Shown: positions 1 to 64,000 of the stretch, piece after piece
How the letters are laid out: each line of letters begins with the position of its first letter
How positions within the stretch are numbered: the stretch's first letter is position 1
Assembly: GCA_963664405.1 (NCBI GenBank)
Contig: OY761158.1
Coordinates: forward strand, 1,376,001-1,440,000
Source: Thermoanaerobaculia bacterium
GTDB taxonomy: Bacteria > Acidobacteriota > Thermoanaerobaculia > Multivoradales > Multivoraceae
Reading direction: 5' to 3'
Length of the DNA stretch: 64,000 nucleotides
Notes under the pieces: generated by a model
Database searches by the model: none
The model's input: only the letters and a program-made list of their open reading frames with translations
What the model was told of the DNA's origin: nothing
Translations under genes and position numbers: made by a program

Positions 1-111
1 TGCTTTGCGATCATGTCGGCGCTGTCCAAGCTCCTGGAAGGGGACATGATGGCCGACATCGTCCCCACTTTCGGCTCTGTGAACATGATCGGAGGGGAGC
101 TCGACCGGTGA
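1..111 (+). CDS. nuoD: NADH-quinone oxidoreductase subunit D, C-terminal fragment (5' end outside window)
   Basis: Frame 1 reads CFAIMSALSKLLEGDMMADIVPTFGSVNMIGGELDR*, the typical NuoD C-terminus; the TGA overlaps the GTG of the next gene. Confidence 0.9.
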   Translation, partial: CFAIMSALSKLLEGDMMADIVPTFGSVNMIGGELDR

Positions 112-1907
112 CGTTTTCAGACCTAGAGGGCAAGGCTGCCGAGATCCTGCAGCGCTACGAGTACCCCAAAGCAGCCATGCTGCCACTGTTGTGGTTGGTG
201 CAGGAGAATATGGGCTACGTCGCTCTAGAGGCGGAGCCATGGGTAGCCGGCATCCTGGGCGTCTCCCGCTCCCAGGTGCACGAAGTCGTCTCCTTCTACA
301 ACATGTACCACACCCAGCCCGTAGGCCGCCGGGAGCTACGCGTGTGCACCAGCCTGCCCTGCCAGCTGCGCGGATCCAAGGAGCTCTTGGCGAAGATCGA
401 AGAGAAACTCAATATCCGACCCGGCGAGACCACGCCCGACGGCAAGGTCACCCTGACCGAGGTCGAGTGTCTCTGCGCCTGCGAGATGTCCCCCATGGCG
501 CAGCTCGACGAACGCTTCGTCGGCCCGATCGAGGGTAGCGCCATTGACAACATCGTCGCGGACGCCCTGGCAGCGCCCGGTAGCAGCGAGTCGACCCCGG
601 ACCCGGATCCCTACATCTCGAGCGATGGGCCGGTGCTCTCGACTCGCTTCAAGGATCCAGAGGGCACCTGGATGGAGGCCTACGTAGCCGACCACCAGGG
701 CTACACCGCTGCCCGCAAAGTGCTCACCTCGATGACCCCGGAGCAAGTGATCGACGAAGTCTCCAAGGCCAACTTGCGCGGGCTTGGCGGGGCCGGGTTC
801 CCCGCCGGTAGAAAGTGGTCGTTCGTTCCCAAGGAAACCGACAAGCCCAAGTACCTCGTAGTCAATGCCGACGAGGGCGAGCCAGGCACCTTCAAGGATC
901 GCTACATCATGGAGCGCGACCCGCACGCCCTCATCGAGGGCATGCTCATCGCAGCCTTCGCCATTGGTTGCCACAAGGCCTACGTCTACATCCGTGGCGA
1001 GTACTTCGAGTCGGCGAAGCGCCTACAACGCGCGATCGACGAGGCTCATCAGAAAGGGTGGCTGGGCCAGAATATCCAGGGTACCGGCTTCGACCTGGAA
1101 ATTGTCATTCACCGTGGCGCCGGCGCTTACATCTGCGGCGAAGAAACCGCGCTGCTCACTTCCCTCGAGGGCGGAAAAGGCTTTCCAAGGCTCAAACCCC
1201 CCTTTCCCGCCATCTCCGGTCTCTTTGCCTGCCCAACGATCGTAAACAACGTCGAGACTCTGAGCTGCGTTCCGTTCATTCTTCGCAACGGCTCGGAAGC
1301 TTTTTCCGCCATTGGCACCGAGAGGCAGGGCGGCACCCGCCTCTTCTGCGTCAGCGGGCACGTCGTCCGACCCGGGGTTTACGAGGCCCCGGTCTCGATC
1401 ACTTTGCGAGAGTTGATCGAAGAGAAAGCCGGTGGTGTCCGCGATGGCAGAAAGCTCAAGGCGGTGATTCCAGGAGGCATCTCAGCCAAGATTCTCAGCG
1501 CCGACGAGATCGACGTTGCCATGGACTTCGACTCCCTGATGGCCGCCGGCACGATGGCCGGATCGGGGGGCGTCATCGTCATGGACGAGACCACCTCGAT
1601 AGTCGACGCATTGGGATCGGCTGTACGTTTCTTCGCCGACGAATCGTGTGGGCAGTGCTCACCCTGCCGCGAGGGGACCGGCTGGATTCATCGCATCATG
1701 GACCGGCTCAGCGAAGGCGGAGGAACGCCTCAGGACCTCGAAGACCTCCTCGCCATCGCCGGCGACATGGAGGGCAAGACCATCTGCGTTTTCGCCGACG
1801 CCGCGGCCTGGCCAGTGCAGTCCTACATCGCCAAGTTCCGCGACGAGTTCGAAGACTACATTCGCAGCGGACGCAAGCCGTCGGCGACGGAGGCCGCCTA
1901 TGCCTAG
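108..1907 (+). CDS. nuoEF: Fused NuoE-NuoF (2Fe-2S domain plus FMN/NADH-binding subunit)
   Basis: N-terminal NuoE motifs (CTSLPC...ECLCAC); NuoF motifs GLGGAGFP, NADEGEPGTFKDR, GAYICGEETAL, ESCGQCSPCREG. Confidence 0.93.
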   Translation: MTFSDLEGKAAEILQRYEYPKAAMLPLLWLVQENMGYVALEAEPWVAGILGVSRSQVHEVVSFYNMYHTQPVGRRELRVCTSLPCQLRGSKELLAKIEEKLNIRPGETTPDGKVTLTEVECLCACEMSPMAQLDERFVGPIEGSAIDNIVADALAAPGSSESTPDPDPYISSDGPVLSTRFKDPEGTWMEAYVADHQGYTAARKVLTSMTPEQVIDEVSKANLRGLGGAGFPAGRKWSFVPKETDKPKYLVVNADEGEPGTFKDRYIMERDPHALIEGMLIAAFAIGCHKAYVYIRGEYFESAKRLQRAIDEAHQKGWLGQNIQGTGFDLEIVIHRGAGAYICGEETALLTSLEGGKGFPRLKPPFPAISGLFACPTIVNNVETLSCVPFILRNGSEAFSAIGTERQGGTRLFCVSGHVVRPGVYEAPVSITLRELIEEKAGGVRDGRKLKAVIPGGISAKILSADEIDVAMDFDSLMAAGTMAGSGGVIVMDETTSIVDALGSAVRFFADESCGQCSPCREGTGWIHRIMDRLSEGGGTPQDLEDLLAIAGDMEGKTICVFADAAAWPVQSYIAKFRDEFEDYIRSGRKPSATEAAYA

Positions 1908-3495
1908 TCTGAGCATCGACGGCCAAGAGATCACGGTCGACGACGGCACCACCGTCATCCAGGCCGGGGAGAAGCTCGGGATCTTCATCCCTCGCTACTG
2001 CTACCACCCCGGCCTTTCGATCGCAGGCAACTGCCGCATCTGCCTGGTGGATGTCGAGAACAACCCCAAGCTGCAGATCGCATGCAACCTGCCGGTCACC
2101 GAGGGGATGGTCGTCCACACCGAGAGCGACAAGGCTCAAGACGGTCGTCGCTCGGTGCTCGAGTTTCTCCTCGCCAACCACCCGCTCGATTGCCCGGTAT
2201 GTGACCAGTCCGGCGAGTGCGACCTGCAGAACTTCTACATGAACTTCGGGCTCTACCAGCCCAGGTTTCGCGAGCACAAAGTAAAGAAGAAGAAGGCATT
2301 CGAGCTCGGCCCTCATGTGATGCTCGACCAGGAGCGCTGCATCTTGTGCTCGCGCTGCGTCCGTTTTACCGACGAGATCTCCAAGACCGGCGAGTTCGGC
2401 ATCTTCAACCGCGGCGACCGGGCTGAGCTGGCAATCTACCCCGGCGAGGTCCTCGACAACCCCTACTCGGCAAATGTGGTGGACATCTGCCCGGTGGGCG
2501 CACTCACCGAGAAGGACTTCCGCTTCAAGGCCAGGGTCTGGTACCTCTCTAGCGCTCCGACGGTGTGCAACGGCTGCAGCCGTGGCTGCAACGTAGACGC
2601 CCACTTCGTCCTCGACCGGCCCCATCTGAATGACGAGGCTCGACTGGTGCGGATGAAGCCGCGCTATAACGAGGACGTCAACAAGTGGTGGCTCTGCGAC
2701 GAAGGCAGATACGGTTTCGGCTGGCTCGACCAAGGCCGTCTGACCCAAGTGCGAGGTCCGTCAGTGGATGAGGCAACGACTCCGAGCGCCGCATGGGAGC
2801 AGGCCCTCACCACAATCTCGACCGCCCTCGGCAAGGCGAAGTCGAAGATTGGAGTCATCGCTTCGGCGCAGCTCACCAACGAGGAGCTCTTTCTGATCCA
2901 AGAGATCTTCCAGGAGCGCCTGGGCGCGCGAGTCAGCGCATCGGTCCCGGAGCGACTTGGAAGCGCGGATGACTTCCTCATCCAGGCCGACAAGAACCCA
3001 AACACCCTGGGGGCGACACTACTGAACCTGGCCGGTCCCGACGCGGTCGACGCCAAAGAGATCATCGACCAGGCGCTCGCCGGGGAGCTCGGGGCCCTCT
3101 GGGTGTTCGGTCACGACCTTGTCGATCTCTTCGGCGAAGAGTGCGTGCGAGAGCTGGCAGCGAAAGTCGAGCTCTTGGTCTTCTCCGGCACCAACGAGAA
3201 CGCGACCGTGCCCTTCGCACACTGGGTTCTGCCCACCGCGGCCTACCTCGAGAAAGACGGCACCTTCGTCAACTGCCAAGGGCGGGTCCAACGAGTCGGG
3301 CGCGCCTTCCCTCCACTCGAGGGCTGTCGGGAGGATTGGCGAGTGCTCCAGGAGCTGGCGGAAGCCCTGGGCGCGGAGCTCGAGTGGCAGGAGCCCGAGC
3401 AGATCTTCGAGCGGCTCGCAACGGCCTCGACGCCTTTCGCCGGACTGGGCTACGAAATACTGGGGGCGCATGGAGCGGAGGTGACGAGGCCGTGA
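1900..3495 (+). CDS. nuoG: NADH-quinone oxidoreductase subunit G (short form, about 531 aa)
   Basis: IPRYCYHPGLSIAGNCRICLV, HPLDCPVCDQSGEC, RCILCSRC, DICPVGAL; ATG at 1900 overlaps the end of nuoEF. Confidence 0.92.
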   Translation: MPSLSIDGQEITVDDGTTVIQAGEKLGIFIPRYCYHPGLSIAGNCRICLVDVENNPKLQIACNLPVTEGMVVHTESDKAQDGRRSVLEFLLANHPLDCPVCDQSGECDLQNFYMNFGLYQPRFREHKVKKKKAFELGPHVMLDQERCILCSRCVRFTDEISKTGEFGIFNRGDRAELAIYPGEVLDNPYSANVVDICPVGALTEKDFRFKARVWYLSSAPTVCNGCSRGCNVDAHFVLDRPHLNDEARLVRMKPRYNEDVNKWWLCDEGRYGFGWLDQGRLTQVRGPSVDEATTPSAAWEQALTTISTALGKAKSKIGVIASAQLTNEELFLIQEIFQERLGARVSASVPERLGSADDFLIQADKNPNTLGATLLNLAGPDAVDAKEIIDQALAGELGALWVFGHDLVDLFGEECVRELAAKVELLVFSGTNENATVPFAHWVLPTAAYLEKDGTFVNCQGRVQRVGRAFPPLEGCREDWRVLQELAEALGAELEWQEPEQIFERLATASTPFAGLGYEILGAHGAEVTRP

Positions 3496-4583
3496 TGGAA
3501 GTCGTGCTCATCAAGCTCGCTTTGACCGGGTTTGTGCTGTTCGGTGTCCTCAACCTGGCGGGCCTCCACACCTGGGTGGAGCGTAAGCAGTCGGCCCTGA
3601 TTCAGGACCGGATCGGAGCCAATCGCGCCACGATCTTCGGAATACGGGCGTTGGGCCTTTTCCACGGCATCGCCGATGCGATCAAGCTGTTCACCAAGGA
3701 AGACATCGTCCCGTCCGGCGCCGACAAGACTCTCCACACTCTCGCCCCCTTCTTCTCGGTCTTCTTCGCGCTGGTGACCTTCGCCGCGATTCCTTTCGGA
3801 GACCATCTGATCCTGGGAGATCGGGTCATCGGTCTCCAGATCGCCGACCTCAATGTCGCGCTGCTGTTCATCTTCGCCATGCTTTCGCTCGGGGTCTACG
3901 GCGTGATTCTCGCCGGCTTCGCCTCGCGAAATAATTACGCGATCATGGGCGGGCTCCGAGCCACGGCGCAGATGATCTCCTACGAGATCGCCCTGGGAGT
4001 CTCCATCGTTGGCGTGGTCATGGTCTACGGGACCATGAATCTGGCTGAGCTGGTACGGGCTCAAGGTCAACTGATCGGTGGCTGGGTTCCTATGTGGGGC
4101 ATTCTCACCCAGCCTGTCGCCTTCGTGATCTTTCTCACCGCGGCGCTGGCTGAGACCAAGAGGGTACCTTTCGACCTGCCTGAAGCGGAGTCCGAGATCG
4201 TCGGCTACTTTGTCGAGTACAGCGGCATGAAGTTCGGCATGTTCCTGCTCACCGACTTTATCGAAACGATCGTAGTCGCCTGCCTTGCCACGACTCTTTT
4301 CTTCGGAGGCTGGCAGGTCCCGTTCCTGATGCCCGATGGCTTCCACTTCCCCTGGGGCGGAGAGATTCCGGTCTCCAACTGGGTCTATGCTCTGCTCGGC
4401 GTCGGGAGCTTCTCGACCAAGGTCTTAGTCTTCTGCTTCGTCTTCATGCAGCTGCGTTGGACCGTGCCGCGCTTCCGCTACGACCAGCTCATGACCCTGG
4501 GCTGGAAGGGACTCTTCCCGGTGGCAGTAGTCAACGTGGTCATAACAGCAATCGTTCTCGTCTTCTTCGGAGAGGTGAGCTAA
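3495..4583 (+). CDS. nuoH: NADH-quinone oxidoreductase subunit H
   Basis: ERK...QDRIG, ADAIKLFTKED, AQMISYE, PFDLPEAESE, EYSGMKF, PRFRYDQLM; TGATG coupling. Confidence 0.95.
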   Translation: MEVVLIKLALTGFVLFGVLNLAGLHTWVERKQSALIQDRIGANRATIFGIRALGLFHGIADAIKLFTKEDIVPSGADKTLHTLAPFFSVFFALVTFAAIPFGDHLILGDRVIGLQIADLNVALLFIFAMLSLGVYGVILAGFASRNNYAIMGGLRATAQMISYEIALGVSIVGVVMVYGTMNLAELVRAQGQLIGGWVPMWGILTQPVAFVIFLTAALAETKRVPFDLPEAESEIVGYFVEYSGMKFGMFLLTDFIETIVVACLATTLFFGGWQVPFLMPDGFHFPWGGEIPVSNWVYALLGVGSFSTKVLVFCFVFMQLRWTVPRFRYDQLMTLGWKGLFPVAVVNVVITAIVLVFFGEVS

Positions 4584-5227
4584 TGGCCGTCAAAGTCATG
4601 CGTCGACCCGAGCTCACGTTCTGGGAGAAGACCTATCTACCTCAGGTTCTGAGCGGTCTCAAGATCACGTTCCGACACTTCTTCCGCAACCTCTTTCTGC
4701 ATATCGCCCATCGCGTGGGCCGCCTCAAGCATCTTCGCGCCGGCGTCACCTACCAGTATCCTGAAGAGCTCAGGCCGCTGATGTCGAGATATCGAAGCCG
4801 CCACCGGCTCACTGTGCGCGAGGACAACACTCCGCGCTGTGTAGGCTGCATGCTGTGCGAAACGGTGTGCCCAGCCAAGTGCATCACCATCGTGCCGGGA
4901 GAGCATCCCGACCCCAACGTCGAGAAGTATCCGATTCGCTTCGACATCGACCTAGGAGTCTGCGTCTACTGCGGCTACTGCGTCGAGGTGTGCCCAGAAG
5001 ACGCAATCCGCATGGACACCGGGATCCTCGATTTGGCGGCCTACTCGCGAGACGCGATGAAGCTCGATATCCACGAGTTGATGGATCCCCAGCTCCGCAA
5101 ACCGGTGAAGGACTGCGACCTGGATTTCCCCCACCAGTGCGAGGTCACCGGCGGAGGAATGAAAGGGAGCTGGAGCAGAGACGGCTCGGAGAGCCCGGCC
5201 CCAGGGGGTGCGCAAAGCCATGAATAG
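4583..5227 (+). CDS. nuoI: NADH-quinone oxidoreductase subunit I
   Basis: TYQYPEE and two CxxCxxCxxxCP ferredoxin motifs; TAATG coupling. Confidence 0.93.
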   Translation: MAVKVMRRPELTFWEKTYLPQVLSGLKITFRHFFRNLFLHIAHRVGRLKHLRAGVTYQYPEELRPLMSRYRSRHRLTVREDNTPRCVGCMLCETVCPAKCITIVPGEHPDPNVEKYPIRFDIDLGVCVYCGYCVEVCPEDAIRMDTGILDLAAYSRDAMKLDIHELMDPQLRKPVKDCDLDFPHQCEVTGGGMKGSWSRDGSESPAPGGAQSHE

Positions 5228-6239
5228 CCTACCTCTCGCCAGAGACATCATGGTGACTGACCTCATCACGGTGGCTCCGGAAGACGAGGTCTTTCAAGGC
5301 ATCCATCTCCTCCTCCACCATCACATCACCGGCGCCCCGGTGGTGGGAAACGATCGACGCTACCTAGGCATGCTGTCGGAGAAGAGCTGCATGAGCGTGC
5401 TCTATCTAACAGCGATAGGAGGCGGGGGGCAGGAGCATCCTCTTCGCGCGCGCGATTTCATGGACACCAAGCTGCTGACGCTGCATCCAGAGACCGACGC
5501 CTTCGAAGCGATCTCTACTCTTCTCAAGCATCGTGTTTCCGGGGCCTCCGTACTCGACGAGGATCAGAGCTTTCTCGGCGTCTTCTCCGAGCGCTACATC
5601 ATGCGCCTGCTGATCAACTCCGCCTACGACCAGATGCCATCGCCTCGCGTCGGTGCCTTCATGAACACCGACCGCGGACGGTTGATCACACCGGAGACCG
5701 ATCTGCTCGAAGTCTCGAAGATGTTCCTCGAGCAATACTACCGAAGGCTACCGGTGCTGAGCGCCGGGAAACTGGTGGGCCAAGTGAGCCGCCGCGATGT
5801 GCTCGGGGCCGAGCATCACCTGGCGCGCTTCGTCAAGGGCCGCCGCAAGAACCTACTCGACCATCGTCGCGAGCCGATCATGGCCGAGATCTGGCACGGC
5901 AGCGGTGATCTGCCTTCGACCGAGATCTCGCATTTCATGGACACCTCGGCGGAGACGATCGCGGAGGACCTGGACTGCCTCGCTATCGCCCGGATCTTCT
6001 TGAACACCAATCGGCGGCGCCTTCCGGTACTTCGGGAAGGCAAGCTGGTGGGTCAGATCAGTCGTCGGGATCTACTCGTGGAGATGCTCAACTTGCTCAC
6101 CCAAGGGCCGCACCACGACCAGCCAGGCCTCTACCTGAGCGCAGTAGCGGACCCCGAGGAGAATCCGATTCTCAGAGCGGCGGACCCACGAAGCGCCGGA
6201 AAGTCACCGCGCCGGCTGGAACCGAGTAGGCAGCCCTAG
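5220..6239 (+). CDS. Multi-CBS-domain protein
   Basis: Repeated ARDxM / RRLPV...GKLVGQxSRRD CBS motifs; overlaps the nuoI stop. Confidence 0.85.
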   Translation: MNSLPLARDIMVTDLITVAPEDEVFQGIHLLLHHHITGAPVVGNDRRYLGMLSEKSCMSVLYLTAIGGGGQEHPLRARDFMDTKLLTLHPETDAFEAISTLLKHRVSGASVLDEDQSFLGVFSERYIMRLLINSAYDQMPSPRVGAFMNTDRGRLITPETDLLEVSKMFLEQYYRRLPVLSAGKLVGQVSRRDVLGAEHHLARFVKGRRKNLLDHRREPIMAEIWHGSGDLPSTEISHFMDTSAETIAEDLDCLAIARIFLNTNRRRLPVLREGKLVGQISRRDLLVEMLNLLTQGPHHDQPGLYLSAVADPEENPILRAADPRSAGKSPRRLEPSRQP

Positions 6240-6252
6240 CCGACCTTGCGAG

Positions 6253-6345
6253 CTAGACGGTCGGCGCCAAATACTTGGTGAGCTCTCGAAAGCGCGGATA
6301 CTGGCGGAGGGGATCGAAGATCGGCTCGAGCTCGGGCGACGAGAT
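6253..6345 (-). pseudogene. Remnant C-terminus of a TPR/Ser-Thr-kinase-type protein
   Basis: Minus strand reads *ISSPELEPIFDPLRQYPRFRELTKYLAPTV*, resembling the 'P.FDPLR..PRF..L' tail of kinase/adenylate cyclase-TPR proteins; no start codon. Confidence 0.4.
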
Positions 6346-6614
6346 CTAGTACCGCGGCCCGACCCACATGATGACCATCCCGATCGAGAAGAAGGGTAGT
6401 GAGCTGATCACCGGGCGGCCGAGATTCTGTTCGAAGATCGGTTCCGACGGGGTAACAACCTAGGCATCATCAACTACGGCGTGCATCCGGACGGCCGCTT
6501 CCTGATGATCGAGGCCGTGGAGGATCAGAAGGAGAAAGTGATCCTGGTGCAAAACTGGCGAGCGAAGGTGCGCGAAATGTTCTCGAAAAGTGGTTCGCCG
6601 GTTCCCAATCAGCC

Positions 6615-7871
6615 CTAGACAATCGGGCGTGGGGAGTGCGCGTAGCGCTGCTCGAGGGTCTTACAGCGTGCTCGAATGAGCGCCGCCAGATCCGCTGAAC
6701 CGGTACCGTGAACATCGATTTCATCGATCGTCTGCAAGACCCTGGAAGCTAGCTCCGGAACGCGCCTTGCCACCATCGCTCGACCAAGACCGGCCTCTTC
6801 CGCGAGCTTCTCGAAGTTTCTAGGCCGGACGCGATCCGACCTCGACTCCCCTCCGATCTTCATGGCCATCCGGTCCGTCAGCTGGGGGTAGAAGACAGTG
6901 CTGATGACGTCATAGAGAGGAGCAAGCTTCGTACCCTTATCAAGCATGTAGAGCAATGAGAAGTTCTTGGCGTGAGCATCATGGTTGCCGACCAGCGCAT
7001 TGAAGATGACCGCATCCAACAATCGCACGAGCTCCGTTGCCGGCACTGTGGCTGCCATCCTCAACAGTCCAAAGGACGACTTCAGGCCGGGACCTCCTTC
7101 ACTTTGGTACTTCAACTCCGGCGGAACTCCCAGAGCCTGACAAAAATCCTCCTGGTGCAGTCGTTGAACGTTTCCCGCTTCATCTACCTCGCGGTCATAG
7201 CGCTCGACCAGCAAGTAGTCGATCTTCCCGACGCAATCGATCGCTATCTTCGCCGTTGGCAGGCCGATAGCCGCCGCGAGGCTTATACAGAACGCCTCGT
7301 TGAACACAACCCCTTCAAATCGCTCTACAGCGGGTTTGATGATGTGGGTGCTTGGGGCGGAGCCGAGGGGGAGTGAGATTCCTCCATCCCGTCTGCAGAC
7401 CGCAATCTTGTCCTGGGCGCCCGCAAGAGAGAGGCGCATACCTCGTTCGCCAACCATCAGCGGGCGGCGGGGCAGCTCGGCGAGGATTCGCTCCAGCTCC
7501 ACTTGACTCAGAGCGCGATAGCCCCGTTCGAGGCTCCGCAGCGAAGCTCCGGGCGGCAGGAAGGTCACGGCGCCGGCACATTCGCCGCCGATCTCTTCCA
7601 GCATCGCGAAGTCGTTTCTGGAGCTAATGCCAAGGATGGCTGCTATGGCTGCCCGCTTCGCCTCCTCCGGCAGGACTCCGGCAAAGAAACCCCTGCACTC
7701 TCTCTGGCTGAATCGACTTCTTCGCAAGGGGAGAGACAGGGATAGAGGCACGGCGCCAGAGCTTTGAAGCCACGATGCCGCGTAGGCGAACGTTGTCTGA
7801 CCGTCGTCGTCTTGGATCAGCTGGCCGACGAGGTTCTCGTGGAGGTATACATCCAGGGCGCGCGCCATCAC
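6615..7871 (-). CDS. hipA: Type II toxin HipA (Ser/Thr kinase)
   Basis: N-terminal HipA-coupling domain (LSLSLP, FFAGVLPE), SLAGAQDK, RLHQEDFCQALG, GNHDAHAKNFS, LAPLYD. Confidence 0.95.
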   Translation of the reverse strand: MMARALDVYLHENLVGQLIQDDDGQTTFAYAASWLQSSGAVPLSLSLPLRRSRFSQRECRGFFAGVLPEEAKRAAIAAILGISSRNDFAMLEEIGGECAGAVTFLPPGASLRSLERGYRALSQVELERILAELPRRPLMVGERGMRLSLAGAQDKIAVCRRDGGISLPLGSAPSTHIIKPAVERFEGVVFNEAFCISLAAAIGLPTAKIAIDCVGKIDYLLVERYDREVDEAGNVQRLHQEDFCQALGVPPELKYQSEGGPGLKSSFGLLRMAATVPATELVRLLDAVIFNALVGNHDAHAKNFSLLYMLDKGTKLAPLYDVISTVFYPQLTDRMAMKIGGESRSDRVRPRNFEKLAEEAGLGRAMVARRVPELASRVLQTIDEIDVHGTGSADLAALIRARCKTLEQRYAHSPRPIV

Positions 7872-8098
7872 CCTGCGTCTTCACTGGCCGGCGGCGCCAC
7901 CAGCTGGATGTGGATGCCGAGGGTGTGGAGCACGGTCAACACCTTGCCGAATTGACAGGTGGGCTTTCCCTGCTCGAGATCGATGATGAAGCGCAGACCG
8001 GTGCCCGCAGTCAGCGCTAGATCTCTTTGCGTCACGCCAAGCTCCGTTCGAGTGATACGCACGACCTTGGCGATGTCTTCGGGTGTGACAGCTGTCAT
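7868..8098 (-). CDS. hipB: HipB-like XRE HTH antitoxin
   Basis: TQRDLALTAGTGLRFIIDLEQGKPT HTH; overlaps the hipA start; ATG at 8098 preceded by GGAGG. Confidence 0.9.
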   Translation of the reverse strand: MTAVTPEDIAKVVRITRTELGVTQRDLALTAGTGLRFIIDLEQGKPTCQFGKVLTVLHTLGIHIQLVAPPASEDAG

Positions 8099-8125
8099 CT
8101 GCGACGCCCTCCAATCTGCGGCTGC

Positions 8126-8241
8126 ATTCCTGCTCGGTAACAATTGTCGTTTTGTAGCTGTGGTACGTGAGACATATTCCCGTACAGGAACATCTCTCAT
8201 AGACAACCGACCACTTGCGTGAATTGTTCCCGAGCGGGAAC
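8126..8241. promoter_or_regulatory. Three 16-bp palindromic operator-like sites upstream of hipBA
   Basis: ATTCCTGCTCGGTAAC (8126), ATTCCCGTACAGGAAC (8176), GTTCCCGAGCGGGAAC (8226); starts exactly 50 bp apart. Confidence 0.75.
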
Positions 8242-8364
8242 ACTACCCTCTTTGCGTATGGCGAGTCAATCGACTGGTACCTACGGCCAAAGGTGTCAGG
8301 TTTCGAACGCGATGCGCCTCGCCAGCCGAACCTTGGATAGACTCGCCACAAGGAGAAAAAGCCT

Positions 8365-8901
8365 ATGTTTCGACACACCCTGATTCTCATGACCGTGGCC
8401 GCCCTTGGCACCCCCGCCTCCTTCGGCGCAAGCCTTGCCGACGACATGCGGAAGAGTTGGAGCCAGCAGAAGGCTCTCTTGGTCCGCACCGTCGATGCGA
8501 TGCCCGAAGACTCCTTCGACTCCAAGCCCACGCCGGAGCAACATACCTTCGGCGAGCGGGTGCTCCACATCTCGGGTGCCAACGGCTTTCTGCTCGGCTT
8601 CTCGGACCCGCAGGCTCCGCGGCCCGATATCAGCAAGATGGACTTCAAGACTTTCGGCCAGACGGCCTCGACGAAGGCGGAGATTCTCGCCGCCCTCGAG
8701 GAGTCTTTCGATAGTGGTATCGCCGCGATGGAAGGGTGGGACGACGACGCTATGCTCGAAGAGGTCACGGGCCCGCCCTGGGTCGGCAAAGTGACCCGAG
8801 CGGGTCTCCTCACTTTCATTCTCACCCACAACATGGACATCTACGGCCAGCTCGTGGTCTACCTCCGCCTCGAAGGAGTCATCCCTCCCGCCAGCCGCTG
8901 A
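8365..8901 (+). CDS. Secreted DinB/YfiT-family protein
   Basis: Signal peptide; MPEDSFDSKPTPEQHTFGERVLH and HNMDIYGQLVVYLRLEGVIPP; AGGAG RBS. Confidence 0.8.
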   Translation: MFRHTLILMTVAALGTPASFGASLADDMRKSWSQQKALLVRTVDAMPEDSFDSKPTPEQHTFGERVLHISGANGFLLGFSDPQAPRPDISKMDFKTFGQTASTKAEILAALEESFDSGIAAMEGWDDDAMLEEVTGPPWVGKVTRAGLLTFILTHNMDIYGQLVVYLRLEGVIPPASR

Positions 8902-8940
8902 CGCGACTCGCCACTCGGCCGCACTGGGTGAGAGGACCAG

Positions 8941-10473
8941 CTAGCGATCGGCAGCCGGCAAAGCTAAATGCCGGCTCTCGTTCTCGCGAGCCGAAAAGAA
9001 GGCTGGCTGAGGGGCCTTCGTGCGTACCTGCTCGAGCCAGAAGACACCGTCGAACTCTCCCGAGTTTCCGCGCGTTGCGACGAAGTCGACGTCATCGTCG
9101 CCGTCCATGTCCAGCGCTACGAACTCGTCGAACATGCCCCTCACCCGACGCGACACGTCGTGGCGACGCCACTCGGCAGTGGGATCTCCCGAGTTCTCGA
9201 ACCACGCCAGGCGACCGACCCGGTCCTCGGCGGTCACTCCCTCGCCGTCACGATCGCGTGGCAGCGCACTGTAGCCGCCATCGAAGAGATCGAGATCACC
9301 GTCACTGTCGATGTCGGCGAAGACGATTCCGGTCACGTGATCCGGAAAGGTGTCGCCGATGGGGTGGATCTGCCAGGCGTCGGCAAGGTCTTCGGGCTGG
9401 CGCAGCCACACAACCAGATGCAGCGACTCCTGGAGCGCGATATCGAGGCGGCCATCCTGATCGAGATCCGCGAACGCCACGTTCATCGCGGTCAGTCGTC
9501 GCGGACCGCGGGCAAAGGGAACGTTACGACCACTCACGTCGATGGGATGCTCGACAAACCCCGTGTCGCCTCCAGGTAGCGAGTCCGCCCTTGAGGGCGG
9601 GGCCGCCGGGGGTGCCGTCCAGGTCCGTGGCCGGCCCGGATTCTCGTACCAGAAGGGCCTCACTTCGTAGCGACTGCCGCCGACGAGGTCGAGATCGCCG
9701 TCGCCGTCGAGATCGATCGGGTATGCGTTCATCGGCACCGGCAGGCGGGCGACCACACGCTCGCGCCAGCTCGCCGAGTCGAGAGGGTCGCCGGTGATCT
9801 CGAAGACGGAGACCTCCTTGGGCGGGAAGTCGGTGGGGATCGCTCCTCCCTCGGGCTGCTGCTCTCCTTTGTTTGGAGCTATCACTTCCAGATCACCGTC
9901 ACCGTCGAGATCGGCGACATAGACACGGATCCAGGAGCCGCGGCCTGCCGTCACCTCGGGGATGACCCTGGGCCACTTTCCCTCCCGCACGTCTGCGCCA
10001 GGGTTCTGAAAGTAGATGAGATGCTCGAGCTCGGCGGCGATCACGATATCGAGCCGTCCATCGCCGTTGATGTCGCCGATGGCCGCATCCTCAGCCGCGG
10101 CCACTTCGGAGCCCTCGCCGAGGGTCGCCAGCTGCCAGCGATCCGGGTCCGCCGAGCCGAAGGCGAGCCGTACGTGATCCGAGTCTTCGTGCACCGAGAC
10201 GATGTCGAGGTAGCCATCGCCGTCGAGATCGGCCATCTTCAAACCGTCGCCGCCGCGAATCGGTACGCCGCCAAGCTCTTCGTCGTCGATCCGATGCTCG
10301 CGCCAGGAGATCCAGGAGCCATCCGCCGCTCGCGCCTGGGAAGGGGTCTCGGCGACGGTCGGGATCGCAGCGTCCTTCTCCGCTGCGCCACTTCCAGACG
10401 CCACCGCGGTAGCCGCTACCGCCACACCGAGGACGCTTCTCCAGCACCCGGCGAGAGCTCTTCTACCTTTCAT
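8941..10473 (-). CDS. Secreted FG-GAP/VCBS repeat beta-propeller protein
   Basis: Signal peptide and about 7 DxDGDGxxD repeats; ATG 10473 follows a purine-rich RBS. Confidence 0.85.
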   Translation of the reverse strand: MKGRRALAGCWRSVLGVAVAATAVASGSGAAEKDAAIPTVAETPSQARAADGSWISWREHRIDDEELGGVPIRGGDGLKMADLDGDGYLDIVSVHEDSDHVRLAFGSADPDRWQLATLGEGSEVAAAEDAAIGDINGDGRLDIVIAAELEHLIYFQNPGADVREGKWPRVIPEVTAGRGSWIRVYVADLDGDGDLEVIAPNKGEQQPEGGAIPTDFPPKEVSVFEITGDPLDSASWRERVVARLPVPMNAYPIDLDGDGDLDLVGGSRYEVRPFWYENPGRPRTWTAPPAAPPSRADSLPGGDTGFVEHPIDVSGRNVPFARGPRRLTAMNVAFADLDQDGRLDIALQESLHLVVWLRQPEDLADAWQIHPIGDTFPDHVTGIVFADIDSDGDLDLFDGGYSALPRDRDGEGVTAEDRVGRLAWFENSGDPTAEWRRHDVSRRVRGMFDEFVALDMDGDDDVDFVATRGNSGEFDGVFWLEQVRTKAPQPAFFSARENESRHLALPAADR

Positions 10474-10498
10474 CGTTCTTCCCTCCCCCTCTTTCAGC

Positions 10499-10527
10499 CT
10501 AGTGCCATGTCGGAGACACAACACTAG
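10499..10527. repeat. Collapsed 29-bp remnant of the CTAG-bounded hairpin element
   Basis: CTAGTGCC joined directly to ATGTCGGAGACACAACACTAG, which are the two ends of the 14517-14682 copy. Confidence 0.75.
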
Positions 10528-11504
10528 AACATCGCCAGCGGGTTGACTGGGCTTCCGGTCACTCCGGCGAGACGCAGCGGAGCGAGCTGGAAAAGGAACT
10601 CCCAGCGACCCTCCGCCTCACAGCGCTCGGCAAGCTCTTCGAGGTCACAGTTGTCGAGCAGCCACAGACCCATCGCCACGATGCCGACCGCGTGGACCGG
10701 GCTTCGTAGCTTGTCGTACCCGGAGGGGTGGACGTCCTGCGCGGTGTCGCAGCCGATCATGGCGACTTCCCGCTCGTGCATCCATGGAGTGCAGGACACG
10801 TGCCATCCGGCCCTGCCTTCTTTGGCGGTGTCGTCGGGACCATGCTGCCGCTTGCGCCTGCCGTAGCCGGTGCGCAACAGCACCGCGTCTCCGCGCTCGA
10901 CGGTCACTCCCTGCCTCTGCTCGGCTGCGGCGATGTCGGCGGGTAGAACCCCCTCACCGGGCTCGAGCCAATCGACTCCTCTTGTCGCCGGTATGTCGAG
11001 AAGCACGCCGCGCGTGACGATGCCCTCGGGCACCGCGTTCATCGCGTGCCAGGTCGCCCCTTCGCGTGAGCTGACCCAGGCCGCCGGTTTATCGTTGTAC
11101 ATCCGGCCGTCCCAGAAGTAGTGCGAAAGCGCATCTAGATGGGTCACGCTGTAGCCGTGAAAGGCGAGGCCGATGTGCTCGGAGGCCCCGGCCCAACGCG
11201 GCGGCTCGGTCATCTCGGGTCGCAGCACACGCCCCTCCTCGAGCAGACCCTGCCCGGTGGCGAGCATGAATCGCTGCGGCGTTCCCGTCACATGATCGAC
11301 AGCGGGCTGAAAGTCGATGTCCCAGGCGCAGGAGACGACCTCTCCGCTCGCCACCAGGCGGGCGGCCTCGACTCGCTTCTGAGGAGTCAGGTAGTTGAGC
11401 GTTCCGCGCTGGTCGTCGCCTCCCCAGCGGTCCCAGTTCGACAGGCTCTCGAAGTACTCGAGGACTTCCGCCTCGGATGGAACGGCTACCTCGGTGTCAC
11501 TCAT
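10524..11504 (-). CDS. Cyclase/kynurenine formamidase-family metal hydrolase
   Basis: NWDRWGGDDQRGTLN, HGYSVTHLDALSH, RGVLLD, GDAVLLRTG, GSPVNPLA. Confidence 0.88.
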   Translation of the reverse strand: MSDTEVAVPSEAEVLEYFESLSNWDRWGGDDQRGTLNYLTPQKRVEAARLVASGEVVSCAWDIDFQPAVDHVTGTPQRFMLATGQGLLEEGRVLRPEMTEPPRWAGASEHIGLAFHGYSVTHLDALSHYFWDGRMYNDKPAAWVSSREGATWHAMNAVPEGIVTRGVLLDIPATRGVDWLEPGEGVLPADIAAAEQRQGVTVERGDAVLLRTGYGRRKRQHGPDDTAKEGRAGWHVSCTPWMHEREVAMIGCDTAQDVHPSGYDKLRSPVHAVGIVAMGLWLLDNCDLEELAERCEAEGRWEFLFQLAPLRLAGVTGSPVNPLAMF

Positions 11505-11576
11505 GGAACCCTCAACGCTGTCCGTAGCGAATATGAAGCAAGGCGTGAGTGCGCCGTCCTCGGCGCTAGAAGGCAA

Positions 11577-11616
11577 CGAGCGAGGGGAAATGATACCCAT
11601 CATTTTCTCTCGCTCG
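11577..11616. repeat. Hairpin with AAATGAT-ACCC-ATCATTT apex (copy 1)
   Basis: 18-bp stem including G-T pairs; the 20-mer GGAAATGATACCCATCATTT recurs at 19326. Confidence 0.7.
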
Positions 11617-11662
11617 GGCAGTATACTTTCGACAGTCTCGCTCCTACGGAATCGGAAGCATC

Positions 11663-13678
11663 ATGGCCAAAGCGGCAGATTCCCCCCCTTCGATCGAGCC
11701 CCCCCCCATCCGCAGCCGGACCCGACCGATCGCCTTCTTCCTCCTCACTTTCGTCGTCGCCCTGCTCCCCCTCCTCGCCTTCTTCACCCAGGAGCCGCAG
11801 CTCTATGGCAACGACGCCTACTACCACCTCGCCATCGCCCGAACCTACTTCGAAGAAGGCATCGTCGACGATCTACGCTGGGTACGCTTCAGTGCCCTCG
11901 GCGAAGGCTTCGGCGACAAAGAAGTTCTCTTTCACCTTCTGCTCGCTCCTTTTGCGGGCCTGGCCGCCAACCCCGTTCTCGGCGGCCAGATCGCACTCTC
12001 TCTCCTCCTCGCCGGCCTCTTTGCCTCGATTGCGGTGCTCGCCCGACCGATCCTCGGAAATTGGGCGATCCTGCTCCCCTTCTGGCTCGTCTTCGCTTCG
12101 ACCGAAATGGCTTGGCGATGGGTGCGCCTCCGCCCTGAGCTCCTCTCCCTCCTGGTCCTGCTATGGGCCCTCTGGGCGATCGCCCAACGGCGCTTCCGCC
12201 TGCTCGGGCTTCTCGCCCTCATCTACACGCTGAGCTACACCGCCTTCCACGCGTTCCTCGGCCTCTGCGTCTTGATCTTCCTCTTTCAGGCCCTGGCGCG
12301 GCGCGACCGCCAGATCCAGCTCCTGCTATACCCGTCCCTGGGAGTCGGCATCGGCCTCATCGCCCACCCCCACTTCCCCAAGAACATCGAGATCTGGGTG
12401 CTTCAGAGCGTCGAATACTTTCGCCGCCAGGGCGCCCTGGATGTGGGCAGCGAGATTCGACCCAACTTCACCGACGTGACCCTGATGGTCAATCTCGGCT
12501 TCTTCATCAGCGTGATCGTTCTCTTGCTCTCTACCGTCGAGCGGGGCCGAGGCGACAGCGAAGAAAGAGCGACCAACAGACGGGCCGCGGATGCCTTCGC
12601 CATCGCCGCCACCGCCTTCACAGTCCTCTATTTGCTGATGTCTCGCTTCTCCACCTATGCCTTCCCCCTCATCACCCTCTGGGTGCTTTACGAGATCGCC
12701 AGCCGAGGCAGAGGAATCGGCTCTTCGACCCGAGTTCCCTGGCGCGGCGGGCGCATACCCCTCGCCCTGGCACTGCTCGTACCTCTTGCAGTCGGAGCGC
12801 CGGAGGCACGGCGGCAGTGGCAGACCTACCGCAGCCGTATCGACGCCGGCCCCAACGATCTGCGGGTACGGGATCGCGAGGAGCTGGCGGCCGCGCTCCC
12901 CACTGGGGCCAAGGTCGCAGCCACCTGGCGCCAGACACCGGTGTACATGCTCTGGGCCCCTCAGGCTGCCTATATGAACGTGCTCGACCCGGTTTTTCTG
13001 GCGGCGCACGATCCCGCGCGCCACACTCTGCAGAATCGGGTCTTCACCGGCGAGGAGCCGGACGTGCCTCTCGCCGTCGGCACCGGCCTCGACAGTCAGT
13101 ATCTCGCCTACTCGCAGTACGAAGGCACCGAAGACCTGAGCGCTCGCCTGGCGACGGACTCTCGAGTTGTGCAACGTCATCACGGCTTCAACTTTCTCTG
13201 GGAGATCGTGCCAGAGAAAAACGGATCTTTCCTCCTCGATTGGCGAGTGGTGCCTCACGAGGTGGCTGAGGCCCTGGATCCGGCGAAGGCGAAGCGGTCG
13301 CTCGAACCTCGCTCCGCGGTCGAGCGCAACGGCTGGCTACCCTACCCCCGCTCCGCCAACCCATTCGGCGCGGCGCTGGAAGGCTACGTCGACACCCGTC
13401 GTCTCGGCGAGGACCCAGGCTGCGTGGCACTCTCCCACGAGCTGAGCAGCGAGAGCGAAGTCACTTGGCAGCTCGAGCTCGCACCCTGGGGGCCCTCGAC
13501 CGCGTGGCTCAACGGCAATCTCGCAGTGCAGGTCGCCGGAGAGCCCCATGCAGTTCTCGGCGAGGGCACCATATTCGCGGCCAACCTCATCGAAGGCCTC
13601 AACGTTCTCGACGTGCTCACCTGTCCCGGCAAGGATCCACTCGGGCCGCGCGGCTTCTACCTCCAGCGCATCGGCTAG
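11663..13678 (+). CDS. Polytopic membrane protein, probable GT-C-fold glycosyltransferase with soluble C-terminal domain
   Basis: D-x-Y-Y-H motif after the first TM helix, LRPE motif, about 11 hydrophobic segments. Confidence 0.55.
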   Translation: MAKAADSPPSIEPPPIRSRTRPIAFFLLTFVVALLPLLAFFTQEPQLYGNDAYYHLAIARTYFEEGIVDDLRWVRFSALGEGFGDKEVLFHLLLAPFAGLAANPVLGGQIALSLLLAGLFASIAVLARPILGNWAILLPFWLVFASTEMAWRWVRLRPELLSLLVLLWALWAIAQRRFRLLGLLALIYTLSYTAFHAFLGLCVLIFLFQALARRDRQIQLLLYPSLGVGIGLIAHPHFPKNIEIWVLQSVEYFRRQGALDVGSEIRPNFTDVTLMVNLGFFISVIVLLLSTVERGRGDSEERATNRRAADAFAIAATAFTVLYLLMSRFSTYAFPLITLWVLYEIASRGRGIGSSTRVPWRGGRIPLALALLVPLAVGAPEARRQWQTYRSRIDAGPNDLRVRDREELAAALPTGAKVAATWRQTPVYMLWAPQAAYMNVLDPVFLAAHDPARHTLQNRVFTGEEPDVPLAVGTGLDSQYLAYSQYEGTEDLSARLATDSRVVQRHHGFNFLWEIVPEKNGSFLLDWRVVPHEVAEALDPAKAKRSLEPRSAVERNGWLPYPRSANPFGAALEGYVDTRRLGEDPGCVALSHELSSESEVTWQLELAPWGPSTAWLNGNLAVQVAGEPHAVLGEGTIFAANLIEGLNVLDVLTCPGKDPLGPRGFYLQRIG

Positions 13679-13774
13679 CCTCGCTTCCTCGCCAGAGGCG
13701 GCCGGCCCCCAAGATCACGACCCGAAGAGACTCTGGTCGTCTCAGTGGCCTGTTATTCTGAGAAGATCGATCCA

Positions 13775-13939
13775 ATGAGCGTTCCTGACAGTCGCTACCG
13801 ACACTCCGTTCGCATTCGCTATGGCGAAGTCGACCAGCAGGGCGTGGCTTACAACGCTCACTACATGGTCTATATCGACGAGGTTCTCGAGGGCTGGATC
13901 GCCATCGCTCTCTTCGTAGCGGAGAGAGCGACGATTTGA
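13775..13939 (+). pseudogene. Truncated 4HBT/YbgC-like acyl-CoA thioesterase
   Basis: VRIRYGEVDQQGVAYNAHYMVYID motif, but only 54 aa (a hotdog fold normally needs about 130 aa). Confidence 0.7.
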
Positions 13940-14520
13940 GCGCGGCTCCTGCCCCTCTTCCCCGAGATTTCTTCGAGCGGGACTCTCGCGAGATCGCTCC
14001 TCTGCTCCTCAACAAGATCCTCGTCTGCCGGGGCCTGAGCGGTCGCATCGTCGAAGTCGAAGCCTACGCCGGTGCCGAAGACCCGGCCAGCCATGCCTAT
14101 CGTGGCGAAACACGGCGAAACGCGACCATGTTCGGGCCAGGAGGCCACCTCTACGTGTATTTCACCTACGGGATGCACTGGTGCGCCAACACGGTCTGTG
14201 GCAGCGAGGGCGTCGCGTCGGCGGTACTTCTGCGGGCTCTTGCACCCATCGAAGGGGTCGGCTGTATGCGGGAGCGGCGGGGTCGCAAACACCCCGATCG
14301 CTTGCTCTGCGCCGGCCCGGCACGTCTCTGCCAGGCGCTCGCAATCGACGGTGACGACGACGGCACGGATCTCGTGGCCGGGAGCCATGACATCCGCATC
14401 GTCGACGACGGAAGGCGCCCGCCGGCGCGACCCGGACGCAGCCGCCGAATCGGCCTATCGAAGGCTCTCGAGCATCGCTGGCGCTGGTTCGTCGAGGGCG
14501 ACCCAAACCTGAGCCGCTAG
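13936..14520 (+). CDS. mpg: DNA-3-methyladenine glycosylase (AAG/MPG family)
   Basis: GRIVEVEAY, DPASHAY, MFGPGGHLYVYFTYGMHWCAN, AVLLRA, GPARLCQAL. Confidence 0.95.
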   Translation: MSAAPAPLPRDFFERDSREIAPLLLNKILVCRGLSGRIVEVEAYAGAEDPASHAYRGETRRNATMFGPGGHLYVYFTYGMHWCANTVCGSEGVASAVLLRALAPIEGVGCMRERRGRKHPDRLLCAGPARLCQALAIDGDDDGTDLVAGSHDIRIVDDGRRPPARPGRSRRIGLSKALEHRWRWFVEGDPNLSR

Positions 14521-14682
14521 TGCCGTGTCTCCGACATGGCTTACCAAGATCTCGGCCCCTTTTGCCCGCTGTCGTCGTCGCGACTCGTCGACATATTCCC
14601 AATATGCCTGCCTCGCCGCTCCTTGACAGCGAACTAAATGACCTCGAGCTCTTGGCAAGCTATGTCGGAGACACAACACTAG
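14517..14682. mobile_element. 166-bp CTAG-bounded MITE/REP-like hairpin element (copy A)
   Basis: CTAG at both ends; arms GTGTCTCCGACATGGCTT / AAGCTATGTCGGAGACAC; core shared with 56636-56801. Confidence 0.75.
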
Positions 14683-14721
14683 CAGGTACACTTCCCCGAT
14701 AACTTTCTCGAGAGGTCCTAG

Positions 14722-15897
14722 ATGCCAAGCAATACGATCAACGAAAAACGCGCCCTTCGACACCTTCTCGACCTCCTCAAGATCGAGGGACTGAGCGGGG
14801 GCGAGGGCGATGTCGCCATAGCGGTCAAGGAGAGGCTCCTGGCAGCAGGCTGCAAGGCCTCGTGGATGAGGCACGACAAGGTAAATCGCAAGATCCCTGG
14901 TGATTTCGAGATCGGCAATCTCATCGTCAAGATCCCCGGTACTCGCTCAGGACGGCGGCGCTTGTTCATGGGTCATTTGGATACTGTGCCCCTGTGCCGG
15001 GGCGCACGGCCCGTGCGCAAAGGGAATCGCATCACCAGCTCTGCCGAGACTGCACTCGGAGGCGACAACCGCACCGCCGTCGGTGCCCTCGTAACTCTGG
15101 TGGAAACGCTGCTGACTAAGGGCCTGGACCACCCGCCCCTGACCGTCCTCTTCACGGTCGGAGAGGAAGTCGGTTTGTGGGGCGCCCGCCTTGTCGAGCT
15201 CGCCGATCTCGGCAACCCGGCCATGGGGTTCAACATCGACGGCGGCAAGCCGGGCAAGATCGTCACCGGCGCCATCGGCGCGGATCGCTGGGAGGCTCAT
15301 ATACTCGGCCGCTCATCCCATGCCGGCGTCGCTCCTGAAGCAGGTATTTCCGCTGCCCTCATCACCAGCCGTGCGATCGCCGACGTGGCCCGAAAAGGCT
15401 ACTTCGGAAAGATCAAGAAGCGGCGGCGCCACGGCACTTCGAATGTCGGGACGATCCGGGGCGGAGAGGCCTCCAACCAGGTCACCGACTACATGCTGGT
15501 GCGCGGCGAGTCGAGAAGCCACCACCCGGACCTGACCGACGAGATCACCGGGGCCTACCGCACAGCCTTCGAGCAGGCTGCCAGGGGGCTTCAAAACGAC
15601 CGCGGACAGTGTGGCTCGATCGATTTTCGTACCGAGCGGGACTACGAAGCCTTCACCATGCCGGACGACTCTCCTCCGGTGGAGTTGGCCCTGGGCTGCG
15701 CGCGCAAGCTCCGTCTGCGCCCGAGCACAGTGACCGTCGACGGCGGTCTCGACGCCAACTACCTCAACGCGAAGGGCGTGCCGACCGTCACTCTCGGCGG
15801 CGGTCAGTATCTTCCTCATACCGTCGACGAGTATGTGGATGTCAAGGATTACTTGACCGGCTGCCGGCTCCTGGTGGCGATCGCCAAAGCTCCCTAG
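14722..15897 (+). CDS. M20 family metallopeptidase (peptidase T-like)
   Basis: GHLDTV, LGGDNR, TVGEEVGLWGA, HAGVAPEAG, GGLDAN, HTVDE. Confidence 0.88.
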   Translation: MPSNTINEKRALRHLLDLLKIEGLSGGEGDVAIAVKERLLAAGCKASWMRHDKVNRKIPGDFEIGNLIVKIPGTRSGRRRLFMGHLDTVPLCRGARPVRKGNRITSSAETALGGDNRTAVGALVTLVETLLTKGLDHPPLTVLFTVGEEVGLWGARLVELADLGNPAMGFNIDGGKPGKIVTGAIGADRWEAHILGRSSHAGVAPEAGISAALITSRAIADVARKGYFGKIKKRRRHGTSNVGTIRGGEASNQVTDYMLVRGESRSHHPDLTDEITGAYRTAFEQAARGLQNDRGQCGSIDFRTERDYEAFTMPDDSPPVELALGCARKLRLRPSTVTVDGGLDANYLNAKGVPTVTLGGGQYLPHTVDEYVDVKDYLTGCRLLVAIAKAP

Positions 15898-16094
15898 ACA
15901 TATCTGCTGCCCAGAAGGGGCCTCGCCGGCTTCTGGGCTCCTCAAAGCTCCTTGAATTGGGGCGGGGGGTTCTGCGCCCGCGCGCATCTAACCCCACAAG
16001 AAGAGAAAACCGTGTCGCCAGCGGCGCCGCGGAGCGGCTCCCTCGAGTGCGTCGAAGGACCGCAAGCGTAATGACCCATTCAGGAGCGAATCAA

Positions 16095-17108
16095 ATGAGA
16101 ATCTCGAGAATCCCCCGCCATCGCCGCTACCTCGCCCTCTTTCCAGGCCTGGCACTGTTTACCACCCTGCTGCTTGTCGGCGCCACAACCAGCTTTGCGA
16201 CCGGGTGCGAAGACACCGCCGATGCGATGCTGCTCTCCTGCCTTCACGAGGGCAAGGACGACTTCTGGTCAGGTACCGGCATCTGTCTCAACGGAACGGA
16301 CGGCAGGTGCCAGAGAGGTGTCAGAAAGGAGCAGAAGGCGATGAAGAGGGAGTGCCGGGCACAGCACGAAGCCCGCCTCGAGCTCTGCGACGATCTGGGC
16401 GAGGATCGCTACGACCCGTCGTGGGACCCAGATGACTTCACCGATGACTTCAATGGCCTGAACCCCTACTTCCCGCTGGAGGTCGGCAACTTCTGGGTCC
16501 TCGAGGGCGGCGGGGAAACGATCGCGATCGAGGTTCTCGACGAGACCAAGTACATCGATGGCGTCACCTGCATCGTCGTCAGGGACCTCGTTAGTGAAGA
16601 CGACGAGGATCTCGAAGACACCGACGACTGGTACGGCCAAGCCACCAATGGAGACGTCCACTACTGCGGCGAGCTCTCTCGTGACTTCGTCTATGTCGAG
16701 GGAGACATGCCGCTACTCCGAGAGCTCTTCGAGATCGAGGGCTCCTTCAAGGCTGGACGAGACGGCGACAAGCCGGGGATCTTGATGTTCAGTAGCCCGA
16801 TGACTGGACAGAAGTACCGGCAGGAGTGGTCCCTCGGCAACGCCGAAGACGTAGCCGAGGTCCTCTCTCACACCTACAGCTTCGGTTCGGATCCGGACCT
16901 CGACGAGTTTGCACCCGCAGGCCTGGTGAATCTCCTGTGCAACGGCGACTGTGTAGTGACGGAAGACTCATCACCTCACGATCCCGGCGAGGTGGAGTAC
17001 AAGTACTACGCTCCCGGTATCGGCCTTTTTCTTGAAGTCAAGCCGGAGGACGGCGAGGTTTTCGAGCTCGTCGAGTGCAACATGGACGCCCGCTGCAACA
17101 TGCTCTGA
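16095..17108 (+). CDS. Secreted Cys-rich, acidic hypothetical protein
   Basis: AGGAG RBS, signal peptide, Cys-rich N-terminal domain, then NPYFPL...DWYGQ..GDVHYCGE...KYYAPGIG domain. Confidence 0.7.
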   Translation: MRISRIPRHRRYLALFPGLALFTTLLLVGATTSFATGCEDTADAMLLSCLHEGKDDFWSGTGICLNGTDGRCQRGVRKEQKAMKRECRAQHEARLELCDDLGEDRYDPSWDPDDFTDDFNGLNPYFPLEVGNFWVLEGGGETIAIEVLDETKYIDGVTCIVVRDLVSEDDEDLEDTDDWYGQATNGDVHYCGELSRDFVYVEGDMPLLRELFEIEGSFKAGRDGDKPGILMFSSPMTGQKYRQEWSLGNAEDVAEVLSHTYSFGSDPDLDEFAPAGLVNLLCNGDCVVTEDSSPHDPGEVEYKYYAPGIGLFLEVKPEDGEVFELVECNMDARCNML

Positions 17109-17137
17109 GTCTTCGTCGGCTAACCGAATCAGACCCC

Positions 17138-17182
17138 AGAGGCGGGAGGCTCGGCGAGTGCGTCGGGCCTCTCGCCTTTCTT
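17138..17182 (+). terminator. Long hairpin, probable intrinsic terminator or 3' stabiliser
   Basis: 19-bp stem with G-U pairs (so plus-strand RNA specific), AGTG loop, ending in TTTCTT, 30 nt after a stop codon. Confidence 0.6.
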
Positions 17183-17266
17183 GCGTCGGCAGCACCTCGC
17201 GCCTAATGATGGCATCGTCGTTTCGCAATAATTCGATAGAATATGTGCGACTCGAGGAGAACCGTC

Positions 17267-18034
17267 ATGAAACCTGCTCGAAGCGCAATTGCACTGCTCT
17301 GCCTCTCTCTGATCGCTGTAGTCCCGGCGGCGGCTGATGTCTTCGTAACCCGAGATGGCCAGAGATTCGAGACCCAGGGGCCGTGGGAAGAAAAATCAGG
17401 CCGGCTGGTCTTCACCTCGTCGAAGGGAGTCCTTTCGTCGATCAGACTGACTGAGGTCGATATCGACGAGAGTCGCAAGGCGACCGAAGCAGCTGCAAAC
17501 CCGCCAGCCAAGGCACCGCCTGTTGTCAAGGAGCGCGCCAAGCCGGTTCTCGTGCTCACCGACGAGAGTCTACGGCCACGGCAGGATCCGATGGTCCAGC
17601 CAAGCGCACCGGCCACTGGCGCCGAGATCCAAGTGCCGCAGGACGAGCTCGAGGCCGCGATGACGGAGCTCACCGGTGAGCTGGGAAAGGCGATGGAAGA
17701 GATGGGCGAGGTGCTCGTCGAGGGTGTTACCGAGGGGATGGAGCAGATGGGCGACATGCTCGGTGGATTGATGGGTGCTCTGGCCGAGATGGCTCCTCGT
17801 CTCCAGCGCCTGGAGACCGAGTACGACCTCGACTCCGCTGACGGCATCAGGGCTGCGGCGCCGGAGCTCGAGGCAGTGGCCGGCGAGATGCGCCAGAAAG
17901 CGAGCGCCGCTGAAGACCCCAGTGTCGCAGAGATGCTGCGCTCGATGGCAGATCAGATGAAAGAAGTGGCGGGTCTGGCTCGTACTGATCCTGAAGCCGC
18001 ACTGGCGAAGCGTAAAGACAGTCCACAGATCTAA
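17267..18034 (+). CDS. Secreted hypothetical protein with helical Met/Glu-rich C-terminus
   Basis: GAGGAG RBS, signal peptide ending AAA-D, long ORF. Confidence 0.7.
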   Translation: MKPARSAIALLCLSLIAVVPAAADVFVTRDGQRFETQGPWEEKSGRLVFTSSKGVLSSIRLTEVDIDESRKATEAAANPPAKAPPVVKERAKPVLVLTDESLRPRQDPMVQPSAPATGAEIQVPQDELEAAMTELTGELGKAMEEMGEVLVEGVTEGMEQMGDMLGGLMGALAEMAPRLQRLETEYDLDSADGIRAAAPELEAVAGEMRQKASAAEDPSVAEMLRSMADQMKEVAGLARTDPEAALAKRKDSPQI

Positions 18035-18072
18035 ACGCGCCGACACTCGTCTCGGCGGAGTAGAATCCAGGG

Positions 18073-19311
18073 ATGAGAAAAGACACGGAGTCCTCCGTGA
18101 TGTCGCGCCGGCAGTTGCTCTCCTCGACCGGTCTCGGAATCGCCGGCCTGTCAATTCAAGGCCTGGCACGGCCCGCGGAGGCTCTGGCAAGGGCGCAGAC
18201 AGCGGGGCACGACCTCCTTACCACCAGGATCGAAGTGGACGTGGTGCGAGTTACCCACCGAACCAACTGGATCTTCGTGCGACTGGGAACGAATAAGGGG
18301 CTGACGGGCTTGGGAGAGGCTTCTTTGGGCCGAGCCACCTCGCTTCCCGAGCTCGAGCAGTTCTTTGCCTTCATCGACGGAGAATCGCCACTCGACATTC
18401 TCGGCTACCGGAGACGGGCATGGGCAGCCGCAGGCGGCGGAAGGCCTGCGGCGACGGCATTCAGTGCTATCGAGCAGGCACTCTGGGATCTCACTGGGAA
18501 GGCGCTCGGGGCCCCCATCCATCAGCTCTTCGGCGAGCGGAACGCCCGGCCGCTGCCGGTGTACGCAAACATCAACCGAGCGACCACAGAGCGGACACCC
18601 AGCGGATTCGCCGAGAACGCACGTAAAGCGGTCGGCGAAGGATTCAGTGCGATCAAGGCTGCCCCCTTCGATGGCTTTCCCGGCCCGGGCTCGTCCTCGG
18701 CCGATATCCGCAAGGCAGTCGACCTGGGAATCGACTGCATCGCCGAGATGCGATCTGCGATTGGCGACGACGTCAAGCTCAAGATCGACGCCCACAGCAA
18801 CTTCGACGTCGACTTGGCCGTCGACGTAGCTCGGCGGATCGAGCACCTCTCGCTATCGTGGTACGAAGAACCGGTGACGCCGGAAGATCTGGAGTCCACC
18901 TTGGCCATTCGCGACGCCATTTCTCAGCGACTCGCCGGCGGTGAGTTTCTCTTCGCGGTCGAGGGATTCAGGCCTCTGTGTCTGGAGCAAGCAGTGGACG
19001 TCATCATGCCGGACGTCAAACATTGTGGAGGCGTACTCGAGATGAGCAGGATCTCTTCGCTCGGAGAGGCCCAGGGCATCGCAGTAGCACCACACAATCC
19101 GAGCGGACCGGTATCCACCGCGGCCTCCGCTCAGATCTGTAGCGCACTCCCCAACTTCGAGATCCTCGAGTTCCAATGGGGCGAGGCATCCTGGCGGGCA
19201 GACCTGGTAGACCCACCGGAGAACTTTCAGAAAGGGGAGCTCGTCCCCGCCGAAGGACCCGGTCTAGGCGTAACCCTAAACGAAAAGGTCCTGAGAGAGC
19301 ACCTCCTCTAG
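18073..19311 (+). CDS. Mandelate racemase/galactonate dehydratase-like enolase with Tat signal
   Basis: SRRQLL; GLGEA, SAIEQALWDLTGK, K-x-D-A-H, WYEEP, GE, MPDVKHCGG, PHNP. Confidence 0.85.
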   Translation: MRKDTESSVMSRRQLLSSTGLGIAGLSIQGLARPAEALARAQTAGHDLLTTRIEVDVVRVTHRTNWIFVRLGTNKGLTGLGEASLGRATSLPELEQFFAFIDGESPLDILGYRRRAWAAAGGGRPAATAFSAIEQALWDLTGKALGAPIHQLFGERNARPLPVYANINRATTERTPSGFAENARKAVGEGFSAIKAAPFDGFPGPGSSSADIRKAVDLGIDCIAEMRSAIGDDVKLKIDAHSNFDVDLAVDVARRIEHLSLSWYEEPVTPEDLESTLAIRDAISQRLAGGEFLFAVEGFRPLCLEQAVDVIMPDVKHCGGVLEMSRISSLGEAQGIAVAPHNPSGPVSTAASAQICSALPNFEILEFQWGEASWRADLVDPPENFQKGELVPAEGPGLGVTLNEKVLREHLL

Positions 19312-19325
19312 ACCAGCCAACCGCT

Positions 19326-19347
19326 GGAAATGATACCCATCATTTCC
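19326..19347. repeat. Perfect inverted repeat GGAAATGAT-ACCC-ATCATTTCC (copy 2)
   Basis: Lies between convergent genes; same 20-mer as at 11586. Confidence 0.7.
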
Positions 19348-19352
19348 GAAGG

Positions 19353-19964
19353 CTACCCCTTGGCCAACACCTTGGCGTTCTTCTTCTGCTGCTTCTGATA
19401 CTGCTTGGACATCTTGTCCAGAGCTTTCTCGAGCGTCTTCTCCTGCTTGTCAGGATTCTCGGAAACGGTGGCTGTCGCCATGCCGCGCCACACCATCTGC
19501 TCCTTCTTCGCGTCCCAGATATCGATGACTAGGGTGCCCTTGGTGTAAGTCGAGACGGTGGTGCTATAGCTGCCGCCGTAGCCGCCGTAACCACCGTAAT
19601 AGCCACCTCTACGCCAGCCGGAGCCATACCAGCCAGAGCCGTAGCCGTAGCCGAGGCTATCGTGATCGACGCGGAGCTCCTCCTTCTCGGCGGTGTGGTA
19701 GGTCACCCAGAGATCGGGGTCTTGTTGAACCAACTCGCCAGGGCTTGGCGCGGTCTCGAGCTGCCGCTTGATGGCGTTCTGCACCCGAGTATGACCGAGC
19801 TGGTTGGTGTCGCGCAGATCCTCGGGCGACTCACGGAAGGCGAAGGTCTTGTACTGGCTGAAGTCGGCGGTCTCGTCGAAGTCGATGTACACCTTTTGTG
19901 CGGTCAAGGGAGCGGCGAGAACAGCCGCGACGAAACAGATAAGGATGAGCCTATTCGCAGTCAT
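19353..19964 (-). CDS. DUF4136-family exported protein
   Basis: DFDETADFSQYKTF, Gly/Tyr-rich loop, YTKGTLVIDIWDA...VWRG. Confidence 0.85.
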   Translation of the reverse strand: MTANRLILICFVAAVLAAPLTAQKVYIDFDETADFSQYKTFAFRESPEDLRDTNQLGHTRVQNAIKRQLETAPSPGELVQQDPDLWVTYHTAEKEELRVDHDSLGYGYGSGWYGSGWRRGGYYGGYGGYGGSYSTTVSTYTKGTLVIDIWDAKKEQMVWRGMATATVSENPDKQEKTLEKALDKMSKQYQKQQKKNAKVLAKG

Positions 19965-20080
19965 GAGATCTCCAGGGATGGTTTGGAAGGAGGGCCGCTG
20001 CAGAGAAGCCTGCCGCAGAGCGGACGAATCATCAGTCTAGCGAACCTTGTACGCAGCCATCAACCCATCCGCCGAAGCCA

Positions 20081-21760
20081 CTATTCCCCGCTCCCGGCTC
20101 CAGAGTGAAAACGCAAGAGCAGAATGTTCTGGCGGCTGAGCGTCGTCTCGTAGAGAATGCTCTTGCGGGCCTCGGCTTGCGGCGAGAGGGGTTCAAGGCG
20201 ATCCACGGCAGCAAGCACGAGCACTTCCTGGCCTGTCGCCAACTCGGGTGCGAGATCCTCCGGATCGATCTCCTCGAAGTAGATACCTTCGGAGTACAGA
20301 TTGACGTGTCGGAGGATGTACTCGATCCTCCTCGGTAGCCTCAACTCGACCGCCAGGAGCTTGCTCTCCGCAGGCATCTGGGCGACAGCCTCTTCCACCT
20401 TGGCGGCGAGCTCACGCCCCGACTTGCTCGGGTTCAAGGCCGGATAGAGAAAAGTCGAGATCGCGAGCAATAAGACCGCCATCGTCACCGCGGTCGCTCG
20501 GACCACCGTCTCGCTGCGCCCTCGAATCGCCGCCAGGAGAATAGCCCCCCCTCCAACCAGCAGCACGGCGGCGAGAAGAATCGCTGCCGCGAGAAGGTCT
20601 GGATAGAGTCGTTTCGCGGCCAGAGGCGCCGTAATCCCGGCGAGGAGCAGTATCGCGGCACAGAGGCCTTGAGGCACAGTTACCCAACGAGTGCCCGGTC
20701 TTGGCACTCCGGAATCGTCCGACTCCCGAGCCCCGGTGGCCAAAGTGAGCAACCCGGCGATGAGAATCGCCAAGGCGGGAAGGGCCGGAAGTATGTAGAG
20801 GTCGCGCTTCTCGGTCGAGACCGTGAAGAAAGTCACGACGAAGACCGAGTGCAGAAGTAGGTAGCGCGTTCCGGCGTCGCGCCGGTCGCGCCACGCAACC
20901 AACAACGCGCCCGGAAGCAGGAGGCTCCAAGGCGCGAGGGCATAGGGCAGAACCGTGAGGTAATACCAGGGCGGTTGGGCATGGTGCATACCGCGTATGC
21001 CACGCTCCACGAAGTGCTCGCGAAGGGCGCCGGCGACGGTGTAGCCCTCGACGGGGAAGATCGCGACGGAGCCGATCCACAAACCGACGATGGCCACGAA
21101 GAGCAGGGGGCCTGAGAACGGAGCGAAGGAGCGCCACCGGGACAGCGAACGATCCGACAACAAGGTCAGGATCGCGATCCCGACCGGCAGGAGTACTCCG
21201 ACCGGCCCCTTCGCCAGCGCGGCGAGGGCGACTGCCCCCCAGAACACGAGACCAGCGCGTCTCCCCGGCCGCGCACCTGAACGGAACTCTTCGAAAGCGG
21301 AGAGGGCGATCAGGATCAGGAAGCAGAGAAGGGCATCGATCTGTGCCCAACGCGCCTTCTCCCAGAACATATACATGGTTACCAGGATCACCCCTGCGAG
21401 CACGGCGGTGGTGGGACCGTAGATGCGTCGCGCGAGTCGAAGGGTCAAAGCGACCGTGCCCAGTGCCGCCAGCATCGACGGAAGCCGCGCGGTAAAGGAC
21501 GAGACGCTTCCGAAGGGCATCGAGAAGAGAGCGATCAACCAAAAGAACAGCGGCGGCTTGTCGCTCGACACCTGGCCGTTGATGTGGGGTACCAGCCATT
21601 GACCATCCGCAATCATCTCGCGAGCGCCCTCGGCGAAGTAGGGCTCGTCGGGCGCCCAGACGTCGTAGCCCCAAAGGTTCCAAACGAACAGGGCCGCCGC
21701 CAGGACCAGCAGCGCTCGTCTCTGCGATTCGTAGTTGCCGAGGAAGCTCTGGGGAAGCAT
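20081..21760 (-). CDS. ArnT/PMT-family (GT39/GT83-like) glycosyltransferase
   Basis: PDEPYFAEGAREM...WLVP, DKPPLFFW, ARLPS, LAKGPVG, KRDLYILP. Confidence 0.9.
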   Translation of the reverse strand: MLPQSFLGNYESQRRALLVLAAALFVWNLWGYDVWAPDEPYFAEGAREMIADGQWLVPHINGQVSSDKPPLFFWLIALFSMPFGSVSSFTARLPSMLAALGTVALTLRLARRIYGPTTAVLAGVILVTMYMFWEKARWAQIDALLCFLILIALSAFEEFRSGARPGRRAGLVFWGAVALAALAKGPVGVLLPVGIAILTLLSDRSLSRWRSFAPFSGPLLFVAIVGLWIGSVAIFPVEGYTVAGALREHFVERGIRGMHHAQPPWYYLTVLPYALAPWSLLLPGALLVAWRDRRDAGTRYLLLHSVFVVTFFTVSTEKRDLYILPALPALAILIAGLLTLATGARESDDSGVPRPGTRWVTVPQGLCAAILLLAGITAPLAAKRLYPDLLAAAILLAAVLLVGGGAILLAAIRGRSETVVRATAVTMAVLLLAISTFLYPALNPSKSGRELAAKVEEAVAQMPAESKLLAVELRLPRRIEYILRHVNLYSEGIYFEEIDPEDLAPELATGQEVLVLAAVDRLEPLSPQAEARKSILYETTLSRQNILLLRFHSGAGSGE

Positions 21761-21782
21761 GCGGTCGACTCTCCTCCACCCG

Positions 21783-23636
21783 CTACTCGGCTCGCTCCGG
21801 CATCCAACTCTCGAGCCAGTACTGGAACATCACCAGAGCCCAAAGCGGGCGAGCGTGGTTCCTCGCTCCGGATCGGTGCTCGGCGAGAGTCCGCTCTACG
21901 AAGAGTGGGCTGAAGATCTCCTGCTTGCCAAGGCGAGCCGGGTCGAGAAGACGATCGACCTCGGCGCGCAGACCCTTATCGATCCAATCCGCGATCGGAA
22001 CACTGAGGCCGCGCTTCTTGCGATGAATCAGCGCCGATGGTATCCACTCTTCGGCAGCCTTCTTCAGCAGCCACTTGGTCTTCACCCCACGGAGCCGGTC
22101 CCGCACCGGCAAGCCCAGAGCGGCGATGGTGAGCTGCGCGTCGAGAAAGGGTGCCCGCGCCTCTAGAGAGCTGAGCATGGTCGCTCGGTCGATCTTGACC
22201 AGTAGGCCATCGCGAAGGTAAGTGGCGTAGTCGAGCAGCATCGCGCCGGCGAGCCCGGAGGGGAGGGTGTCGGTGAGAGTGCTCGGAAATGCGCTAACGG
22301 TCTTCGCCTCCAGCAGGGCACCTTGAGCCCCCGCACCGAACCATGCCTCATGCCGTACAAGCATGGGCTCACCCAACTGGTCGAAGAAGCGAGACAACAG
22401 ATACTGCAACGGCACCTTCTGCCGTGAAGCAGGCAAGCTGTCGACCAGCCGACCCAGAGGCCTTATCAGCCTTCCGAGCGCTCCCTCGAGCATTCCGGCA
22501 AAGCGATGCCCCACATAGGTCGGATAACCGCCGAAGAGCTCATCCGCACCTTCGCCGCTCAAGGCAACAGTGACATGCTCGCGAGCTTCACGGGCGATCA
22601 AGTAGGTCGGAAGAACAGCCGGGTCCGCTATGGGCTCCGCAACTCCGGAAGTAACCGCGTGCAGAGCCTCGGAAAGCGAAGCGGGGTCGACGACGACTTC
22701 GTGATGATAGGAACCGATGCGGCGAGCGAACTCGGCCGCCAGGTTGCCTTCGTCGTACGAGTCGTCGCTGAAACGTGCAGTGAAGGTGTGGAGTCGCTCG
22801 CTCATTTCTTCCGCAGCGATATTGGCGAGGAGGGCTGAATCGAGCCCACCGCTGAGAAACACACCCACCGGGACGTCCGCCTGCAGCTGCGAGGTGACCG
22901 CGTCACGCAGCAGCCGACGCAGATCGACAACCGAGAGAGTCGTGGTTTCTGCTTCGGTGGCGAAAGCCTCGGGAGTCCAATAGCGCTCGCAAGACTCGTC
23001 ATGGTCCTTGAAGCGTAGCCAACTCCCGGCGGGGACTTTGCGAATCTCGCGGAACAGAGTGCGCGGCTCCGGAACGTAGCCGAGCGTGAGGTATTGATGC
23101 AGCGCTTCGAAGTCGAGGCTTCGCGTCAGCACTCCCCCTACCAGCAGGGTCTGAATCTCGGAGGCGAACCAGACCTCGTTCCCGACCCGCGCATAGAAGA
23201 GTGGCTTCTCCCCCGCCCGGTCCCGCGCCAGCAGCAAGGTATCGGCCTCGCCGTCCCACACCGCAAGGCCGAACATACCTTCCAGGGCGGCGACACCCTG
23301 GGCTCCCTGCTCGAGATACAGGGGAAGGATGACCTCGACATCGCAGCGAGTCGTGAAGGGATAGGCAGGATGACGCTGCCTCAGCTCGAGGTGGTTGTAG
23401 ATCTCGCCGTTACAAGCGATCCAGGTGCGTCGTTCCGGGCTGCTGAAGGGCTGGTCGGCTCGTTCACGAAGATCGATCACCCGCAGCCGGCGGCAGCCGA
23501 GCCCGACGTGACCCGCGACATGAGTGTTGCCACCATCGGGCCCGCGGTGGCGAAGAGAGACCGCCATATCCTCGAGCAGATCGGGAAAGCGCAAGGGCTC
23601 CCCCAGAGTCGAATACATGCCGAAGATCCCGCACAC
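21783..23636 (-). CDS. asnB: Asparagine synthase (glutamine-hydrolysing)-family amidotransferase
   Basis: MCGI, HRGPD, NGEIYN, RDRAGEKPLFY, LSGGLDS, SGEGADELFGGY, LEARAPFLD. Confidence 0.93.
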   Translation of the reverse strand: MCGIFGMYSTLGEPLRFPDLLEDMAVSLRHRGPDGGNTHVAGHVGLGCRRLRVIDLRERADQPFSSPERRTWIACNGEIYNHLELRQRHPAYPFTTRCDVEVILPLYLEQGAQGVAALEGMFGLAVWDGEADTLLLARDRAGEKPLFYARVGNEVWFASEIQTLLVGGVLTRSLDFEALHQYLTLGYVPEPRTLFREIRKVPAGSWLRFKDHDESCERYWTPEAFATEAETTTLSVVDLRRLLRDAVTSQLQADVPVGVFLSGGLDSALLANIAAEEMSERLHTFTARFSDDSYDEGNLAAEFARRIGSYHHEVVVDPASLSEALHAVTSGVAEPIADPAVLPTYLIAREAREHVTVALSGEGADELFGGYPTYVGHRFAGMLEGALGRLIRPLGRLVDSLPASRQKVPLQYLLSRFFDQLGEPMLVRHEAWFGAGAQGALLEAKTVSAFPSTLTDTLPSGLAGAMLLDYATYLRDGLLVKIDRATMLSSLEARAPFLDAQLTIAALGLPVRDRLRGVKTKWLLKKAAEEWIPSALIHRKKRGLSVPIADWIDKGLRAEVDRLLDPARLGKQEIFSPLFVERTLAEHRSGARNHARPLWALVMFQYWLESWMPERAE

Positions 23637-23710
23637 GATGACTACACCCAGCCCACCGAGCAGGCTCTCAACCAGGTTGATAGGCTGCGATTATAACCAG
23701 GGAGTCTTGC

Positions 23711-24199
23711 ATGCCGAAATCGCTCGTCATCTTGTGTTTTGTCGCCGGCGCGGCCCTGTCTTGGGGGTTCTATGTGCCTACGGTTCACCGCGCTTCAGTC
23801 CTGCTGAATAGCAATCTCCGCGCTTTCCTCTTCGTCGGCATTGCGTACTTTCTGGTCGCCGTTCTGGTGCCGGTGTTCTTGATCTTCGTGCTGAAGGTCG
23901 ATCCCACCGCCAAGGCAGTGCCAAACTTCGACTTCGGGCCCATGATGTGGGGAATCGCCGCCGGAGTCTCCGGAGCCGTTGGAGCCCTCTGTATCATCTT
24001 CGCCGTTACCAAGGCGGGGCCAGGCGGTGCCATCTACGTGGCTCCGTTGGTCTTCGCCGGCGCGCCGATCGTGAATACCATCGCCACCATGACCCTCTTC
24101 CACCCGGTCAAGACCATGCCGGACTGGCGCTTCTTCTTCGGCCTCGCTCTCGCCGCCGGAGGCATGGTGATGGTGACGATCTTCAAACCGTCGAGTTGA
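23711..24199 (+). CDS. Small 5-TM membrane protein (DMT/EamA-like)
   Basis: Hydrophobic helices, PLVFAGAPIVN motif, GGAG RBS. Confidence 0.65.
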   Translation: MPKSLVILCFVAGAALSWGFYVPTVHRASVLLNSNLRAFLFVGIAYFLVAVLVPVFLIFVLKVDPTAKAVPNFDFGPMMWGIAAGVSGAVGALCIIFAVTKAGPGGAIYVAPLVFAGAPIVNTIATMTLFHPVKTMPDWRFFFGLALAAGGMVMVTIFKPSS

Positions 24200-27100
24200 A
24201 TTCCTCGCGAACGGCGGGCCCGGCTTCCGCTCCGCGGCAGATCCCTGCGATCCGCTTTCCGGAAGATCTCCCGATCTCGCAGAAGCGAGAGGAGATCGGC
24301 GCCGCGATACGCGACCACCAGGTCGTTATCGTCTGTGGCGAGACCGGCTCGGGAAAGACCACACAGCTCCCCAAGATCTGTCTCGATCAAGGCCGGGGTC
24401 GGCGCCAGCGCATCGGGCACACGCAGCCTCGTCGCATTGCGGCGCGCGCGGTGGCGGAGCGCATCGCCGAAGAGCTCGACAGCGAGCTCGGCGAGCTCGT
24501 CGGCTACAAAGTGCGCTTCTCCGATCGAACCACTCCAAAGGTTGCAGTGAAGCTGATGACCGACGGCATCCTCCTCAACGAGATCCAGCGGGACCCTCTG
24601 CTGCGCGAATACGACACCTTGATCCTCGACGAAGCTCACGAGCGCAGCCTCAACGTCGATTTTCTTCTCGGCTACATGAAGCGGATTCTCCCGCGGCGAC
24701 CGGAGCTGCGGGTGATCATCACCTCCGCCACTATCCAGCCCGAGGCTTTCGCCGACCATTTCGGCGCGGCGCCGATCATCGAGGTCTCAGGGAGGACTTA
24801 CCCCGTGGAGGTTGTCTATCGGCCCGTCGATGAAGACGCCGAGGAAGACAACGATTATGATCTGCAGCTACTGGGTGCCGTCGAAGAAACCCTGGACTAC
24901 GGTCCGGGGGACATCCTCATCTTCTTCTCTGGAGAACGTGAGATCCGCGAGGCCGGCGAGCTCCTCGAGCGGCACTATCGAGACCGTCTGCAAGTACTCC
25001 CTCTCTTCGGGCGTCTCGCCTCCGACGATCAGCACCGAATCTTCAGTCCCGGAGCTCAGCGCCGCGTCGTTCTCGCCACCAATATCGCCGAGACCTCCCT
25101 GACCGTCCCTGGGGTCCGCTACGTCATCGATACCGGGCGGGCTCGCATCAGCCGGTTCAACCCCCGTACCAAGGTGCAGCGCCTCCCGATCGAGCCGATC
25201 TCCAAGGCCAGCGCCAAGCAGCGAGCCGGACGTTGTGGTCGCGTCGCCGACGGAGTGTGCACTCGCCTCTACTCAGAGGAAGATTTCGAGGAGCGCGACG
25301 ACTTCACTCCTCCCGAGATCCTGCGAACCAACCTCGCGGCGGTGATCCTTCAGATGAAAGTCATGGGGCTTGGCGACCTCGAGGACTTTCCCTTTCTCGA
25401 CCCCCCCGACCCTCGAGCAGGCCGAGCAGGCCTACGCCTGCTCCAAGAGCTTGGCGCCCTCGACGAGCAAGGACAGCCGACTGAATTGGGGCGAAGGCTC
25501 AGTCGCTTTCCGGTCGATCCCAGAATCGGCCGCATCATCCTCGCCGCCCACGACCGAGGATGTCTACGAGCGGCCTTGATCATCGCCTCGGCCCTGAGCA
25601 TCCAGGACCCTCGGGAGCGACCGAGCGACAACCCAGAGGCAGCCGATCAAAGCCACGCCCGCTTCGACGACCCACGCTCGGACTTTCTCGGAATCCTAAA
25701 ACTCTGGGATGAGCTTCTGAGCAAGAGGGAGTCACTGTCGCGCAACCAGTTTCGCAAGTGGTGCAAGGCCTCCTTTCTGTCGGCCTCCAGAGTGCGGGAG
25801 TGGAGCGAGGTCCATCGCCAGCTCGGCCAGATCTGCCGCGAGCTGCGAGGGATGCGTCTGCCCAGAGCGCAAGGGCCGGTCGGAGAGCTCGACGAGGCCG
25901 GCTATGCAGCGCTACATCGGGCCCTCCTCACCGGCCTACTCTCCAATGTAGGCAACCGAGAAGAAGAGGGCTCGCGCTATCGGGGAACGGCCAACAAGAC
26001 CTTCTGGGTGTTTCCCGGATCGGCGCTGTTCAGGAAACAGCCGAAGTGGATCGTCACCGCTGAGCTGGTCGAGACCGCTCGTCTCTACGGTCGAAGATGC
26101 GCGGCCTGCGAGCCGAAGTGGATCGAGGAGGTTGCCACCCATCTACTGAAGCGCTCGCACTCCGAGCCGTGGTGGGACTCTCGCAGCGGCCTCGTCATGG
26201 CCAAGGAGAGTGTGAGCTACTCGGGCCTGGTCCTCGCTGCGGGCCGTCGAGTGGACTTCGGCCCGATCGATCCGACTGCCGCGCGCGAGATCTTCTTACG
26301 CTCCGCGCTCACCGAAGGTCGTCTTCGCAAGGCTGAGGCGCTGCTGGATCACAATCGTAGACTCATCGTCGAGATCGCTGACCTCGAGGACAAGGCACGA
26401 CGCCGCAACATTTTCGTCGGTGAAGAGGCCCTCTACCGCCTCTACGAGCAACGAGTTCCGTCGGCAGTACGGGACGCCCCTTCTTTCGAGGCCTGGCGAC
26501 GTCGAGAAGAGTCGGCGACGCAGCTGCTGCGGTTCACCCGCGAAGACCTCGTCCTCGAAGGAGCCGGCGAGCTCGACTCCAACGACTTTCCCCACACTTG
26601 GCGAATCGGCGAGCTCGAGCTACCGCTCAGCTACCATTTCGAGCCCGGCAGCCAAGAAGACGGGGTCAGTGTCGAGGTTCCGCTGGCTCTCCTCGGCGGA
26701 CTGCGGCCAGAGCCTTTCGAGTGGCTTGTACCCGGCTATCTCTCTGAAAAGGTTCTGGCCTTGGTCCGCACGCTGCCAAAGAGGCAGCGCAAGAGCTTTC
26801 TGCCACTGGCCGAGACGGCGGACGCCTTCCTCGACCTTCGCGAGGCGAGAAGCCCATCGCTCCTTGCCTCCCTGCAGAGCTTCCTCGAGCGTCGCGGCGG
26901 ATTTCAGCTCGGGCCTCGTCCTTTCGACGAGCAACGCGTACCCGAGTATCTACGCGTTCGCTTCGTTGTCGTCGGCGATGAGGGCAAGCCGTTGGGCGAA
27001 GGCAGAGACCTCTCGGAGCTTCAGGAGAGGCTCGCAGCCCAGACTCGGGAAGAGATTGCGACGCTGTCGGCCGGCTCCCCGTGGGAGCGCCCCGCACTCC

Positions 27101-27963
27101 AAGCCTGGGACTTTGGCGAGCTGCCGGAGGCCGTAGAGATCGTAGGAGGGGGATCTCGCCTTCTCGCCTTTCCGGCGCTCATCGACCGCGGCGAATCTGT
27201 CGACCTGGGCCTCTCCGACACTGCTGAGCGGGCGACGCTCCTGAGTCTGGTCGGAGTCAGCCGCTTGCTGCTACTAACACTTCCGGAACAGGACGAAGTG
27301 GCACGAAAGGCAATGCCGACGAGCCTAGACATGCGCCTCCGAGTCCTCCCTTCGTGCCCTTTTCCTGGCAGTCTCGCCGCTACCGAGCGCAGTCCCGGCT
27401 CAGAGCTTGTTCTCGCCGCCGCCCGCAGCCTGGTTAGCTTGCTGCCACGAACGTCTTCAGACTTCCGCGAGATCCGGGAAATCCTCCGAGGAAGGCTTTG
27501 GCAACGGGCAAGCGAGCTTGCCGGTCTCGCCGAAAGCTGTCTCGAAGGCGCGAGCCTGGTTGCCGGTCGGATTGCCTCATGGCAGCCCGGCCAGACTCGC
27601 ACAGACATCGAGAGCCAACTACAGCACCTATTCTTCCGGGGCTTCCTGCTTTACACGCCCTATCGCTGGCTCCCCCGCCTCCGTTGCTATCTACATGGGC
27701 TTGAGCTTCGTCTCGACAAAGCGAGTCAGGATGCCCACCGCGACCTGCAGCCTCTGGCCGACCTAGAACCTGTTTGGCAGCCCTTCTTGGCTGCGGCGAA
27801 GGAGCACCTGGAGGCCGACAGCGACCGCGAGCCTTGGATCGACTACCGGTTTCGCATAGAGGAGCTGCGGCTGTCGATCTTCGCGCAAGAAGTGAAGACT
27901 GCGATGCCGGTATCGACAAAACGCCTTTCCAAGCTATGGGGCGAGCTGGTCGATGACCCCTAG
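24196..27963 (+). CDS. hrpA: ATP-dependent RNA helicase HrpA
   Basis: GETGSGKTTQLPK, DEAHERS, TSAT, ATNIAETSLT, QRAGRCGR, C-terminal IEELRLSIFAQ; TTG start inferred. Confidence 0.95.
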   Translation: MNSSRTAGPASAPRQIPAIRFPEDLPISQKREEIGAAIRDHQVVIVCGETGSGKTTQLPKICLDQGRGRRQRIGHTQPRRIAARAVAERIAEELDSELGELVGYKVRFSDRTTPKVAVKLMTDGILLNEIQRDPLLREYDTLILDEAHERSLNVDFLLGYMKRILPRRPELRVIITSATIQPEAFADHFGAAPIIEVSGRTYPVEVVYRPVDEDAEEDNDYDLQLLGAVEETLDYGPGDILIFFSGEREIREAGELLERHYRDRLQVLPLFGRLASDDQHRIFSPGAQRRVVLATNIAETSLTVPGVRYVIDTGRARISRFNPRTKVQRLPIEPISKASAKQRAGRCGRVADGVCTRLYSEEDFEERDDFTPPEILRTNLAAVILQMKVMGLGDLEDFPFLDPPDPRAGRAGLRLLQELGALDEQGQPTELGRRLSRFPVDPRIGRIILAAHDRGCLRAALIIASALSIQDPRERPSDNPEAADQSHARFDDPRSDFLGILKLWDELLSKRESLSRNQFRKWCKASFLSASRVREWSEVHRQLGQICRELRGMRLPRAQGPVGELDEAGYAALHRALLTGLLSNVGNREEEGSRYRGTANKTFWVFPGSALFRKQPKWIVTAELVETARLYGRRCAACEPKWIEEVATHLLKRSHSEPWWDSRSGLVMAKESVSYSGLVLAAGRRVDFGPIDPTAAREIFLRSALTEGRLRKAEALLDHNRRLIVEIADLEDKARRRNIFVGEEALYRLYEQRVPSAVRDAPSFEAWRRREESATQLLRFTREDLVLEGAGELDSNDFPHTWRIGELELPLSYHFEPGSQEDGVSVEVPLALLGGLRPEPFEWLVPGYLSEKVLALVRTLPKRQRKSFLPLAETADAFLDLREARSPSLLASLQSFLERRGGFQLGPRPFDEQRVPEYLRVRFVVVGDEGKPLGEGRDLSELQERLAAQTREEIATLSAGSPWERPALQAWDFGELPEAVEIVGGGSRLLAFPALIDRGESVDLGLSDTAERATLLSLVGVSRLLLLTLPEQDEVARKAMPTSLDMRLRVLPSCPFPGSLAATERSPGSELVLAAARSLVSLLPRTSSDFREIREILRGRLWQRASELAGLAESCLEGASLVAGRIASWQPGQTRTDIESQLQHLFFRGFLLYTPYRWLPRLRCYLHGLELRLDKASQDAHRDLQPLADLEPVWQPFLAAAKEHLEADSDREPWIDYRFRIEELRLSIFAQEVKTAMPVSTKRLSKLWGELVDDP

Positions 27964-27999
27964 TCTCGGCGCCCCCCGAACCGTCTCGAGTGCCTGGCG

Positions 28000-29031
28000 C
28001 TAGGGCGAGGGAGCGGCACCAGGGGCACCCAGCTGCGGCATGTACTCCTCGAGCGCGGCCGCGAGCAAAGGAGTGAAGACGGCTCGTCCTTCGGCATTCA
28101 TGTGGTCGCCATGCGAGTAGTGCGACTGCTGCAATCGATCTTCGACCGAGAGATCCAGGAGCGGAAAGCCCTGGTCTTCGAGGTAGTTCCGTAGCGCCCG
28201 CATGTACACATCCAACTCGGCCACCTGGGCTCGGCGGCTCGGTTCGCTTCGCGGGGCCCTCTTCATACGCACAAATACCATCGGGATCTCGCTGGAGCGG
28301 GCCACCCGAATGATGTCCGGAAGGAACGTCAGGTGCAGCATCCGATCAAAATCGAACAAGCGGTCATCCATGACAAGGCCCGCCGCGCGATCTAGGACCG
28401 CAAGGTCCTTCTCGTCGCCATCGAAAGTCCTCGCGACGGCTTCGTCGGCCGACTCTGGCGGATGGCCAGAGACCAAGGCCGCCGTCTTCTTCAAGGACCG
28501 CTCGAAGAGATCCCGCAGCTCGCTACGCCGATCGACTAGAGACCAGTGGCGACCAAGGAAGACAAAGACTGGGCTGCGCGAGCTCTTGAGAACCCGGCCC
28601 GTGACCTGCTCGTCGCCCTCATCCAGCACAGCCTCGAGCTGCCGTACGGCCTGCGGCCCGACCAGAACGCTCCCCAAGGTGAGAAAGTTGTCACGAAACA
28701 GGAGCGCCACTAGTCCCGGGGGGGGCTCGGCCTCGGCCACGAAGTTCTTGAGTACTAGATACCACCAAGCACTGGCGGAGGCACCGGCCCACAATATCCC
28801 GGTGTTGCGACCGGTGAGACTCTCGAACTGCTCGAGGTCGACGCCCCAGCTCAGAATGGAGTCACCTAAGAGGATCACCTCCGCCGGATCCTGTTCCATC
28901 CGCCACGACCAGCCACCGGCGACCTCACTCTCATAGTCGAGGGGCTGGGTGATCTCCTCGATCACCGGAAGCGCCCACGTCGCCAGCCCGACCACGCCTA
29001 CAAATGTCGCCAGCTGTAGCGTGGCCCTCAC
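28000..29031 (-). CDS. SGNH-like (AlgJ/DltD-type) periplasmic partner of the MBOAT
   Basis: N-terminal anchor, LLGDS motif, C-terminal DHMN..G; directly downstream of the MBOAT gene. Confidence 0.7.
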   Translation of the reverse strand: MRATLQLATFVGVVGLATWALPVIEEITQPLDYESEVAGGWSWRMEQDPAEVILLGDSILSWGVDLEQFESLTGRNTGILWAGASASAWWYLVLKNFVAEAEPPPGLVALLFRDNFLTLGSVLVGPQAVRQLEAVLDEGDEQVTGRVLKSSRSPVFVFLGRHWSLVDRRSELRDLFERSLKKTAALVSGHPPESADEAVARTFDGDEKDLAVLDRAAGLVMDDRLFDFDRMLHLTFLPDIIRVARSSEIPMVFVRMKRAPRSEPSRRAQVAELDVYMRALRNYLEDQGFPLLDLSVEDRLQQSHYSHGDHMNAEGRAVFTPLLAAALEEYMPQLGAPGAAPSP

Positions 29032-29063
29032 CCCTTTTCCCTCCCGTCGCTCATCTTAGCCCC

Positions 29064-30455
29064 TCAGAACTGAAAGTAGATGAAGTCCTGTGCGCTCTCG
29101 CGAGCGAAAATAGCGAGAGCGACAACGGCTACCCCTACGAGTGTGGCACGAAGGACGCGATGCTTCTCAATGTCTAGCCGACCGAGCCAGTCCAGGACCA
29201 GGAGCGGAGAACTGTAGAAGAGAATCAGCAAGAGCAGGACCAAGAGCACCAGACTCGAGTCCGGCCCGATCTCCCAGCCAAAATTCCCAGACACACCAAC
29301 TAACCAGGCCAGACTTGGGGCCCGGAAGATGATCCAACCGATCACCGTTGCTGTGAACATGACGCACCACGCCACACCCCGTCGCAGAGGGCCCTCCGGC
29401 CTCCACTCAGCTCCGAGGCCGAGGCTCCGATAGGCGAAGAGAAGGAGCGCGTGAAAGACCCCCCAGATGACAAAGTTCCATGCCGCTCCGTGCCACAAAC
29501 CGCTCAGTCCCATGGTCAATAGGAGCACTCCGAACTGGCGATGAGCGCCACGAACTCGTGAGCCTCCCAGAGGTATGTAGAGGTAGTCCGTAATCCAGCT
29601 GGAAAACGAGATATGCCAACGGCGCCAGAAATCGGAGGGCGAGATGGCCGAATAGGGCGCACGGAAGTTCTCTGATAGGTGGAGCCCCAAGAGACGTGCG
29701 CTGCCACGGGCGATGTCGGTGTATCCGGAAAAATCGGCGTAGATCTGGATAGCGAAGGCAAAGCCTCCGACCATCAAGAGCGGGGCGGACGGCGCCTGCA
29801 AGGCGAAGATCTGATCTACGTAAGTGGCGACGTTGTCGGCGACCAAGAGCTTTTTCACATAGCCGCGAAGAATGAGTGGCCAAGCCGAGTGGAAAAACTC
29901 TGCCCTCCAGTGCCGCGGCGTCTCAATCTGAGGCAGAAGGTTCCGGGCGCGCTCGATGGGACCGGCCACAAGCTGGGGGAAGCAGGATACGAAGAGGGCG
30001 AAGGCCACAAAGCGACGGCGAGGCTCGAGGATCCCTCGGTAAACATCGATCGTGTAGCTCAACGACTGAAAGGTGTAGAACGAGATGCCCACGGGCAGGA
30101 ATATGCGCAGCTCGATTGGGCTGGTCGCGAATCCGAGAGCACCGAGGGCAGCCTCCCAGCTCTCGGCGAAGAAGCCGAAGTACTTGAATACGCCAAGCAT
30201 GCCCAGGTTCATGAGCACGCTCGCCACTAGCCACAGCTGCCTGCGTTGCGGATGGCTCCGCATCGCCAGGGCACACACGTAGTCCACCGAGGTCGAGACC
30301 GCGATCAGGATGCAGAACCAAGGGTGAACCCAACCGTAGAAGAGATAGCTAGCACCGAGCAGAAAGACGTTCCGAAGCTGGTTTTTCCTTATCAGCCAGA
30401 AACCGACAACGACAACCAGGAGGAAGATCAGATAGGTGAAGCTGGTGAAGATCAT
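29064..30455 (-). CDS. MBOAT O-acyltransferase (AlgI/DltB/PatA family)
   Basis: LPVGISFYTFQSLSY, FPQLVAGPIER, QIYADFSGYTD, FWRRWHIS, GLWHGA, FIYFQF. Confidence 0.93.
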   Translation of the reverse strand: MIFTSFTYLIFLLVVVVGFWLIRKNQLRNVFLLGASYLFYGWVHPWFCILIAVSTSVDYVCALAMRSHPQRRQLWLVASVLMNLGMLGVFKYFGFFAESWEAALGALGFATSPIELRIFLPVGISFYTFQSLSYTIDVYRGILEPRRRFVAFALFVSCFPQLVAGPIERARNLLPQIETPRHWRAEFFHSAWPLILRGYVKKLLVADNVATYVDQIFALQAPSAPLLMVGGFAFAIQIYADFSGYTDIARGSARLLGLHLSENFRAPYSAISPSDFWRRWHISFSSWITDYLYIPLGGSRVRGAHRQFGVLLLTMGLSGLWHGAAWNFVIWGVFHALLLFAYRSLGLGAEWRPEGPLRRGVAWCVMFTATVIGWIIFRAPSLAWLVGVSGNFGWEIGPDSSLVLLVLLLLILFYSSPLLVLDWLGRLDIEKHRVLRATLVGVAVVALAIFARESAQDFIYFQF

Positions 30456-30622
30456 CTCGGTTGGTACCAACTGACCGGGAGTCCCTTGCGCAAGCGCGAC
30501 GATCGTATCTGAGTCTGTAGCTGGTCGGACCTTCGCAGGTCCTGACGCCAGGGTATCCTCTGTCTCGCTTCTCAGGTCGCTCGCGAGAGTTTCGCCGCGA
30601 AGCCCTGTTGGCGAACCCCCGG

Positions 30623-33600
30623 ATGTCACTACCCTCCCTCGCCGTCAATCGACCGGTGCTCGCGAACCTGATGATGATCTTGATCGTCATCGGTGGTCTC
30701 CTGAGCTACCGAAACATGGGGCAGGAGATCTTTCCCCAGATCTCCACCGAGATGGTCACAGTGTCGACCTTCATGCAGGGGGCCTCACCGAAAGAGATTG
30801 AACAACTCCTCACCATCCCTCTCGAAGAGGAGATCTCGAAGATCGACCAGATCGACAACATCACCTCGACCTCGGCCGAGAACTTCTCGACCATCGTGAT
30901 CCAGTTCGACGTCGGTATCGACAACATCTTCGAGAAAGTGACCGAGATCCAGAATCAGATCGAGAAAGTAGAGCGCTTCCCCGCGGAAGCCGAAGCGCCG
31001 GAGGTGCGAGAGCAGAAGCCCAGCTTCGAGACCATCACGATGGCCGTGGTCGGCAAGGCGCCGGAGAAAGAGGTGAGGGAGTTCGTCATCGACTTCGAGA
31101 GCGCACTGAAGGCCATCGCCGGAGTCGCCGAGGTCGATGTCAGCGGGCTGCGCGAGCGAGAAATATGGATCGAGGCCGACCCCTACCGCCTGCAGAGCTA
31201 CGGCCTCTCATTGCAACATGTGGCGGAGAGCTTGGGCCGCCGCAACCTCAACCTTCCGGGAGGTTTGATCCGATTCGATCGCGGCGAGCTCTCGGTTCGA
31301 ACCGAAGCCGAGTTTCGCGACCTCGATGAGATTCTGGGCACGATCCTGCGTCAGGACGACAGCGGAGGCTTCGTCTATCTGAGGGATGTCGCCACCGTTC
31401 GCGACACCTTCGCTGAACGAATGACTCTGGCCCGGCTCGACGGCGACCCTTCGATCAACATCAACATCAATAAGGACACCACGTCCAGCGCCATCGAGAT
31501 CGTCGCTGATGTAAAGGAGGCGATATCCGTCTTCGAGGCCCGTCTGCCCGCCGGAGCTGAGATCCGAGTCGTCAACGACAGCTCGATCGACATCTCGAAT
31601 CGCCTGCGCGCACTGTTTCAGAACTTCTCGGTCGGTCTGCTTCTCGTCGCCCTGTCCTTTACTCTCGCAATCGGCTGGAGAGCAGCCCTCATCATCAGCG
31701 CCGGCATTCCGGTGGCTTTCCTCGGTGCCTTCATCTTTCTCAACGCCTACGGGTTCACTATGAATCAGCTGGTGATCACCGCCATGATCATTGTCCTCGG
31801 CCTCATCGTCGACGACGCCATCGTGGTGTGCGAGAACATCTACCGCCACCTGGAGGCAGGCATGCCGCTCCGCCGAGCTGCAGTTTTCGGCGCAGAGCAG
31901 ATTATGGGGCCGATCGTGGCAACCGTCCTCACTTCGGTGGCCGCGTTTCTTCCGCTCCTAATGATGACCGGCACGATCGGCAAGTTCATGCACCCGATCC
32001 CAATCGTCGTCTGTCTGGCCCTCCTCGCATCACTCTTCGAAGCCTTCTTCATCCTCCCCGCTCATGCCTACGAATGGACCGGTGCTCTGGGCCGGCGGGC
32101 TCAGCCCCAGCCGAAAGTTTGGATCGTCGCGCTCACCAGCCTCTACGCCAGGCTCATCGAGAAGGCGCTTCGCCGGCGCTACTGGGGCGTGCTCAGCCTC
32201 CTTCTGGTCGCTGCCGCCGCCGCTGCTCTGGCCACACGAATGGACTTCATCTTGTTTGGAGGATCGGACCTACGTTCATTCAGCGTGGCAATGGAAGGCC
32301 GAACAAGCGCCTCCTTCGGAGAGACGGATCGCATCCTCACCGAGATAGAGACGGCGATGATGAAACTGAAGGAGAGGACACCTGATATCGAGAGTGTGCG
32401 TACCCGAGGTGGATCCCTGCGACGCGGCTACACCTCGGTGAACGGGACGCACGTCGGGGAGGTTACGGTCGACCTCCTCGATCTCGCGTCTCGGGAACGG
32501 AGCGGACACGACGTGCTGGCGGAAGCGCGCAAGCACCTGGGGGATGTCGCCGGAGCTCGTGTTCTCGGATTCGAGGCGAACCTGGAGGTGCCGGGCGTGG
32601 GCCGCGCCGTCAACGTCCGTGCCAAGGGACCGGGCTTCGAGACTCTGGTTGTAATCGCCGAAGAGGTGAAGAGCTACCTCCGCACCCTCGAAGGAGTTGT
32701 CGACATCGCCGATGACTTTCCTCCGGGCAAGGACGAGGTGCGGCCGGTCCTCGATTTACACGAAGTCGCCGCGGTCGGTCTGGACGTCCGCCAGATCGCC
32801 GCCGAGATACGCGGTGGCTTCGAGGGCATCGAAGCGACGCGCATCTACGACGGCGACGAGGAAGTCGAAGTCATGGTCAAGTACCACCAGAGCTCTCGCC
32901 GAAGTATCGCCAACCTTGCCGAGATGAAGTTCGCTAGCCCCACGGGCATGATTCCGTTCTCCAACTTGGGCACCCTGGCGAGACAGCCCGGCTACAATCG
33001 GATCGCCCACCACGACTCTCAACGCGTCATCAACATCACCGCCTCCGTAAAAGAAGGGGTTGTGACTTCGCAACGGGCCAACCAGCTGCTGATCGATCAC
33101 TTCCTTACCCTCCCCGATCGCTTTCCAGGCTACTCGCTCGAGTTCGGAGGGGAGTTCGAGGAGACTCAGGAATCGATCGCCTCTCTCTTTCGCGCATTCT
33201 TCTTTGCAGTGATCGTGATCTACGTCATCCTCGGCGGACTGTTTCAGTCGTTCGTGCAGCCGCTGGTGGTGATGGTCTCTGTGCCTTTCGCTTTCATCGG
33301 TGTCATCGTCGGCCTCGTCATTCTCGACCTACCTCTGAGCACGGCCTCGCTCATCGGCGTCATTGCGTTGACCGGGATCGTGGTCAACGACTCCCTCATC
33401 TACATCGACTTCATCAATCGCCGCCGCGCCGAGGGCTTCGATGCCGACCAGTCGATTCTCAGCGCCGGCGCTGCCCGGCTACGCCCGATCATCCTCACTT
33501 CGGTGACCACCGTAGCCGGCCTTCTGCCGATGACCCTAGGCCTCTTCGGCGTCGATGAGACGCTGAGGCCAATGGCAGTCAGTATCGCCTGTGGCCTCTC

Positions 33601-33751
33601 CTTCGCGACTCTGCTCACTCTCTTCGTCGTCCCCTGCGTATACCGCATCGTCGACGACCTGAGCCTTAGACTTCGGGGCTACCCGCTGTCGGTCTCCAAG
33701 CCCGTCGAAGAGGATACGCCGCCCCACCTCGCCCCCGAAGGCACCCGCTAG
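30623..33751 (+). CDS. AcrB/AcrD/AcrF-family RND efflux permease
   Basis: About 1040 aa; GLIVDDAIVVCENI, GIVVNDS, RLRPIILTSVTT. Confidence 0.93.
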   Translation: MSLPSLAVNRPVLANLMMILIVIGGLLSYRNMGQEIFPQISTEMVTVSTFMQGASPKEIEQLLTIPLEEEISKIDQIDNITSTSAENFSTIVIQFDVGIDNIFEKVTEIQNQIEKVERFPAEAEAPEVREQKPSFETITMAVVGKAPEKEVREFVIDFESALKAIAGVAEVDVSGLREREIWIEADPYRLQSYGLSLQHVAESLGRRNLNLPGGLIRFDRGELSVRTEAEFRDLDEILGTILRQDDSGGFVYLRDVATVRDTFAERMTLARLDGDPSINININKDTTSSAIEIVADVKEAISVFEARLPAGAEIRVVNDSSIDISNRLRALFQNFSVGLLLVALSFTLAIGWRAALIISAGIPVAFLGAFIFLNAYGFTMNQLVITAMIIVLGLIVDDAIVVCENIYRHLEAGMPLRRAAVFGAEQIMGPIVATVLTSVAAFLPLLMMTGTIGKFMHPIPIVVCLALLASLFEAFFILPAHAYEWTGALGRRAQPQPKVWIVALTSLYARLIEKALRRRYWGVLSLLLVAAAAAALATRMDFILFGGSDLRSFSVAMEGRTSASFGETDRILTEIETAMMKLKERTPDIESVRTRGGSLRRGYTSVNGTHVGEVTVDLLDLASRERSGHDVLAEARKHLGDVAGARVLGFEANLEVPGVGRAVNVRAKGPGFETLVVIAEEVKSYLRTLEGVVDIADDFPPGKDEVRPVLDLHEVAAVGLDVRQIAAEIRGGFEGIEATRIYDGDEEVEVMVKYHQSSRRSIANLAEMKFASPTGMIPFSNLGTLARQPGYNRIAHHDSQRVINITASVKEGVVTSQRANQLLIDHFLTLPDRFPGYSLEFGGEFEETQESIASLFRAFFFAVIVIYVILGGLFQSFVQPLVVMVSVPFAFIGVIVGLVILDLPLSTASLIGVIALTGIVVNDSLIYIDFINRRRAEGFDADQSILSAGAARLRPIILTSVTTVAGLLPMTLGLFGVDETLRPMAVSIACGLSFATLLTLFVVPCVYRIVDDLSLRLRGYPLSVSKPVEEDTPPHLAPEGTR

Positions 33752-33755
33752 AACA

Positions 33756-36326
33756 CTAGTCGCCGATCCAGAACGGGCTCGACCAAGCCTGCCCGCCGTC
33801 TAACTGGGTGAGGCGCACATAGTAGTAGTCGCCGCTCTCGGGGTCCTCCATGTCGGTGAACTGAAGCTCGCGGTCCATCGATGCCTCGGGGTCGACAAGT
33901 TGGATACGAACCCGATCGGTGTGGAGGTCGACTTGCATCTTGTGCTCGAAGCGACCGTCCTCGAGGTCCGCTAACGACATCCGAAGCTCCTCTGCAGGGA
34001 GCTCGGCGGGCTGTCTGACCATGACTGGAGCGAACCCATACTCCTGAGTCGGCTCGAGATGGAGATCCACGGTGGTCGTAGCGGTGGCACCTTCAAGCTC
34101 GATCAACAAGGTGTCGCGGCGGCCCCGTGTCTCGGCGTGAAAGAGCACACGGCCCTCATTCTCGCTGTCGAGGGAGGCACTCTCGAGATAGGCATTGTCG
34201 AGACCGACCGGGAGCACCTGCAGTACTCGAGCGCCTTTGACGTCGAGAAAACCCTCCCAGACGCGATAGGGGCGGGGGTTGTCGCGGCCCTCGAAGACCT
34301 CAGAAGACGACTCGAAACCGATCTGCAACCAGGTGTGAGATTGCAGCGTCGCATCGAGGTAGTGGCGGCTCAAGATCACCTCACCGTTCTTGACAATGTC
34401 GATGTGGTCGATCGGCGACGTCCCCATCGCACGGACTTCGATCTCTCTGGTCTCGCTGAAGGACTGTCTGGTTCCCATCGCTTCACCATTCACGCGTACG
34501 TCGAGAACGATACGGGGGCCCGAGGTTGCGTAAGCGCTGAGATCGCGCAGCCCATCGAAGATCGCATCGGTCGTCTTCTCAGGCGCTAGCACCGCGGCGA
34601 GCCCTCCCCACTGGGCCAGCGGTGCACGCCTCAGCCCGTGGGCGTAGCCCGGACGCGATCTGTGGTCGTCGGAGGCGGCAATGAATCCGATCTCAAAGCC
34701 ATTCTGGAGGTAGAGGTTGCCAAACCACTCGAAGCTGCCGTGCATCGAGTAGATCTCGACCAAGCGCTCGAGCTCGGGATCGCTCTGGGTCCAGTCGCCC
34801 GCCTGATGCGCGTGCGGAATGATCAGTACTTCTTCAGGTCGCACTCGCTGGTGCAAGCCGCGGTAGAGCTCCTGAAGCATCGGGGCTACCTGCCCCCCGA
34901 CTCGATCCTTGTCGGGAGTGCGGAAAAAGACATTGTGGTGCCCCCCGAGCTGTCGTGGGCTCGACCACTCGTAGCCCAGAAAGGCCACGAACTCCCCTTC
35001 TTCGGTGGTCTCCCGCGCAAGACGCTGCATCTCTTGCCATTCGTAGTCGTCGAGCCAGCTGTCATGCTCCGAGATACCCGCGAAGTCGAGACGCGCGTCG
35101 TAGCGAGCAAAGACGTAGAACTGCCCTGCGGAGCCCTGGCCCTCTGCCATGCCTGTGTGTCCGTGAGTCTCTCCCCAATACACTCGTGAAGAGGGATTCT
35201 CTTGCACCCACACCGGGTTACTCAACGTAGAGAGCGAGTCGTCCTCGGAGACGACCTCGTAGCGGTAGACCCCGGGCTGCTCGAGGCTGAGGTTCTCGAG
35301 GTTGGTCAAAGCATCGCCGCCGGCCGCCACCACCGCCACTTCTTCTCCCGCCAACAGCACGCGATATCCCGGAAGCGAGCCGGTGGCCCTGTTGTAGAGC
35401 CCATCCTCACTGCGAATGCGAAGGACGAAACTCTCCCCAACCGCGACCACCGACGGCGCGATAGCACTGACCGCCCGCACCTCGTTGCCTTCGACCGTTA
35501 CTGCCGGCCAACGAGGCGTCAGGAAAACTCCGTTCGCCTCCAGGTCGAGATAGAGAGGCAAGAGCAGCTGATCGCTAGAGAAGGTCTGTAGACCGAAGCC
35601 ACGAGAGCCTCCCGAGCGATCTCCGTAGATAACGGTGAACGAGTCGCCGGGCCCTAGGCTCGCGCCGCGCAGACGAAACGCCGGCATCGGTTCGGCGCCA
35701 CGAAAGCCACCATGCATTCCGGCCAGCGGAGACTCGATCCTCTCCCAGGTGGCGTCGGCGCCCGAGGAGCGAATGGAGACGTAGTGATCGGCGGCAGAGT
35801 CGGTGTTCTGATAGAGGCCCTGGTCCGACATCAATTGGCGACCCAGCATTACCACCCCTCCGTCGGCCATTGGCATCGAGCCGACGACGTACGTCTGCTC
35901 GAGAGTGACGAAAGAGCCGGCGGCCAGGGGTCCGGAAGGAGCGATCTCCAACTCGCCGATCGCGTCAGGGCGTTCATCCTTGATCTGGAGCTCGTAAAGG
36001 TAGTTATCGACAGATCTCAGCAGAGAGCCGCCGTAAGCTGTCGGCCCTGTCCCTCCATTCGTTTGCTCGGCGCGGGATGCCCGGGCAACGCTGGTCTTGG
36101 CGGTGGTCAAATTGACCGGCAGAACGCCACCACTCAAGGCGTAGGCATTGCCCCAGTCCCACAAGATCTGCGCCCGCTCGGAGACTGTCTCCTCACTCGT
36201 GGCCGATACGGCCATCTCCTTTTTCAACTGCTCTACACGAGAGCGCAGGTCGGCGCTCATATAGTCGCCGCCGCCGCAGCCAAGCGCGAGAAGAGCCAGC
36301 GAAGTAGACAGAGTGGCCTTGCCCAT
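33756..36326 (-). CDS. DUF3604/PHP-like metal-dependent hydrolase lipoprotein
   Basis: Lipobox LALGC; WGETHGHT, SEHD, GYEWS, GHHNV, PHAH, ASDDH, YATSG, AWSSPFW. Confidence 0.75.
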   Translation of the reverse strand: MGKATLSTSLALLALGCGGGDYMSADLRSRVEQLKKEMAVSATSEETVSERAQILWDWGNAYALSGGVLPVNLTTAKTSVARASRAEQTNGGTGPTAYGGSLLRSVDNYLYELQIKDERPDAIGELEIAPSGPLAAGSFVTLEQTYVVGSMPMADGGVVMLGRQLMSDQGLYQNTDSAADHYVSIRSSGADATWERIESPLAGMHGGFRGAEPMPAFRLRGASLGPGDSFTVIYGDRSGGSRGFGLQTFSSDQLLLPLYLDLEANGVFLTPRWPAVTVEGNEVRAVSAIAPSVVAVGESFVLRIRSEDGLYNRATGSLPGYRVLLAGEEVAVVAAGGDALTNLENLSLEQPGVYRYEVVSEDDSLSTLSNPVWVQENPSSRVYWGETHGHTGMAEGQGSAGQFYVFARYDARLDFAGISEHDSWLDDYEWQEMQRLARETTEEGEFVAFLGYEWSSPRQLGGHHNVFFRTPDKDRVGGQVAPMLQELYRGLHQRVRPEEVLIIPHAHQAGDWTQSDPELERLVEIYSMHGSFEWFGNLYLQNGFEIGFIAASDDHRSRPGYAHGLRRAPLAQWGGLAAVLAPEKTTDAIFDGLRDLSAYATSGPRIVLDVRVNGEAMGTRQSFSETREIEVRAMGTSPIDHIDIVKNGEVILSRHYLDATLQSHTWLQIGFESSSEVFEGRDNPRPYRVWEGFLDVKGARVLQVLPVGLDNAYLESASLDSENEGRVLFHAETRGRRDTLLIELEGATATTTVDLHLEPTQEYGFAPVMVRQPAELPAEELRMSLADLEDGRFEHKMQVDLHTDRVRIQLVDPEASMDRELQFTDMEDPESGDYYYVRLTQLDGGQAWSSPFWIGD

Positions 36327-36458
36327 ACTTCTTCCTCCTTACAACTGCAGCCTTGCCCGGGAGAGCCTGCGCACTATACCGCTGGAGGGACAGTGACGCG
36401 AGAGCAGCGATAGAGGAGGCGCCGAAGCTCCCCGCGACAGAGCCGGCCGCGGGGCTGC

Positions 36459-37868
36459 CTAGGGTTTCAGGTTGTTACGCTCGAGACCCTGCTCGGCCTC
36501 GAGATCGATCTGAATGACAGAGACGTTGTCGCTGAGAAGATAAGAGTCGAGAGTCCCGGATTCACTGGCATTCTCGAGCACGATGCCGGCGGTTCGCACA
36601 TCCTCCGCCAGCACATTTCGAATGCGCAGCGCTCGAAAATGCTCGTCGGACACAATCCGGTAGCGGACCCCATACTCGGGTTTCTTCGCACCTCGGAAGA
36701 CGACGTTGTCGATCAACAAGTCGCTGGTGTCCTGCACCAGCATCGATGCTCCGCTGTGGTTGGCGTCGACGAAGGAGACGTTGCGCACCGTGACGTTGGT
36801 GCTGTTTTCGACAAAGAGGCACGGCTCGCCGGGGCACCCGTAGATGCGGACGTTCTCAATCACGACATCCGCAGTGTTTCGAACATGAATCGGCCGCCAG
36901 TCATTGACCAAACTCCGATTACTTGAGGTACCTCGTCGTGGCGGCTGCTGGCCGGCAGCAGGCCGCCCCGCAGGAGTCCGCGGCGTCGAGGTTGCGCGAT
37001 TCAGATCTCCCGATCGCTGCCCTCCTTCGCGTACGCCTTCGACGCTCACATTTCGAATCGTGAGGCCGTGGTGGCCGAAGTCACTGTTAGCGGTGCGGAT
37101 CGCGACTTCGCAGTCCTTGACGTGAACGCCATCGATGGTGATGTGGCGATTGACCTGGCCGGGCCTATTGTGGTCTTGCACATCGACGCCATAGGCACAC
37201 GACTCGGCATAGATATCTCGCACCGTAATGTACTCCGAGCCGTTGGAGACTTCGACCGGGCCGCGCAGGGCGGAATCGTAGGCACGGATGTTCTCGACGA
37301 CCAGGTGACGAACGAAGAGCCCCTCCTCTCCTGCACCGCTGATCGAAACGGCGTCGCGAATCGTATTGCGGGCCGTGAGATTACGAACGACTCCGTGCTC
37401 GATATCTCCGTACTCGGCGAGAGGCGAGATCATGATGCCGTCTTTGGTGCTGTTGTTGGTCTCGCCGTTCTCGATCACGAACCGCCCCCGGCGCACCACC
37501 ACGAGGGCGGCCCGCCGATCTTGACCGACAGTGTCGTTGTTGCCTTCGAGCACGAAGTCGCGAAGGTGCACCCCTTCTGATAGCACTTCCAGAATGGGTG
37601 TCCGACCAAGCCCGGGCTGCAGACGGGCATTGAGGCCGACCAAAGTCAAAGGTTTGGTAATGCGGACGGTCGAAGTGATCTCGATCTGCGAGGCATGATC
37701 GACGATCACAGTGGAATGTGGCGGAGCTTGATCTACCGCCTGCTGCAAGCTGGACGCATCACGGTAGCTGACGGCATGGCTGATAGCGGGCATCGCATAT
37801 CCAATCAGTAACGCCACAAGGAAGCCTTGAAGGAGTTTGTGAATCGACACCACTGAACCTCCGATCAT
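36459..37868 (-). CDS. Secreted right-handed beta-helix (pectate-lyase-like) protein
   Basis: Signal peptide, LQQAVD N-cap, repeated V/I-x-N-V/I beta-helix pattern. Confidence 0.75.
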   Translation of the reverse strand: MIGGSVVSIHKLLQGFLVALLIGYAMPAISHAVSYRDASSLQQAVDQAPPHSTVIVDHASQIEITSTVRITKPLTLVGLNARLQPGLGRTPILEVLSEGVHLRDFVLEGNNDTVGQDRRAALVVVRRGRFVIENGETNNSTKDGIMISPLAEYGDIEHGVVRNLTARNTIRDAVSISGAGEEGLFVRHLVVENIRAYDSALRGPVEVSNGSEYITVRDIYAESCAYGVDVQDHNRPGQVNRHITIDGVHVKDCEVAIRTANSDFGHHGLTIRNVSVEGVREGGQRSGDLNRATSTPRTPAGRPAAGQQPPRRGTSSNRSLVNDWRPIHVRNTADVVIENVRIYGCPGEPCLFVENSTNVTVRNVSFVDANHSGASMLVQDTSDLLIDNVVFRGAKKPEYGVRYRIVSDEHFRALRIRNVLAEDVRTAGIVLENASESGTLDSYLLSDNVSVIQIDLEAEQGLERNNLKP

Positions 37869-39172
37869 TGGGTTCTAACAACAGTAGCACCGCGCCACCG
37901 GTCGAGGATCACGGTGAGCCCGAAGAGGACCGGAGCGACGACGTGGAAGATGAGCCGAGGGAAGCTCGATAGCAGCGAGAACTCGTAGTCGAAGGTAGCG
38001 GTGAAATATCGAAGGACGTAGACACCGAGGAGCAATAGCACCAGGGAACCGATGACGCGGGTCTCCGCTCGCGCGACCAATAGGGGGATCAGCAAGAGAC
38101 AGACCGGGACTAGGTGCCACTCGGGCCGAAGGAAGGTCTGCCACAGTGCCGCTGCGATCTCGGGCGCTCGACCGGCTTCGAAAGATCCACTCTGCGAGTG
38201 TGAGAACAGGCCGTGTCGATAACCTTGGACCAGCCACGGCAAGCAAGCCAGGAGAGGCGGGGCGAGCCAGCGGCTAAGGATGGAGATACCAGGCCGATGC
38301 CCCGCCTGGAGGCGACGCCACAGGGCCGCGCCGATCAGCAGAACGGCAAGGGCGACTCCTTCGAGCTTCGCCGACGCCGCGAGTCCGGCGAGCAGGCCGA
38401 TCTGCAAATCACCAGTGAGACTCGGGGGCCGGCCCAAGGAAGGCAGAGCAGCAACCAGAGCCAGAGCGATCACCCAGTCTGAGCTCCCCGCCATCAAGTA
38501 GCCGACACCGAACATGACCAGGGTGACGGTGATGATGGCAAGTGAGAACTGTGCCAGGACTCGTTCGACATGCCAGGAACGCAGAGCCTCGCGCGCGCAC
38601 ACCAGCAGCATCGCGAGGAACGCGGCCGACCACAGCAGCAAGGGACCTTCACGGAAGCCGCCGGCAGCCAATGAATGAACAGCATAGAGCTCGGGCAGAA
38701 GCTGGGGATAATCGGGATGTAAGACGAGGTTCCAGTCGTAACTCAGATATTCGTAGTCAATGCCGCGGAGAAGAAAGTATCTGTGGCCCTTGATGCCCCA
38801 GTGGTAGATGAAATCTGGAAAGGTAATCCGCCCCGACGCGGCGAGAACCGCGAAGAAGCCGGTCGCGGTGACCGCCAGCGCGTCGGCCCATCCCAGTCGA
38901 GTCCCCTGTTCGACCGGAGGCCCAGCTGAGCCGATCCAACGGAAGCCGGCGATGGCGAGTCCGGAGACCAACACCACCAGCAGCGCCGGATGCCAGGGCA
39001 AGCCGACCAGATCCAGCCAAGCAAGAGTGATGTGGACTACGAGCAGGCCGGTCGCCAGATACATACACCCGCGAAAGCCAGCGGCGTCCTCATCGCCCAT
39101 AGCGGGGCTCCCGAAACCCCTCCCGAGAGCAGGAAGAGTTGCCAACAAGGCGAGGAGTGCAAGAAGACCCAC
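37865..39172 (-). CDS. Polytopic membrane protein, possible GT-C-fold glycosyltransferase
   Basis: DFIYHWGIKG, HPDYP, KLEG motifs and many TM helices; GTG start inferred. Confidence 0.55.
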   Translation of the reverse strand: MGLLALLALLATLPALGRGFGSPAMGDEDAAGFRGCMYLATGLLVVHITLAWLDLVGLPWHPALLVVLVSGLAIAGFRWIGSAGPPVEQGTRLGWADALAVTATGFFAVLAASGRITFPDFIYHWGIKGHRYFLLRGIDYEYLSYDWNLVLHPDYPQLLPELYAVHSLAAGGFREGPLLLWSAAFLAMLLVCAREALRSWHVERVLAQFSLAIITVTLVMFGVGYLMAGSSDWVIALALVAALPSLGRPPSLTGDLQIGLLAGLAASAKLEGVALAVLLIGAALWRRLQAGHRPGISILSRWLAPPLLACLPWLVQGYRHGLFSHSQSGSFEAGRAPEIAAALWQTFLRPEWHLVPVCLLLIPLLVARAETRVIGSLVLLLLGVYVLRYFTATFDYEFSLLSSFPRLIFHVVAPVLFGLTVILDRWRGATVVRTQ

Positions 39173-39288
39173 CGCGCCATTCTTCCACGCTGGTAGGTGC
39201 CGACGGGTGTGGCTGACGGCCTTCTGAGTGCCGACCCACCGTGTTAAGCTGTCTCGCCTTCGCGACCAAACCTGACCAGGGGAGCCTG

Positions 39289-40401
39289 ATGAATTTCGAT
39301 TTTTCCGACGCACAAAAAATGCTGAAAACCCAGGCCCGAGACTTTCTCAAGAGCGCCTGCCCAACCACCGTGCCCCGCCGAATTCTCGACGGCGACGAGC
39401 CTTTCGCCGCGGAAGTCTGGAAGGAGATCGTCGGCCTGGAATACACCGGCATCTCGATTCCTGAAGAGTACGGCGGCATCGGCTTCGGCTACCTCGAGCT
39501 CTGCTGCGTAGCCGAAGAGATCGGACGAGCGGTAGCGCCAGTACCCTTCTCCTCATCGGTCTACCTCGCAACCGAAGCTCTCCTCTTGGCTGGGAGTGAG
39601 GATCAGAAGAAAGAATACCTCCCGAAATTGGCGGCAGGAGAGATCGTCGGAACCTTCGCCTTCGCCGAGGGAAGCAAAGCCCCCATCGCAGCCAACATGG
39701 ATACCTCTCTTGCCGACGGGAAGCTGAGTGGCGTCAAGCTCCCGGTTCCCGATGGCGACGTAGCCCAACTGGCGGTTGTGATGGCGACTACAAGCGCCGG
39801 ACCGACACTGGCGATAGTCGACTTGGGCGGCGAGGGTGTCGAGAGTGAAGTCGTACAGACGATCGACCCCACACGCTCTCACTCCAAGGTCACGTTTTCC
39901 GGGGCGCCGGCCGAAGTGCTCGGCGCAGAGGGCCAGGGCTGGGATATCAAGGACCGTCTCTTCGACAGAGCGGCGATCCTCTACGCCATGGAGCAGCTCG
40001 GCGGCGCGGACGCCTGCTTGGCCATGGCCGTCGACTATGCTCGCGGTCGATACGCCTTCGGTCGTCCCATCGGCTCCTTCCAGGCGATCAAGCACAAGCT
40101 CGCCGACATGTACATCAAAAATGAGCTGGCCCGAGCGAACTGCTACTACGGTGCGTGGGCACTCTCGAGCGACGCTAAGGAGCTACCCGTGGCCGGAGCC
40201 GGCGCTCGCATCAGCGCAACCCAGGCGTACCACTACGCCTCGAAAGAGAACATCCAGACCCACGGCGGCATCGGCTTCACCTGGGAACACGACTGCCATC
40301 TCTTTTACCGCCGTTCGAAGCTCCTATCGCTCGTCGTTGGCAGCCTGCATTCGTGGAAAGACAAACTGATCACACGCCTCGAGAACGAGGCCGCGGCCTA
40401 G
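39289..40401 (+). CDS. Acyl-CoA dehydrogenase (small subunit of a two-gene ACAD pair)
   Basis: PEEYGG, RYAFGRPIGSFQAIKHKLAD, IQTHGGIGFTWEH. Confidence 0.9.
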   Translation: MNFDFSDAQKMLKTQARDFLKSACPTTVPRRILDGDEPFAAEVWKEIVGLEYTGISIPEEYGGIGFGYLELCCVAEEIGRAVAPVPFSSSVYLATEALLLAGSEDQKKEYLPKLAAGEIVGTFAFAEGSKAPIAANMDTSLADGKLSGVKLPVPDGDVAQLAVVMATTSAGPTLAIVDLGGEGVESEVVQTIDPTRSHSKVTFSGAPAEVLGAEGQGWDIKDRLFDRAAILYAMEQLGGADACLAMAVDYARGRYAFGRPIGSFQAIKHKLADMYIKNELARANCYYGAWALSSDAKELPVAGAGARISATQAYHYASKENIQTHGGIGFTWEHDCHLFYRRSKLLSLVVGSLHSWKDKLITRLENEAAA

Positions 40402-40426
40402 TTTCGGGCAGAGGGAGAGAGCGCAC

Positions 40427-41662
40427 ATGGACTTCAACGACAGCTCTGAGGAAGCGGCATTCCGCGCCGAGGTGCGGGGTTTTCTCGACGCCAACGCAAC
40501 TCTGAAGACGAGCAGCGACGACGACATCTTCGCCGACCGCGGGGACGAGAAGGATCTCGTCCGGCGGGCACAGGAGTGGCAGCTCAAGAAAGCCGAGAAC
40601 GGCTACGCTGTCATCCATTGGCCCGAGGAGTACGGTGGCCGCAACGCATCGCCGATCCAAAGTGTGATCTTCGGCGAGGAAGAGCGCAGGTACGACGTTC
40701 CTCCAGGCGTTTTCGCCATCGGCCTCGGCATGTGCGGACCCGTGCTGATGACTTACGCTGATAAAGAGACAAAAGAGAGACTCCTCCCTGGGATGGCGAG
40801 CGGTAAAGAGATCTGGTGCCAACTCTTCTCGGAGCCGGTTGCGGGTAGCGATCTCGCTGGTCTACGCACGCGCGCCGAGCGCGACGGAGACGACTGGGTC
40901 ATCAACGGCCAGAAGGTATGGACCTCCGGCGCGCACTACTCCAAGTACGGGATTCTGGTCACGCGCCACGACCCCAGCCTGCCGAAGCACAAAGGCCTCA
41001 CCTTCTTCTGGTTGGATATGGAGAGCCCGGGAGTCGAGATCAAACCGATCAAGCAAATCTCCGGCGGCTCCAACTTCAACGAGGTTTTCTTCACCAATGT
41101 GCGCATCCCCGACTCGCAGAGGCTGGGAGAGATCGGGGAAGGTTGGCAGGTCTCTCTCACCACTCTCATGAACGAGAGGCTCGCCGTCGGCGGGGCTGGA
41201 GCGCCCGACTTCGACGACATCTTCCGGCTTGCCCGTCGTGTCGAGCTAAATGTGGCCCCGGCCGTCGTCGACGCAGGCGTGAGGAGCAAGCTGGCAGATT
41301 GGTATGTTCAGGCTGAGGGTCTCCGACTGATCAGGGCACGCACCCAAACCAAGCTCGGTCGTGGCGAGACCCCTGGCCCCGAGTCCTCGATCGGCAAAGT
41401 GGTCAGCGCCAACAAGCAGCAAGAGATTGGCTCTTTCGGAATCGACCTGCTCGAACAGACCGGCGTGCTCACCGACGGCGAGCTACAACCGGGGGACGAG
41501 CTCTTCCAGAGTGGACTCTTGGGCTCACCTGGAATGCGTATCGCTGGCGGCTCCGACGAGATCCTGCGCAACATCATCGCCGAGAGAGTCTTGATGTTGC
41601 CTGGTGACATCCGAGTCGACCGCGACGTAGCCTATTCCGACATCCCGACCGGCCAGGTCTAA
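40427..41662 (+). CDS. Acyl-CoA dehydrogenase (large subunit of the pair)
   Basis: WCQLFSEPVAGSDLA, INGQKVWTS, FNEVFF, IAGGSDEILRNIIAERVL. Confidence 0.92.
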   Translation: MDFNDSSEEAAFRAEVRGFLDANATLKTSSDDDIFADRGDEKDLVRRAQEWQLKKAENGYAVIHWPEEYGGRNASPIQSVIFGEEERRYDVPPGVFAIGLGMCGPVLMTYADKETKERLLPGMASGKEIWCQLFSEPVAGSDLAGLRTRAERDGDDWVINGQKVWTSGAHYSKYGILVTRHDPSLPKHKGLTFFWLDMESPGVEIKPIKQISGGSNFNEVFFTNVRIPDSQRLGEIGEGWQVSLTTLMNERLAVGGAGAPDFDDIFRLARRVELNVAPAVVDAGVRSKLADWYVQAEGLRLIRARTQTKLGRGETPGPESSIGKVVSANKQQEIGSFGIDLLEQTGVLTDGELQPGDELFQSGLLGSPGMRIAGGSDEILRNIIAERVLMLPGDIRVDRDVAYSDIPTGQV

Positions 41663-41719
41663 GCAACGGAAAGTTCACGTCACGCTGACACAGCAGTGGA
41701 TGCCGCCCTTAGCGCTTGC

Positions 41720-41745
41720 GCTACAGAGCGCTACAGATGCTACAG
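41720..41745 (+). promoter_or_regulatory. Three GCTACAG direct repeats just upstream of vapB (candidate operator)
   Basis: GCTACAG at 41720, 41730 and 41739; the last ends 8 bp before the ATG. Confidence 0.45.
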
Positions 41746-41752
41746 TCAGTTC

Positions 41753-42001
41753 ATGAACAAGAGCATCAGTCAGCGGGAGCTTCGCAACGACTCAGGCGCG
41801 ATTCTGCGTGAAGTCCAGGCTGGACAAACCCTAATCGTGACTCGGAACGGTACTCCGATCGCGGAGCTTCGACCCTTACCACCCCGTCGCTTCGTCCCTC
41901 GAGCGGTCATCGGCGACGCCGCGCGGCGGGCGCCCAGCATCGACGCAGCTCAGTTCCGCAGGGATCTCGACGAATCCGTGGATCACACGGTCGATGGCTG
42001 A
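41753..42001 (+). CDS. vapB: Phd/YefM-family antitoxin
   Basis: ISQRELRNDSGAILREVQAGQTLIVTRNGTPIAEL; overlaps the PIN gene. Confidence 0.88.
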   Translation: MNKSISQRELRNDSGAILREVQAGQTLIVTRNGTPIAELRPLPPRRFVPRAVIGDAARRAPSIDAAQFRRDLDESVDHTVDG

Positions 42002-42395
42002 TCCAACTCGCGGCCTACTCGACACCTCGGTAGTCATCGATCACGACCAGATCGACCCGGAGCGGCTCCCCGACGAATCGGCGATCACGGCAGTGACGCT
42101 CGCAGAGCTCGCAGCAGGCCCCCATGCCACGGCGAATGAACAAGAGCGTGCCCGACGCCAGGACAGGCTGCAGTGGGCCGCGGCCACCTTCGACCCTCTA
42201 CCCTTCGACGCCAACGCCGCTCGGACCTACGGCCGCGTCTTTGCCGCCGTCCGTGCCGCCGGTAGATCGAGTAGAAGCCGGTTCGCCGATCTCCTGATCG
42301 CGTCGACCGCTGCGGCGAACGGCCTTCCGCTATACACACGAAACCCAGCCGACCTCAAGGCACTCGAGGGCATCGTCGAGATCGTGGAGCTTTGA
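41994..42395 (+). CDS. vapC: PIN-domain toxin
   Basis: LLDTSVVI, TLAEL, DLLIASTA, LYTRNPAD. Confidence 0.92.
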   Translation: MADPTRGLLDTSVVIDHDQIDPERLPDESAITAVTLAELAAGPHATANEQERARRQDRLQWAAATFDPLPFDANAARTYGRVFAAVRAAGRSSRSRFADLLIASTAAANGLPLYTRNPADLKALEGIVEIVEL

Positions 42396-42520
42396 ACGTC
42401 GAGAAACATGGGCGGCGGCGTGAGCCCGGCTGAACCTCGACCCAAGCAAGTCTCAACGATCTGAGAACCTCCGAGCGTTCAGCCGCTGAGGAAGAAGGAG
42501 ACTCCCGCTCGTATATCCTT

Positions 42521-42680
42521 GCGCTGCCGGAGCCCCCGAGGATTAATTATTGGTCGTGACAACTGCGACCGTGTAGTGTCAATGGTCCGGCCAAGGCAGA
42601 CCATTACAGGCCTCGTAGCTCATCTCAACTGGCGCGAATGGCGCCGTCGTCGGATGGAAAATCCGGAGGGGCCTCGGCGC
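42521..42680 (+). ncRNA. Candidate retron msr/msd ncRNA
   Basis: Imperfect a1/a2-like pairing of 42521-42544 with 42660-42680; internal hairpins GGTCGT/GCGACC (42552-42570) and AATGGTC/GACCATT (42581-42605); directly upstream of a retron RT. Confidence 0.55.
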
Positions 42681-42688
42681 TTCCTGTC

Positions 42689-44444
42689 GTGAGCATCAAT
42701 TCACTGGACCGCGAGATGCGCGAGCGTTTCCTAGCTGTGGAATCGCGTGCTGAACTAGCAACGATCATCGGATTCAGTGACCGGGAGCTCTGCAACATCC
42801 TGTACGGTCGCGGCGAGCGGTCGAAATACCGCACGTTTGAGACTCCTAAAAAGAGGGGCGGCAAGAGAACTATTTCGGCACCACCACACAGGCTGCGCAA
42901 CCTGCAATCTAAGCTCGCCGATGTGCTCTACAAAGTATTTGAACCGCGAGCTTGTGTACACGGATTCGTTCGCGGTCGCAGCATCGTAACTAACGCCGAA
43001 AAAACACTGCGGGAGAAGGTACCTCTTGAATATCGATCTCGAGGACTTCTTCCCTACGATTCACCTCGGCCGAGTACGGGGCGTCTTTACGAGCCCTCCT
43101 TTCAACATGCCTCCGGCGATCGCGACTGTCATCGGGCAGATCGCCTGCGATACTGACGGCAAGCTACCGCAGGGCGCGCCGACGTCGCCCATTGTGTCGA
43201 ATCTAGTTTGCGGGCCGCTTGACACAAGCCTTCAGCGACTCGCTCAGTCGAACGGTAGCTTCTACCCACGATATGCCGACGACATGAGCTTCTCGACCAA
43301 CAGAAGCAAGTTCCCCGATGACCTCGGCCACAGGCTCCCTGGCGGTACCTTTTCCGTTGGACCGCATCTTCGGTCACTCATAGTAAGCCACGGCTTCAGA
43401 ATCAACTTCCACAAGGTGTGGCTGAGAACGAGTGCAGAACATCAGGAAGTGACGGGCCTCACGGTCAACGAGTTTCCTAACATCACGCGGCGTGTAATCA
43501 GACAAACCCGCGCGATTCTCCACAACTGGGACACTACTTCGCTGGGCCAAGCAGCGCAGGTCTTTTCTCAAAAGTGCACTTCAGGTCAACCCACCGGCGA
43601 AGATGCATTCAAGCGTTTCGTTCACGGCCGGCTTTCGTTCATTGGGATGGTCCGCGGTCCAGACGACCCGGTCTACCGTCGGCTTGCAACGAAGCTCGCG
43701 TTCATCGAAAAAAGGACGCCTCCGGACTCGGGCGGGGCGGGGCCCGCGCCGTTGCGAGGAGGGCAAGCCACGACTTCGGGGTGGCAGAGAGTATATGACC
43801 GACTCCGAGAGCACCTGTACCTGCTCCAACTGGACCACGCCCAATCGGATGAGTTTGCTGCTGACCAGCTCGGAACCGCCTTTGGCTATGAGAGAGACCT
43901 CCTGATCACGGCAGGGCACAACCTGGACGGGTTTGACGTCCGCGCGATGGATCATTCGCTTCCGGAGAACGGGATCACTCCAATCAAAGTGAAGTTTCTG
44001 AACGAGCCCCATGGCGTCGACTGTGGTCTCATAACTTTGCCTCCGAATTCGCGTCGAGGATGGCCAGGACAAATCCCAACCCAGGAGCGAATCCCGCAAG
44101 TTGGAGAGGAGGTCGCGACGATAGGGTACCCCCCCCGTTGCCCTGCAGCGGCCCTCGTTAGAAGCCTAAGAGGAGACGTTCAGTTTATCCAGGTGAACTT
44201 TCGGCAAGATCCGGGCCTCAGCGGCTCGCCGCTCGTCGACAAGCGGGGCTATGTACTCGGTATTGTCGTCGAGAATGCCCTCCAGAAGCCCAAACGCACG
44301 GGGATCGATGAAGAGGCCAGCAGCGCCTCCACTGAACATGGTCAGGTACTACCTCTTGGTTACGTGCATCGACTACGGCAAATCGATTGGGGAAGTCGAG
44401 CCGGCAGCACACTGCCGGCACCAGCGATTCCCTCGTCGGAATAG
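42689..44444 (+). CDS. Retron-type reverse transcriptase fused to a C-terminal trypsin-like serine protease; +1 frameshift at A6 run 42999-43004; start uncertain (42638, 42689 or 42716)
   Basis: KKRGGKRTISAP, HGF, NAEKH (after removing one A), DLEDFFPTI, LPQGAPTSP, YADD (43272), VTG (43449); protease TAGH, VDCGLI, GYP, GLSGSP. Confidence 0.88.
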
Positions 44445-44594
44445 CTGTGGCGTGAAACTCTATGAACACCGGGCTAGCCAAATCGCCTGGCGGCACGTGC
44501 TGAACTCTCGGAACCGAGCGCCCCGGCTGTGAGCTTCTTCGGGAGAGGAGTGCGTCCCCAGGCTTATCTGCAGACGGGTCGCGCAGCGGTCTGT

Positions 44595-45224
44595 CTAGAC
44601 CGAAGCACTCTGGCGAGTACTTACGGCCTCGTACCAGCGCTTTGTACGGCTGTGCCCGTCTTCCGGGCCGAGCTTGACCCAACCTGCGAAGTCGACGACA
44701 ACGAGTGCGGTGATATCGGCCAGCGAGAAGCTGCTGCCTGCCAAGTATTCGGAGTCGGCCAGGCGCTGGTCCAGCATAGCGAAGAACTCGACCCCCCGGG
44801 CCAGCCCGCGCTCGGCGAGCTCGGGGATCTGCTCGTAGTTTGTAGGCCCGGTAACGGCTCGCCCAGCCATTCGCTTGCTGCGATTACGCAGCGCGTCGGC
44901 GATCGGCCAGAGTCCTTCTAGCTCGACGCGTGCGTTCCAGCTCGAGACCAGTCCGCGCTCCTCAGGTGTCGTTCCCATCAGCCGGGGCTCGGGCACCATA
45001 GCTTCCAAGTAGGTCGCGATCCCGATGTTCTCGGTGAGGCAGGTCCCATCGTCGAGCTGGAGTACGGGGACGGTGCAGCGTGGGTTGATCTCTTTGAAGG
45101 TATCGGTAAGTTGCTCTCGTTGCCGGAGATTGACCTCGACGGTCTCGACAGTGAGACCTTTCTCGGCGATGAAAATGCGTGCCCGGCGCGGGCTCGGAGC
45201 CGTCTGACAGTCGTAGAACTTCAT
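44595..45224 (-). CDS. Glutathione S-transferase family protein
   Basis: APSPRRARIF, INPRCTVPVL, YLAGSSFSLADI. Confidence 0.9.
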   Translation of the reverse strand: MKFYDCQTAPSPRRARIFIAEKGLTVETVEVNLRQREQLTDTFKEINPRCTVPVLQLDDGTCLTENIGIATYLEAMVPEPRLMGTTPEERGLVSSWNARVELEGLWPIADALRNRSKRMAGRAVTGPTNYEQIPELAERGLARGVEFFAMLDQRLADSEYLAGSSFSLADITALVVVDFAGWVKLGPEDGHSRTKRWYEAVSTRQSASV

Positions 45225-45262
45225 ATGCTTCCTCCGGGAGTCGAGCCTGGCGACGCGCCGGG

Positions 45263-46135
45263 TCAAGCAGTCGCAGGCCTGTCGTGCGTTGATTTGCTCA
45301 GGATCTCGTCAAGAACAGGTTTGATCATCTGCTTGAAGAGCTCAGGGTTCTCTGACATCGGAAAGTGCCCGAGGCCCGACATGAGCTCGCACTGAGCCCC
45401 AGGAATCCGTGCCCGGATCTCCTCTAGATGAGCCGACGTACAAGCCCAGTCGTACTCGCCATTGAGCACATAAACCGCTACCCGGTCGGTCTCGATCTCT
45501 TCGACGACGTCTCGCAAATCATGGTCGATCGAGAAGTAGAAGAGATCACCCTTGAATACCGGCGGCGCTCCCTGGCTGTATACCCACGCTGTCTCCCGCT
45601 TCGCCCACTCGGGACTGGTCGGCGCCATCAGCCCATACATCATCGACGCCTTGAAGTCGTTCGATACCCGAGGGTGGTTTAGGGTGTCGATGAACCCTCC
45701 CGGCGTGAACAGAGCCGCCTCCAGACCGATGACGGCTCTGAAGCGATCCGCATGCTGGTGAGCCAGATCGAGAGCGAGATGCCCTCCTATCGAGCTCCCC
45801 ATATACACAGGGCGGTCGAGATCAAGCGCATCAGCCAGAGCCAGCGGCACCGACATCAGAAAACTCTTGGTCAGCTTGTACTCCTCGGCCCACCACTCCT
45901 CCGAGGTGGGCGGGACAGATTTGCCGTGAAAGGGAAGGTCGTAAGCGATGACCCGAAAATCTCGCGTGGTCTCACTGTCGGCGAGCAAGTGCCGCCACTG
46001 CCGCCCGTCGGCACCCGCTGTGTGTTGCAGAACTAGGGGCACACCCGAGCCGGCCTCCTCGAAGTAGACGCGATACTCGACGCCCTCGATCTCCAGGTAC
46101 ACATACCGTCCGGTGACCTCGTCGAACTTAGCCAT
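45263..46135 (-). CDS. Alpha/beta hydrolase
   Basis: HTAG, DLPFHGKS, GSSIGG nucleophile elbow, GHFPMSENP. Confidence 0.9.
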   Translation of the reverse strand: MAKFDEVTGRYVYLEIEGVEYRVYFEEAGSGVPLVLQHTAGADGRQWRHLLADSETTRDFRVIAYDLPFHGKSVPPTSEEWWAEEYKLTKSFLMSVPLALADALDLDRPVYMGSSIGGHLALDLAHQHADRFRAVIGLEAALFTPGGFIDTLNHPRVSNDFKASMMYGLMAPTSPEWAKRETAWVYSQGAPPVFKGDLFYFSIDHDLRDVVEEIETDRVAVYVLNGEYDWACTSAHLEEIRARIPGAQCELMSGLGHFPMSENPELFKQMIKPVLDEILSKSTHDRPATA

Positions 46136-46553
46136 CGATCGGCTCTCCCCCACCCGTCTCCCGCTCAACCGCCACATAGGATTCGCGTAGTAACTCGAGC
46201 AGCCGACCGACGGCTCGGTAGTAGGCGTAAAAGGTCATGCGATCCCCACCGATCTCGAAGCCGTGGTGCACCTGAGCGCCCCAGAGGTCCTGATAGTAGG
46301 GCGGCGGTACCGGCTCGAGCAGCTTCTTCCAGTCGTCCTCCGGCGCCTCGATCGTGATCGTCGACGGGTAAGAGTGGCGCCGCGCAAAGTCCGACGCCTC
46401 AATCTTGAGCACTTCACCGTCGTGAATATGAATGCAGTAGCGAGCCTTCCCAATGCCGAGCTCGACGCAGGTGTCGAGGTATCGGCCAGCCAGACGAAGC
46501 TCGGGATCTTCGCAGGCCGCCTTCTGGAGCTCGGCAACAGGGATCTCGATCAT
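46128..46553 (-). CDS. Hypothetical protein (SCP2-like fold possible)
   Basis: Overlaps the hydrolase start; GGAG RBS; W.KLLEPVPPP.YQDL motif. Confidence 0.6.
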   Translation of the reverse strand: MIEIPVAELQKAACEDPELRLAGRYLDTCVELGIGKARYCIHIHDGEVLKIEASDFARRHSYPSTITIEAPEDDWKKLLEPVPPPYYQDLWGAQVHHGFEIGGDRMTFYAYYRAVGRLLELLRESYVAVERETGGGEPIDG

Positions 46554-46583
46554 GCACGCTCCCAGAGTGATGCGACCATTTTG

Positions 46584-47189
46584 CTAAAGCCCCCGCGCAA
46601 CACCAAGGAGTTGGTGAGGTCGATGGACCCCACTCGCCATGAGGCCGAAGAACCCCATCGCGCGAATCACTTCTTGCTCACCATCGCCGGATGCTACAAG
46701 CGTAAGCTGGACGGCGGACTCCAGCTTCTCGACGTCCATCTTCCAACCCCGAAACTCGCCCATTGCGTCGACATGCACCGGCACGACCCTGGCCAGCGCT
46801 TCGAGAGTCGGTGCGGGCCCGGAGACTCGAATCTCGAGGCCCCGCTCGATCTCTCGTTCCTCCGCCACCGCACGTAGCATCACTTCGTCGAGATCAACCA
46901 GATGCTGCCGAAGCCGGTTGATACTCACCCGGCTCCAGTCTGTGTTGGGATCCGCCAGAAGCAGACCGACGACTTCTTGAATGGCCGCGATCGCGTCCTG
47001 TCCCACACTGCGAGAGGCCACCTTGGCCGGCGAGTCGTGATGATGACGCTGGATTCCCAGATCAGAGAAGGGATCTTCGCAGCAGTCTGATCGTATTTGG
47101 GCACCGACCCCTTCGACGCCAGTCGCCGCAATAAACACCAGGGCTGCGAGAACGGCGATGATATTGAAAGACGGTCTCTCTCGGGGCAT
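46584..47189 (-). CDS. Secreted His-containing hypothetical protein
   Basis: GGAGG RBS, signal peptide, CC and HHH motifs, TDWSRVSINRLRQHLVD, GFFGLMASGVH. Confidence 0.65.
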   Translation of the reverse strand: MPRERPSFNIIAVLAALVFIAATGVEGVGAQIRSDCCEDPFSDLGIQRHHHDSPAKVASRSVGQDAIAAIQEVVGLLLADPNTDWSRVSINRLRQHLVDLDEVMLRAVAEEREIERGLEIRVSGPAPTLEALARVVPVHVDAMGEFRGWKMDVEKLESAVQLTLVASGDGEQEVIRAMGFFGLMASGVHRPHQLLGVARGL

Positions 47190-47286
47190 CCTTCACCTCC
47201 AGAAGCGAGTGATCGAAGCACTCAACATTGTATCGACAGTAAAGGGAGCCAGGCGTGGACTTGGAGCGAGGCTCTCTCGTAGATCC

Positions 47287-48591
47287 CTAGGCCCTGCCTG
47301 CCAAGCGATACTCGAGAACCATCTCTTCGCTCAGCGACGTTCCGAACCCCGGCGCTGTCGGGGCGAGGTAGTCACCGCGATCCACCTTCGGCGTCATCGC
47401 ATCGAGCACGGGTGATCCCGCGGGAAAGCTCTCCGCCATCGTGCAACTGGGCGAGGTGAGCGCGATCGGTAGCCCCCATACGCTACCCCCGCGGTGCGGC
47501 ATCATCTCGAGCCCGGCGGCCTCGACCAGATCCCTGATCCTCCTCCCCGCGGTGAGACCACCACACCAGGTGATATCTGGCTGCAGGATCTCGGCCGCCC
47601 CCAGACGCACCAACACGTTGAAGCCGTGCTCGGTGTACTCGTGCTCGCCGCAGGCCACCCGAGTCCACTTCTTTCCCTTGCCGCCGATGCGCTGCACAAG
47701 CTCGGCATAGCCGAAGACGTCGTCGGGCGAGAGCAGCTCCTCCATGAAATAGAGCTTCGCCGTCCGAACCTGCTCGGCGAAGCCAACCGCCCACTCGACA
47801 GTCCCGTTGCGCGACACACAATCGGTCATCAGATTGCCGTCGGGTCCTACCGCCTCACGGGCAGTCATGACTTCCTCGACCACCTTGCTCTGCGCCTCCG
47901 CCGAGGTGTGTGGTCCGATCTGAGGGAAGAGCTTGAAGTGACGCACTCCTTGCGCGCGGGCCGCCGGGATGTCGCCGCCCGACTGGTAGAGCGCGATCCG
48001 ATCCCGCGGCTGCCCGCCGATCATCTTGTAAACGGGCTGCTCAGCGTACTTTCCGGCAATGTCCCACAACGCGTTGTCGACCGAGCTCAACGCCATCGTG
48101 AACAAACCCCGCCGCCCGTAGAACATCGCAGAGCTGTACAGCTGGTCCCACAGCTGCTCGACATTGAGCGGGTTGGCACCCATAAGCAGGTGGCGGAGGT
48201 GACCGTGAATGATCTCGACCGCGGCGCTGCCACCTGCGCCCTGACCATAACCAACGACCCCCTGGTCGGTCTTGATGACAGTGATGATCGCAGACGGGAG
48301 CTGGGCGAAGGGGCCGTCATACCTCCACCGGCGGGGGTCGTCATCGGAGGCGAAGCTCGGCGGGTCGAGCAGACCGTCCGAGCGAGCACCGATATAGACC
48401 GGATAGGCCTTGACCTCGCGGATCTTGATCGGCGGCTTGCTCGAGGCACCCACTGCAGACTTCGCGCCCGCCCCCTGTGCCCCGATCCCGCTCCCCGCTC
48501 CGAGCCCCGCAGCCAGAGCCGCAAAACCGCCGATCCCCAAGAAACTGCGCCGCGTCGCCGACAGCATGATGTCGCCAGTCTCAATTGTCAT
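47287..48591 (-). CDS. L-rhamnonate dehydratase-like enolase-superfamily protein with Tat signal
   Basis: TRRSFL; YGRRG, SSVDNALWD, FMEELL, GEHEYT, QPDITWCGGLT. Confidence 0.85.
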   Translation of the reverse strand: MTIETGDIMLSATRRSFLGIGGFAALAAGLGAGSGIGAQGAGAKSAVGASSKPPIKIREVKAYPVYIGARSDGLLDPPSFASDDDPRRWRYDGPFAQLPSAIITVIKTDQGVVGYGQGAGGSAAVEIIHGHLRHLLMGANPLNVEQLWDQLYSSAMFYGRRGLFTMALSSVDNALWDIAGKYAEQPVYKMIGGQPRDRIALYQSGGDIPAARAQGVRHFKLFPQIGPHTSAEAQSKVVEEVMTAREAVGPDGNLMTDCVSRNGTVEWAVGFAEQVRTAKLYFMEELLSPDDVFGYAELVQRIGGKGKKWTRVACGEHEYTEHGFNVLVRLGAAEILQPDITWCGGLTAGRRIRDLVEAAGLEMMPHRGGSVWGLPIALTSPSCTMAESFPAGSPVLDAMTPKVDRGDYLAPTAPGFGTSLSEEMVLEYRLAGRA

Positions 48592-48618
48592 GCCAGGCAG
48601 TCTACACGCCGCCGTGTC

Positions 48619-49736
48619 TTACCAACTCAAGCGCAGCCCCGTTGTAGCCGACCATCCGCGGTACTCACCGCCGTCACTCGCCCGATCTTCCATCTCGACG
48701 TACTGAACTCCGGTCTGCCACTTGAGCTCGTGCCCATAGAAGTAGTAGTTGACGCCCAAGTAGGCCTCGTCGTAGTGATCCCCACGCCCCTTCTCGACCA
48801 CCGACTCGTAACGGGTGAACCGGACCCCGTTCACGTCGTCGCTGTCGAGCATGGTGTAGCGAAAGACCAGCTGGAGCTTGTCGCTGAGGTTGAGAAAGGG
48901 CATCAACACGACGCCGCTGATGTCGCTTTGCCCCAAGTACCCGGTCGCGGTCGAGACGTCGCCGCGAAAACCCCAGCGCTCGACTTCGTACACCCAGGTC
49001 AGCGAGGCGATGTTCTCGAGATCTCTGGTGAAGCCGTTGTCGGGATCAGGCTCGTTGTCGACAAGGCTGAATCGTAGAAGGGCTTCTTGCGCGTCCAGCG
49101 CATCCGCGAAGTCGTGACCTAGAGTGAGGAGCACGAACTGGCCGGCGTTGAAGTCGCCGAACTCCCGATTGCTGTCTCCCGAAGTGAAGAACCCGGCGTG
49201 TAGATCAGGCCCCGCGCCTCCCCCTTGACACTGATTCCGGGAATGTACTCCTGGCTGTACCAGATGTTGTTGGAGAGGTTGTTGCGGTCGATAGTGATCA
49301 ACCGCTTCGACGAGGTCAGGCCATCGAGAGTGAATCCTGCCGAGTGCTTTCCCACGATGAGGCTTGTGGCAGCGTTCGCCTTCCAGGCGACGTTCGCGTC
49401 GGTCAGACGCAGGTAGAGAGGGTCCGCCTCCTGAGGGTTGAACTCGCCCTCGACGTGAAGAGTGAAGTCGTTTAGGAATGTCGTCTTGAAGCCAAGGCGC
49501 AGACGACGAACGTTGAACTCGTCGTGGCTTCTCTGGCCCTCTTCGAGAACGGCGTAATCCAACTGAAAACGGCCGCTCAGAACGAAGCCCTGGAAGAACG
49601 AATCAGAATCCCCTTCATAGAGCCGCTTGTGATTCCACACCCGGTCGTAGCCGGATTCCTCGGCAAGAGCCTGACGGGTTGAGAGGTGGAAGCAGACTCC
49701 CAAGAGCGCCAGGGCCACACCAAGATGAGATCTCAT
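48619..49736 (-). pseudogene. Phosphate-selective porin OprO/P-like protein, frameshifted near 49199
   Basis: Signal peptide, GRFQLDY, RRLRLG, TSSK...IDR; second frame continues GFFTSGD... to GVNYYF...GLRLSW (C-terminal aromatic residue). Confidence 0.75.
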
Positions 49737-49912
49737 TCCTGTTTTCCCCGTTTGACCAATCAAGTGCGCTTCTCGTCGGCGGCGGGAGGTTCCCTCAACC
49801 GCCACGGGTAGCCTAGAGAGGGGGTCCTACGGCTCTGTCACATCGATGTGACAGTCATGTGATGATCGACACAGGCATAGAATGCGGGAAACCCCATCAA
49901 GGAAGACAGGAC

Positions 49913-50305
49913 ATGATGGCGAAGCTTGCTCTTGCGGCGAGGATTCTGCTCGGCCTGGCATTCACCGTTTTCGGCCTCAATGGACTCTTCGAGTTCTTTG
50001 AGGCTCCGCCGATCGAGGGTGCCGGAGGCGAGCTCATCGATGCCTTCATGGCCAGCGGCTACTTCTGGACTTTTCTCAAGCTCTGCGAATCGGCGTGCGG
50101 AATCTTCTTGCTGATTGGACGCTTCGTGCCTCTGGCTCTTCTGGTGCTGGCGCCAATTGTTCTGAACATCCTTCTCTTCCATGTCTTCATGGATCCCGCA
50201 GGACTCCCCATCGGGCTCGTCACCACTGCCCTCGGAATCTTTGTCGCCTACAGCTACCGCGGCTCTTTCGCCGGCGTGCTGAAAGGGGGTGCCCGCCCGA
50301 GCTGA
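49913..50305 (+). CDS. DoxX-family membrane protein
   Basis: ARILLGL.F.VFGLNG, LALLVLAPIVLNILLFH. Confidence 0.82.
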   Translation: MMAKLALAARILLGLAFTVFGLNGLFEFFEAPPIEGAGGELIDAFMASGYFWTFLKLCESACGIFLLIGRFVPLALLVLAPIVLNILLFHVFMDPAGLPIGLVTTALGIFVAYSYRGSFAGVLKGGARPS

Positions 50306-50356
50306 TTGCCCTCGGGGGGGCGAGGTGCTCGCGTCGTCGGCCCCGGTGCGAAACCG

Positions 50357-50836
50357 CTACGCCTTCTTCGCGCCAGGGGCTCGCTTGGAAGCTGTCGAGC
50401 CAGCGGCTTTCTTGCGGGCTCGCGGCGATGGGCTCTTCAACTCCGGCAGCGCCGCTTCGAGCTTATCAAGCCTCTCTTGAAGCCGATTGATCTCGTCTCG
50501 GGCCTCGCGAATCGGCGCCAAACGCTCGAGCGAGGCTCGCATCAGCCGATTCGCGGTGCGCTGAACCTGGTCGACACCAGAGGAGATTCGCTCTCCGCTC
50601 GATCGCACGAGGTCATGAAAGAACTCGGACGAAAGTCGCCCCCGACCGCTGCGCCCCTCATCGAGAATGATCTGCGCCAGGGTCTGGCTGGTGACGATGT
50701 CGCCGCTGACGTTGTCCACCACCTCGATCTCTTCGCCGTCGCGTATCTGATCAGCAATCTGTTCGAGAGAAACGTAGCGGCTCTCTTCCGTGTCGTAGAG
50801 CTTGCGACTTTCGTAGCGTCGGATCATTCTCGTCAC
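50357..50836 (-). CDS. phaR: PHA synthesis regulator PhaR-like DNA-binding protein
   Basis: IRRYESRKLYDTEESRYVSLEQI...SGDIVTSQTLAQII. Confidence 0.8.
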   Translation of the reverse strand: MTRMIRRYESRKLYDTEESRYVSLEQIADQIRDGEEIEVVDNVSGDIVTSQTLAQIILDEGRSGRGRLSSEFFHDLVRSSGERISSGVDQVQRTANRLMRASLERLAPIREARDEINRLQERLDKLEAALPELKSPSPRARKKAAGSTASKRAPGAKKA

Positions 50837-50931
50837 GGCCTCCCTTTCGTTGCCGCGCTGCGGCGAGATTCATCTTACCGCACTGCGGCATTTTGTAAAG
50901 ACTGGCCTGAAAGCTCGATAGTCTAGGAGAG

Positions 50932-52857
50932 ATGCGAACCCTCCCCCTCCTGCTCGTAGCCACCGTTCTCCTGGCTTGTCGGGGCGAGATCTCCACTCTC
51001 GAACCGGCCCAACCCTCAGCCCCACCTTCTCGCCCCGAGCTCCTCGAGCTCTTGCGCGAGGACCTCGCAAGCCAACCTCATCCCGCCGACGGCGGCGGCC
51101 GCGCCTGGCTCGAGAGCCAAGAGCCCGAGCCGATTCGCGCCGGTGAGAGAGGGCGCTGGTCTCTGGTCTACGAGGCCGGCCCCCTGGGCATCGACGACGG
51201 AGGAATGCTTCTGCTACAAGTCTCGCCGTTCTGGGGCTGGAGCACACCGCAGGTCGTCGACCCGTCCGCCATCGGCTACACGACGGTCACCACCGAAGCC
51301 GAGGGCGTCGATCTCGTTGCCTCCGCCCTCGATCAGCAGTTGCTGGGAATCAGCATCTCCGGTCGCAGACTCGAGGCCGGTGAGACGATCCGTCTCGTCT
51401 ACGGTGCCGGCGAAGCGGGAGCCTTCGCAGATCGTTTCGCCGAGCGAGAGACTCGCTTCTGGATCTCGGTGGACGGCGACGGCGACGGTCGGCGCAAACT
51501 GGTGGCAGAGTCACCAGCGATCGACGTTCTTGCCGGGCCACCGGCGCGTCTCGTCGCCCACCTTCCAAGCACAGCCGAACCCGGCACCCCGATCCTCCTG
51601 CGGCTCGCCGTGCTCGATCGCTTCGGCAACGCAGGCGTCGACTTCACCGGGCCGGTCGCACTCGCCTCTTCCCTCCCGCTCGAGGCTCTTGGTGACTCGC
51701 TGGTCTTCGAGGCTGAGGACCACGGATTGAAAAGAGTGGAGATCATCGCTCCACAAGAAGGAGTCCTACGCATCACCGCGAGCACCGCCGACGGGCTGGC
51801 GACGGAGTCGAATCCGACGGCGATCAGCGCCAACTCTCCCCGGCTGCTGTGGGCAGACCTTCACGGCCACTCTCACTTCTCCGACGGCACCGGCACCCCA
51901 GAGGACTATTTCGCCTACGCCAGGGATGTTGCAGGGCTCGATGTCGTCGCCCTCACCGATCACGATCACTGGGGCCTGGAGCCCCTCTCGCGAAGGCCGG
52001 AGATGTGGCAGGAGATCCGCCGGCAGGTCGACCTCTTTCACCGGCCCCATCAATTCGTAACCGTACTCGGTTACGAGTGGACCAGCTGGATCTGGGGCCA
52101 CCGCCACGTTCTCTACTTCAGCAACGAAGGAGAGATCCTGAGCTCGGTGGACCCCGACTACGAGACTCCCCAACAGCTATGGGCGGCATTGCGTGGCACT
52201 CGAGCTCTCACTTTCGCCCACCACTCGGCAGGCGGGCCGATCGCCACAAATTGGACAGTGGCTCCCGACTCCGAGCTCGAGCCGGTTACCGAAGTGGTGT
52301 CGGTCCACGGCTCCAGCGAAGCGCCGGACTCTCCAGCAGCGATCTACTCCCCTGTCGCTTCGAACTTCGTTCGTGATGTCCTCGATCGCGGCTACCGTCT
52401 GGGCCTGATCGGCAGCGGCGACTCCCACGACGGCCACCCCGGCCTCGCCCACCTGGCGTCGCCGTCGGGTGGAATGGCTGCCATCCTGAGCTCTGAGCTC
52501 ACTCGTGAGGGGGTCAGGGAAGCGCTACGCGCGAAACGCGTCTATGCCACCAACGGACCCCGAATCATTCTTCGCGTCGCTCTCGATGGCAAGCGCATGG
52601 GGTCGACGGTGCCATCCGGCGAGATCCACACCTTGCGAGGTCTGGTCGTCGGCACAGCACCCTTGGAGCGAGTCGATTTGATCCGTCGCGGCGGCCAAAT
52701 CACGTCTCTTGCAGCAGACGGACGCAGCTTCTTCAGCTTCGATCAAGAAATTCGAGACACCGACGCCGGCGACTACCTCTACCTACGCGCCATCCAAGAA
52801 GACGGCGGTGCAGCGTGGTCGAGTCCCTTTTTCTTCGACGCCCGCAAGGAGCCCTGA
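50932..52857 (+). CDS. DUF3604/PHP-like metal-dependent hydrolase lipoprotein (paralogue)
   Basis: Lipobox LLAC; WADLHGHSHFSDG, TDHD, GYEWT, GHRHV, GDSHDGHPG, YATNG, AWSSPFF. Confidence 0.78.
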   Translation: MRTLPLLLVATVLLACRGEISTLEPAQPSAPPSRPELLELLREDLASQPHPADGGGRAWLESQEPEPIRAGERGRWSLVYEAGPLGIDDGGMLLLQVSPFWGWSTPQVVDPSAIGYTTVTTEAEGVDLVASALDQQLLGISISGRRLEAGETIRLVYGAGEAGAFADRFAERETRFWISVDGDGDGRRKLVAESPAIDVLAGPPARLVAHLPSTAEPGTPILLRLAVLDRFGNAGVDFTGPVALASSLPLEALGDSLVFEAEDHGLKRVEIIAPQEGVLRITASTADGLATESNPTAISANSPRLLWADLHGHSHFSDGTGTPEDYFAYARDVAGLDVVALTDHDHWGLEPLSRRPEMWQEIRRQVDLFHRPHQFVTVLGYEWTSWIWGHRHVLYFSNEGEILSSVDPDYETPQQLWAALRGTRALTFAHHSAGGPIATNWTVAPDSELEPVTEVVSVHGSSEAPDSPAAIYSPVASNFVRDVLDRGYRLGLIGSGDSHDGHPGLAHLASPSGGMAAILSSELTREGVREALRAKRVYATNGPRIILRVALDGKRMGSTVPSGEIHTLRGLVVGTAPLERVDLIRRGGQITSLAADGRSFFSFDQEIRDTDAGDYLYLRAIQEDGGAAWSSPFFFDARKEP

Positions 52858-52868
52858 GGATCTTATAG

Positions 52869-53687
52869 ATGCCTACTTCCGACAGCCGCAGTCCCTGGCT
52901 GCCCACGGTCAGCTGGGACCCTGGCCAGTATCTGCGCTTTGCGGGGCCTCGTCTGCAGCCTCCCCTCGACCTTCTCGGCCGCCTCTCCGAGCTCGAGCCG
53001 CGCCGGATCTGGGACCTCGGCTGCGGGACAGGCGATATGACCCGGCTCCTCGCCCGGCGCTGGCCCCAGGCAGAAGTGGTCGGCATCGACCGATCCTCAG
53101 AGATGCTGGCCAAGGCCGCTGCCACGGCCGGGGAGGTGCGCTGGCTGGAAGCCGACATCGCGACTTGCGGCCCGCCACAGCCCGCCGACCTTCTCTTTTC
53201 CAACGCCGCTCTTCACTGGCTGCCCGACCACGGCGCCCTTCTTCCGCGCCTGCTCGGTAGCCTCGCCCCAGGCGGAGTCCTCGCTGTCCAGATGCCGCTG
53301 AGCTGGGATCAGCCCTCCCACCTGCTGATGCTGGAAGTACTTGTTGGCGAAGACGGTGGCCGGCCGCTCGGGACAGAAGCTCTCCGCCAAAGCCTGGAAC
53401 AGCCGCCGGTCCTCCAGGCAGCCGAGTACTTCGAGCTGCTGAGCCCACTCGCCCGCCAAGTCGATGTCTGGGAAACCACCTACCTCCATGTTCTCGACGG
53501 GGACGATCCCGTCCTGGAGTGGGCTCGCGGGACCGGGCTGCGCCCTATCCTGGAAAGCCTGGAGGAAACCGAGCAGGGGCTCTTTCTCGAGCGCTATCGA
53601 GCGGGTCTCCACCGCCTTTACCCCGAGCGAGCCGACGGCGGCACCTTCTATCCCTTTCACCGCCTCTTTTTCTGCGCCTCGGTGTAA
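52869..53687 (+). CDS. tam: Trans-aconitate 2-methyltransferase
   Basis: WDPGQYLRF, DLGCGTG, SNAALHWLPDH, LAVQMP, GTGLRP. Confidence 0.9.
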   Translation: MPTSDSRSPWLPTVSWDPGQYLRFAGPRLQPPLDLLGRLSELEPRRIWDLGCGTGDMTRLLARRWPQAEVVGIDRSSEMLAKAAATAGEVRWLEADIATCGPPQPADLLFSNAALHWLPDHGALLPRLLGSLAPGGVLAVQMPLSWDQPSHLLMLEVLVGEDGGRPLGTEALRQSLEQPPVLQAAEYFELLSPLARQVDVWETTYLHVLDGDDPVLEWARGTGLRPILESLEETEQGLFLERYRAGLHRLYPERADGGTFYPFHRLFFCASV

Positions 53688-53720
53688 TGTCGTCAGCCTC
53701 ATGAGTCGAAGGAGGATCCC

Positions 53721-54635
53721 GTGAAGCCAGTTCGTATGCCCGCAGTCTCACTCGCCGCTGTGCCCGGCCGAAGACGCAAGACTCTCGATCTCGCCCGCCA
53801 AGTCGAAGAGCTCGGTTTCAGCGGTCTCTACTGCCCCAGCTTGGGGGACAGCCTGGCGCTATGCCAGGGGATTGCCATGGTCACAGAGACCATCCCCTTC
53901 GGCACCTCGATTACGCCCATCTACACTCGACACGTAGCCGACTTCGCGGCCAGCGCATCTTTCATTCACGAGATCTCGGGCGGCCGCTTCCGCTTCGGCA
54001 TCGGCGTGAGCCACGGCCCGGTGCATGAGCGCCTCGGGATCAAACCGGGTCGACCTCTATCCGACATCCGGGACTTCGTAAGCGAGCTCGAGTCCACCGA
54101 GGGCGTCGGCGAGCTCCCTCCAGTCGTGCTCGCTACACTCCGCGACAAGATGACCGGCCTCGCCGGCGAGATTGGTGACGGTGCAGTATGGGCAAACGGC
54201 AGCCGCTCCCATATGAGCCACTCACTCGGGCTCATCGCTGAGGCCAAGAGAGAAGACGATGCATTCTTCATCGGCGACATGATCCCCACCTGCATCCACG
54301 ACGACGTCGAGCGCGCCGCGGCGGTGAACCGACGTACCCTGAGTCGCTACGCGACTCTGCCGAACTACCGTAACTACTGGAAGGCGGCCGGCTACGTCAC
54401 CGAGATGGAGGGCGTCGAGGAAGCCATGGCCAACCGAGATTTCGCCAGCATCCCGAAACATCTCTCCGACCGATGGCTCGAAGACTGCACCCTCTTCGGT
54501 CCCGCCGAGAAGGTGCTCGAGGGATTGGAGGCCTGGTTCGACAGCGGCATCAAGACTCCGATCCTGGTACCATCCTCCGCCGAAGGGGGCCAGCTCAAAG
54601 CCTTCGAAGAGCTCTTCCAGACCTTCAGCCAGTGA
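53721..54635 (+). CDS. LLM-class flavin-dependent oxidoreductase
   Basis: TETIPFGTSITPIYTRH, SGGRFRFGIGVSH, LPNYRNYW. Confidence 0.82.
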   Translation: MKPVRMPAVSLAAVPGRRRKTLDLARQVEELGFSGLYCPSLGDSLALCQGIAMVTETIPFGTSITPIYTRHVADFAASASFIHEISGGRFRFGIGVSHGPVHERLGIKPGRPLSDIRDFVSELESTEGVGELPPVVLATLRDKMTGLAGEIGDGAVWANGSRSHMSHSLGLIAEAKREDDAFFIGDMIPTCIHDDVERAAAVNRRTLSRYATLPNYRNYWKAAGYVTEMEGVEEAMANRDFASIPKHLSDRWLEDCTLFGPAEKVLEGLEAWFDSGIKTPILVPSSAEGGQLKAFEELFQTFSQ

Positions 54636-56251
54636 ACGACCTACTCACCGCGATCCGGCAGGCTCGCTCGACTCTGGACCCGGTCATCGACGCGATCGAG
54701 CGGCGCAGTGGCGAAGGCCCTGCCTCCCGCGAAGTCCTCGACCGCCACCAGCAGACCTGCTTCGATCTAGCCTGGAGTGCGGCCGAGCTCGAGGCTGCGC
54801 GACAGGCACTCGACCAGGAGAGCGATGACGGCGGCATACGCGACAGGCTGACGGAGTGCTTCGCGGCACAAGCCCTGCAACGGCACCGGTACCGCATCGA
54901 GCCTCACCTAGCCGAGCTCGGCCTCGATCTCTCAATCCTCGAAGGACTCGCTCGAGCGGCGCTGCCCCACCTCGCCAGTCAGGCCAAAGCCGAGCTCGGC
55001 GGGCGCATCCTCACCGAGGGCCCCCACTTCGACGACAGCTCTCTGGGCGGACATCATCGCCTACTTCGCGACAGCTACAGGCGCTTCGGCGACGAGATCG
55101 TCAAGCCTCGCGCCGAAGAGATTCATCGTCAGGATCAGATCGTGCCGGACGAGATCATCCGGGGGCTTGGCGATCTCGGGTGTTTCGGTCTTTCGATCCC
55201 CCAACGCTACGGCGGCCTCATGGACGAGAGCCGACCCGACACCCTGAGCATGCTTTTGGCCACCGAAGAGCTCTCGCGGGCGTCGCTCGGAGCAGCCGGA
55301 AGTCTGATCACCCGGCCCGAGGTTCTCGCTCGCGCGCTCCTTGCGGGAGGCAGCGAGGAGCAGAAGGCCCATTGGCTTCCGCTCCTCGCCAGCGGCGAGA
55401 AACTGTCCGCCGTTGCCGTAACCGAGCCAGACCACGGCTCCGATGTGGCCTCGATACAACTGCGGGCCCGCCGCTACGACGGCGGATTCCGACTCAGCGG
55501 CACCAAGATGTGGACGACGATGGCGGGCCGGGCCGACGTGCTGATGGTCCTCGCTCGCACCAGTGACGATCCTGCTTCCGGTCACCGCGGTCTCTCACTC
55601 TTCCTGGTCGAGAAGCCGCCCTTCTTCGGCCACGACTTCGAGCTCACAGGCGACAACGCCGGCTCGCTACGCGGCCGAGCGATCGCAACACTCGGCTACC
55701 GCGGCATGCACTCCTACGAGTGCTTCTTCGACGACTGGGAAGTGCCGGCCGAGGCCCTTGTCGGAGGAGATGCGGGCGAAGGAAAGGGCTTTTACATGAC
55801 CATGGCCGGCTTCGCCGGTGGCCGCATCCAGACCGCCGCCCGCGCGGTCGGCTTGATGCAAGCGGCCTTCGAAGAAGCGCTCGAATATTGCCGCCATCGG
55901 CAGACTTTCGGCCGCCCGATCGGAGACTATCCCCTACTTCGCTGCCGACTCGCCGAGATGGCGGCGCAGCTGCACGCCTCTCGCTGTTTCGCCTACGCGG
56001 TGGCCAAGCTCATGGACCGCGGCGCCGGTGACATGGAAGCGAGCATGGTCAAGCTCTTCGCCAGTCGCTGCGCCGAGCAGGTCACTCGCGAGGCGGTACA
56101 AGTGCACGGCGGTATCGGTTACGCCGAAGAGAGCCCGGTGAGCCGCTACTTCGTCGATGCTCGAGTGCTCTCGATCTTCGAAGGAACAGAAGAGATCCTG
56201 GCACTGAAAGTGGTCGCTCGCTCGCTCTTCGAAGGCAGCCGCTCGCACTGA
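54632..56251 (+). CDS. Acyl-CoA dehydrogenase with N-terminal extension
   Basis: AVTEPDHGSDVA, GTKMW, GRIQTAARAVG, VQVHGGIGYAEE, IFEGTEEI. Confidence 0.9.
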   Translation: MNDLLTAIRQARSTLDPVIDAIERRSGEGPASREVLDRHQQTCFDLAWSAAELEAARQALDQESDDGGIRDRLTECFAAQALQRHRYRIEPHLAELGLDLSILEGLARAALPHLASQAKAELGGRILTEGPHFDDSSLGGHHRLLRDSYRRFGDEIVKPRAEEIHRQDQIVPDEIIRGLGDLGCFGLSIPQRYGGLMDESRPDTLSMLLATEELSRASLGAAGSLITRPEVLARALLAGGSEEQKAHWLPLLASGEKLSAVAVTEPDHGSDVASIQLRARRYDGGFRLSGTKMWTTMAGRADVLMVLARTSDDPASGHRGLSLFLVEKPPFFGHDFELTGDNAGSLRGRAIATLGYRGMHSYECFFDDWEVPAEALVGGDAGEGKGFYMTMAGFAGGRIQTAARAVGLMQAAFEEALEYCRHRQTFGRPIGDYPLLRCRLAEMAAQLHASRCFAYAVAKLMDRGAGDMEASMVKLFASRCAEQVTREAVQVHGGIGYAEESPVSRYFVDARVLSIFEGTEEILALKVVARSLFEGSRSH

Positions 56252-56327
56252 GCGCGGCCTTGGCCGAAGAAGCCTCGTCCGGCGCCTTGACAACTTCCTA
56301 GGTGTAAGCTTACACTTACCGTAAGCC

Positions 56328-56630
56328 ATGACTTACGATTTGATCTTGACCGCTCTCGGCGACCCCACTCGGCGCAAGATCTTCGAGATCCTGCGTCAGG
56401 GGCCCAAGGCGGTCGGAGAGATCGCAAGTGAGCTGCCGGTGAGCCGGCCAGCGGTATCCCAACATCTGAAGGTTCTTCGCCAGACAGGACTGGTGACGGA
56501 AAAGGTAGAGGGCACTCGCCACATCTACTACCCCGACCCGACCGGCCTCGAGCCCTTGCGTCATTATCTCGACGCTTTCTGGGGCCGGGCTCTGGACGCA
56601 TTCAAGGCCTTCGCTGAGAAACACGAATAG
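56328..56630 (+). CDS. ArsR/SmtB-family transcriptional regulator
   Basis: ALGDPTRRKI, VSRPAVSQHLKVL, FW motif. Confidence 0.92.
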   Translation: MTYDLILTALGDPTRRKIFEILRQGPKAVGEIASELPVSRPAVSQHLKVLRQTGLVTEKVEGTRHIYYPDPTGLEPLRHYLDAFWGRALDAFKAFAEKHE

Positions 56631-56635
56631 AGGAG

Positions 56636-56801
56636 CTAGACCAGCGTTTCCAAAGTTCGCGCACATATCTCGGCCCCTTCTGTCCGCTGGCGGCGTTTCG
56701 CCTCCTCGACATATTGCCCAATATGCCTGCGTCGGCGCGCCTGGCCAGCGAACAGAATGACCTCGAGCTATTGCACACGAACTTTGGAAACGCTGGTCTA
56801 G
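56636..56801. mobile_element. 166-bp CTAG-bounded MITE/REP-like hairpin element (copy B)
   Basis: Perfect 24-bp inverted repeat CTAGACCAGCGTTTCCAAAGTTCG / CGAACTTTGGAAACGCTGGTCTAG; core shared with copy A. Confidence 0.8.
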
Positions 56802-56803
56802 TC

Positions 56804-57268
56804 ATGAATCAACAGACCACAATCGACCCCATCTCAAAAGAGCTCGAGCTCCCCTGCGATCCGACGCGCGCGTTCGACATGTTCACCAAGGAGCTGTCCA
56901 GCTGGTGGCCATTGGCTACGCATTCGCTGGGTGGAGAAGGCACCAGGGAGTGCCACATGGACGACCACGTCGGCGGCCAGATCTACGAAATGGGCGGTGA
57001 CCAAGTGCGTCAGGCCTGGGGCACCATAAAGGCGTGGCAACCGCCACATCGCCTCGTCTTCACCTTTCACCCCGGCCGCGAAGAGGCAACTGCCGGCACT
57101 GTCGAGGTCAGCTTCACGGCAGCAGGAGGTGGCTGCCGCGTCGAGCTCGAGCACCGCGGCTGGGAGCTGCTCGGAGAGAGCGGAGCTACGATGAGAGACA
57201 ACTACGACAGCGGTTGGGGCGAGGTATTCGGTCGCAGCTTCTTCGAGTACGCCGTCGAAGCCTCCTAG
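56804..57268 (+). CDS. SRPBCC/AHSA1-like protein
   Basis: AFDMFT..LSSWWP, WQPPHRLVF, VELEHRGW, GW; usual partner of ArsR. Confidence 0.88.
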   Translation: MNQQTTIDPISKELELPCDPTRAFDMFTKELSSWWPLATHSLGGEGTRECHMDDHVGGQIYEMGGDQVRQAWGTIKAWQPPHRLVFTFHPGREEATAGTVEVSFTAAGGGCRVELEHRGWELLGESGATMRDNYDSGWGEVFGRSFFEYAVEAS

Positions 57269-57380
57269 CCCTGTCGCCCCAGCGCTGGATCGACATCTGT
57301 CGACCGATCCAGGGCGGCTCGAGACTCCCCTGCTAGACTACCGCTTCGCTGCGGAAGACCTCAATGGAGGCGATACAAAG

Positions 57381-58520
57381 ATGTCTCGAGCTACGTCCCT
57401 TCTTAGTCTCGTTCTTCTCGTGAGCGCGGCTCCTCTCGCTGCCGAATCGGCTACCGTCCTCCACTTGGATCGCAGTGTCGAGATCGAGCGAACCCTCCCC
57501 GACCCAACCGATCTGTGGGTTCCACCCTCGGACCTCGAACGAGTCAGCGGCTTCGTCTTGAAGCCAGAGGGGGCCTGCCTGGACGATCTATGCGTGCCGG
57601 TGCGTCAGGACGGTGACAGCGACATCTTCGTTCGGCGTAGCGGCGAAGCCTGGCTCAACGTCACCGAGCTCGCGGATCGGCTGGAGCAGAAATACGCCTT
57701 CGACTCCGAGCACCGAGTGTGGAACTTTGGCGAAGTCCCCGCCACGCGTGCTGCCTTTCACGACCAAGCCATCGCACCCGACTTCTCACTCCCCGATCGC
57801 GAAGGCAACCTGGTTCGGCTCTCCGATTTTCGCGGTAAGAAAGTGATGATCCTCTCGTGGGCATCGTGGTGAGGATGCAGTCGTGACCTGCCAGGCTGGC
57901 AGGAAGTCTACGAAGATCTCGCAGATGAGGGGTTCGAGATCGTTGCCGTAGCTGAGGACACGGCCGGCGAGAGCGCGGCAGGGCCGTTTTACGACGCCGC
58001 TCGAGCCACTTTCACCACCCTCATCGACACTCATCACGCACTGAGCTCGCTCTACAACATGGTCAACGTGCCCACCGCCGTCTGGGTCGACGAAGAGGGC
58101 CGTATCCTCCGCCATGACGAAGACGCCTACTCGAAGTCCTACAAGGCCGGCCAGCTGACCTTCGGCAACGACATCTACCGTCCCGCTGTCTACGACTGGG
58201 TTCGCAAGGGCGCCGCCAGCCGCTACCTGCAGAGCCCGGAGGAGCTCCTTCGACAGATCCCGCGGCGCAGCGACGCCGAAGCTCTCGCCGAGCCCCTCTT
58301 TCGGCTCGGTGTCTACTTCTACCTCGAGGGAGAAAGCGAGCGGGCAAACAAATACTGGGATGAGGCTCAGGCTCTCAATCCAGCAAGCTGGAACTACCAC
58401 CGCCAGGATTGGTCCTTTCTCGCCCCGGCAGAGACCGGCAAGAACTGGATGAGCAAATTCCAGTCACTCGGCGACAAGCCCTACTACAGACCTCTCGAAC
58501 TGCCGGCGGGTGAAGAATAG
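57381..58520 (+). CDS. Secreted AhpC/TSA-TlpA-like redoxin selenoprotein (Sec at TGA 57870-57872)
   Basis: APDFSLPD...LSDFRGKKV..SWASW-TGA-GC, then an open frame through NVPTAVWVDEEG to 58520; SECIS-like hairpin 3' of the UGA. Confidence 0.85.
57885..57908 (+). promoter_or_regulatory. Candidate bacterial SECIS hairpin
   Basis: CCTGCCA-GGC-TGGCAGG with a G-initiated loop about 22 nt after the UGA. Confidence 0.65.
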
Positions 58521-58552
58521 GTCGAACCGTCCCCAAGGAGACAACAGAAAAT

Positions 58553-60304
58553 ATGGCCAACGACAACGAACGCACCCTCGAGACTAAAGGCGGCGAAGAA
58601 GCGTCGGTAACGACCAGCTCCGCCAAGACCACCACCAAGTCCACATCTGAGAGCACCACCCTTCGAGGCGGCACAGTCATCGCCAGAGCGCTCAAGGCCC
58701 AAGGCGTCGAGCACATGTTCGGGATCGTCGGCTACCCTGTATACGGTATCGCCTCTGCCGCACAGAAAGAGGGGATCCAGTATCTGGGCTTCCGGAACGA
58801 ACAGGCGGCAAGCTACGCAGCCGGAGCGGTCGGCTATCTCACCGGGAGACCCGGCGCCTGTCTCACCGTCTCCGGACCCGGCATGATCCACGGTCTCGCC
58901 GGCCTCGCCAATGCCCAGGTCAACTGCTGGCCGATGGTGCTACTCGGTGGTGCGAACGAAACCTTCCTCGACGGCCGCGGCGCGTTCCAGGACGCTCCCC
59001 AGGTCGAAGCTGCCAGGCCTTTCACCAAATACGCCGCTCGGCCGGACCGCCTCGAGCGGGTACCGTACTTCGTCGAGCAGGCCGTGCGCACCAGCATCTA
59101 CGGGCGCCCAGGGTCGGCCTATCTCGACTTCCCCAGCGACATGATCGCCGGCAACGCCGAAGAAGCGGATCTGAGCTTCCTGCCGCGCTGCCCAGAGCCC
59201 CCACGTAGCTGCGCCGACCCTGCCGATGTCTCTCGCGCTCTCGACAGTCTGAGAAGCGCGAAGCGGCCCCTGGTGATCGTCGGCAAGGGTGCCGCCTACG
59301 CGCACGCCGAGGCTCAGGTGCGAGCCTTCATCGACGCAACAGGGCTCCCCTTCCTAGCGACTCCCATGGGCAAAGGAGTTGTCCCCGACGAGAGCCCCCT
59401 GTCGGTCGCGGCAGCCCGCTCGTTCGCCTTAGAGAACGCCGACGTCATCCTGCTGATCGGTGCACGCCTCAACTGGATTCTCCACTTCGGCACACCGCCG
59501 CGCTTCGCTGACGATCTACGAGTCATCCAGATCGACATTGCCGCCGAGGAGATCGGCACCAATGTCGCGTCCGAAGTGGCGCTGGTCGGAGATGCCGAGC
59601 GGGTCACGGGGCAGCTCAACGCGGCTCTCGAAGCTGAGCCCTTCCGCTTCAATGACCAGGATGGCTGGCAGAGTGCTCTCGATGAGGCGGGAGCCCAGAA
59701 CACGGCCGCCGTCGAGGCGATGATGGCGGACGCGACCGAGCCCATGGGCTACTACCGTGCACTGCGGGAGATTCGCGACCGCATGCCCGAGGGCACGGTC
59801 ATGGTGTGCGAAGGCGCAAACACCATGGACATCTCTCGCACCGTGCTCACTAACAGCGAGCCCCGCACCCGCCTCGATGCCGGTACCTTCGGCACCATGG
59901 GAGTCGGCTGCGGCTTCGCCATCGCCGCTTCAGTCGTTCACCCACAGCAGCGCACGGTCTGCATTCAAGGTGACTCCGCCTTCGGCTTCAGTGGCATGGA
60001 GGTCGAGGTAGCCTGCCGCTACGGCCTACCGATCACGTTCATCGTGATCAACAACAACGGCATTGGCGGCGGCTTGAGCGAGCTCCCTCAGGGGCGTATC
60101 CCGGCCACGGTATTCACTCCCAACGCCCGCTACGAGCGCATCATCGAAGCCTTCGGCGGCGAGGGCTTCTATGTGGATTCGATCGCCGATCTGGGTCCGG
60201 CTCTAGACCGCGGCCTGGCCGCGGAAGGACCGAGCTTGGTCAACATCATGATCGACCCCAAGGCCGCACGTAAGCCCCAGAAGTTCGCGTGGCTTACGCG
60301 CTGA
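58553..60304 (+). CDS. TPP-dependent oxalyl-CoA decarboxylase / 2-hydroxyacyl-CoA lyase
   Basis: FRNEQAASYAA, GARLNWILHFG, EGANTMD, DAGTFGTMGVG, GDSAFGFSGME...NNNG. Confidence 0.88.
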   Translation: MANDNERTLETKGGEEASVTTSSAKTTTKSTSESTTLRGGTVIARALKAQGVEHMFGIVGYPVYGIASAAQKEGIQYLGFRNEQAASYAAGAVGYLTGRPGACLTVSGPGMIHGLAGLANAQVNCWPMVLLGGANETFLDGRGAFQDAPQVEAARPFTKYAARPDRLERVPYFVEQAVRTSIYGRPGSAYLDFPSDMIAGNAEEADLSFLPRCPEPPRSCADPADVSRALDSLRSAKRPLVIVGKGAAYAHAEAQVRAFIDATGLPFLATPMGKGVVPDESPLSVAAARSFALENADVILLIGARLNWILHFGTPPRFADDLRVIQIDIAAEEIGTNVASEVALVGDAERVTGQLNAALEAEPFRFNDQDGWQSALDEAGAQNTAAVEAMMADATEPMGYYRALREIRDRMPEGTVMVCEGANTMDISRTVLTNSEPRTRLDAGTFGTMGVGCGFAIAASVVHPQQRTVCIQGDSAFGFSGMEVEVACRYGLPITFIVINNNGIGGGLSELPQGRIPATVFTPNARYERIIEAFGGEGFYVDSIADLGPALDRGLAAEGPSLVNIMIDPKAARKPQKFAWLTR

Positions 60305-60309
60305 GGTGC

Positions 60310-60948
60310 GTGCTGGTACCGGCCTCGATCGCTGCGTTGGCAGTCTGCGGCGTGGCTCGCGGCCAAGAGTGGCAAAGAGGGGTAACGGTCGACCCGGACA
60401 GCGTCGAGGAGCTGACGGCGGCGGTGGTAGAGAACGCTGCAGGCTTTCACTTCGCCGTGGCGCGAGCGACGGCGAGTGAAAGAACCCTCGGGTTCTTCCG
60501 GCTGCCGGCGAGCGATCGCGACTTCCTCGACCCGCGCCGCCCGCTCACCGCACGCATCGACGAAGAGCCGGCCCGCCAGCTGGTGCGAGTGGCAGGAGGC
60601 CTCAAGTCGCTCAGCTTCCGTCTCTGGGACGGCCAGGGAGAGCCGGTGATCGGTCCGCTGCGAGAGCTCATGGAGGGGCGCGAGATCACCTTCGAATACC
60701 CTCTTCACGGTGGCGGTCACAAGAACGTCACCCTCCCCCTCCTCGGCGCGAAGGCCGTGATCGCCGACGTTCTCGGGGTGCAAGAGGAGATCGACACCAT
60801 CGCCCGCGATCTCGCTATGGCAAGAACCGAAGCAGTAGAAGGCTGCCTCGCTATCGCCAAGAAGAAAGCGCGAGAGAAATGTATGACCAGCCTCGTCGAG
60901 TGCAAAGACGCGGCGAGCGCTGACGAGCTTCAATCCTGTCTGGAGTAG
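60310..60948 (+). CDS. Secreted hypothetical protein with Cys-rich C-terminus
   Basis: Signal-like N-terminus and long ORF; start uncertain. Confidence 0.55.
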   Translation: MLVPASIAALAVCGVARGQEWQRGVTVDPDSVEELTAAVVENAAGFHFAVARATASERTLGFFRLPASDRDFLDPRRPLTARIDEEPARQLVRVAGGLKSLSFRLWDGQGEPVIGPLRELMEGREITFEYPLHGGGHKNVTLPLLGAKAVIADVLGVQEEIDTIARDLAMARTEAVEGCLAIAKKKAREKCMTSLVECKDAASADELQSCLE

Positions 60949-60950
60949 TC

Positions 60951-61823
60951 ATCTCCGAGGCACCCTCCAGCCCCTACCTCGTCGCACCGGGAGGTGAATT
61001 CCGGGTCGCCTCGGCTGCTACTGCGCCGCCCCCCGAAGTCGCGGAGAAAAAGCAGCTGCGCAAAGCCCTGCGCAAGAGCATCGAAGAGCTCGACGAGCTG
61101 CAACAGGTTCTCTACGCCGACGACCGCCACGCGGTCTTGGTGATCTTCCAAGCGATGGACGCGGCAGGCAAGGACGGAACCATCCGTGCCGTCATGAGCG
61201 GGGTCAATCCGGCGGGTTGTCAGGTCTCCTCCTTCAAGGCTCCGTCGTCTTCAGAGCTCGACCATGATTTCTTGTGGCGCAGCAGCCAGCGGCTCAGCGA
61301 GCGCGGACGCATCGGCATCTTCAACCGCAGCTATTACGAGGAGGTATTGGTGGTGCGGGTGCACCCTGGAATCCTCTCTTCTCAACGCCTTCCTTACCCA
61401 GTCGACGAAGCCAGCATCTGGGAAGACAGGCTCGCATCGATCCGCGACCACGAGCTCCACCTGGCCAGAAACGGCACTGTGATCCTGAAATTCTGGCTCA
61501 ATGTCTCGAAGGACGAGCAGCGTCAACGCTTTCTCGCCCGCCTCGACGAGCCCGACAAGAATTGGAAGTTCTCCGAAGGGGATATCAAGGAGCGAGGTTT
61601 CTGGGATCAATATATGGGAGCCTACGAGCACGCTCTCAACGCCACCTCGACGAGTTGGGCCCCCTGGTACGCGATCCCCGCCGACAACAAGGACTTCATG
61701 AGGTGCCAAGTGGCCGACATCTTGGTGCATACTCTGAGCAGCCTGGACCTACGCTACCCGCAGGTGTCTGAAGAGAGCCGCCTCAGGTTTGACGAAATGC
61801 GAGCGTTGCTCGAAAACGAATGA
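60951..61823 (+). CDS. ppk2: Polyphosphate kinase 2, class III-like (apparent ATC start)
   Basis: QAMDAAGKDGTI, ELDHDFLWR, IFNRSYYEEVLVVRVH, KNWKFS; the frame stays open with PPK2-like sequence back to ATC 60951 after GGAG. Confidence 0.88.
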   Translation: MSEAPSSPYLVAPGGEFRVASAATAPPPEVAEKKQLRKALRKSIEELDELQQVLYADDRHAVLVIFQAMDAAGKDGTIRAVMSGVNPAGCQVSSFKAPSSSELDHDFLWRSSQRLSERGRIGIFNRSYYEEVLVVRVHPGILSSQRLPYPVDEASIWEDRLASIRDHELHLARNGTVILKFWLNVSKDEQRQRFLARLDEPDKNWKFSEGDIKERGFWDQYMGAYEHALNATSTSWAPWYAIPADNKDFMRCQVADILVHTLSSLDLRYPQVSEESRLRFDEMRALLENE

Positions 61824-61833
61824 AGGAGTGGTA

Positions 61834-62679
61834 ATGCCGAAGCTCGATGGAAGAGTAGCGCTGGTGACCGGAGCCAGCCGTGGCATCGGTCGAAAGATAG
61901 CGAGGCTGTTCGCTGCCGAAGGCGCAAAGGTCGTGTGCACGGCTCGCACCGTGAGCGAAGGAACCCATCCGCTGGAAGGATCTCTAGAGACCACTGTAGG
62001 AGAGATCGAGGCGGCAGGCGGAGAGGCGGTCGCTGTCGCCTGCGACGTATCCGAGTACGGCAACTGCCAAAAGGCGGTCAGCGAGGCTCGGTCGAGCTAC
62101 GGCCCGATCGACGTGCTGGTCAACAATGCCGCCCTTACCTACTTCATCCCGATCCAGGACTTCCCGGTCAATAAGTGGCTGCGCTCGACAGCGGTCAACT
62201 TTCATGCCCCGTTCTATCTATCGCAACTGGTGCTGGAGGACATGCTGCCCCGCGGTAGCGGCGCAATCGTCAACATCTCGAGCGGCGCCGCCATCGGTCC
62301 TGGAAGAGGGCCTTACTCCGAGCCTCCGCCCCGCGGCGGCACCCTCTACGGTGCGGAGAAAGCTGCACTGGAGCGTTTCACCCAGGGCCTGGCCTCCGAG
62401 GTATTCGAGCATGGCATTTCGGTCACCTGCGTCAGTCCCTCCCAGGTTGTAGCGACACCGGGTGTCTTGCACCACAAGCTGGTCAAGAGCGTTGACGACC
62501 CCCGCGCGGAGCCCGAGGAGCTGATGGCAAAGGCTGCGCTACTGCTCGCGACCGAGCCGGTGGAGAGGGTTTCCGGCCGAGTCACCTACAGCCAGGAGAT
62601 CCTGGTAGAGATGGGCTGGATCGACGAGGGGCACGGCATCGGCTTCGACAGAGAAGGCTCCGGTTACTCCAAGAGCTGA
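61834..62679 (+). CDS. Short-chain dehydrogenase/reductase
   Basis: TGASRGIG, VNNAA, NISS, YGAEK. Confidence 0.92.
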   Translation: MPKLDGRVALVTGASRGIGRKIARLFAAEGAKVVCTARTVSEGTHPLEGSLETTVGEIEAAGGEAVAVACDVSEYGNCQKAVSEARSSYGPIDVLVNNAALTYFIPIQDFPVNKWLRSTAVNFHAPFYLSQLVLEDMLPRGSGAIVNISSGAAIGPGRGPYSEPPPRGGTLYGAEKAALERFTQGLASEVFEHGISVTCVSPSQVVATPGVLHHKLVKSVDDPRAEPEELMAKAALLLATEPVERVSGRVTYSQEILVEMGWIDEGHGIGFDREGSGYSKS

Positions 62680-62681
62680 GA

Positions 62682-64000
62682 TTAGCGGAGCTCTTTGCGA
62701 TCGCGGAACTCCTCCAGCGCCTCCGGATTGGCCAGGGCACCCAGATTCTTTACCGGGCTGCCGTTGACGACATCACGCACGGCGATCTCTGAGATCTTGC
62801 CGCTGCGGGTGCGGGGGATGTCGCTGACCGCGAGTATTCTCGCCGGAACATGCCGAGGAGAGGTACGCTCGCGGATCCTTTTCGCGATGTGCCCTGCCAG
62901 CTCTTCGTCCAGATCGAGACCCTCTCTGAGTTTGACGAAGAGAACCACTCTCACATCGCTCTCCCAAGACTGGCCCACCGCGATCGACTCGACGACCTCA
63001 TCGAGCGCCTCCACCTGACGATAGATCTCGGCAGTCCCGATCCGGACCCCGCCAGGGTTCAGCACCGCGTCGGAGCGTCCATAGATGACGAAGCTCCCTC
63101 GCTCGGTCTGGATGGTCCAGTCGCCATGGCACCACACTCCGGGGAAGCGCTCGAAGTAGGCGGCGGAGTATCGGGCGCCGTCGGCATCGTCCCAGAAACC
63201 GAGGGGCATCGACGGGAACGAGCGCGTGCACACCAGCTCCCCGGTCTCCCCTTCTACCGCCCTACCCTCATCGTCGAAGACCGCAACCGCCATTCCCAGA
63301 CCCGGGCTCTGAATCTCACCGCGGTAGACCGGGGCGGTCGGGTCGCCTAGCACGAAGCAAGAGATGATGTCGGTGCCGCCGGAGATCGAAGCGAGGTGAA
63401 GATCCGTCTTGATGTTGGAGTAGACATAGTCGTAGGCCTCGGGTGCCAGGGGTGAGCCGGTCGAGAGCATCGTCCGCAAAGGACCGAGATCGTGACTGGT
63501 GATGGGGGCGACTCCGGCTTTGGCACAAGCGTCGAGAAACTTCGCGGAGATGCCGAAAACCGAGACCTCCTCGCTCTCTGCCACGTCGAAGAGAGAGGTC
63601 GGCCCTGGATGGAAGGGTGAGCCGTCGTAGAGCACCAGAGTCGCACCAGAAGCAAGACCCGAGACCAGCCAGTTCCACATCATCCAACCGCAGGTGGTGA
63701 AATAGAAGAACCGGTCCCCTTGACGAAGATCGACATGGAGTCGATGCTCCTTCAGATGCTGGAGCAGTGTTCCTCCGGCGGAATGCACGATGCATTTGGG
63801 CTTACCGGTCGTTCCCGACGAAAAGAGGATGTACAGAGGGGCGTCGAAGGGAAGCTGAAGGAAGGAGGGCTCAGACTCGCGCCCTTCGAGCTCGTCCCCG
63901 AGGAGGGTCACCCGCGGATCGTCCTGAAGCTCAGGGACCCCGGCGCCGTAGGGGGCGACCAGGGCCTTCTCGACCGAAGGCAGCCCATCGAGCAGATCCG
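62682..64000 (-). CDS. Acetoacetate-CoA ligase, 5' end outside window
   Basis: [63 protein letters not shown]. Confidence 0.92.

What the first reader, a model, noticed from the sequence alone, without database searches (positions are those of the whole stretch)
42521..44444. Retron-like system with a built-in trypsin-like protease effector (ncRNA + RT-protease fusion)
Seen: once a single extra A is removed, one ORF of about 575-600 aa carries all the retron RT hallmarks (NAEKH region X, DLEDFFPTI, LPQGAPTSP, YADD at 43272, VTG region Y at 43449). A Gly/Pro-rich linker follows, then a chymotrypsin-fold domain with an apparently complete triad: His in TAGH (43917), Asp in VDCGLI, Ser in GLSGSP (44220). 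Known: retrons are anti-phage ncRNA-RT-effector systems. RT-protease fusions were catalogued computationally (Mestre et al. 2020; type XI as I recall), and I know of little mechanistic work on them. Inference: msDNA keeps the protease inactive until a phage protein perturbs the msDNA, releasing proteolytic abortive infection. No separate effector gene follows; the next gene is a convergent GST.
Basis: partly seen in the sequence, partly recalled or inferred. Interest (0 to 1): 0.9.

Follow-up and report, generated by a model that had tools for sequence, protein, structure and literature searches.

The report
Broken type XI retron (RT-protease)
This is a copy of an already catalogued bacterial anti-phage element, a type XI retron (a reverse transcriptase fused to a serine protease, with a small RNA gene in front), but this copy carries a real frameshift and a deletion and is probably no longer working.

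Summary
Window 42638-44444 encodes one retron reverse transcriptase fused to an HtrA/DegS-like protease, split into two frames by one extra A in the run 42999-43004. Read through, it matches PADLOC RT-Protease_XI (E 2.5e-131). It keeps NAxxH, YADD, VTG and the His/Asp/Ser triad.

It is therefore a type XI retron (Mestre 2020), a known kind. This scan has met the type before on other DNA.

- The extra A is real. Contigs of 4 runs from 2 studies reproduce it.
- The protease lacks 11 residues, including a Gly invariant in 59 relatives.
- The upstream RNA element is weak. Of 43 relatives, 38 have a strong a1/a2 repeat just before the gene. The window has only an interrupted 16-bp closing stem. It is missed by a covariance model and an HMM built from relatives, although one post hoc motif pattern hits it.

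Most likely this is a recently decayed copy, sitting next to a Phd-VapC pair. The msDNA-caged protease mechanism is inferred by analogy with retron Eco2.

The parts
42525..42679 (+). Candidate retron ncRNA (msr-msd), weakly supported
   Evidence: The MFE fold of 42524-42688 is closed by a1 42525-42544 and a2 42660-42679: 16 bp with a 1x1 and a 3x3 internal loop, z -2.14, 4 of 200 shuffles fold as well. The pattern ATTG..ACTGC..YAATG hits once in the window, at 42549-42584, against 0.01 expected; the pattern was widened post hoc. It aligns colinearly with the ncRNAs of 8 relatives. Against it: CM R2 gives no hit here even with filters off, nhmmer gives none and Rfam gives none.
42552..42570 (+). 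Stem-loop 1 of the candidate ncRNA (GGTCG / CGACC stem, loop containing ACTG)
   Evidence: It corresponds to the conserved stem-loop with a ..TACTGC.. loop seen in relatives.
42545..42545 (+). A at the position that aligns with the invariant G after the a1 stem in relatives (the likely priming G); the alternative candidate is G42552
   Evidence: T-T-G is invariant in 16 of 16 relatives. MAFFT places the window's GGATTA under the relatives' GGATTG, offset by one column. The spacing to ACTGC is 16 nt from 42545 and 9 nt from 42552, against 15 nt in six relatives (L095, L017, L105, L025, L032, L051) and 14 nt in L038, counted by me on the sequences. The assignment is ambiguous.
42638..43004 (+). 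5' part of the RT-protease gene (RT N-terminus up to region X, NAEK) in frame 1; the true start may be GTG 42689 or ATG 42716
   Evidence: The PADLOC match begins at residue 31 of the read-through, and relatives start about 10-15 residues before that.
42999..43004 (+). A6 run holding the one-base frame change (+1) inside region X
   Evidence: Contigs of runs X1, X3, X4 and X6 cover it with 0 differences and 0 gaps.
43005..44444 (+). 3' part of the RT-protease gene in the second frame: RT palm and thumb (YADD 43272-43283, VTG 43449-43457), linker, protease domain, stop
43872..44264 (+). HtrA/DegS-like chymotrypsin-fold protease domain; His 43917-43919, Asp 44019-44021, Ser 44220-44222
   Evidence: Pfam Trypsin_2 over 412-542. 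The triad falls in invariant columns. Foldseek matches DegS, Rv3671c and HtrA1 with TM by target length 0.62-0.70.
44136..44150 (+). Junction of an 11-residue in-frame deletion in the protease (residues RCPAA), directly after the C8 run 44129-44136
   Evidence: The segment from IG[YF]P to IQVSF is 28 aa here, 38-40 aa in 58 of 59 relatives and 36 aa in one. A Gly invariant in those 59 is lost. pLDDT is below 50 at residues 370-374 of the model. The missing part lies in loop 482-490 and strand 491-502 of the intact relative's model.
41696..42395 (+). Neighbouring Phd/YefM antitoxin (41696-42001) and VapC PIN toxin (41994-42395); context, not shown to be part of the retron

Best explanation
The locus is a type XI retron. 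A small structured RNA gene (about 42525-42679) is followed by one gene for a clade-8 retron reverse transcriptase fused through a Gly/Pro-rich linker to an HtrA/DegS-like serine protease.

How working members probably act (inferred, not shown for any type XI):
- The RT copies part of the RNA into msDNA, primed from a G next to the a1/a2 stem.
- The RT-msDNA complex holds the fused protease inactive.
- Phage-caused damage to the msDNA frees the protease, which cuts cell or phage proteins and aborts the infection.

This particular copy is most likely inactive, or nearly so. Two lesions support that view:
- One extra A in the run 42999-43004 breaks the frame inside region X of the RT.
- The protease has lost 11 residues of its C-terminal beta-barrel.

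The a1/a2 stem is also interrupted, and the position of the priming G may hold an A. The rest of the gene is still open and all catalytic residues are kept, so the decay is recent.
For: Identity:
- PADLOC RT-Protease_XI E 2.5e-131 over 31-549; next best are RT-TIR_XII and RT-Toprim_I-C, the other clade-8 types.
- The closest solved structure is the retron Ec67/Eco2 RT, phmmer E 1.9e-57 and Foldseek E 6e-14.
- The protease model matches DegS, Rv3671c and HtrA1.
- Of the 119 listed homologue clusters other than the window's own, 99 carry both PF00078 and PF13365.

Broken state:
- The two frames are seen.
- Contigs of 4 runs (4 samples, 2 studies) cover 42400-44500 or the A run with 0 differences and 0 gaps.
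- All 43 RT-protease relatives fetched have RT and protease in one open frame, with the RT match starting at profile position 2-38.
- The deletion is seen only in the window, among the window plus 59 relatives. It removes a Gly invariant in those 59 and part of a 12-residue strand of the intact relative's model. The junction has pLDDT below 50.

ncRNA:
- In 38 of 43 relatives the best long-range inverted repeat ends within -40 to +70 nt of the RT start, against 14 of 88 shuffles. Its score exceeds the shuffled 95th percentile in 24 of 43.
- In 11 relatives the a1/a2 and stem-loop 1 pairs covary: 17 of 19 pairs change on both sides, 85.7% of cells are paired against 67.5% when shuffled and 39-50% when slid (that alignment was fitted to the model).
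- The window's stem at the homologous place scores 22.5 by my hand count with the scoring, below the shuffled median of 25.5.

Mechanism by analogy: in Eco2, of the same RT clade, msDNA cages the fused effector and the phage nuclease DenB releases it (PMC12916289, abstract).
Against: - Apart from the one base, both frames are open and every catalytic and family-invariant residue other than the lost Gly is kept. The gene could therefore still be used.
- A +1 slip of tRNA-Lys on the A run (AAA 43001-43003 to AAA 43002-43004) would give exactly the conserved NAEKH. This follows from the sequence.
- AlphaFold still models the shortened protease with a mean pLDDT of 86 for the whole ORF.
- One relative (P0117) has a segment 2-4 residues shorter than the others in the same region, so some length change is tolerated there.
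- The RNA still folds with a closing stem.
- No relative closer than 65% identity could be read as DNA, so neither the normal ncRNA nor the normal loop length of this sub-clade is known.
- The library type of the runs is not on record.
- No type XI retron has a demonstrated defence phenotype or protease target in the papers searched.
Confidence: 0.7

Rival explanations
1. The retron is functional. The A6 run is a recoding or phase-variation site: +1 ribosomal slippage, or loss of an A during transcription or replication, lets a small controlled amount of the toxic RT-protease be made.
For: A +1 slip on the A run restores exactly the family motif NAEKH. The rest of the gene is intact. The same allele was found in samples dated 2023-2025. 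Earlier notes of this scan report two other type XI copies with a one-base break, though those breaks lie between RT and protease; one such split locus, L040, is in my own set.
Against: None of the 43 fused relatives has a break in the RT, so it is not a family feature. From general knowledge, six A is short for efficient transcriptional or ribosomal slippage. The protease deletion and the weak a1/a2 stem point to decay and not to regulation. No RNA or protein data exist for the locus.
Confidence: 0.1
2. The frameshift is a sequencing or assembly error, and the organism has an intact type XI retron.
For: The break lies in a homopolymer. The genome is a single 6.78-Mb contig, which suggests a long-read assembly.
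Against: Contigs built independently from 4 runs of 4 samples in 2 studies agree with the window base for base over the A run. One of these runs may be the source of the assembly, but the others are not. The protease deletion is a 33-base difference, not a homopolymer slip.
Confidence: 0.07
3. The two pieces work apart. The 472-aa frame from TTG 43026, or a shorter product, acts as a stand-alone protease, or associates with the N-terminal fragment.
For: The 472-aa ORF is called as a protein in public data (P0003). Two relatives have RT and protease as separate ORFs (L040 and L096).
Against: The break lies inside the RT fingers/region X, not at a domain border. The second piece would begin in the middle of the RT fold, at profile position 72 of 205 of RVT_1. 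The split relatives are divided at the domain junction.
Confidence: 0.05
4. It is not a retron but another RT class (group II intron, DGR, Abi/UG) that happens to carry a protease.
For: No msDNA has been shown. Rfam finds no msr.
Against: Retron models score 150-437 bits, against 46 for the group II intron RT and 28.5 for Drt2. NAxxH and VTG are present. The nearest solved structures are retron RTs.
Confidence: 0.02

Closest known systems
Type XI retrons (Mestre et al. 2020, NAR, PMC7736814; PADLOC model RT-Protease_XI, 'single gene')
   Same: [quoted passage not shown] The model match is nearly full-length.
   Different: This copy has a frameshift in the RT, an 11-residue deletion in the protease and a weak a1/a2 stem. 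It lies in a phylum where only 1 of 400 other genomes sampled had even an RT-level match.
Retron Eco2 / Ec67 (type I-C1; structures 9i2f, 9lm3; PMC12916289)
   Same: The same RT clade and the best structural and sequence match for the RT part. It is also a single RT-effector fusion protein with an upstream ncRNA. It is the source of the caged-effector model.
   Different: The effector is a TOPRIM nuclease that cuts tRNA, not a protease. Its msDNA, trimer and trigger (DenB) are shown experimentally; nothing comparable is shown for type XI.
Type XII retrons (RT-TIR; NCBIfam NF042941)
   Same: The RT part is closely related: PADLOC 391 bits and NCBIfam 335 bits over 38-359.
   Different: The C-terminal domain is TIR. 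The NCBIfam score is below the family cut-off of 600.
[quoted passage not shown]
   Same: The same broad RT clade, with an upstream ncRNA flanked by a1/a2.
   Different: Those lineages lack the protease and carry WYL or DnaB_C partners. The window has the canonical protease fusion.
HtrA/DegS/Rv3671c (MarP) family serine proteases
   Same: The fold and the His-Asp-Ser triad of the C-terminal domain.
   Different: There is no PDZ domain or signal sequence. The domain is fused to an RT, shares only 15-18% identity, and lacks part of one barrel strand.

Membership tests
Type XI retron | RT of the retron clade (clade 8) with region X NAxxH, YADD and region Y VTG | tested here: met
   The motifs fall in invariant columns. 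The best PADLOC models are XI, XII and I-C. The nearest solved structure is Ec67. No tree was built.
Type XI retron | Trypsin-like serine protease domain C-terminal to the RT, with a catalytic triad | tested here: met
   Trypsin_2 over 412-542. H427, D461 and S528 are invariant. The fold is DegS/HtrA-like. The domain is, however, 11 residues short.
Type XI retron | RT and protease encoded as one uninterrupted ORF ('single gene') | tested here: not met
   There are two frames, 42638-43156 and 43026-44444. The extra A is confirmed in contigs of 4 runs. The locus is therefore filed as a broken member.
Type XI retron | Full-length match to the family profile | tested here: met
   PDLC02960 E 2.5e-131, residues 31-549 against 3-488 of 506, on the read-through translation. 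In the genome itself the match falls into two pieces.
Retron (any type) | Adjacent ncRNA with an a1/a2 inverted repeat and a priming G | tested here: inconclusive
   For: an interrupted 16-bp closing stem, one pattern hit and a colinear alignment. Against: no hit with CM R2, nhmmer or Rfam. The base at the aligned priming position may be an A.
Retron (any type) | Production of msDNA | not testable with these tools
   No RNA or DNA-product data exist; no RNA run holds the locus.
Retron (any type) | Anti-phage defence | not testable with these tools
   No experiment on a type XI retron's defence was found in the paper searches.

The most novel reading that the evidence does not exclude
The A6 run inside region X is a deliberate +1 recoding or phase switch. 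tRNA-Lys slipping from AAA 43001-43003 to AAA 43002-43004 gives exactly the conserved NAEKH, so the cell would make only a trickle of a toxic RT-protease, or would switch it on in a subpopulation. The shortened protease and the interrupted a1/a2 stem would then be features of a working sub-clade.

Separately, the 43 relatives show that canonical protease-fused type XI retrons do have a conserved ncRNA: a1, ATTG, a stem-loop with a TACTGC loop, CAATG, GAAT and a2. The two computational surveys read here did not model it.
Probability: 0.07. Interest if true: 0.55.

Novelty: new member of a known kind. Interest (0 to 1): 0.22.

Why it matters
Type XI retrons are catalogued, but how their fused protease is controlled, and what it cuts, is unstudied in the literature searched. 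Any clean example is therefore a possible entry point. This copy is a poor one, because it is frameshifted, has lost a strand of the protease and has a weak template RNA.

Two by-products may be useful:
- Canonical protease-fused type XI loci do carry a recognisable, covarying ncRNA directly upstream of the gene (38 of 43 loci by repeat position; 11 loci by a covariance model). Two computational surveys reported this as not found for the canonical form.
- Broken copies of this self-contained toxic fusion recur: here, in locus L040, and in two earlier notes of this scan. That fits a cost of carrying it.

Tried and rejected
- Rfam scan of 41500-45000 at E up to 10: only two chance-level hits, none in the leader.
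- Covariance models of the relatives' ncRNA: R1 from 6 seeds and R2 from 11 sequences. R2 finds 11 relatives at E 7e-14 or better, all directly upstream of the RT. It gives no match at 42525-42684 in window 41000-46000 with filters off at E up to 10.
- The same model also misses the G+C-richer relatives L024, L032 and L038, and scores L025 and L051 only at E 0.11 and 0.76. The miss in the window may therefore reflect the model's narrow, A+T-rich base.
- Alignment A9 held mostly spurious rows and was not used. The third model slot was left unused. One search repeated with a cut-off that still let one spurious row in, and one search corrected that.
- nhmmer with a 17-sequence profile of the 5' motif: no hit in the leader among hits up to E 100.
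- The ungapped inverted-repeat scan puts the window's best repeat elsewhere (42413-42424 with 42518-42529, score 27.5), within the range of shuffles. I do not read that repeat as the retron's stem, because the conserved motifs lie outside it.
- No RNA holder was listed for the locus.
- Promoter and terminator scan of 42300-44700: no promoter-like site, and 2 terminator-like sites against 2.0 expected.
- Synteny: the two acyl-CoA dehydrogenase genes upstream are paired in 14 of 14 family loci read, but none of those loci has the TA pair, the retron or the GST in the 1.5 kb downstream. The edges of an insertion could therefore not be set.
- DNA of the closest homologues (P0004 and P0005, 64-65% identity) could not be fetched.
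- The search of earlier findings by place returned nothing.
- Not run: complex prediction, the search of protein representatives, the protein-atlas search and an RT phylogeny.
- Supplementary tables of Mestre 2020, Khan 2024 and Toro 2026, which may list type XI ncRNAs and tested members, could not be seen.
Full report
WHAT IS THERE

Between a Phd/YefM-VapC toxin-antitoxin pair (41696-42395) and a convergent glutathione S-transferase gene (44595-45266, minus strand) lie two overlapping open frames on the plus strand: 42638-43156 (172 aa) and 43026-44444 (472 aa). The second frame is +1 relative to the first. Reading through the run of six A at 42999-43004, with one base skipped, gives a single 590-residue reading, P0002 (the last 11 residues were left off for a technical reason).

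That reading contains ...VTNAEKHCGRRYLLNIDLEDFFPTI..., LPQGAPTSP, YADD (43272), VTG (43449), a Gly/Pro-rich linker, and a protease domain with His in TAGH (43917), Asp in VDCGLI (44019) and Ser in GLSGSP (44220).

WHAT IT IS

PADLOC's model RT-Protease_XI matches residues 31-549 against profile positions 3-488 of 506 at E 2.5e-131. The next best models are RT-TIR_XII and RT-Toprim_I-C. Those are the three C-terminal fusions that Mestre et al. 2020 place in RT clade 8 (PMC7736814, passages read).

- Pfam gives RVT_1 (70-275) and Trypsin_2 (412-542).
- NCBIfam's retron models score 172-335 bits, against 46 for the group II intron RT and 28.5 for Drt2.
- The nearest solved structure by sequence is the retron Ec67/Eco2 protein, E 1.9e-57.
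- An AlphaFold model of the 472-aa frame (mean pLDDT 86.4) matches Eco2 for the RT part and DegS, Rv3671c and HtrA1 for the C-terminal part, with TM by target length 0.62-0.70.
- Of the 119 listed homologue clusters other than the window's own ORF, 99 carry both PF00078 and PF13365. The closest are 65% and 64% identical.
- In an alignment with 31 relatives, the RT motifs and the His, Asp and Ser fall in invariant columns.

This is a canonical type XI retron gene.

THE GENE IS BROKEN, AND THE BREAK IS REAL

The own genome is one 6.78-Mb contig. It holds this single locus, and the family profile matches it in two pieces. Seven public runs from two studies hold the stretch. I laid the contigs of four of them, from four samples. 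Three carry the whole of 42400-44500 in one piece, and the fourth covers 42713-43885. All show 0 differences and 0 gaps. One of these runs may be the source of the assembly, and their library type is not on record. Even so, the extra A is not a slip of one assembly.

All 43 RT-protease relatives fetched from genome and metagenome contigs have RT and protease in one open frame, with the RT match beginning at profile position 2-38. Two further loci have the protease in a separate ORF: L040 is split at the domain junction, and L096 has a protease ORF upstream. None is broken inside the RT.

A SECOND LESION

Between the conserved IG[YF]P and IQVSF of the protease, the window has 28 residues. Of 59 relatives, 58 have 38-40 residues and one has 36. 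The 11 missing residues include a Gly that is invariant in those 59 (G495 of P0004). In the high-confidence model of the intact relative P0004 (pLDDT 92.4), the missing part lies in loop 482-490 and the long strand 491-502 of the C-terminal barrel. In the window's model the junction (residues 370-374) has pLDDT below 50. The junction lies directly after a run of eight C (44129-44136). The catalytic triad itself is intact.

THE RNA GENE

Mestre et al. wrote that type XI lacks a recognisable ncRNA. Toro 2026 found candidate ncRNAs only for protease-less type XI-like lineages (PMC13712802, section 16 read in full). Khan et al. 2024 state that their RT-DNA-validated ncRNAs include clade 8, type XI (preprint 10.1101/2024.01.25.577267, passages); I could not see their supplements.

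In the 43 relatives:
- The best-scoring long-range inverted repeat spans 100-200 nt and ends within -40 to +70 nt of the RT start in 38 loci, against 14 of 88 dinucleotide shuffles. Its score exceeds the shuffled 95th percentile in 24 of 43.
- A large sub-group shares this order of elements: a1, ATTG, about five bases, a stem-loop with a ..TACTGC.. loop, about ten bases, CAATG, a variable middle, GAAGGTTGAAT, a2.
- A covariance model from six of these found five more, and the rebuilt model found all 11 at E 7e-14 or better, each directly upstream of its RT.
- On the 11-sequence alignment, 17 of 19 pairs show changes on both sides. 85.7% of cells are paired, against 67.5% in shuffles and 39-50% when partners are slid. 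That alignment was fitted to the model, which favours the structure. In the plain MAFFT alignment of the six seeds, 9 of 13 a1/a2 pairs already had compensatory changes.
- Other sub-clades have different motifs after a1.

In the window the picture is weaker. Evidence for an ncRNA:
- The 165-nt stretch 42524-42688 folds with a closing stem a1 42525-42544 / a2 42660-42679: 16 pairs, interrupted by a 1x1 and a 3x3 internal loop, z -2.14, with 4 of 200 shuffles folding as well.
- The stem ends about 20 nt before the RT's conserved N-terminus, as in relatives.
- It encloses a stem-loop (42552-42570) with an ACTG-containing loop, followed by CAATG.
- The pattern ATTG, 0-16 bases, ACTGC, 9-15 bases, YAATG occurs once in the 64-kb window, exactly here (42549-42584), against 0.01 expected. 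I widened the first gap after seeing the window, so this is post hoc.
- MAFFT aligns the region colinearly with eight relatives.

Evidence against:
- Model R2 gives no match here even with filters off. The same model also misses three G+C-richer relatives.
- An nhmmer profile of the 5' motif and Rfam find nothing.
- In a 305-nt context the closing stem is not in the minimum-energy fold.
- An ungapped score of the homologous stem is 22.5 (my hand count with the scoring), below the shuffled median of 25.5.

The G that is invariant in 16 of 16 relatives right after the a1 stem is the likely priming G, by analogy with G15 of Eco2. It aligns either with A42545 or with G42552:
- A42545 is favoured by adjacency to the GGATT/AATCC stem end, by the MAFFT alignment, and by a 16-nt spacing to ACTGC, against 15 nt in six relatives and 14 nt in L038 (my count on the sequences).
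- G42552 lies in an ATTG, but with a 9-nt spacing.

I cannot decide between them. If it is A42545, the RNA has lost its priming base.

HOW IT WORKS

Shown here: the domain composition, the retained catalytic residues, the two lesions, and the family-wide RNA element in relatives.

Inferred: msDNA synthesis and the role of the protease. The best guide is Eco2, a single-protein RT-effector fusion of the same clade. There a branched msDNA scaffold cages the effector in a trimer, and the phage nuclease DenB starts msDNA decay, which unblocks the effector (PMC12916289, abstract). A type XI retron plausibly holds its HtrA-like protease in the same way.

For this copy, the most economical reading is recent inactivation: a frameshift and a deletion in the protein, possibly with erosion of the RNA. 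I put that at about 0.7.

The main rival is low-level expression by a +1 slip on the A run, which would restore exactly NAEKH. It cannot be excluded, but it is not a feature of any relative.

CONTEXT

- G+C is 0.56-0.59 over the element, against 0.61-0.65 in the flanks.
- With P0002 as query, no match was found in 36 genomes of the same family. One of 24 in the same order matched, in the RT part only.
- In an even sample of the phylum, 1 of 400 other genomes matched, again in the RT part only.
- The element is therefore rare among the genomes searched and was probably acquired horizontally, together with or next to the TA pair. The edges could not be set.

COMPARISON AND VERDICT

It is the same as type XI in RT clade, fusion partner, gene order and profile match. 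It differs in being broken and shortened. Earlier notes of this scan describe five other type XI copies, two of them with one-base breaks; I did not check those notes.

Novelty: a new, degraded member of a known kind. Interest is low. The only points of wider use are the family-level ncRNA consensus for canonical type XI and the recurrence of broken copies.

Noticed in passing
window 41696-42395: A Phd/YefM antitoxin (TIGR01552 E 2e-07; PF02604) and a VapC PIN toxin (PF01850 E 3.6e-10) overlap by 8 bases and lie directly upstream of the retron leader. Together with the retron they form a small toxin/defence islet between metabolic genes.
   Followed up: partly
window 42427-42435 with 42477-42485: A perfect 9-bp inverted repeat (41-nt loop) sits just after the vapC stop, upstream of the retron leader. 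It may be a terminator-like or regulatory hairpin. The window's best ungapped long-range repeat (42413-42424 with 42518-42529) brackets it.
   Followed up: no
window 44129-44136: A run of eight C lies directly before the junction of the 11-residue protease deletion. In another frame the next bases read PPVA..., which resembles the relatives' sequence at that spot, so the deletion may have come with a local frame change.
   Followed up: partly
own genome G000:C1 2677472-2680759, 3047822-3049612, 6397799-6399589: Three clusters of RT-like frames give weak matches to the RT part of the profile (E 3e-12 to 2e-06). Two of the clusters have identical scores, suggesting a repeated RT-bearing element such as a group II intron.
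   Followed up: no
loci L047, L129, L134, L135, L140, L044; L048, L122, L142; L028, L116, L108, L133: Other sub-clades of RT-protease retrons have their own conserved leaders. Examples are a1 ending ..CCCCTC followed by GCATAC, a1 ending ..AATC followed by AACCAAGTGTTG, and a1 followed by ..ATTTAACTT. The type XI ncRNA is therefore several families, not one.
   Followed up: partly
L040 2941-4570; L096 1837-4035: L040 (a Parcubacteria-group MAG) has RT and protease in two overlapping frames, split at the domain junction. L096 has a protease-like ORF upstream of a 375-aa RT ORF on the same strand.
   Followed up: no
L109 698-739: The ncRNA motif pattern also hits upstream of an RT on a short metagenome contig (2156 nt) that ends before any C-terminal domain could be seen.
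   Followed up: no
L172 (G219:C32:21903-22901): The only other match in the 400-genome phylum sample is a 550-aa frame whose RT part is 43% identical to the window's. Its C-terminal domain was not examined.
   Followed up: no

Follow-up and report, generated by a model that had tools for sequence, protein, structure and literature searches.

A probable type XI retron RNA upstream of a frameshifted reverse transcriptase-protease gene

The RT-protease gene and its neighbourhood

The window analysed here, a stretch of 64,000 nucleotides from a Thermoanaerobaculia bacterium, contains on its plus strand a gene for a reverse transcriptase (RT) and a protease that is split between two frames. The 5′ part (42689–43004) has a GTG start and is 69% identical to residues 1–105 of the homologue P0002, matching positions 3–100 of the PADLOC RT-Protease_XI profile, and the 3′ part continues in the other frame (43005–44444; positions 100–489, E 4e-94), such that two overlapping ORFs match consecutive stretches of the type XI RT-protease profile. 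Type XI RT-Protease is also the best PADLOC match of the 472-aa part. Pfam identifies RVT_1 together with a protease domain, Trypsin_2 (E 4e-9), and there is no TOPRIM fusion of the type I-C, Eco2-like kind, RT-Toprim models matching the RT part only.

The break is a one-base frameshift in a six-A run (42999–43004) inside the NAxxH motif, which is present but split by it; the YADD (43272–43283) and VTG (43449–43457) motifs lie in the 3′ part. Alignment with homologues indicated that the protease retains its H, D and S columns and lacks 11 residues near 44130–44150, and that a Pro precedes RYADD where all 11 of the homologues aligned have Ser or Thr. The closest full-length proteins, P0002 and P0003 (64% and 61% identical), are single ORFs, the RT and protease share one ORF in P0002–P0005 and P0008, and the same is true of 11 out of 11 of the closest full-length homologues aligned; both parts of the gene described here are 64–69% identical to P0002. 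The frameshift and the deletion are identical in three public contigs: contigs from three of four sequencing runs span 42300–44600 with no difference, one or more of these full-length contigs possibly deriving from the source sample, and a piece from the fourth run that covers the A run likewise shows no difference. Because the contigs agree, we rejected sequencing error as the cause of the frameshift and take the lesions to be real. Since the RT and the protease do not share an ORF, we file the locus as a broken copy of a type XI retron, which the frameshift and the protease deletion together mark as probably a decaying pseudogene and which, because its RT gene is frameshifted, probably makes no msDNA.

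The RT start is best placed at the GTG at 42689, the codon that lines up with the first residue of P0002, the closest intact homologue (over the 105 aa noted above), with 42716 as the second candidate. This is in keeping with the initial annotation, which had favoured these two positions over 42638; we likewise rejected the ATG at 42638, which lies inside the msd region described below, homology beginning at 42689.

Matches to the RT-protease were found in 2 of 60 related genomes and in 1 of 400 genomes of the phylum, none of them close to the 64% homologue, and a single-protein scan of viral contigs returned no match. The locus is not flanked by a direct repeat of the kind that marks an insertion. 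Other RT-like matches in the genome lie at C1 2677472–2680759, 3047822–3049612 and 6397799–6399589, and some have identical scores at separate places, which suggests that these are repeated mobile RT elements.

Directly upstream of the retron RNA, Pfam identifies a Phd/YefM antitoxin and PIN-domain toxin gene pair (41753–42395). Together, this pair and the retron are flanked by genes that, from the look of their translations, are acyl-CoA dehydrogenase-like and glutathione S-transferase-like, and we read the pair and the retron as a small defence patch. Three copies of GCTACAG occur within 26 nt (41720–41745) just before the antitoxin start and are a likely operator for autoregulation.

A conserved RNA element upstream of the RT

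The initial annotation of the region in front of the RT had proposed a retron layout in which two arms (42521–42544 and 42660–42680) pair around an AT-rich spacer and two hairpins (42552–42570 and 42577–42608), with a CGGAT/ATCCG hairpin (42651–42665) competing for the second arm. All of the sequences it quoted are found at these coordinates, and the AT-rich spacer between the first arm and the hairpin is indeed present at 42544–42552. In our map, which is likewise of the plus strand, the arms are a1, at 42526–42544, and a2, at 42660–42678, which pair at 15 of 19 positions in one ungapped register, an inverted repeat longer than the 8 bp looked for in a retron. The a1 arm ends in a conserved ATT and a2 begins with a conserved AAT, and the sequence, the model alignment and covariation in relatives all place the arms here; the proposed pairing is conserved with compensatory changes, its extent being most likely the shorter one. 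The first unpaired base after a1 is A42545, which faces A42659, is a G in most relatives, and corresponds to the priming G of Eco2-type retrons. Hairpin 1 (42552–42570; 6 bp with a 7-nt loop) is a conserved and covarying msr stem-loop and probably the element recognised by the RT. Further downstream lies a conserved CAATG-type motif (42580–42584) that, judging by U51/G52 of Eco2, is probably where reverse transcription stops, followed by a predicted msd template of ~75 nt (42584–42658) that is variable in relatives and whose ends are assigned by homology. Upstream of a1, a probable −10 hexamer, TATCCT (42514–42519), lines up by eye with TATAAT-like hexamers located 6–10 nt before a1 in several homologues and implies a transcript start near 42526; a strict promoter and terminator scan returned no site. 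We note that a GGCGC/GCGCC hairpin at 42631–42645, inside the predicted msd and absent from the initial annotation, appears in both RNA and DNA folds.

Because this copy alone folds hardly above chance, the case for the element rests on its relatives. The minimum free energy (MFE) structure of 42515–42690 has the arms paired and forms both of the additional hairpins mentioned above, with z = −1.24 (20 of 200 shuffles as good), and a second fold gives z = −1.55 (13 of 200), its MFE structure using the local CGGAT/ATCCG hairpin and its centroid the arms. Five homologues give z-scores of −3.9 to −6.7. The arm repeat of this copy (13 nt, 77%) is similar to one found in a control stretch inside the RT (13 nt, 85%). 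Folded as DNA, the msd has z = −0.27 and no long hairpin, compared with −0.9 to −3.0 in five homologues. Rfam contains no match up to E 10.

Upstream regions of homologous genes, sampled from three collections (the 80 best loci in each), provide that case. Using a repeat criterion chosen after the data were seen (11 nt or more at 77% or more, with 95–155 nt between the arms), we found a long-range inverted repeat upstream of the RT in 23 of the 25 loci examined (24 of the 34 whose match reached the protease, plus L029); of 25 control stretches taken from within the RT, 2 have one. L089 and L110 failed the criterion, and in L061 the repeat scored is not the true pair of arms. In a plain MAFFT alignment of 24 sequences, pairing reaches 83% for hairpin 1 and 86% for the inner ATT/AAT stem, and RNAalifold recovered from this alignment hairpin 1 only, since the arms are out of register there. 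In an unfitted alignment of eight sequences, picked for having their arms in register, 86.5% of cells are paired and 18 of 24 pairs are changed on both sides, whereas none of 500 shuffles of the same alignment scored as high and slid controls reached 36–49%. A covariance model built from these eight sequences (R1), which had seen the copy in the window, gives one match in the window and one each in 59 of the 82 other loci sampled (4 of them training loci, 2 partial matches), always on the strand of the RT and either at its start or upstream of the RT match by up to ~360 nt, the latter distance being that in L011; among more distant loci it matched 20 of 94 (3 training). Aligned to R1, an alignment that leans towards the model, 59 sequences are 92.7% paired with double changes at all 24 pairs, and hairpin 1 is 99% paired with all six of its pairs changed on both sides. 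The initial annotation had suggested looking for covariation upstream of RT-protease homologues, and what emerges is a conserved, covarying a1/a2 stem and hairpin 1 in the retron layout that it had proposed.

The remaining parts of that proposal fared differently. The hairpin at 42577–42608 is present in sequence and forms in the MFE structure, and the CGGAT/ATCCG hairpin is present and is used in one MFE structure, but neither is conserved: together they have ~41% of cells paired, a value reached by 398 of 500 shuffles (this region is unmodelled and its alignment rough), and we rejected both as conserved elements because their pairing is at shuffle level. Single folds of L058 and L049 place the conserved AAT motif in a loop, and the hairpin at 42577–42608 buries that motif.

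A second model, R2, was built from 53 loci with the window left out, although its training alignment was made with R1. With default filters R2 found no match in the window or the genome; with filters off, the top match in 25 kb is 42526–42678, which scores 20.8 bits (E 0.0052, a rough value), and the one after it has 10.3 bits. Since other held-out members score 20–55 bits, this top rank indicates that the copy in the window is a true but low-scoring member of the family.

The RNA family also precedes RTs with other C-terminal parts, including a TIR domain in L063, a domain with no Pfam match in L057, and further examples in L031, L085 and others, which may reflect effector swapping on one RT-RNA cassette. 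Before the single RT of L133 there are tandem short versions (~114 nt) at 2073–2187 and 2275–2388, and similar short versions occur in L103, L106, L115, L118 and L121. A second, weak model match at L127:5694–5890, ~2.3 kb downstream of the RT match, is perhaps another retron RNA.

Comparison with known retrons and a predicted mechanism

What the analysis shows is that the a1/a2 stem and hairpin 1 are conserved and covary, that they have a fixed place before the RT, and that the gene is an RT-protease. With high confidence we interpret 42526–42678 as the msr/msd non-coding RNA (ncRNA) of a type XI retron, belonging to an Eco2/Ec67-related family that is shared by a clade-8 RT sublineage with protease, TIR and other fusions, predicted to work by a mechanism analogous to that of Eco2, and sitting in a locus that is probably a decaying pseudogene and produces no msDNA. 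It is a known kind of retron RNA with a variant priming site that is common to intact relatives.

Type XI retrons (PADLOC RT-Protease_XI, PDLC02959/02960) were defined by Mestre 2020 (PMC7736814), the accessible text of which lists type XI without a recognisable ncRNA; here an ncRNA is found and modelled, and in the window copy the gene is frameshifted. As far as its accessible text goes, Khan 2024 includes among individually validated ncRNAs some from clade 8 type XI, and Toro 2026, in the part available, gives RNA models for only two protease-less XI-like lineages. These lineages also have upstream msr/msd-like RNAs with a1/a2 arms, lack the protease, and come without a model for canonical type XI; our comparison with them is by description only. 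Our literature search, which covered accessible main texts, found no ncRNA model for protease-fused type XI retrons, and it found no functional study of the anti-phage activity of the type XI protease. The RNA family described here also occurs, with an A·A priming site, in at least one type XII (RT-TIR) locus, L063, whose fused effector is a different one; the accessible parts of Mestre 2020 and Toro 2026 list type XII without an ncRNA model.

The nearest RT of known structure is that of Retron-Eco2 (Ec67), type I-C1, an RT-TOPRIM protein (PDB 9I2F and 9LM3; E 3e-63 for P0002). According to the accessible text of PMC12916289, priming in Eco2 takes place at G15 and reverse transcription ends at G52, next to U51, and its msDNA has no long hairpin in the cryo-EM structure; the available part of PMC6868368 places the priming G within CAGA. 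The CAATG motif of the window copy lies 39 nt after A42545, and the Eco2 stop lies 37 nt after G15. In contrast to Eco2, the effector here is a protease rather than a TOPRIM domain, the a1/a2 stem is closed by an extra ATT/AAT, the linker is 4–7 nt, and the priming position in the family is not always a G. The annotated Ec67-family plasmid locus L251 has a like layout, with a 13-bp a1/a2 stem that ends in a G facing a G, a U-rich linker and a similar hairpin. Its CAAGG motif follows the stem-end G by 37 nt, which is the Eco2 stop distance. R2 with default filters does not match L251 itself, and matches three RNAs of the L251 sequence type (L207, L215 and L196) at 20–29 bits. Homology with Eco2 and L251 leads us to predict priming at 42545, a template copied from ~42658 back to 42584, and a product of ~75 nt.

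By analogy with Eco2, an intact member of the family would work as follows. A single transcript would start near 42526, its a1 and a2 arms would pair, and the RT would bind hairpin 1, use as primer the 2′-OH of the base next to a1, the first to be unpaired, and copy ~75 nt back to the CAATG motif; the resulting msDNA would then keep the fused protease inactive until phage infection frees it. The consensus supplies the arms, the recognition hairpin, and a predicted start and stop, with which intact RT-protease systems become directly testable. Pipelines miss the RNAs of types XI and XII because neither has a published ncRNA model, going by the accessible parts of Mestre 2020 and Toro 2026.

The priming position and alternative readings

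At the inner end of the a1/a2 stem, where a priming guanosine would be looked for, the window copy has A42545. Tallies of this position were read by eye, and the rows are related by descent rather than independent. In what follows, the first base left unpaired by a1 is written before the dot and its facing base after it. Of the 60 rows of alignment A9, 39 have G·G, 7 have U·G, 6 have A·A (the window, L057, L063, L071, L073 and L084) and 5 have C·A, two of these last being identical and L032, L036 and L031 being among them; we set aside three rows, namely L014 (A·G in the alignment given, A·A after a shift), the atypical L059 and the partial L080. Beyond A9, A·A occurs in L013, L035, L050, L218 and L098, G·A in L052 and in the weak second match of L127, and A·G in L252. 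One group of five similar RNAs comprises one G·G, two C·A and two A·A members, the RTs of L030 and L031 being 53% identical. The RT domains of the 14 non-G members checked are open over the matched range, and intact genes among the non-G members include whole RT-proteases in L071 and L081, a whole RT-TIR in L063 and an intact 538-aa ORF in L057.

Nearly every non-G row has an A at the priming position or the next one, and because of this adenosine priming fits the data; we infer that non-G members may prime from adenosine. The accessible text of Khan 2024 describes the branching base as "most frequently a guanine", wording that is not absolute. No report of adenosine-primed retrons was found in the openly accessible literature searched. 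As a broader and more tentative proposal, to which we give rather less than an even chance, the clade-8 sublineage would pick its priming nucleotide by geometry, and the quarter to third of members without a priming G would branch DNA from an adenosine 2′-OH, much as in intron lariats; the facing base would co-evolve (A·A or C·A replacing G·G, or U·G with an A coming next), protease, TIR and other effectors would all rely on one RNA family, and the locus in the window would be a dead adenosine-primed member. Were adenosine priming true, a priming G would not be required in the prediction or engineering of retron RNAs, and G-based searches would overlook part of the family.

An alternative about which we are evenly divided accepts the RNA as real and places the primer elsewhere, with G42541 or G42538 priming after being freed by a slip of the inner stem or by formation of the CGGAT/ATCCG hairpin, or with non-G members making unbranched msDNA or none. 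In the 24 rows of A6, read by eye, a G lies 3–4 nt upstream in 8 of 8 rows without a priming G as compared to 6 of 16 with one, L084 has a G one base downstream, and the local hairpin does appear in one MFE structure. A product without a branch has a precedent in Retron-Sen1, which, in the accessible part of PMC6868368, lacks an apparent priming G and has no 2′-5′ link. However, in the C·A members L032, L036 and L031 no G is left unpaired from the end of the stem to hairpin 1, the local hairpin lacks conservation, and G42541 is Watson-Crick paired in the register of the family.

It is also conceivable, although we consider it unlikely, that the two adenosines, A42545 and A42659, are mutations from the decay of a dead copy and carry no information on the family. 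In its favour, the gene is broken and the score of the RNA is among the family's lowest, but this explanation needs two G-to-A changes at exactly facing positions. Moreover, A·A is also found with the intact genes of L071, L063 and L057, and two RTs that are 71% identical go with different bases at both positions, G·G in L017 and A·A in L050.

Less probable still is that the locus continues to work, with slippage or ribosomal frameshifting at the six-A run yielding some full-length RT-protease. The frameshift does fall in an A run, the YADD, VTG and protease H, D and S residues are retained, and the identity of both parts to P0002 remains at 64–69%; six A residues are, however, a short run for slippage. 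The single ORFs of the 11 closest homologues argue against this reading, and the 11-residue loss in the protease, the Pro before RYADD and the weakened RNA fold point to decay. That G+C-rich intergenic DNA folds in this way by chance, as the weak z-scores, the similar repeat inside the RT and the failure of R2 under default filters might suggest, is highly improbable and largely refuted by the alignments, by motifs, spacing and position that match the family in 59 of the 82 sampled loci, and by the top held-out match in 25 kb falling at the exact arms.

For experiments on an RNA of this family, the copy in the window is probably dead and would be a poor reagent, intact relatives being better suited. 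Upstream of one such relative, the A·A type XI retron of L071, a 402-aa gene (L071:188–1396) resembles, from its translation only, a ClpP-type serine peptidase.
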